A DNA stretch of 22,627 nucleotides, from positions 1 to 22,627 of the forward strand of contig JBIKWF010000067.1 in NCBI GenBank assembly GCA_044356455.1, in the 5' to 3' direction. Both the position numbers and the translations under genes were made by a program. Every line of letters begins with the position of its first letter. The first letter of the stretch is position 1. Positions 1-22,627 of the stretch are shown in pieces. The stretch is from Bdellovibrionota bacterium (GTDB lineage Bacteria > Bdellovibrionota_C > UBA2361 > JBGSMV01). Under the pieces are notes generated by a model, which saw only the letters and a list, made by a program, of their open reading frames with translations, searched no databases and was not told the origin of the DNA.

Positions 1-162
1 TACCACGAATCGGGTGTTTTCACGAAACTCAAGGGGGACGGGGGGGGCATGCGGCCTATTGCAGCAATTTGATGCGCTATAACACCGGCTTATCGCACCG
101 AAAGGGGTTCTCTCCCTGAGCGAACAGCAGTGGAAGCTCGTGGGGCTTTGGTGAGGGATTCA

Positions 163-292
163 AGACGCGGAGACAGCGGAGGGTTTTGGGCCTGTATAGC
201 AACGCACCATCCGAATAGTGCTGCTTTTAGTGGCGAGGATCTGATTTATTTATATTCTTCCCCTCCGTGGTCTCCGTGTCTTCGCGTTCTAA
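163..292. repeat. Inverted pair of 9-nt-periodic repeat arms (GGAG variant)
   Basis: 163-181 AGACGCGGAGACAGCGGAG matches the reverse complement of 263-281 (CTCCGTGGTCTCCGTGTCT) at 16/19. Same family as 22442-22607. Confidence 0.7.
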
Positions 293-410
293 ATCCTTGA
301 CCTTAATTTTCGAATGGGGCGGGGAGGTTGCTTAGAACGTGAGAGGGGAGTACTGGGGCGGAAGAGGCAAAGGCCCCGTGAAGATCGAGTACCGGGGAAT
401 AGGTTCGCCG

Positions 411-1679
411 TTATAAGAGGCCTTTTAGAAGATAGAGGACGGTTCCGACTAGCCCGCCCACCAGGGTTCCGTTCATTCGAATGAATTGCAGGTCGCGGCC
501 GACTTGCAGCTCTAGCTTCTCAACGAGCAAATGAGGGTTCCAGCCTAAGATAGTCTCTTGGATATAGCTCTGCAGTTTTTCGCCCTGGGGGCCAGCGGCG
601 GCTGCCACCATGCTTTGAGCCACCGCATTAAGAGTGCTTCGAAGTTCCTTATCAGAACTCAGTTGTTTAGCGAGGTCACTGAGAAACTGATCCGCGCTCT
701 GTAAGGTTTTAGACTCGGGGGATGCGAGATCCTTAAGCCACTGAGAGCCTCCGCGCTCAGCAAGGGAGATCACGTAGGCGGCAAGGGCAGGATTCCGCAG
801 CGCTTTGTCTCTTAGCGTAGACATTTGGCTCTGCATCTGTGGGTCAGTACGCAGGGACGCGATGAGACTTGCCATTCCGCTTCTTAGTTTGATGCGCGCG
901 GGGTGATCGAAGGAATTTTGCATTTCTTGCAACGTGCGGGCAATTCTTTGTCCGGCGCCGCTTGCAACACGCTGGGTTACAAAGTTTGGAATAAACCACG
1001 GCACTGCACCAAAAAAAACGCTTTCAATAAATTCGTGGTGATGGGTAACAAACCCGCGCGCGAGTTCGAGCGTGTCAGAGAATACCGCGCGCTGTTCCTC
1101 TCCGGTGAAGAGGGCTTCGAGGGTGTCGGCTAAGACAAGCGGCACATCAGCAGATTCTAGTTTCTGATAGGCAAGTTCGCCGATTGTTTTTGAAAGTGCT
1201 TTTGATATTGCTCCGCCCTCTTTCCCGAGTAGGGTTGCAGAGGCGGCAAGCGCCTTGGCGCGATTGCTAGAAAGTAAAAGCCAGTCAGACAGAGCCGAGG
1301 CGACATCGATAGGCGGCCCAAGGCGTGACCCAGAAAGTGCCCCGGTGAGAACTTGCGAGGAATTTCCAAAGAAATTGCGAACGATAAACTCAGAGAGGTT
1401 TTGGGCAATGCGCCCCTTATTAGAGGGAATGATCGCCGTATGCGGAATAGGGAGACCAAGAGGGCGGCGAAAGAGGGCGGTTACTGCAAACCAATCGGCC
1501 AGCCCTCCTATGAGAGCGGCTTCGGCAAAGGCCTCGACGATTCCTAGCTCTGGATAGAGCGCTTTGAGATCTCTTGCGACAAGAAAGAGCGCAAGCATGG
1601 TTGCGAGAAGTAGGGAGGCGAGGCGTCTGCTTTGACGCACTCCGCCGATAAGGTCCTTGTCGTGAGAGCCATGAATCAT
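411..1679 (-). CDS. DUF445 family membrane protein
   Basis: N-terminal EAALIGGLADWFAVTALFRRPLGLPIPHTAIIP and C-terminal VGRDLQFIRMNGTLVGGLVG are the DUF445 signature ends. Start placed at ATG 1679; the ORF is open to 1715. Confidence 0.9.
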   Translation of the reverse strand: MIHGSHDKDLIGGVRQSRRLASLLLATMLALFLVARDLKALYPELGIVEAFAEAALIGGLADWFAVTALFRRPLGLPIPHTAIIPSNKGRIAQNLSEFIVRNFFGNSSQVLTGALSGSRLGPPIDVASALSDWLLLSSNRAKALAASATLLGKEGGAISKALSKTIGELAYQKLESADVPLVLADTLEALFTGEEQRAVFSDTLELARGFVTHHHEFIESVFFGAVPWFIPNFVTQRVASGAGQRIARTLQEMQNSFDHPARIKLRSGMASLIASLRTDPQMQSQMSTLRDKALRNPALAAYVISLAERGGSQWLKDLASPESKTLQSADQFLSDLAKQLSSDKELRSTLNAVAQSMVAAAAGPQGEKLQSYIQETILGWNPHLLVEKLELQVGRDLQFIRMNGTLVGGLVGTVLYLLKGLL

Positions 1680-1753
1680 GGCACCGAGTCTCGACTGGGA
1701 TTCGTGAGTGCGCAAGGTGCGGGGCAGATATTCCCCTGGTGTTAGAAGGGGAC

Positions 1754-1772
1754 AACCACAAAGATCACAAAG
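1754..1772. repeat. Solo arm of the 9-nt-periodic repeat (AAAG variant)
   Basis: AACCACAAAGATCACAAAG, intergenic, similar to the arm at 6496-6522. Confidence 0.55.
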
Positions 1773-1785
1773 AAAAGAGACTTTC

Positions 1786-2571
1786 TTAGAGCAGTGTGGT
1801 TCTCGTCACGGGAAACGGCAACTCCGTACGCATCGTAAATCGCACCATGCATTCTTTCGCCCGTCCTCTCACGATAAAGCTTGGGGTGTCGCTCTGGATG
1901 CGGGGGCCAGCGGCAATCGAATCTATTTCCAAAAGATCCTCAAGATTCAAACATTCCGCTGCTGCGGTTGCCAAGGCCCGCAGCGCCACGGGCAGCACGG
2001 GGCGTGAGAGAATGCCACTTGAGAACGGCTCGATGAGAAGTTTCACAAGCTCCATTTCCTCAAAAAAGGCCGCCCTTGAATACAGTATGTCGTAAAGAAA
2101 GACCTTTTGCCGCTCATCAGAGGAGCGGATTCTAAGCATCATGGGGTTACGCGTCGGTGAGGAGAGAAACCCATTTTGCCACACCACGCTGCGGCCTTCT
2201 GAGTCGCGAAGCTCTCCTAAGAGGCTATACTCAAGATGCCCCGCAGAGTTTCGGACTCGGAAGTGTTCTTCTCGTGCGGTGATACTGGTTACTTGAGGCG
2301 CCCTCTGCGCACTGCCGCAAGCAAGGAGCCCGCGCATCGTGGCGTCAATGAAGGGCTGGATGGCATCGATAAACGAAAGCCTGAGCATTTGGAGAGACTC
2401 TCTCTCTACTACGCGGTGCACGGGCCGCCAGGCTGAACAAAGGCGTTCGTAGTTCTGAACGATCTCGTCGCTTGAGGTGCGTTGGCGCTCCGGCGAGAGA
2501 TATCTGAGGAGACTGCCCCAGGCTTGTTCGTGAGTTTTTTGCTTCTGAAGATTGGTGCGTGACGTGCCCAT
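1786..2571 (-). CDS. Hypothetical protein (about 261 aa)
   Basis: Long ORF co-directional with its neighbours. ATG at 2571 is preceded by GGGGA (RBS-like); the ORF is open to 2685. No motif recognised. Confidence 0.7.
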   Translation of the reverse strand: MGTSRTNLQKQKTHEQAWGSLLRYLSPERQRTSSDEIVQNYERLCSAWRPVHRVVERESLQMLRLSFIDAIQPFIDATMRGLLACGSAQRAPQVTSITAREEHFRVRNSAGHLEYSLLGELRDSEGRSVVWQNGFLSSPTRNPMMLRIRSSDERQKVFLYDILYSRAAFFEEMELVKLLIEPFSSGILSRPVLPVALRALATAAAECLNLEDLLEIDSIAAGPRIQSDTPSFIVRGRAKECMVRFTMRTELPFPVTRTTLL

Positions 2572-2822
2572 CGACTCTATCCCCACAAGAGTGTGAAAAC
2601 GAAACAAACCCCAGTAACAGGGCAGAAGCCTCGCTTTGAGAAATACTCCCGTGGACCAGATCTGAGAGTTAATTAGAAAATCCAACTAACTCTCTGATGC
2701 TACGCCAGACAAATTAAATGAGCGTGGGCACCTCGCGAATGACCAACTTTGTGATGCGAGGGTCGTTCAAACGATGCAATCGATGCTGGAAATATCTGGG
2801 CTCAAGAGAGCAATCAGAACCG

Positions 2823-4349
2823 CTATGTTCCGAGCTCGTTCCGATTCGCATACTTAGCAACTAACTCGAGTAGAATGCCCTGATCAGCGAGGGGGAACAG
2901 CTGCATTAATTCCCTGGAAGATTCGCCTTCGGAGCGGGAGGGGCCAGAGAGAAAAGACTCAAACAAAACCCCGAAACTCTTAGGCGAGGGTGCCCAGTGA
3001 TCCCTCACAGGACTGCCCCGGAACAAAAGAGGGCTCGAGCCAAGTGCTTGGAAAATAAGACCAAAAAGTGACTTCTGAACCTGTTCGTCGAGAGTATTCG
3101 TTAGTTCCTGAGCAAAGTATTTGGCGTACCCAAGGGCGGGTCCCGAGAGGGCAGCTTTCCACGCCATTTCTAGACTTGGAGCTTTCTCTGAAATTCTGTT
3201 CCCTATAGCCGACACTAGTGACTTAGAGCCTTCTATGGGGGTAGCTGCATCCTCTGAGGGCTGAGTATCCGCGGTAAGCGCCGCCCCTAGGTCCAGGTCG
3301 CTCGGTTTCTCGTCTAGGGCACGTGCCAGTGATAGCGCATGGCCCGCGGTGAGCCACTCAGAGAGAGGGAAATACACTCGGCGCAAAGGGTGATTCTGGG
3401 GCAGGCGATAGAGGTCGTTTTCAAGTCCAAGGAGAGTGAACCTAAGGCTGGTAGGTACGGCAAGTTTTGCGAAGCTTTTTGGAGAGGGGGCTGGCTCATG
3501 CTGTTCTCTCTCGGATGGGTTCTCTTGAGAAGCTTCGTCAGCAATCCTCTCAAGCGCTTGCATAAATGCACTTAGTTTCTGGCCCGTAAAGGAGCGCTTT
3601 TTAAGCACGGCATCAATATTAATTTCTAGCACCTGACGCACGGTCATCTGCTGCTCAAAGGGCGCCTTGGGCCACTCCGGAAGCCAGTAGTCGCCGAGGC
3701 GCTTGCTATAGAACTTCCCAATTGCGCTCATTGATTTCAATTTGGTGAGGAGCGTAATGAGTTTAACTTCGGCCTCCGAGGAGCTGAAGGAGGGGAGGTC
3801 GGGAGTTGGGTATCTTGAGCGCTGGGTAACGGGGAAATCTATGGCCGGCGCCGATCCCGGCATGAGTCCCGGCGACTCAAAGTGCGCCCCAGGCGCAACC
3901 ACGGCCATTCCCTGAATAACCTCTGCGAGCGCGAGAAGAACGCGGTCACTTACGTGTGCAATACGGCTTACTTCTTCCGCGCCAAGCATGGTCAGGTCTT
4001 CCAGGCAGAAGTCCTTTAGCCCACCTGGTTTTCCGACTTTAACGACAAGCTCGCCGGCTTGAAGCCGCTTCACGAATTCAAATCGCGGAGAGGAGAGGAG
4101 TGCATCTAGTGCGCGGCGCAAAGACGCTATCGTTTCGGGAAGAACCTTCGCCGTACTCTTTTTTGCTTTTCGAGATGACTCTGATTTGCGGGAAATGCTT
4201 TTGGTCTTGCGAGAGCGGCGCGCACTCGCCTGGCTCTTCTTTTGAGCGCGGGAAGGTTTTGAGCTCTTAGCTGTGAGCGGCTTTTTTTTAGCCTGAGGCT
4301 TCCGTGAGTTGCCTTTTCGTAAAGCCAGCTTTGGGGACTTCTTCTTCAT
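2823..4349 (-). CDS. Hypothetical protein with a K/R/S-rich basic N-terminal tail and two possible alphaCTD/HhH-like segments
   Basis: 508-aa ORF with ATG start. The first 68 aa contain 28 K/R and one acidic residue. Domain similarity judged by eye only. Confidence 0.8.
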   Translation of the reverse strand: MKKKSPKLALRKGNSRKPQAKKKPLTAKSSKPSRAQKKSQASARRSRKTKSISRKSESSRKAKKSTAKVLPETIASLRRALDALLSSPRFEFVKRLQAGELVVKVGKPGGLKDFCLEDLTMLGAEEVSRIAHVSDRVLLALAEVIQGMAVVAPGAHFESPGLMPGSAPAIDFPVTQRSRYPTPDLPSFSSSEAEVKLITLLTKLKSMSAIGKFYSKRLGDYWLPEWPKAPFEQQMTVRQVLEINIDAVLKKRSFTGQKLSAFMQALERIADEASQENPSEREQHEPAPSPKSFAKLAVPTSLRFTLLGLENDLYRLPQNHPLRRVYFPLSEWLTAGHALSLARALDEKPSDLDLGAALTADTQPSEDAATPIEGSKSLVSAIGNRISEKAPSLEMAWKAALSGPALGYAKYFAQELTNTLDEQVQKSLFGLIFQALGSSPLLFRGSPVRDHWAPSPKSFGVLFESFLSGPSRSEGESSRELMQLFPLADQGILLELVAKYANRNELGT

Positions 4350-4389
4350 ACGTGCATCGTATCCGAAAGTAAGGGGGCGCCGGTACTAG

Positions 4390-4430
4390 TATATTGCCGG
4401 TCCTATTATATTGCCGGTCCTATTATATTG
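4390..4430. repeat. 17-bp tandem direct repeat, about 2.4 copies
   Basis: ATATTGCCGGTCCTATT at 4391-4407 and 4408-4424, then ATATTG at 4425-4430. Lies about 40 bp upstream of the 508-aa gene start. Confidence 0.9.
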
Positions 4431-4502
4431 ATGGTACCGCCAGATTAAAGATGGCTCATAGAACGAGAGCAGCTCCTGCGCTTTGCGGCAGCAAAATTTC
4501 TT

Positions 4503-5627
4503 CTAATTCCGCAAATCATAGGGCTCGGGAGAAACCTCCTTTGAGGAGAGGATTTCAAACACGGATTCTACTCTTGAAACAAAATCCGCCGCTTCGGCAG
4601 AAAGGTTTGGGGTAAGCTCCTTCAAATCTGGCTTCCCGTACCGAAAGTTAAGCAGTGCCTGAGCTCTTTGGCCGCCTGCGGCATCAAGCTCTTTTTTGAG
4701 TTCTTTGCATCCGATGCGAAGATTCTGGTGAATGTTAAACAAATCTCTGTCGCCGTAATCTTTGACCGCCTCTGGTCGCAGGCCAAGCAGGCCAGCATTC
4801 CCATTTCGGCTTACCCAGCGTTGGTTATATCCAGAGGCAATTTCGATTACTGCCTTCACGAAGAGTGGGTCCACTCCCTCTTGCCCAGCGACTTCGACAA
4901 TTATCGGACCAAATGAGGCGGCGCCCTCGGCGTTGTAATCGGGACGCTCGCCGGGGGGTAGAACCACGGCAGGTTTGGTGGTCGTAATAGGGGCCGATGT
5001 AGTTTGAATTCCAGCAATTGCTGAGAGTTCGTCGATAAAGGCATGGTAGTTGGTGGAAATGCGATCCCAAAATGACTCGGCAGCCTTCTGTAAATTCGCG
5101 CTCCTTTGTTGAGCAGTGAGTTTCCCCTTAGTGCCCCCCTCCTCGATTTGCGCAGGTGGTGTACCCGAGAAATCGAATGTTGCACCCTGACGCTGCCCGC
5201 GATCCCAAATCATAACGGCAAGGATGGCAAAGGCTCCTAGAAGGTAAAGGGGGCTCGACCCTCGAACATCAACTCTTAGTTTGTCAAAACCTGCGCGTGG
5301 ACTGAGAGTTCTTCCCACCAGAAATATCAAGGCGCCAAAGGCCGAGACCATTGGCAACAGGAGGAGGCGGCCTCCGGCAAGTTGTGGCGGACTTAATGGC
5401 CATGGAGACTTGGGAGTCGTAAAAAGTGGATCGAAAACAAACTGGTCGATGCAAACACAGGCGACGGCATAAAGAGCGAACACGTTCGCAAGTCGAAGCA
5501 GGCGCCGCGGGCGATTGGGGTCTTCTTCCTCTCTCGGGAAAAGATTCTGCCTTGCCTTAAGCAGGACCGCGAGAAGCAGTAGGGTAATCGGAATGCTGAC
5601 CCAAATAAGATAGAGAACGCCATCCAT
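4503..5627 (-). CDS. Multi-pass membrane protein with a C-terminal SLT lytic-transglycosylase-like domain (degenerate active site)
   Basis: About four hydrophobic N-terminal segments. C-terminal GVDPLFVKAVIEIASGYNQRWVSRNGNAGLLGLRP...DLFNIHQNLRIGCKEL follows the SLT pattern (AVIxxESxFN...GLMQLMP...DLFDPxxNIxxG). Confidence 0.8.
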   Translation of the reverse strand: MDGVLYLIWVSIPITLLLLAVLLKARQNLFPREEEDPNRPRRLLRLANVFALYAVACVCIDQFVFDPLFTTPKSPWPLSPPQLAGGRLLLLPMVSAFGALIFLVGRTLSPRAGFDKLRVDVRGSSPLYLLGAFAILAVMIWDRGQRQGATFDFSGTPPAQIEEGGTKGKLTAQQRSANLQKAAESFWDRISTNYHAFIDELSAIAGIQTTSAPITTTKPAVVLPPGERPDYNAEGAASFGPIIVEVAGQEGVDPLFVKAVIEIASGYNQRWVSRNGNAGLLGLRPEAVKDYGDRDLFNIHQNLRIGCKELKKELDAAGGQRAQALLNFRYGKPDLKELTPNLSAEAADFVSRVESVFEILSSKEVSPEPYDLRN

Positions 5628-5706
5628 AGATTTGGAGGGGAATGTACTCTGCTTTTTCTTGTCTAACCAGGTATTCAGTCAAGTGGCTGAGGGGCAACGC
5701 TCCTAG

Positions 5707-5805
5707 GGAACCTCTGAAAAACTCACCTCTGTGTACCTCTGCGTCCTCTGTGGTGAAATTTTCATGAAGAAATTCAAGGCAGAGAGCACGGAGGTACACA
5801 GAGGT
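5707..5805. repeat. IS5-like end (GGAACCTCTGAAAAA) plus palindromic periodic repeat, left of greB
   Basis: TIR-like 15-mer at 5707-5721 preceded by CTAG. Internal inverted arms at 5725-5750 and 5780-5805, with the outer 15 bp perfectly complementary. Confidence 0.85.
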
Positions 5806-5872
5806 TTAGTAAGTAGGGAGGTATTTTCGACGTTCTTTGGGTTAGAAGTCCGAGGCCGGCAGCGAACTCGGG

Positions 5873-6418
5873 CTATTCGAGGGCCAGGTACTTTATAGAG
5901 ACAATTTCCACCTCTTGGAGTCCCCGCGGCGCCCTAAATTGTATTACGTCGCCCACCCGGCCCTTAAGAATAGCGTTTGCCATGGGAGAGACCCAGCTAA
6001 TCCTTCCCTTAGACGCATCCGCCTCGTCGACGCCTACAATCGAAAACGTGCGTTCTCGGTCGTCCTCATCAAGGACAGTAACAGTAGCGCCAAAGAGTAC
6101 TTGGTCGGATTTAATAGTAACTGGGTCAACGACCTCAATGGTTTCTAGTCTTTTGGAAAGGTACCCGAGTCTCCTATCGATCTCTCTAAGCCTACGCTTT
6201 CCATAGAGGTAGTCTCCATTCTCGGAGCGATCCCCGTTTCCTGCTGCCCACTCAACCACCTTCACCACTTCTGGACGTTCGCGGAATTTGAGATCTTGGA
6301 ACTCTTTTTGGATATTCTTAGCTCCCTGCGGAGTCATGTAGTTCTTGGTCTCGCGGATAACGGGAACTGGCTCAATATCTTCTTCAGAAGAATCATTGGA
6401 AACAAATGCTTTACTCAT
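5873..6418 (-). CDS. greB: Transcription elongation factor GreB
   Basis: NYMTPQG, ERPEVV, WAAGNGDRSENGDYLYGKRRLREIDRR and ISWVSPMANA are GreB motifs. Start placed at MSKAF (6418). Confidence 0.95.
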   Translation of the reverse strand: MSKAFVSNDSSEEDIEPVPVIRETKNYMTPQGAKNIQKEFQDLKFRERPEVVKVVEWAAGNGDRSENGDYLYGKRRLREIDRRLGYLSKRLETIEVVDPVTIKSDQVLFGATVTVLDEDDRERTFSIVGVDEADASKGRISWVSPMANAILKGRVGDVIQFRAPRGLQEVEIVSIKYLALE

Positions 6419-6495
6419 GAGAACCGCACTCTTCAGATTTGCAGGGCGTAAGAAAGTTAGGCGCAAAACGCTAGTACCACTTTAGATATTATTGA

Positions 6496-6639
6496 ACCAC
6501 AAAGGACGCTAAGGACGCAAAGAAGGCTCAACTTTAAGGTGTTCCTTTGTGTCCCTTGCGTCCTTTGTGGTGAATTTCTTGATGAAATTTCACCACAGAC
6601 GACCGAGAGGTACACAGAGGTGAGTTCTTCAGAGGTTCC
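6496..6639. repeat. Three alternating periodic repeat arms ending in an IS5-like end, right of greB
   Basis: 6496-6522 pairs with 6545-6571 (24/27). 6571-6639 is nearly the reverse complement of 5707-5776. Ends TTCTTCAGAGGTTCC followed by TTAG. Confidence 0.85.
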
Positions 6640-6760
6640 TTAGGTCCCAGCCGCAAGTTTCTTCCGCGGTGGTGCCTACCATAGCTTCGTGTAATTCTAG
6701 GACTTCTCATGCCCTTTCTCAAGGTGGGCAAGCCTATGAATCTTGGTAAGGAACTTCACG

Positions 6761-7045
6761 GTGTCAGACAACAAGGAGCCCCCCAATCTCGAATCGCATG
6801 AGGAAGATGAATCCGCTGAGCTGGTGCCAACGAAATCTAAACTGAGCGAGGAGCTTGATCGCTTAAAGCGCGCGAGCATCGAGGCGCTTTCAACCAGGGA
6901 GAGGATGCCGCAGCCTTTATTTTGGTCCCTTTTTCACAGTGAGCTCGCAGGTCTTAAAAAGCGTAAGCACCTTGAGCGCTTTATTGAGCAGGTGTTTGAA
7001 GAGTCAGCTACTTCTTCTTCCAAGCCTTCTGGTAAGGGATCGTAA
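6761..7045 (+). CDS. Small hypothetical protein (about 94 aa)
   Basis: ORF fills the gap between two repeat elements. GTG at 6761 is preceded by AAGGA. Composition is charged and helical-looking. Confidence 0.5.
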   Translation: MSDNKEPPNLESHEEDESAELVPTKSKLSEELDRLKRASIEALSTRERMPQPLFWSLFHSELAGLKKRKHLERFIEQVFEESATSSSKPSGKGS

Positions 7046-7066
7046 GGACTCGCAGAGATTACCTAA

Positions 7067-7146
7067 GGAACCTCTGAAAAAGTCCACTCAGTGATCTCTG
7101 TGCCCTCTGTGGTTGATTTAAATTGTTAAAAAACTACAGAGGTTCC
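7067..7146. mobile_element. 80-bp MITE with IS5-subgroup-like ends, internally deleted form
   Basis: GGAACCTCTG...CAGAGGTTCC perfect 10-bp terminal IR, flanked by CTAA direct repeats at 7063-7066 and 7147-7150. Confidence 0.85.
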
Positions 7147-10100
7147 CTAAATCACTTCCTTGCGATGTTTGCGGTAAAGCTCCGCACGCGAAATCTTATT
7201 CACCGCAACGCGAAGGTCTGGGGCGTGTGGCGAGGCGCTCGGCTGCGCCGAGGGCTTCAGGGGCAAGCCTTGAGCTCGGCGATGAATGGGGACAGAGCGC
7301 ATACCTTTGGACGGAGGGCTTTGAATCTTTGCCACTTGGCCTTTTAGGCTTGCCTTCCGGCGAGGAATTTTTAGAGTTCGCACGGCTCCTTCAACCTTTT
7401 CATCCAATTCCTCTTCTCCCTCGGCTTTCAGGGCGTCCTCAGCAATTTGTATCATGAGTCGCCGAGCCGCGAGCTCAGCTTTTTGACGGGCGGCTTTCTT
7501 GCGCTTGAGGCGTTTCTGCCGAGCACTGGCGCGCGCAGAGTCCTCGCGCTCCTCGGCTTCTATCTGCTGCTCTCGCTCCTCTTCTTCTTGGATTCTAAGT
7601 GACTGTTCCTCGGCTTGGATTGTAGCCGCATGGTCACTTCTTGCGGCCGTCACCTTTAGTTCTTCACGTAAGGCTGTAATCCTCGCTGAATCTGCCTCAG
7701 TGGTAGCTGCAGAGCTTGCAACTGGGACTGCTGCTACTGATGTGAGAGCTTGAGTTGGGCGGTAGTTCTGAGCCCCCTGCTGCTGAACCCACTGCTCCTG
7801 AGCCGCGTGGTCGCGGCGAATTTCCGCAAGGAGGATGCGCACCTCGAGAGGTATCCTCTGTGTGGCTTCCGCCCCTGACATATAAATCTGGTGTGATACT
7901 CGTTCAACTGAGCGCGCGACCTCTATGGCTAAGGGGCGAGCTGTTGGTGCAAAGGTCTTTCCGCGCAAAAGCGCGTAGGGGTTTTGCTCTAATTCTAGGG
8001 TTCTTTGAGACGAGTCGATTCTGCTTAGCCTTGCTACTCGGCTCTGCTCCGAGTGGGCTCTCTGTGTTCGGGTGGGGGAAGCCACCTGAGCGGCTTTCGC
8101 CATGGCAATTTCGTGGGCACTTTCGATTCGGAGTTCCTGACCGGTGAGAGGCGCTTTCTGTTCTGCCCTTAGCTGTGGATCGCTTAAGGTGCGAGCCTCG
8201 GCTTGCGTAAGCGCTGGCGAAGCGAGAACGCTTGAAATTTTCTCGGGAGCGCCGAGAAAGTGTTGGTGAGCCCTTGTAGCTTCGGCGCTTAGCCGCTCCG
8301 CGGGTACTTCGGACAGTCTTGCGGAAGCAGGGTGCCTAATTGGCTCTATGCGAGGGGCCAGTGACTGCTGCAGCTCTAGACGATCTGCCCCAAATGCGGA
8401 GGGCATTTCTTGAGCTAAGGAATTCAGAGTGCTTGTCGCCTTTGCCTGCGCCAGACCTTTCGAGCGAAGGGGCACGTTTTGTTTTAGCGCTTCCTGAGTA
8501 TACTGACGGAGTACTTCAGCTTGAAGCTCCTCCATCCAGCGTCTTTGAGCGAGCACTGCTACTTGCACCTGCTCAAGCGCGGCTGCCTCTTGGCCCCGGA
8601 AGAACCTCACTCTCTCCAGCTCTTTCTCAGTTTCTGCAATCTTTCTCTGCAAGGTGTCACGGCCCAGCTCGCTTTGAGGGGTTGTCATCGAGATAGACTC
8701 AAGGGGGGGCGATTGCAAAGCACTATTAGGTGCATGTGCGGTGTAGCTATTCCCCGTGGCACCTAAAGCGTTTGGCTGCTGCGGCTCAAGGCTATTCGTA
8801 TGGTTTGGTCTTCGAAAATCTTCGAATTCGGGCTCGCGAGTAGACGAGACTGTCTCTTTCGAGCCTTTTACGCCAGTAGCTGATGGTGAGGCTGGCGCGA
8901 TGCCAGGGCTTACAGGCGGCGGTGCGGGAGGAACCCGTGGCCCTGGTTTTTGAGGGGCAACCGTTACGACAGGACCTGACGGTTCCCCCGCGTCCGGGGC
9001 TGGTGGAGCTGTTGGTGATGATAGCTCCGGGGGCAGAGGTGCAGGGGGAGCAAGCGCAGGGGGCGGAGGTGCTGGAGGCGGTGGTGCAATAGCAGTGCCT
9101 GTGCTGCTCGTCGCAGCGCCTGTGGCTCCATTCGGTGGAGGTTCTTGAGAGGGCTGAGCTGTTTGAGGTTTTGGCGAAGGCTTTCTGTCCTTTCCTTTTT
9201 TCTCTTCAGAGTTTTCCATCTCGGTGGGCTGGGGGCCTCGAGGAGAAGCTTGCGGGGATTGAGAAGTTTCCTCTGACTTCTTTTTTTTCTGATCATCTGA
9301 AGTAAAGAGAGCAGTGATTCCCTTGCGGAACGGGATCGCGACACCAAGGGGAGTCGCCGCGACTCCAGAGACTGCGCCTGCAGGAGTGACAACGGGAATA
9401 AACGTCTTGGTAAGGGGAACAAGATTTGAACCTTGCAGGAGCTTTTTGAGGGCTTTTGCTGAAATGGTAAGACCTCTTTTGAGAACAATTTTCTTACCTT
9501 CTTTGTCCGTAAAAATGAAGTCAGATAGGATCTGCTTTATTTCCAATGCTATGTTTGTTTCAAGGCCTTTCTTGGCGCGCTGTGCCCAGAAGCGCGCGAA
9601 TCCCTTGCCCGCTTGATTCCCGCCGTAGGCTCCAAGAAAATCAGAGCCTACTTGCAGAGCTGAGTCGATGATAGCGGATTTCACATCCTTGTTACCGTAG
9701 TGCACATCAAGCGTGCCTTGCACGATGGTGCCAGGGGTAGCGGCGGCAGTCACGAGGAGTGCAGCTTGCCAGGCCGGGAGCGCTGCGGGTGCTGCGATAA
9801 TTGCACCTCCCGTCGCAAATACCACTGCAGCACCTCCGACTATAATGACGCCGGTGCGAGCTACTTTGAGCCCCGTTTCCCAGTGGTCAATCGACGACAA
9901 GGAGGAGTCAAGGTCTTTCATGACAGCCTTGGTCTCACTCTGGTAGCGAGTGAGGTCGGGCATAGACTTGGAGCGAGGGCTGTTCATTATCTCAGCCATG
10001 CTGACAAGACTCTTATTCGCGCGCTGAGCGGCATCGAGAGCTGCTTGCTGTCGTCCAAAGGCAAGTGCAGCAAGAACTGCGTCTTCCTCTTCTTTTGCTC

Positions 10101-12666
10101 TTTTCGCAGCAGCTTTTACCTCTTCGCGTGCGAGAAGGATTTGCCGCTCCTGTGCCTTGTACTCGTTCGCAAGCAGCCTGCTATTCTCAGCATCGCGAGT
10201 CGCAGCCGAGGTAACTCCTGTTACCCAGCACCATCCGCGTGTGAGCGCATCTTGCTCTTCAATGGGAGCAAGCGCGCTTGCTTGGTTCAACTCAGCTCCC
10301 CTACGTAGCTTTCGATTTTGTTCTAAGCGCCTTTCGAGCAGCTCTTCGGCTTCCTTGCGAAGGGCTTCACTTTGAGCCCGCTGCCTAAGAAAGGCTGCCG
10401 CTTCCTCAATCTGGTTTTTGGGCTGAGGGCCGTTCTCAAGCAGTGAGATGGCAAGTTCGGCGAGTGTGGCGTCTCCCTTTGCAGCTTCGGCAACGCGGGA
10501 CATGATTTCTGAACGCTTTTCTGGGAGCGCTAACTTACGAAGGAGTGCAAGACGCTGCTCGGGAGTTATTTGACTCAGCGCTTCATTGAGAAGCACAAGA
10601 TCTACAGACTCTCCCGCGAGGCCAAGAGCGCTCTCAATCGCTGATTCGGCGTGCGCCTCTTCAGGGGAGCCAAGAAGCAGCTTTGCGTGAGATAGTTCCT
10701 GAGGACTGCTGTCCTTCGCTGCGAGTTCTGTAAGCAGCTTCTTTTGATAGCGCTCTTCGTAGGCGAGAACAACAGCTGCACGAGTTTGTGCGTCCATAGA
10801 GGAGAGTAACTTAAGCGCATCGGACCTTTGAGTGGAGCTGAGAAGCTGCTGCACGACAATTGCGCTACAGACATTTGGCTGGTGAGTTTTTGTTGCTTCT
10901 GCAAAGGCCTGAAGCTCAGTTCCTCCCAGAGTTTCAAGTTGCTTCGAAAGTGCGACACCGGTCGCATCTACATGAGCTTCGAATGCCTTGAGAAGATCAG
11001 GGGGCAGGGTATAAATCCTTGCTGCAAGTGCAAAGCGTTCAGGCGTACTAAGTGTCTCCGCGTTCTGAAGGGCGGCTTCAAGTTCAAGAAGCTCCTTGGA
11101 CGCGGAAGCGATTGCTATCTCTTGCACCCGAGATTCAAAAGTTTGGTGAAGACGCTTGAGCGCTTCACTAAGAGGGCCCTCCGCTTCGAGAAGAGCTTCG
11201 GTTGCGGCGAGAAGAAATTGCTCTTTTAAATACCCATCAGGGATTTGGTTAATATCAGACTCAAACGCGGCGCTTGCTTGCTCGCTTGCCTGGTGGCTAA
11301 GGTCGCTTAGTCGCGAAAATTCCTTTGCATTTCGGAGCACAAACTCAGGGTCTAACTTCACCCCGCTTGCAAGGGAAATGGCTTTGAGGTGTTCAGAAGC
11401 TTCTTGCTTTCCGGCGCGTGAGGCGAGGAGCGCCGGATCAAATTCATCTGTTTGAATTGATGCTGATTCCAAAGCCGAAAGGTGTTTGTGAAGAATTTTT
11501 AGCATGCCGCTTTTCACGGCTGCTTCACTGAGCTGGGACTCCTGGGCGGCAAGAACGGGGCGGTCGAGGGTCTCGTGAGAAGCCGCTCGTAGCTGCGCAG
11601 CTTTTTTATGCACTACGTGCGTGAGCTTACCCTCGTGGACTTGGCTTCTTGCCTCGGCAGAGAAGGCCGCTTGGACAATGGTAAGTTCTGCTTGAAACAG
11701 TTCATCGTCTCGGACGGCGCCTTCGCTTTTAAGGGTCAGGCTTTTTGACATGAGAAGGTCGGTGACTGTGGACCCCGTGAGTTCACTGATTTCTCGCTCA
11801 AACGCTTCGAAGGTCTGAGGATTTGGGAAGAACGCAACTACGTCGGCGAGGGAATCCGCGTTCTCAAGACGCCGAAGGAACTGAAGTGCCTCAATGCGCG
11901 GCTCTGATTCAAGAAGAAGGGCGTGTACGAGAGAAAGTTCCTGGGGGGTGTGAGACTTGTGAAGCTCAGAGAGAATGTCTCGCCCAGTGATTTTCTGAAT
12001 TTCAACGAAGACCTCAATGGTATGCGGCTCCTTGGCATCGCGAAGTCGCGCAAGTCTTAGGGCAAGCAGCGTTCGCTCAAGATCTGCTACCCCTGATTCT
12101 CCCTCGCTCTTTGAGGGACCTGCTCGCTTCGAAGCGAGGTGCTCTTCCAATATAACTTCGGCCCAGGCTCCTTTGCGCTTGGCGCCTAGAGATACATTTC
12201 CCTGAGCTCTTGTCCCGATTTCAAGAAGTGCTTCGCGAATAATGTCGCGGCGCTGAGGGATACTTTCTCCACGAGGACCGAATGATAATGCAAAGAGAGA
12301 AGCACGGAGAGGTTTCCCGGTGAGCCGTTCGAACTCTTCCTCCAGATCTGGTGAGCTGCTCGCTGACTCTTTAAGGAGCAAGGTGATTGTGCGCAGGTGC
12401 TGATCAAAAGATTCTCGGTGTGTACTCGTACGAGCTGCCTCTAGCTTACTCACCAAATTCTTGGCAGCAGTTCTGATTTGCTCTGGTGCCGAAACGGCGG
12501 AAAGTTTTCCTGCTTCGGAGATGCCGCGGGCAAGTTCCGCGCGTGAGTTACTTTGGCCGGTGGATAACTGCGCGACAGAGGAGGGGGAGATAGATTTCTC
12601 GCGAGGCGCCATAGGACGCGATTGCCCGCCAATCTCTGAACCGTTCTTCGGTAGCTCAGGAGCCAT
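7147..12666 (-). CDS. Giant hypothetical protein (about 1839 aa): helical/annexin-like repeats, coiled coil, hydrophobic hairpin, Pro-rich linker, charged C-terminus
   Basis: Uninterrupted 5.5-kb ORF. ATG at 12666 is preceded by GAGGA; the ORF is open to 12696. Confidence 0.9.
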   Translation of the reverse strand: MAPELPKNGSEIGGQSRPMAPREKSISPSSVAQLSTGQSNSRAELARGISEAGKLSAVSAPEQIRTAAKNLVSKLEAARTSTHRESFDQHLRTITLLLKESASSSPDLEEEFERLTGKPLRASLFALSFGPRGESIPQRRDIIREALLEIGTRAQGNVSLGAKRKGAWAEVILEEHLASKRAGPSKSEGESGVADLERTLLALRLARLRDAKEPHTIEVFVEIQKITGRDILSELHKSHTPQELSLVHALLLESEPRIEALQFLRRLENADSLADVVAFFPNPQTFEAFEREISELTGSTVTDLLMSKSLTLKSEGAVRDDELFQAELTIVQAAFSAEARSQVHEGKLTHVVHKKAAQLRAASHETLDRPVLAAQESQLSEAAVKSGMLKILHKHLSALESASIQTDEFDPALLASRAGKQEASEHLKAISLASGVKLDPEFVLRNAKEFSRLSDLSHQASEQASAAFESDINQIPDGYLKEQFLLAATEALLEAEGPLSEALKRLHQTFESRVQEIAIASASKELLELEAALQNAETLSTPERFALAARIYTLPPDLLKAFEAHVDATGVALSKQLETLGGTELQAFAEATKTHQPNVCSAIVVQQLLSSTQRSDALKLLSSMDAQTRAAVVLAYEERYQKKLLTELAAKDSSPQELSHAKLLLGSPEEAHAESAIESALGLAGESVDLVLLNEALSQITPEQRLALLRKLALPEKRSEIMSRVAEAAKGDATLAELAISLLENGPQPKNQIEEAAAFLRQRAQSEALRKEAEELLERRLEQNRKLRRGAELNQASALAPIEEQDALTRGWCWVTGVTSAATRDAENSRLLANEYKAQERQILLAREEVKAAAKRAKEEEDAVLAALAFGRQQAALDAAQRANKSLVSMAEIMNSPRSKSMPDLTRYQSETKAVMKDLDSSLSSIDHWETGLKVARTGVIIVGGAAVVFATGGAIIAAPAALPAWQAALLVTAAATPGTIVQGTLDVHYGNKDVKSAIIDSALQVGSDFLGAYGGNQAGKGFARFWAQRAKKGLETNIALEIKQILSDFIFTDKEGKKIVLKRGLTISAKALKKLLQGSNLVPLTKTFIPVVTPAGAVSGVAATPLGVAIPFRKGITALFTSDDQKKKKSEETSQSPQASPRGPQPTEMENSEEKKGKDRKPSPKPQTAQPSQEPPPNGATGAATSSTGTAIAPPPPAPPPPALAPPAPLPPELSSPTAPPAPDAGEPSGPVVTVAPQKPGPRVPPAPPPVSPGIAPASPSATGVKGSKETVSSTREPEFEDFRRPNHTNSLEPQQPNALGATGNSYTAHAPNSALQSPPLESISMTTPQSELGRDTLQRKIAETEKELERVRFFRGQEAAALEQVQVAVLAQRRWMEELQAEVLRQYTQEALKQNVPLRSKGLAQAKATSTLNSLAQEMPSAFGADRLELQQSLAPRIEPIRHPASARLSEVPAERLSAEATRAHQHFLGAPEKISSVLASPALTQAEARTLSDPQLRAEQKAPLTGQELRIESAHEIAMAKAAQVASPTRTQRAHSEQSRVARLSRIDSSQRTLELEQNPYALLRGKTFAPTARPLAIEVARSVERVSHQIYMSGAEATQRIPLEVRILLAEIRRDHAAQEQWVQQQGAQNYRPTQALTSVAAVPVASSAATTEADSARITALREELKVTAARSDHAATIQAEEQSLRIQEEEEREQQIEAEEREDSARASARQKRLKRKKAARQKAELAARRLMIQIAEDALKAEGEEELDEKVEGAVRTLKIPRRKASLKGQVAKIQSPPSKGMRSVPIHRRAQGLPLKPSAQPSASPHAPDLRVAVNKISRAELYRKHRKEVI

Positions 12667-12773
12667 GGTTCCTCGCAAAAAAAGGATGCTCCTCACGCGA
12701 TGAGGTGGGGCGCACGTAACCTTACCAAGAGGTTATGGAGGATCTTATTAGAGGGGCCGCATTCGCGAGGTAA

Positions 12774-13355
12774 CTATTTAAGAATATTGCTTTTTATGTG
12801 AGGCAGGGGATTCTTCCTTGGCGCGGGGGTGGGGGCCGTAGGAGCGTGGGTAGCGGAAGCGCCTGGGGGGACAATCACTTTATTGCTACGCACTATATAG
12901 GTGTCGCGATGCTCGATAATTGTCACGTTAACGGGCTGGGGAGGTGCTGTTGGCGGAATTTGAGCCCGCTCCCTACTTGCACGTTCTATCTTTCGGTCGA
13001 GCTCTGCACTCGCGTCTGCAGCAGCGGACTTGCAGTCTGCCACTGGCGAGTCTAGGGGCGCGCAGCGCTCAAGTACGGGAAGTACCGAGAAGGAGATATC
13101 GTAGGAGCGTTTTGCGCTCAGCACTTTTGCGTCCAGATCAGAAATAATACGCCTTCTTTCTAGGCGGGCTGCGTCGGAGGTCACGCTAAGGTTGCCTTCC
13201 TGAGAGCTCGTGCTGCTCACGGATGAAAGACTAGAGGCAGATTGGGCTGCAGCGCTCTGACCTAAAGCAACTTGTACGCTCGCAGCGGGCAAAACAGGCG
13301 TAAAGAAAAGCACGAGGGTGCGAGCTGCAAGACTGGTTAGTTTTATGTGTGTCAT
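12774..13355 (-). CDS. Putative exported hypothetical protein
   Basis: 193 aa with ATG start, signal-peptide-like N-terminus, Ser-rich linker, two Cys and a Pro-rich tail. Confidence 0.7.
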   Translation of the reverse strand: MTHIKLTSLAARTLVLFFTPVLPAASVQVALGQSAAAQSASSLSSVSSTSSQEGNLSVTSDAARLERRRIISDLDAKVLSAKRSYDISFSVLPVLERCAPLDSPVADCKSAAADASAELDRKIERASRERAQIPPTAPPQPVNVTIIEHRDTYIVRSNKVIVPPGASATHAPTAPTPAPRKNPLPHIKSNILK

Positions 13356-13436
13356 GGCTCTGCCCCGACTTTTAGGTCTGCTTTTTTGGGTAGCGTGGTG
13401 AGTTGCAAGTTCTCTAAAGAACTGTAAGGCAATTTT

Positions 13437-13483
13437 AACGCGAAGGACACGAAGATAACCAGTCGAATTCCTTCGCGACCTTG
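13437..13483. repeat. Degenerate periodic repeat (GAAG variant)
   Basis: AACGCGAAGGACACGAAGA at 13437-13455, with a partial complement CCTTCGCG near 13470. Confidence 0.5.
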
Positions 13484-13530
13484 AGTCATTTCAAGGGACG
13501 GAGAAGGGCAGCTTTGTCGTTAAAAAAAAT

Positions 13531-13872
13531 TTGGAAATTCTTCGTACGTTTCTAAGGCACTTTAATGACTGGAATGTCACTGAATTTATTCCGCGCAGGA
13601 ATGCCGATGCAGCCCTTGGCATTGAGTCTCAGCTAACTCAAAACAGCGCGGAAATCTGTCCCGCGGTAATAGGAGTCCTACACACCATCGCTCGCGAATA
13701 TATTGGCTATGATAGCCTTGGTGAAGCGCTTGCAAGAAGGGGCATCAGCTCTGTGGTGCTCGACTATGCTCCGATTAGTTTTGAGGGATTGGCGCGGGTT
13801 GAGCCTAAGCCAACTAATTCGAAGCAAGATGAGGGCCGGGGTTCTGAGTTTTCGCCGCCTCCCCGAAAGTAA
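13531..13872 (+). CDS. Hypothetical protein or 5'-truncated gene remnant
   Basis: TTG start with no clear RBS. The frame stays open upstream to 13459, next to a repeat arm, and the stop abuts a MITE. Confidence 0.4.
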   Translation: MEILRTFLRHFNDWNVTEFIPRRNADAALGIESQLTQNSAEICPAVIGVLHTIAREYIGYDSLGEALARRGISSVVLDYAPISFEGLARVEPKPTNSKQDEGRGSEFSPPPRK

Positions 13873-13877
13873 GCTAA

Positions 13878-14007
13878 GGAAGCTCTGAAAAAATCTGCTC
13901 TGTGAACTCTGTGCCCTCTGTGGTTGATTTAAATTGTTGAAAAACCACAGAGGGCACAGAGAACACGGAGGGAAAGAAATAAAATATCTAGGTTTTTCAG
14001 AGGTTCC
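13878..14007. mobile_element. 130-bp MITE with IS5-subgroup-like ends, full form
   Basis: TIRs GGAAGCTCTGAAAAA / TTTTTCAGAGGTTCC (14/15), CTAA direct repeats at 13874-13877 and 14008-14011, and an internal 28-bp inverted repeat at 13898-13925/13943-13970 (25/28). Confidence 0.9.
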
Positions 14008-14213
14008 CTAAGTGATAGGAGCCGCTTGAACTAAAGCCAGACATCCCAGCTCTCGGCGCGAAGGCTGGGGAAAGTGGGTATCCTTGAGGCATACGCTAGT
14101 GTTTCGGGGCATTTCGGACCGGTGCCACGGGGCTTAAGTCAGTTCGCGGTAATGCTAGCGGGTTCATAATCCCACACTTTACATACCTCGGATTTTTGAT
14201 GATAATTCGAAGT

Positions 14214-15374
14214 ATGCTGCGACGAATTCTTAACCCATTGAAATCAAGTAGTTTTTTGCTGTTCGGTGCGCGCGGCGTGGGGAAAAGTACGCTTGTCGAC
14301 GCTCTCTTCAAGGATGACCGAGTTCTTTCCATCGACCTGTTAGATCCCGTGCAGTTCGAGCAAGCAACCTTGGGAACTTCTGAGTTGATGGCCCGAATTG
14401 AAGCATGGGCACAGCAGGGCGAGAAGTGGGTATTGATCGACGAAGTTCAAAAGGCCCCTAAGCTTCTTGATGTTGCCCAGAAATTCATTGATAAGCGACA
14501 ACTTAAATTTGTTCTCACTGGCTCAAGTGCTCGCAAGTTGAAGCGTGGCGGAGCCAATCTTCTTGCCGGCCGAGCCTATAGTTACAGTTTGTACCCTCTG
14601 CTCGCAGCGGAGCTCGGCGCAACCTTTCATCTTGATAGCTATCTTAGTTTTGGGGGGTTGCCTCGGGTTTGGGGCATTGAGTCAGCGGAGGAAAAAGCAC
14701 TGTTCTTGCGAAGCTATGTAAGCACCTATCTCAAGGAGGAGATAGCGGAGGAGCAGATAGTAAGAAAGCTAGAGCCATTTGCGAAGTTTCTGCAGGTTGC
14801 GGCACAGTCAAGCGGGAAGATAGTTAACTTTGCAAACATCGCCGGCGACGTTGGTGTATCAGATCACACGGTAAAGACTTATTTCCAGATTCTTGAGGAT
14901 ACATTGCTGGGTCATCTCCTGCCTGCTTTTGGAGAATCTGTTCGTAAGGTTCAGGGTCAGTCGCCTAAGTTTTACTTTTTTGATCCAGGGGTTCTCCGCG
15001 CTCTTCTCAGGCAGGTGGACCAACCTCTCACGGACCAGAACTACAATTATGGGAACCTCTTTGAGCATTTTGTAATCAATGAACTGAAGCGTAGCGCAGA
15101 GTATAAAATGCGTGACTATCAATTCTCTTTTTTCCGCACCTCAAACGATAGAGAGATCGATCTGATTATTGACCGCCCAGGCCATCCCCGCGCTGTTATT
15201 GAGATTAAGTCCTCCGCATCTCTTAGGGCCGATGATGTTAATGTACTCAGAACCCTTGGTGCCGAGATTCCAAACTCTAGCATTTATTGCCTCTCTCGAG
15301 ATCCACAACGCAAGCGATTCGGCGAAGTAGATGCTTATCCGTGGCAAGAGGGCATAGCAGAAATAATTAGGTAA
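14214..15374 (+). CDS. AAA+ ATPase (AAA_14) with DUF4143 C-terminal domain (COG1373 type)
   Basis: Walker A GARGVGKS, Walker B LIDEVQK, TGSS, LAGR, GGLP, PKFYFFDPG, LFEHFV, and EIDLII...VIEIK (PD-(D/E)xK-like). Start placed at ATG 14214; the ORF is open from 14196. Confidence 0.93.
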   Translation: MLRRILNPLKSSSFLLFGARGVGKSTLVDALFKDDRVLSIDLLDPVQFEQATLGTSELMARIEAWAQQGEKWVLIDEVQKAPKLLDVAQKFIDKRQLKFVLTGSSARKLKRGGANLLAGRAYSYSLYPLLAAELGATFHLDSYLSFGGLPRVWGIESAEEKALFLRSYVSTYLKEEIAEEQIVRKLEPFAKFLQVAAQSSGKIVNFANIAGDVGVSDHTVKTYFQILEDTLLGHLLPAFGESVRKVQGQSPKFYFFDPGVLRALLRQVDQPLTDQNYNYGNLFEHFVINELKRSAEYKMRDYQFSFFRTSNDREIDLIIDRPGHPRAVIEIKSSASLRADDVNVLRTLGAEIPNSSIYCLSRDPQRKRFGEVDAYPWQEGIAEIIR

Positions 15375-15418
15375 TTTGTTCTGCGTTTTGCGATCAACCT
15401 CGCGGCAGCTTCGAGGGA

Positions 15419-16372
15419 TTAGCTTGGAGTAGCCTCGTCGGCATCTTCTTCCCCAAAACGAGCGCCGATAATGATCGTGTTTATGGTTTGTGTGCTTTTC
15501 ACTCCGCCGCCGGCTGAGAACCGAATGAGGCGCTGAGAGTTCTCGTCTCCAGGGGCATAGACAAACGCGTAAAAATTCTTACCGTCTGGCGTCACCATGG
15601 TGTGGCCTCCTGCAATTCTCTGCACATTGCTCAAGGTGGAAAGGCATTTAGCTTTGCCTTTGGTGCTTAGTCGACATACGTCTACTTGAGAAGTAGACGG
15701 AGAAGCTAGACACACAAAATCTTGACGAACTTTATTTAGCTTGATGCGGTCACAAACGACAGGCGCCCCAGCTTTTGTGGTAATAGCGAAGGAGGTCGCA
15801 GACCCGCGTTTTAATTTAAATCTGACAAGTGAGCGCACGGTGCTATCGCTCGAGGGATGGCCGAGCACGTAATAGAAACCAGCTTGGCGCGCTATTGCTC
15901 CACCAATTGGTTCAATATCGAGGCTCGAGAAATCAACGAGGAGCGATGTCGCACCGGTCTTTTGATTTATCTTATAGATTCCACCGTTTCCCGTGTTGGA
16001 GTTGTAGAAGAGACCGAAAAGTTTCTTGCCGGAAAAGAAAAGAGCCTTTGCACTGTCGTCCCCTGTTGCAAGATCGAGATCTACATGGCTTATCACTCCG
16101 CTTGAAAGTGAGGCCTTGTAGAGAGCGTTCTCTGCTGCGCCGCTTGGCGTTGCAATATAGTAGAAATTATTTCCCTTACGCGCGACGGCGCCTAAGGTGT
16201 AGGAGGTGAGGGGCTCGGCAGCTTTCTGGGTGAGTACTCCGGTCGAGGAAATGGTAAAGAGAGTGCCGTCGGTGTTGAGCCCGGCCAGAGATGCTTCCGC
16301 GTTTGCCCTTGGAGCTTGCAGTGCCAGGACGGATAGTGAAAGGGCCAGGACTAAGGGCTTAAGAATGCGCAT
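15419..16372 (-). CDS. Secreted protein, probable six-bladed beta-propeller
   Basis: Signal peptide MRILKPLVLALSLSVLALQAPRANA. About six aromatic beta-rich repeats of roughly 45-50 aa (e.g. FYYIA...LYKASLSSG; LFGLF...IYKINQKTG). Four Cys. Confidence 0.8.
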   Translation of the reverse strand: MRILKPLVLALSLSVLALQAPRANAEASLAGLNTDGTLFTISSTGVLTQKAAEPLTSYTLGAVARKGNNFYYIATPSGAAENALYKASLSSGVISHVDLDLATGDDSAKALFFSGKKLFGLFYNSNTGNGGIYKINQKTGATSLLVDFSSLDIEPIGGAIARQAGFYYVLGHPSSDSTVRSLVRFKLKRGSATSFAITTKAGAPVVCDRIKLNKVRQDFVCLASPSTSQVDVCRLSTKGKAKCLSTLSNVQRIAGGHTMVTPDGKNFYAFVYAPGDENSQRLIRFSAGGGVKSTQTINTIIIGARFGEEDADEATPS

Positions 16373-16444
16373 GTGTGCCTCGCGGTAGGTGGATACCGCG
16401 AGTCAATCATATTTTGCCTGAGATGGCCTAGAGAAAAAATGCAA

Positions 16445-19417
16445 CTAGTCTTTGCCTTTAGGGAAGAGCTCCTTCGCATTCGGCACTCCCGCAAGCTCAC
16501 CCAGGGTCTTGCCATGAAGAGAAGATGGAGCCGAAGCTCGAATCTCGGCTTTCCCGTTCATGGGGAGAAGAGGCTCCAAGCGCTTATAAGCTTCTTCTAT
16601 CTCACGTACGAGAGTAGAGTTTACCCAGCGGACATGGGAGTCGAATCGGGTACTACTTACTGGAGAAGTTCGCCAACTTCTCTTAAGCAGGTTCCACGAA
16701 TCGCCAGTTCCGGGCACAAAACCGATTTGCCTCAAAAATTCGGCGCTACTGGCCTCACAAAGAAGAAGCGCCTGCTGGGCAAAGACTTCGTCGACTCTCT
16801 GGTAGCCGTGCACTGCCCTTGCAACGGACTTAAGTAAAGCATCGGGCGGGAGATAACGAATGACCGCTTCCTCTACCTTTTGGTCTGGCTGGCCTTGCCC
16901 CGGGAGTTGTATTGGGGCGCGTCTTTCGACCTCTGCTTTTTCTGCTTCGTCAAATCTTCCTACGAGTCGCATCTGAAGCTGCTTGCCCCTTGGAGTGCTT
17001 GCAATGCTCCCGGTAACAAAGGTCATGGGGGAGTATCGTGAAACGAACCTCTGTTCAGGATCAAACTTGCCCTGGCGTGCTGCGGCGAGAAGCTTAGGGA
17101 GCGCGTCCTTCTGTTCAGGAGTCAGTTGTCGCTGAAGGTTCTCTTCGGCAGTTATCACCTCGTTTGCAATCGTGGCCAAGGCACTCACCGTCGCCATTTC
17201 CTTAGGCGTAAGGTATGGCTGGCCAGTGTGCACACGCGTACATTGCGTAATTACCAGAAGTTTCTCGAGCTGTTCAATAACACGTAAATGAGCCTCTGCC
17301 TGTCCGCAAGGAACTAAGTCTTTGACCTTCTGGTAGAGGGCCGCCAAGGGTTCATTTTTTGCCTCTGAATCGCGGTAGAGACCCGCTTCGGCAATCCCTT
17401 TCACTTCTTGGATTTGTGACCTCAGTTTCTTTGCCTCTTCCCCTTCCTTATGCATGGTTTCAGCGCACAACCACTCGGCGCGCTTCACCACTTCACGGGG
17501 AGTAAGTCCATCGTGGCTTTCTGCATAGGCTTCTTCACTCTTAAGAAGGCCCTTGACGGGAAATATACGGGTAGAGCTGACTCGTGCCTGATCCTCCTCC
17601 GGGCGAAGATTCGCGATAGAATTCGCGATGCATTTCTTTTCTAGCATCGACCACTTTCGTAAAGCCGATACCACACCTCTACTCATCGAGATGAAATCTT
17701 CGATGTTCTTAGATCGGAAAAACGCCTGCTCATTCTCTTTTGGCGCACATGCAAGAAGTTCGAAGGCCTCTTTTAGGGCTGCAAAATCATGCTGTCCAAG
17801 AGTGCAGCCCGCAGCGGTTTGTTTTAAGCGCTCAAGCGGAACTCCCGGCCTTCGGCAGTCATCCTTCCAGCTACCTGGTTGGTCCTGAAAAAGAGGCCGA
17901 AAGAGTTCTATGGCTGACCAGAATTCAGTTCCGATTGGTGCGAGTGCTGCGCGGCAGGACTCCTCTCGGAATCGGTATAAAGATGAGCATGCTTCCTTAA
18001 CGTCTACTACTTGATTCTTAGCTATTTCTCCTGCGCTTTCCCCAGAGATTCCACGAACGTTGCGAACGATGGTTGCGGCCTTGCCTATGGATTCTAAAAG
18101 CTCGCGCATCTTTGGGGTTGCCTTACCGGCCTTCACTTGCTCTTCCAAGCCAGCGAGATATTTGAGGTCACTGCTAAGACCCGAAAAAACGCATTCCTTC
18201 CGCACAAAAGTACGGCGGGCTCTAAATGCCGCGAGCCGAGTAAGTCGCTCCTGAACCTCATCAAGGGGAAGTTTTCTGAGCCCTCCTTTGCGTAGTGCAT
18301 CAAAGTCTTCAACCACCCATTCCGGGACACCTCTTCGTGCCTCCTCGGTACTTAGCTCCCGAGCAAGCCAAGTAAGGAGATGCCCACGACTTTGCGCGCC
18401 GACCCCAAACCTTCTTCCTTCCGGGGTAAGTATGGTGTCGGAGAATCGCTGCATGTCGAGAATATCGAGACCTTCGCGAATCTCCTGTTGCAGCGCAGCA
18501 GCGAGCGCCACGCGCTCAGCAATAACTTTACTAAGCGGCCCCTTGTCTGGGTCGGGAGTATCTTTTTCGTCTGATTTACGGGTGCTTGCTTCTACTTCCA
18601 CCAAGTTCACTGGAGTGTCCTCAGACAGCCCGAGGCGCTTTTGAATATCGAGGATGTCTTGCTCGCGGGTAGCTATGGCGGCTTCAAGTTTTGCTAGCAG
18701 GGTCTTGTTATATGCTTCGAGCAACTTGGAATTGCTCTGCCATCCGCAAAGATGTCCAGGAATAGAGGGGTCTTTTGGGAAGAAAAGATGATAGACCGGA
18801 CCGCTCATTGCCTGAGCGCTTGAGCCGCCAATAACGAGCGGCTCAGCCAAACTTGGACTCTTTCGGCGACGAGAGGATGTTCCAGGCTCCTCCGCGGACG
18901 CGTTCACTAAGCGAGCTTCAAGGTTATCCCCGTAACGCTCTTTAAGCTGCTGCCGTGTTGGGGTGTCCACTTGGAAATCGGGGGACCCGAAAATAGTAAT
19001 CGGGCTCGGAAACCTGCTTGAGCCTTTAAGGGAATCCATGCAGGAGATGTGAGCAGCAATACTGCCCTTAAGTGTGAAGACGTAGGTATGAAAGCAGTCT
19101 ACGGTGCCTTTTAGTAGCTCTGCGTCTTGGCCCCCGGCGAGTAGAGTTCCCCGGCAAATACGCAGCGCCTCTTGTGCAATGTCTTTGTTGCTCCCTAGAA
19201 GTTCGATCAGTCTTTGACTTTGTCCTATTGAATCTCCAAGCAGGCTCGTAACTGTGCGTAGTGCAGTTACATCTTCCCCTTTGAGGCTCGAAATGAATTT
19301 ATTCGCCTTCGTCCTCACCGCAGGATCGGGCATCCCCGCGGCGGGCTGCGAAGCTCCGCCAGAGCCTGGGTGCTCGTGTGGACTATCCGGGGATCTAAGT
19401 GCGAAGCTATTTCTCAT
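16445..19417 (-). CDS. Large hypothetical protein (990 aa), predicted mostly alpha-helical
   Basis: Uninterrupted 3-kb ORF with ATG start. No signal peptide, TM segment or recognised motif. Confidence 0.88.
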   Translation of the reverse strand: MRNSFALRSPDSPHEHPGSGGASQPAAGMPDPAVRTKANKFISSLKGEDVTALRTVTSLLGDSIGQSQRLIELLGSNKDIAQEALRICRGTLLAGGQDAELLKGTVDCFHTYVFTLKGSIAAHISCMDSLKGSSRFPSPITIFGSPDFQVDTPTRQQLKERYGDNLEARLVNASAEEPGTSSRRRKSPSLAEPLVIGGSSAQAMSGPVYHLFFPKDPSIPGHLCGWQSNSKLLEAYNKTLLAKLEAAIATREQDILDIQKRLGLSEDTPVNLVEVEASTRKSDEKDTPDPDKGPLSKVIAERVALAAALQQEIREGLDILDMQRFSDTILTPEGRRFGVGAQSRGHLLTWLARELSTEEARRGVPEWVVEDFDALRKGGLRKLPLDEVQERLTRLAAFRARRTFVRKECVFSGLSSDLKYLAGLEEQVKAGKATPKMRELLESIGKAATIVRNVRGISGESAGEIAKNQVVDVKEACSSLYRFREESCRAALAPIGTEFWSAIELFRPLFQDQPGSWKDDCRRPGVPLERLKQTAAGCTLGQHDFAALKEAFELLACAPKENEQAFFRSKNIEDFISMSRGVVSALRKWSMLEKKCIANSIANLRPEEDQARVSSTRIFPVKGLLKSEEAYAESHDGLTPREVVKRAEWLCAETMHKEGEEAKKLRSQIQEVKGIAEAGLYRDSEAKNEPLAALYQKVKDLVPCGQAEAHLRVIEQLEKLLVITQCTRVHTGQPYLTPKEMATVSALATIANEVITAEENLQRQLTPEQKDALPKLLAAARQGKFDPEQRFVSRYSPMTFVTGSIASTPRGKQLQMRLVGRFDEAEKAEVERRAPIQLPGQGQPDQKVEEAVIRYLPPDALLKSVARAVHGYQRVDEVFAQQALLLCEASSAEFLRQIGFVPGTGDSWNLLKRSWRTSPVSSTRFDSHVRWVNSTLVREIEEAYKRLEPLLPMNGKAEIRASAPSSLHGKTLGELAGVPNAKELFPKGKD

Positions 19418-19858
19418 GGTGGTTTAACCGTCGTGATTCACAGCCTTCAAGGGCTGCGGGGAAGTCATCCAAAGAGAGTATCAGTACAACAAATCGTGGA
19501 GTGAATCTCCTGAGGCGCAATGCCCGCTGATACTCCAAAACTAAATCCCCACGGTACGGGTTATGTGTCCCAGAAGTCGCTAAGTGCCTTTATTCGGGGC
19601 TTTTTGCCCGGCGCGTGTTCCTGGTTGCCTAAGTTGTAGTATTATCTTGTAGATTCAAGTGGTTATATATCCGAAGACTTGCCCCGTTAGGTTCGCCTTA
19701 TGTGCTCTATAAATGAATAGGAGCTAGTAGTATCAACTCTGAGCTCGTAGTGGTTCAGAGAACATTTAACGATGAGACCTTCATCGCCTTGATCCTCTTC
19801 ATCACCTCGCGCGCTGTCCTCTGCGTCAGACGTTGTAGTACTTTAGTTGTCGAGAATT

Positions 19859-20887
19859 ATGACACGCCGGGAAATCAACAACGTCCGCCTTTCTGACAAC
19901 GTACGTTTTGCAGAAATGGCAGCGAAACATTTTGGTCTGCCTTGCCAAATGCTTGATGAGCATAGCGGATATTTGTGCCGAATCGGGAACGGATCTGATG
20001 CCTTTCTCATAGGAGGCGGAAACGTCTCTTCCTGGCCAGTGAACAATGCCACTGCATCAACTCTTGCTACCGATAAAGGGTTTACTGCGGTGGTGCTTGA
20101 GGAGCAGCAACTTCGCGCTCCGAAAGGTTCTACGATCTTCTTAAGTGATCGCTACGCGTTACTCCGCGAGAAGGGACGGGAGCTAAGCGATGCCTCTTCA
20201 ATCGCGGATGCTCTTGGCTGGCCAGTTATCGCTAAGCCGAACAACGGAAGCCGTGGAGCATTCGTACGCCTTTGTAAAGATGCCGAGGAGCTCGAGGCGC
20301 ATCTTGTTCGCATGGGTGAGAGATACGATATCGGGCTCGTGCAGGAATACGTGCGGGGAGACGAGTACCGTGTATTTGTCTTTGGTGAAGAAGCCGTTTT
20401 TTCATATCGTAAGCAGCGCGGAGCTATTGTTGGCGACGGCAAGCATGCAGTTGCCGAACTGATCGCGCGCCTTAGCGCTGAGCTTGTAGGACATGGACTT
20501 GATCCAATTGATCCGAAATCAAAGACGCTTGTGGATGCTATGGAGCGTCACCAACTCAGCATGCATAGCGTACTTCCTGGTGGGTTTAGCTTAGAGGTGG
20601 GAGCGCGAGCGAACCTTTCTGCGGGCGGCAGTCCTGCTGAATTCACCACGAAGGTTCCGCGTCTACTAGCGGAGACTGGCATTCGGGCAACGAAAGCCCT
20701 GGGCCTCGTGGTTGCAGGAGTAGATATCATTCTTCCAAAAGAGCCTACGCAGATTCCTGTGGTAATAGAAGTTAATTCGAATCCGGCCGTAACTTCGCTC
20801 GAAAAGGTAGATAGGCTTGATGTTGCCCTAAGCATTTTTGGAAGGATGTTTAAGCGCTTGCTCCCTCAAAAGGGTCATTATGAATGA
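19859..20887 (+). CDS. ATP-grasp ligase, cyanophycin synthetase/GshF-type
   Basis: ATDKGFT..VL, GWPVIAKPNNGSRG, LVQEYVRGDEYRV, IVGDGKHAVAELI, ANLSAGG, AGVDI, VIEVNSNP. The GDG..ELI insert and ANLSxGG are typical of CphA/GshF grasp domains. The ORF is open from 19847. Confidence 0.9.
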   Translation: MTRREINNVRLSDNVRFAEMAAKHFGLPCQMLDEHSGYLCRIGNGSDAFLIGGGNVSSWPVNNATASTLATDKGFTAVVLEEQQLRAPKGSTIFLSDRYALLREKGRELSDASSIADALGWPVIAKPNNGSRGAFVRLCKDAEELEAHLVRMGERYDIGLVQEYVRGDEYRVFVFGEEAVFSYRKQRGAIVGDGKHAVAELIARLSAELVGHGLDPIDPKSKTLVDAMERHQLSMHSVLPGGFSLEVGARANLSAGGSPAEFTTKVPRLLAETGIRATKALGLVVAGVDIILPKEPTQIPVVIEVNSNPAVTSLEKVDRLDVALSIFGRMFKRLLPQKGHYE

Positions 20888-22199
20888 GGTGCTGCGTGAC
20901 TTCGCCACGCGCCCAAAATTTGGAAGTGGGCCTGGGCTCTCGCGGAGCGAAAAATTATTAGAGCTTCTGAAGCTCACTCCCATGTCGACTATCGGAGTCA
21001 CGGGGAGTAATGGAAAGGGCTCTACCTCAACGATGGCGGCGGCTCTTCTCTCCGCGGCGGGGCTTCGCACTGGTCTCTATACTTCGCCTCATTTTCTTGA
21101 GCCCACAGAGAGATTTCGAATAGACGGAAATCCCATCTCTCTTGATCTGCTTGAAGATGCACTGAGGCAAGTAACTGAAGCTGCTGACAAGCTTGCCAAA
21201 GAGCTTGGGGAAGAGTTCTCTCGATTCGAGCTCCTGACCGCGGCAGCCTGGTATATTTTTAAGCAAGAGCGCGTCGATGCAGTAGTCATGGAGGTGGGAA
21301 TTGGAGGAAGGTACTGTCCTACCAAGTTAGGAAAGCCATCCGTTACTGCTCTTACTTCTCTTGATCTTGAGCATTCTGAGATTCTCGGATCCACGCTAGA
21401 GCTTATTGGCTGTGATAAACTTGAACTAACGCCCAAGGGTGGAGTCTGCTATGCGGCTCTACCTGAGAACTCTGCGCTAAGGAGTAACCTGGCAGACCAT
21501 GCGCGGAGTTTGGGAATTTCGCTTGTGCTACTAGAGGAGGCCTGGCCAAAGCTTCGCTACCTCTTGGGCGACAAGCCATGTCTTTCTGGAGTTACTTCTC
21601 AGGGGAATACGTTAGAAGTTCCTCTGCCCTTGCTGGGACCCTGGCAGGCAAAAAATGCGGCGCTTGCAATCTCCTGCGTCCAGGCAGCGCTTACTAACAT
21701 GGGGAAATCTGTTTCTTGGGAAGAATTTAAGGGCTGGACTGCGCGTGGATTGTCAGCGGCGCAAGTTCCAGGGCGGTTCACTCAAGTGCATGAAGCCCCT
21801 TTGGTGATTGTTGATGCGGCTCACACTCCTGATGCAATACGGCAAGTGGTCGAATTCATCAGTAAGAACCACGGAAAGGAAGGCGTGGTACTCTGCGGAA
21901 TATCCGCGAGCAAGCCAGTACCGGAGATGGCATTTCTCTTATCTTCTCTCCCCTATGATTTTTATGTCTCCACGACTACGCACGGGGGCGCAGATCCGCA
22001 ACTAATTTCCTCGGTGCTTCAGTCGAATTCCGCCTCAGTGCTTGGTCTCGGAGTTGACCTAAAAATGCTTTTGAGGCAAGCCATGGCGCGTGCTTCGCAA
22101 AGGGCAGTACCTCTTTTTGTGCTGGGCGGACTTTTCTTTGCCGCTGAGGTTTCGCGCACTCTTCTGGGCAAAGAAACTAGGGAACAAATATATTTGTGA
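20880..22199 (+). CDS. folC: FolC-like (folylpolyglutamate/dihydrofolate synthase family) Mur ligase, divergent
   Basis: VTGSNGKGST, GLYTSPH, ERFRIDG, FELLT, EVGIGGR, PGRF, IVDAAH. ATG at 20880 overlaps the upstream stop (ATGAATGA). Confidence 0.85.
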   Translation: MNEVLRDFATRPKFGSGPGLSRSEKLLELLKLTPMSTIGVTGSNGKGSTSTMAAALLSAAGLRTGLYTSPHFLEPTERFRIDGNPISLDLLEDALRQVTEAADKLAKELGEEFSRFELLTAAAWYIFKQERVDAVVMEVGIGGRYCPTKLGKPSVTALTSLDLEHSEILGSTLELIGCDKLELTPKGGVCYAALPENSALRSNLADHARSLGISLVLLEEAWPKLRYLLGDKPCLSGVTSQGNTLEVPLPLLGPWQAKNAALAISCVQAALTNMGKSVSWEEFKGWTARGLSAAQVPGRFTQVHEAPLVIVDAAHTPDAIRQVVEFISKNHGKEGVVLCGISASKPVPEMAFLLSSLPYDFYVSTTTHGGADPQLISSVLQSNSASVLGLGVDLKMLLRQAMARASQRAVPLFVLGGLFFAAEVSRTLLGKETREQIYL

Positions 22200-22244
22200 T
22201 GAGGGATCCTTGCTGCCCTCGCTCTCCACTTGAATGGGGCTCCG

Positions 22245-22430
22245 ATGAGAAAACTCGCGCTGCTTTTCCTCATGTTTGCCTTGATGCAGGGTTCATGGCT
22301 GCAAGCCGAAGCGTTAGATTCCAAGGGGTCTGAGACTAAGTTCAGTTGGGACACTAAAGTTCGTGTCCGCTATGAGCAGGATGTTCACTTCCTACTTGAA
22401 TGTTCGAGGAAACTCTGTGGATGGGGTTAA
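22245..22430 (+). pseudogene. Probable truncated N-terminus of a secreted/outer-membrane protein
   Basis: Signal peptide MRKLALLFLMFALMQGSWLQA, then FSWDTKVRVRYE (resembles a first beta-barrel strand of the RxRYE type). Stops after 61 aa, just before a repeat element. Confidence 0.45.
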
Positions 22431-22441
22431 GAAGGGATTAG

Positions 22442-22607
22442 CGCGGAGACACGGAGACCGCGGAGGGGAGATAGAATCGAGATTTTGCTCAGCTCTGTGC
22501 CTTAGCATAATTGCTAGATATGCCGAAAATTCGCAAACAAAATCCTGGTAACATCCAGAAAGTTATAAATTTGCAGGCGAACACTCCGCGGTCTCCGTGT
22601 CTCCGCG
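22442..22607. repeat. Perfect 24-bp inverted repeat of the periodic family with a 118-bp spacer
   Basis: CGCGGAGACACGGAGACCGCGGAG (22442-22465) is the exact reverse complement of 22584-22607. Confidence 0.92.
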
Positions 22608-22627
22608 ACCAAGGAGTGTGTCCCGTA

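What the first reader, a model, noticed from the sequence alone, without database searches (positions are those of the whole stretch)
19859..22199. Coupled ATP-grasp + divergent FolC-type ligase: candidate undescribed peptide/polyamide synthetase, resembling a split cyanophycin synthetase
Seen: a CphA/GshF-type ATP-grasp gene overlaps a FolC-family gene by 8 nt (ATGAATGA), suggesting translational coupling. No accD, dedD or valS context and no cyanophycinase appear in the window. Established: CphA1 joins an ATP-grasp domain to a Mur-ligase domain to build a branched polyamide, and FolC is a Mur-superfamily Glu ligase. Inference: the two proteins may act in sequence to make a non-ribosomal peptide, a poly-amino acid or a modified cofactor tail, with a FolC paralogue standing in for the CphA M domain.
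Basis: partly seen in the sequence, partly recalled or inferred. Interest (0 to 1): 0.75.

Follow-up and report, generated by a model that had tools for sequence, protein, structure and literature searches.

The report
Folate-tail ligase pair, product unknown
Two overlapping genes encode a pair of ATP-driven amide-bond-forming enzymes that occur together in distant bacteria in addition to the normal folate enzyme; they are not a split cyanophycin synthetase and most likely build an unusual tail on folate, but the product has not been identified.

Summary
A 342-aa CphA-G/GshF-type ATP-grasp gene (19859-20887) overlaps a 439-aa FolC-family gene (20880-22199) by ATGAATGA. The genome has a separate, canonical folC, so the window gene is a paralogue, in a distinct clade (22 rows, SH-aLRT 100). 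The partnership is real: the same 8-nt overlap occurs in Bradyrhizobium-like loci at about 33% identity, and among 124 genomes of the phylum both families occur in the same 4, unlinked in 3. 'Split cyanophycin synthetase' fails: no N domain, three CphA specificity residues replaced, partner FolC-type rather than MurE-type, no cyanophycinase. The paralogue keeps the FolC catalytic core and, family-wide, the pterin-site Asp (134 of 138), and is closest to monofunctional L. casei FPGS, but has a rebuilt acceptor pocket (Ser403 to Gly in 138 of 138). Best reading (0.45): an accessory module that builds a non-canonical folate tail (mixed alpha/gamma, branched or capped). Against: this copy has Cys for that Asp; substrates are untested. 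The scan noted this pair before in two other genomes; my 10 literature searches found no description.

The parts
19859..20887 (+). Stand-alone ATP-grasp ligase (342 aa, P0001) of the CphA G-domain / GshF type, with the omega insertion (about residues 187-257) and a family-specific lid insertion F94..R103..G106-x-E108; catalytic set K73, K126, R171, N252, D289, E304, N306 intact
   Evidence: (model pLDDT 91)
20880..20887 (+). 8-nt start/stop overlap ATGAATGA; AAGGG at 20870-20874 may serve as ribosome-binding site
   Evidence: same geometry in L010, L015, L012
20880..22199 (+). FolC paralogue (439 aa, P0002), FPGS-like Mur-superfamily ligase; signature GSNGKGS / GIGGRx[DC]PTK / DK / DxxHT / GGLF; Cys146 stands where FolC has the conserved Asp
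   Evidence: (model pLDDT 93)
19418..19858 (.). 441-nt region shared with the divergent 990-aa ORF; presumed promoter region. No sigma-70-like site was found upstream of the pair and no Rfam family; a related strain has different sequence before 19850
   Evidence: table 7

Best explanation
The two genes are an accessory folate-tail module that works beside the housekeeping FolC. The FolC paralogue acts like a monofunctional folylpolyglutamate synthetase: it binds a reduced folate, phosphorylates the side-chain (gamma) carboxylate of its terminal glutamate with ATP and adds an amine. The ATP-grasp enzyme activates a C-terminal alpha-carboxylate and adds an amino acid, most likely Glu or Asp. 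Together they would give a tail that plain FolC cannot make: mixed alpha/gamma-linked, branched, or capped with another residue. Two orders fit: (a) alternation on the growing tail, the CphA logic; (b) the ATP-grasp first makes a small peptide that the FolC paralogue adds en bloc, the Ddl/MurF logic, which would explain the opened acceptor pocket. Shown: the genes, their families, intact catalytic residues, the separate canonical folC, joint occurrence. Inferred: folate as substrate, the identity of the amino acids, the linkage and the order.
For: Paralogue in addition to canonical folC and folP. One clade of 22 rows, SH-aLRT 100, stem 0.75. Catalytic core kept in both subgroups of 138 paralogues versus 88 canonical FolC: K60, S83-P84-H85, E91-R92, F124-E125, E146, H173, K188, R289, D302, H305, K336 (E. 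coli numbers). D154 kept in 134 of 138, F124 in 137 of 138; a conserved Asp and hydrophobic stacking define the pterin site (PMC4790348, passages; the residue numbers are my recall). The family profile scores best on L. casei FPGS (266 bits versus 182 for E. coli FolC) and shares its N-terminal P-[RK] motif and GIGG; that enzyme has no DHFS activity (PMC2877875, passages). Fold matches FPGS/FolC (TM 0.76-0.86, ranks 1-16) ahead of Mur ligases (0.66 or less). Clade-wide changes cluster at positions that I recall as the incoming-glutamate site: S403G 138 of 138, N306T/S 138 of 138, M/L333S 138 of 138. Strict co-occurrence with the ATP-grasp family: same 4 of 124 genomes; pairwise identities of the two proteins correlate over 9 pairs, r = 0.84, Mantel p = 1.5e-4. 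The ATP-grasp keeps a basic residue (K 94, R 31 of 127) and Asn (117 of 127) at the positions that hold the side-chain carboxylate of Asp in TeCphA1. Other tailed cofactors look absent from G000, G100, G106, G107: no mch, no cofD. In G106 and G107 the canonical FolC has lost H85 and R92, while congener G105, without the pair, keeps them. Precedent for ATP-grasp enzymes making alpha/gamma branched cofactor tails: methylofuran (PMC8141765, passages).
Against: No substrate is shown. This copy and its 3 closest homologues have Cys for the Asp that is invariant in 88 of 88 canonical FolC. Strain variants give 13 replacement and 11 silent codons in the FolC paralogue, one at the near-invariant His368 (40 of 52 differences examined, low-depth contigs), which suggests weak constraint in this lineage. 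The pair does not cluster with folate genes in the window or in L010, L012, L015; only G107 has its paralogue about 700 nt upstream of a gene I recognise as glyA. N394 and a basic residue at R323 are also present in GshF, which adds Gly, so they do not prove an acidic acceptor. The G106/G107 degeneration is one event, G000 keeps a normal canonical FolC, and the E125V change I first noticed proved lineage-wide and unrelated to the pair. Most of the 138 paralogues (121) are close kin, and the Mantel test uses related, partly contig-length-matched pairs.
Confidence: 0.45

Rival explanations
1. The pair makes a small folate-free peptide. The FolC paralogue has become a gamma-glutamyl (or other acyl) ligase for a small substrate and the GshF-type ATP-grasp adds the last residue, giving a glutathione-like thiol or a compatible-solute peptide.
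For: Top Foldseek match of the ATP-grasp model is GshF (3ln6, E 3.3e-19) and the N-x-N-P motif (N308 105 of 127, P309 123 of 127) resembles GshF rather than CphA. GshB and GCS2-type GshA were not found in the 5 genomes searched. Acceptor-pocket changes and the Cys for Asp154 in this copy fit a change of substrate.
Against: The pterin-site positions are kept in nearly all members. The P-loop has Arg, not the Tyr/Phe of GshF (PMC9427784). G034 also lacks gshB and GCS2 yet has no pair. Bradyrhizobium has the ordinary glutathione pathway (own knowledge, not tested). The PF04262-type GshA was not searched.
Confidence: 0.2
2. The paralogue is simply a second, monofunctional FPGS that lengthens ordinary gamma-glutamate tails, and the ATP-grasp is a co-regulated enzyme with a separate target (for example a protein C-terminus, as for RimK or LysX).
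For: Passes the folC cut-off; closest to L. casei FPGS; the tightest structural core matches of the ATP-grasp are ArgX, LysX and RimK (Z 21.8, 20.5, 19.8); the genes are unlinked in 3 of 4 phylum genomes.
Against: Neither gene was found without the other in 124 genomes, which two independent functions do not predict. The Ser of the GS motif is kept in 87 of 88 canonical FolC and in L. casei FPGS but is Gly in all 138 paralogues.
Confidence: 0.15
3. Split cyanophycin-like polymerase: the two enzymes alternate on a free, primer-grown branched polyamide (a storage polymer such as Glu- or Asp-backbone with side-chain residues). True cyanophycin is the extreme case.
For: Gene order ATP-grasp then Mur-superfamily ligase as in CphA1; best family and longest structural coverage are CphA (308 residues aligned to 7lgm); omega module, R309, N394, S396 equivalents kept.
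Against: No N domain (342 aa, match starts at CphA position 167). E215, H267 and R458 replaced: His in 6 and Arg in 9 of 127 members. The partner is FolC-type, whereas the CphA M domain is close to MurE/MurF (PMC11915815). No S51 peptidase in G000 or G100 (G000 is 93% complete).
Confidence: 0.1

Closest known systems
Monofunctional folylpolyglutamate synthetase of Lactobacillus casei (PDB 1fgs, 1jbw) and bifunctional FolC (E. coli 1w78, M. tuberculosis 2vor)
   Same: Fold (TM 0.76-0.86), ATP/Mg catalytic residues, pterin-site positions in most members, N-terminal P-[RK] motif and GIGG shared with the L. casei enzyme
   Different: Separate clade present in addition to canonical folC; GSNGK for GTNGK, PTR/PTK for ATN, DKxD/E for EKAG, HT for HN, GG for GS; obligate-looking ATP-grasp partner
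Cyanophycin synthetase CphA1 (N-G-M; PDB 7wae, 7lg5) and CphA2
   Same: ATP-grasp with omega module followed by a Mur-superfamily ligase; K220, K261, R309, N394, D431, E450 equivalents kept
   Different: Two proteins; no N domain; E215, H267, R458 replaced; FolC-type instead of MurE-type second enzyme; extra lid insertion; no cyanophycinase found
GshF/GshAB bifunctional glutathione synthetase, ATP-grasp domain (PDB 3ln6, 3ln7)
   Same: Top Foldseek match; omega module; N-x-N-P motif
   Different: Stand-alone; no gamma-glutamylcysteine ligase domain; P-loop Arg instead of Tyr/Phe; 19-22% identity
Cofactor-tail ATP-grasp ligases MyfA/MyfB (methylofuran), MptN, CofF, RimK
   Same: Functional precedent: ATP-grasp enzymes that add glutamates to a cofactor tail, giving alpha/gamma branched chains in methylofuran (PMC8141765)
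   Different: Different ATP-grasp subfamily (MptN model 51 bits, cut-off 350; RimK family 89 bits, cut-off 143); those systems use no FolC paralogue; mch and cofD not found in these genomes
Ddl plus MurF
   Same: An ATP-grasp and a Mur-superfamily ligase working in series, the first making a dipeptide that the second adds (PMC11915815)
   Different: Neither protein belongs to these families (Ddl models 39 bits or less, MurF 31 bits)

Membership tests
Cyanophycin synthetase CphA1 | Single N-G-M polypeptide above the family cut-off | tested here: not met
   342 aa, 109 bits versus 850; no genome match over cut-off in 5 genomes, though no control genome passed the cut-off either
Cyanophycin synthetase CphA1 | G-domain catalytic residues K220, K261, R309, N394, D431, E450 | tested here: met
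   K73, K126, R171 in 127 of 127; N252 117, D289 124, E304 118 of 127
Cyanophycin synthetase CphA1 | Specificity residues E215, H267, R458 | tested here: not met
   T68, R132, T312 in P0001; His 6 and Arg 9 of 127 members, Glu not among the five commonest residues; positions mapped by hand
Cyanophycin synthetase CphA1 | MurE-like M domain | tested here: not met
   Partner scores 246 bits on folC, 57 on murE, 24-27 on CphA models; fold ranks 1-17 are FolC/FPGS
Cyanophycin synthetase CphA1 | Cyanophycinase (S51 peptidase) nearby or in the genome | tested here: not met
   None in G000 (93% complete) or G100; S51 hits in G034, G106, G107 were not typed
FolC / FPGS family | Family model above cut-off and FolC fold | tested here: met
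   TIGR01499 246 bits versus 162.65; TM up to 0.86
FolC / FPGS family | ATP/Mg catalytic residues (P-loop Lys, SPH loop, Glu146, His173, Lys188, Arg289, Asp302, His305) | tested here: met
   All kept in 138 of 138; roles recalled
FolC / FPGS family | Pterin-site Asp (E. coli D154) | tested here: inconclusive
   Asp in 134 of 138 paralogues, but Cys in the window protein and 3 close homologues
Canonical housekeeping FolC (DHFS-FPGS orthologue) | Orthology with the vertically inherited folC and the motifs GTNGK, ATN, EKAG, HN, GS | tested here: not met
   The genome's other folC (329 bits, between parB-like and ispA-like genes) groups with the congener's orthologue; 27% identity between the two; motifs differ
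FolC / FPGS family | Adds L-Glu to dihydropteroate or tetrahydrofolate; complements a folC mutant | not testable with these tools
   needs assay
GshF/GshAB | Fusion to a gamma-glutamylcysteine ligase domain, cut-off | tested here: not met
   71 bits versus 425; stand-alone 342 aa
GshF/GshAB | P-loop Tyr/Phe | tested here: not met
   Arg132; Phe in 7 of 127 members
RimK / LysX / MptN alpha-L-glutamate ligases | Family cut-off; compact fold without omega insertion | tested here: not met
   TIGR00768 89 versus 143 bits in two stretches split by the insertion; core fold similar, Z about 20
RimK / LysX / MptN alpha-L-glutamate ligases | Forms alpha-glutamyl bonds | not testable with these tools
   needs assay

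The most novel reading that the evidence does not exclude
The pair is a previously undescribed folate-primed polyamide synthetase: a FolC offshoot and a CphA-G-type ATP-grasp alternately activate side-chain and backbone carboxylates to grow a branched, mixed-linkage or non-glutamate tail on folate. Common soil and freshwater bacteria, Bradyrhizobium among them, would then carry a chemically new form of the universal one-carbon cofactor, and the pair would show how CphA-like two-site polymerases can be assembled from free parts.
Probability: 0.3. Interest if true: 0.85.

Novelty: new variant of a known kind. Interest (0 to 1): 0.6.

Why it matters
Bacterial folate tails are generally treated as linear gamma-glutamate chains made by FolC. 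A second FolC clade with a rebuilt acceptor site and a constant ATP-grasp partner, with over 2,000 sequence clusters near the Bradyrhizobium form and now labelled 'FolC' or 'cyanophycin synthetase' in databases, points to tail chemistry or a peptide product that has not been described. It is directly testable with two soluble enzymes in a culturable, genetically tractable host, it would correct a common mis-annotation, and amide ligases with new specificity are useful catalysts.

Tried and rejected
Genome-collection scans for loci of the ATP-grasp found nothing and one was not possible; viral contigs gave nothing; plasmids hold no member of either family at the limits used. The metagenome scan used generic folC patterns, so it is a sample of folC loci, not a census of the pair. 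Whole-genome presence tests outside the window's phylum could not be made, so co-occurrence in Alphaproteobacteria rests on three contigs and on database labels. Complex prediction of the two proteins gave no verdict. No RNA holder was listed. No Rfam family, and no more promoter- or terminator-like sites than in shuffles. The idea that canonical FolC loses E125 where the pair is present was rejected: E125V is also in 7 of 10 control genomes without the pair. No conserved third gene was seen around either gene in the window, G100, G106, G107 or the Bradyrhizobium-like loci. Guessing B. diazoefficiens locus tags gave no useful paper. Four papers on FolC structure, FolC mutants and ATP-grasp neighbourhoods were not held, so roles of individual FolC residues are from recall. 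The careful tree search did not finish; the quick tree was used. No tree of the ATP-grasp family was built.
Full report
Observation. The window encodes a 342-aa protein at 19859-20887 and a 439-aa protein at 20880-22199, both on the + strand. The second ATG lies inside the end of the first gene as ATGAATGA. The first protein is an ATP-grasp ligase: its best NCBIfam match is cyanophycin synthetase (109 bits over residues 21-310, model positions 167-447, cut-off 850), then the RimK family (89), NAGGN synthetase (73) and GshAB (71), all under cut-off. The second passes the folC cut-off (246 versus 162.65). The pair is flanked by a divergent 990-aa ORF without Pfam match and a 61-aa ORF; nothing folate-, cell-wall- or cyanophycin-related is among the 12 ORFs scanned. 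GC (0.52) and GC3 (0.47-0.49) are like the genome (0.525) and the canonical folC (GC3 0.49). Contigs of four other lake-water runs cover most of the stretch without indels.

The FolC gene is a paralogue. The genome (93% complete) has a better folC on contig C111 (329 bits) between genes I recognise as parB and ispA, 27% identical to the window protein, and it has folP. In a tree of 59 FolC-family proteins the window protein and 21 relatives form one side of a branch with SH-aLRT 100 and a stem of 0.75, while the C111 protein groups with the orthologue of the congener G034 (quick search, midpoint root). I call this clade FolC2 for convenience; it is unrelated to the CofE-type 'FolC2' of Chlamydia (PMC1971073, passages).

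The partnership is conserved. (1) Five of the 8 closest full-length ATP-grasp homologues and 5 of the 12 closest FolC2 homologues share longest-contig lengths (9284, 6279, 5039, 11080, 24122): indirect evidence of linkage, DNA not seen. (2) Of 80 metagenome folC loci, 3 carry FolC2 (L010, L012, L015). L010 and L015 have the ATP-grasp directly upstream at 34-37% identity to the window protein, with the same 8-nt overlap; L012 starts 15 nt before the gene and shows the same last six codons as the L015 ATP-grasp. None of the other 77 loci had an ATP-grasp hit; 58 of these were classified as non-FolC2 (316 bits or less versus 575-620), 19 partial ones were not, and flanks are often short. These loci are Bradyrhizobium-like: the L010 FolC2 has 2103 clusters at E 1e-90 or better, with named hits at 79-84% identity in Bradyrhizobium, labelled 'folylpolyglutamate synthase', 'glutamate ligase domain protein' or 'cyanophycin synthetase'. 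(3) In 124 genomes of the window's phylum the ATP-grasp profile hits G000, G100, G106 and G107 at E 1e-99 or better (next 2e-47) and the FolC2 profile hits the same four at E 1e-75 or better (next 4e-68; G106 is split over two contigs). The FolC2 profile contained sequences of G100 and G107, so the scores are partly circular, but pairwise BLAST and the tree place them independently. Three matches among 123 other genomes have a naive chance of 3e-6; G106 and G107 are congeners, so this is about two independent cases besides G000. In those three genomes the genes are not adjacent. The four other genomes of the window's family lack both. (4) Pairwise identities of the two proteins correlate over 9 pairs (r = 0.84, Mantel p = 1.5e-4), with G107 discordant; kinship alone can produce much of this. 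The ATP-grasp family is wide: 127 of 221 proteins examined were full-length members at 200 bits or more, named hits include Terasakiella, Ca. Viadribacter, Vitreimonas and Symploca; their neighbours were not seen.

The ATP-grasp. The model (pLDDT 91) matches GshF and CphA best by Foldseek (E 3e-19 to 3e-16). VIA-align ranks ArgX, LysX and RimK highest on the core (Z 21.8, 20.5, 19.8 over about 240 residues) but aligns most residues to CphA (308) and GshF (290), because the protein has their omega insertion. Mapping TeCphA1 residues (PMC9427784, sections 7 and 11 read, passages of 8) by hand through the HMMER alignment: K220, K261 and R309 are kept in 127 of 127 members, N394 in 117, D431 in 124, E450 in 118; R323 is Lys or Arg in 125; S396 is Ser or Ala in 104. 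The three residues that the paper names as distinguishing CphA1 from GshF are not kept: H267 (Arg 65, His 6), E215 (Ser, Thr, Ala, Gly), R458 (Arg 9). There is no N domain. Family-specific features are N62 (127 of 127) and a lid insertion with F94 (121), R103 (110), G106 (121). So the enzyme is an intact carboxylate-amine ligase that is neither CphA nor GshF.

The FolC paralogue. The model (pLDDT 93) is FolC-like (TM 0.76-0.86 for ranks 1-16, Mur ligases 0.66 or less). In a joint alignment of 138 FolC2 (17 diverse, 121 Bradyrhizobium-like) and 88 canonical proteins (10 of 96 translated ORFs dropped: 7 FolC2 copies, 1 duplicate, 2 aberrant; 2 added) the ATP/Mg core is kept throughout, as are F124-E125, R92 and, in 134 of 138, D154. 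Clade-wide changes are T57S, L/M149I, N157R/K, E187D, G190D/E/Q, N306T/S, L/M333S, S403G and new P12, G17, H368, G370 (window numbers for the last four). From recall, not from a call: D154 and F124 hold the pterin, and S403 (S412 of L. casei FPGS) and the H305-N306 and K336 region line the site of the incoming glutamate. A review confirms in words a conserved Asp and hydrophobic stacking at the pterin site (PMC4790348, passages). The family profile is closer to L. casei FPGS (266 bits) than to Thermotoga (241), M. tuberculosis (226) or E. coli FolC (182), and shares its N-terminal P-[RK] and GIGG; L. casei FPGS lacks DHFS activity (PMC2877875, passages). This reads as a tail-extending enzyme whose folate side is conserved and whose acceptor side has been rebuilt.

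Results against this reading. The window protein and three close homologues have Cys at the D154 position, unchanged in three other runs. Strain differences give 13 replacement and 11 silent codons in FolC2, one at His368, and 5 and 8 in the ATP-grasp (40 of 52 differences examined; low depth), so constraint in this lineage may be relaxed. The pair is not in folate gene clusters. The E125V change in canonical FolC of G100, G106 and G107 is lineage-wide (7 of 10 controls). What remains is that G106 and G107 have lost H85 and R92 in canonical FolC while G105 of the same genus, without the pair, has not: one event.

Other candidate substrates. In G000, G100, G106, G107 and G034 there was no CphA over cut-off, no gshB, no GCS2, no mch and no cofD, and folP in all five; S51 peptidase was absent from G000 and G100. 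Folate is therefore the one tailed cofactor evidently present; absence of glutathione genes leaves room for the small-peptide rival but does not track the pair.

Mechanism. I commit to an accessory folate-tail module (0.45): FolC2 activates the side-chain carboxylate of the folate tail, as FPGS does by terminal extension (PMC10861534, abstract and first part read), and the ATP-grasp activates an alpha-carboxylate, as the CphA G domain does; the result is a mixed-linkage, branched or capped tail, or the ATP-grasp supplies a dipeptide as Ddl does for MurF. Methylofuran shows that ATP-grasp enzymes can build alpha/gamma branched cofactor tails (PMC8141765, passages). That E. coli has alpha-linked folylpolyglutamates is my recall only. 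Rivals: a folate-free small peptide (0.2), a plain second FPGS with an independent ATP-grasp (0.15), a cyanophycin-like free polymer (0.1).

Comparison and novelty. It works like CphA1 or Ddl/MurF in logic, and like FPGS plus MyfB in probable chemistry; it is a member of neither CphA, GshF nor RimK, and the CphA Mur domain is related to MurE/MurF, not FPGS (PMC11915815, passages). Ten full-text searches (the ones aimed at the pair were 44, 107, 117, 131) gave no description of this pair; the library lacks most subscription papers, I read no supplements, and database names show no assigned function. The scan itself noted the pair in two other genomes and two parallel cases of ATP-grasp genes tied to folate-glutamylating enzymes; these are unchecked notes, not support. 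Verdict: real, conserved, uncharacterised; new variant of a known kind; interest 0.6.

Noticed in passing
window:247-286, 5702-5805, 6495-6645, 7058-7142, 13874-14016, 22442-22607: Dispersed palindromic repeats of MITE type between genes; one pair of 24-nt perfect inverted arms lies just downstream of the finding.
   Followed up: no
window:7147-12696 (-): 1849-aa ORF with no Pfam match, a Pro-rich linker and a Lys/Arg-rich tail.
   Followed up: no
window:16445-19417 (-): 990-aa ORF with no Pfam match, divergent from the ligase pair.
   Followed up: no
window:1786-4349 (-) and 12774-13355 (-): 299-aa, 508-aa (very Lys-rich N-terminus) and 193-aa ORFs without Pfam match; neighbours are DUF445, an SLT transglycosylase, GreA/GreB and an AAA_14/DUF4143 ATPase.
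   Followed up: no
window:22245-22430 (+): 61-aa ORF with a signal-peptide-like start, 45 nt after the FolC paralogue.
   Followed up: no
window:19850: A related strain (run X4) has 206 unrelated bases before this point, 9 nt upstream of the ATP-grasp start, so the upstream flank differs between strains (one contig).
   Followed up: partly
protein P0193: A member of this ATP-grasp family fused to a flavin amine-oxidase domain and a squalene-hopene-cyclase-like domain (1042 aa); may be a real fusion or a gene-calling artefact.
   Followed up: partly
L101 and L103 (G106, G107): Canonical FolC has lost the His of SPH and the Arg of ER, unlike congener G105 which lacks the pair; E125V is common to many genomes of these families.
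   Followed up: partly
L139:1479-4996 (G107) and L093:4498-6537 (G106): G107 FolC paralogue lies upstream of genes I recognise by eye as glyA-nrdR-ribD-ribE; the G106 ATP-grasp follows a selD-like gene by 6 nt (names recalled, not scanned).
   Followed up: no
L010, L012, L015: In Bradyrhizobium-like loci the pair sits between a ferredoxin-NADP reductase-like gene (L010, L015) and an amino-acid ABC binding-protein gene (L010, L012), both on the other strand (names recalled).
   Followed up: no
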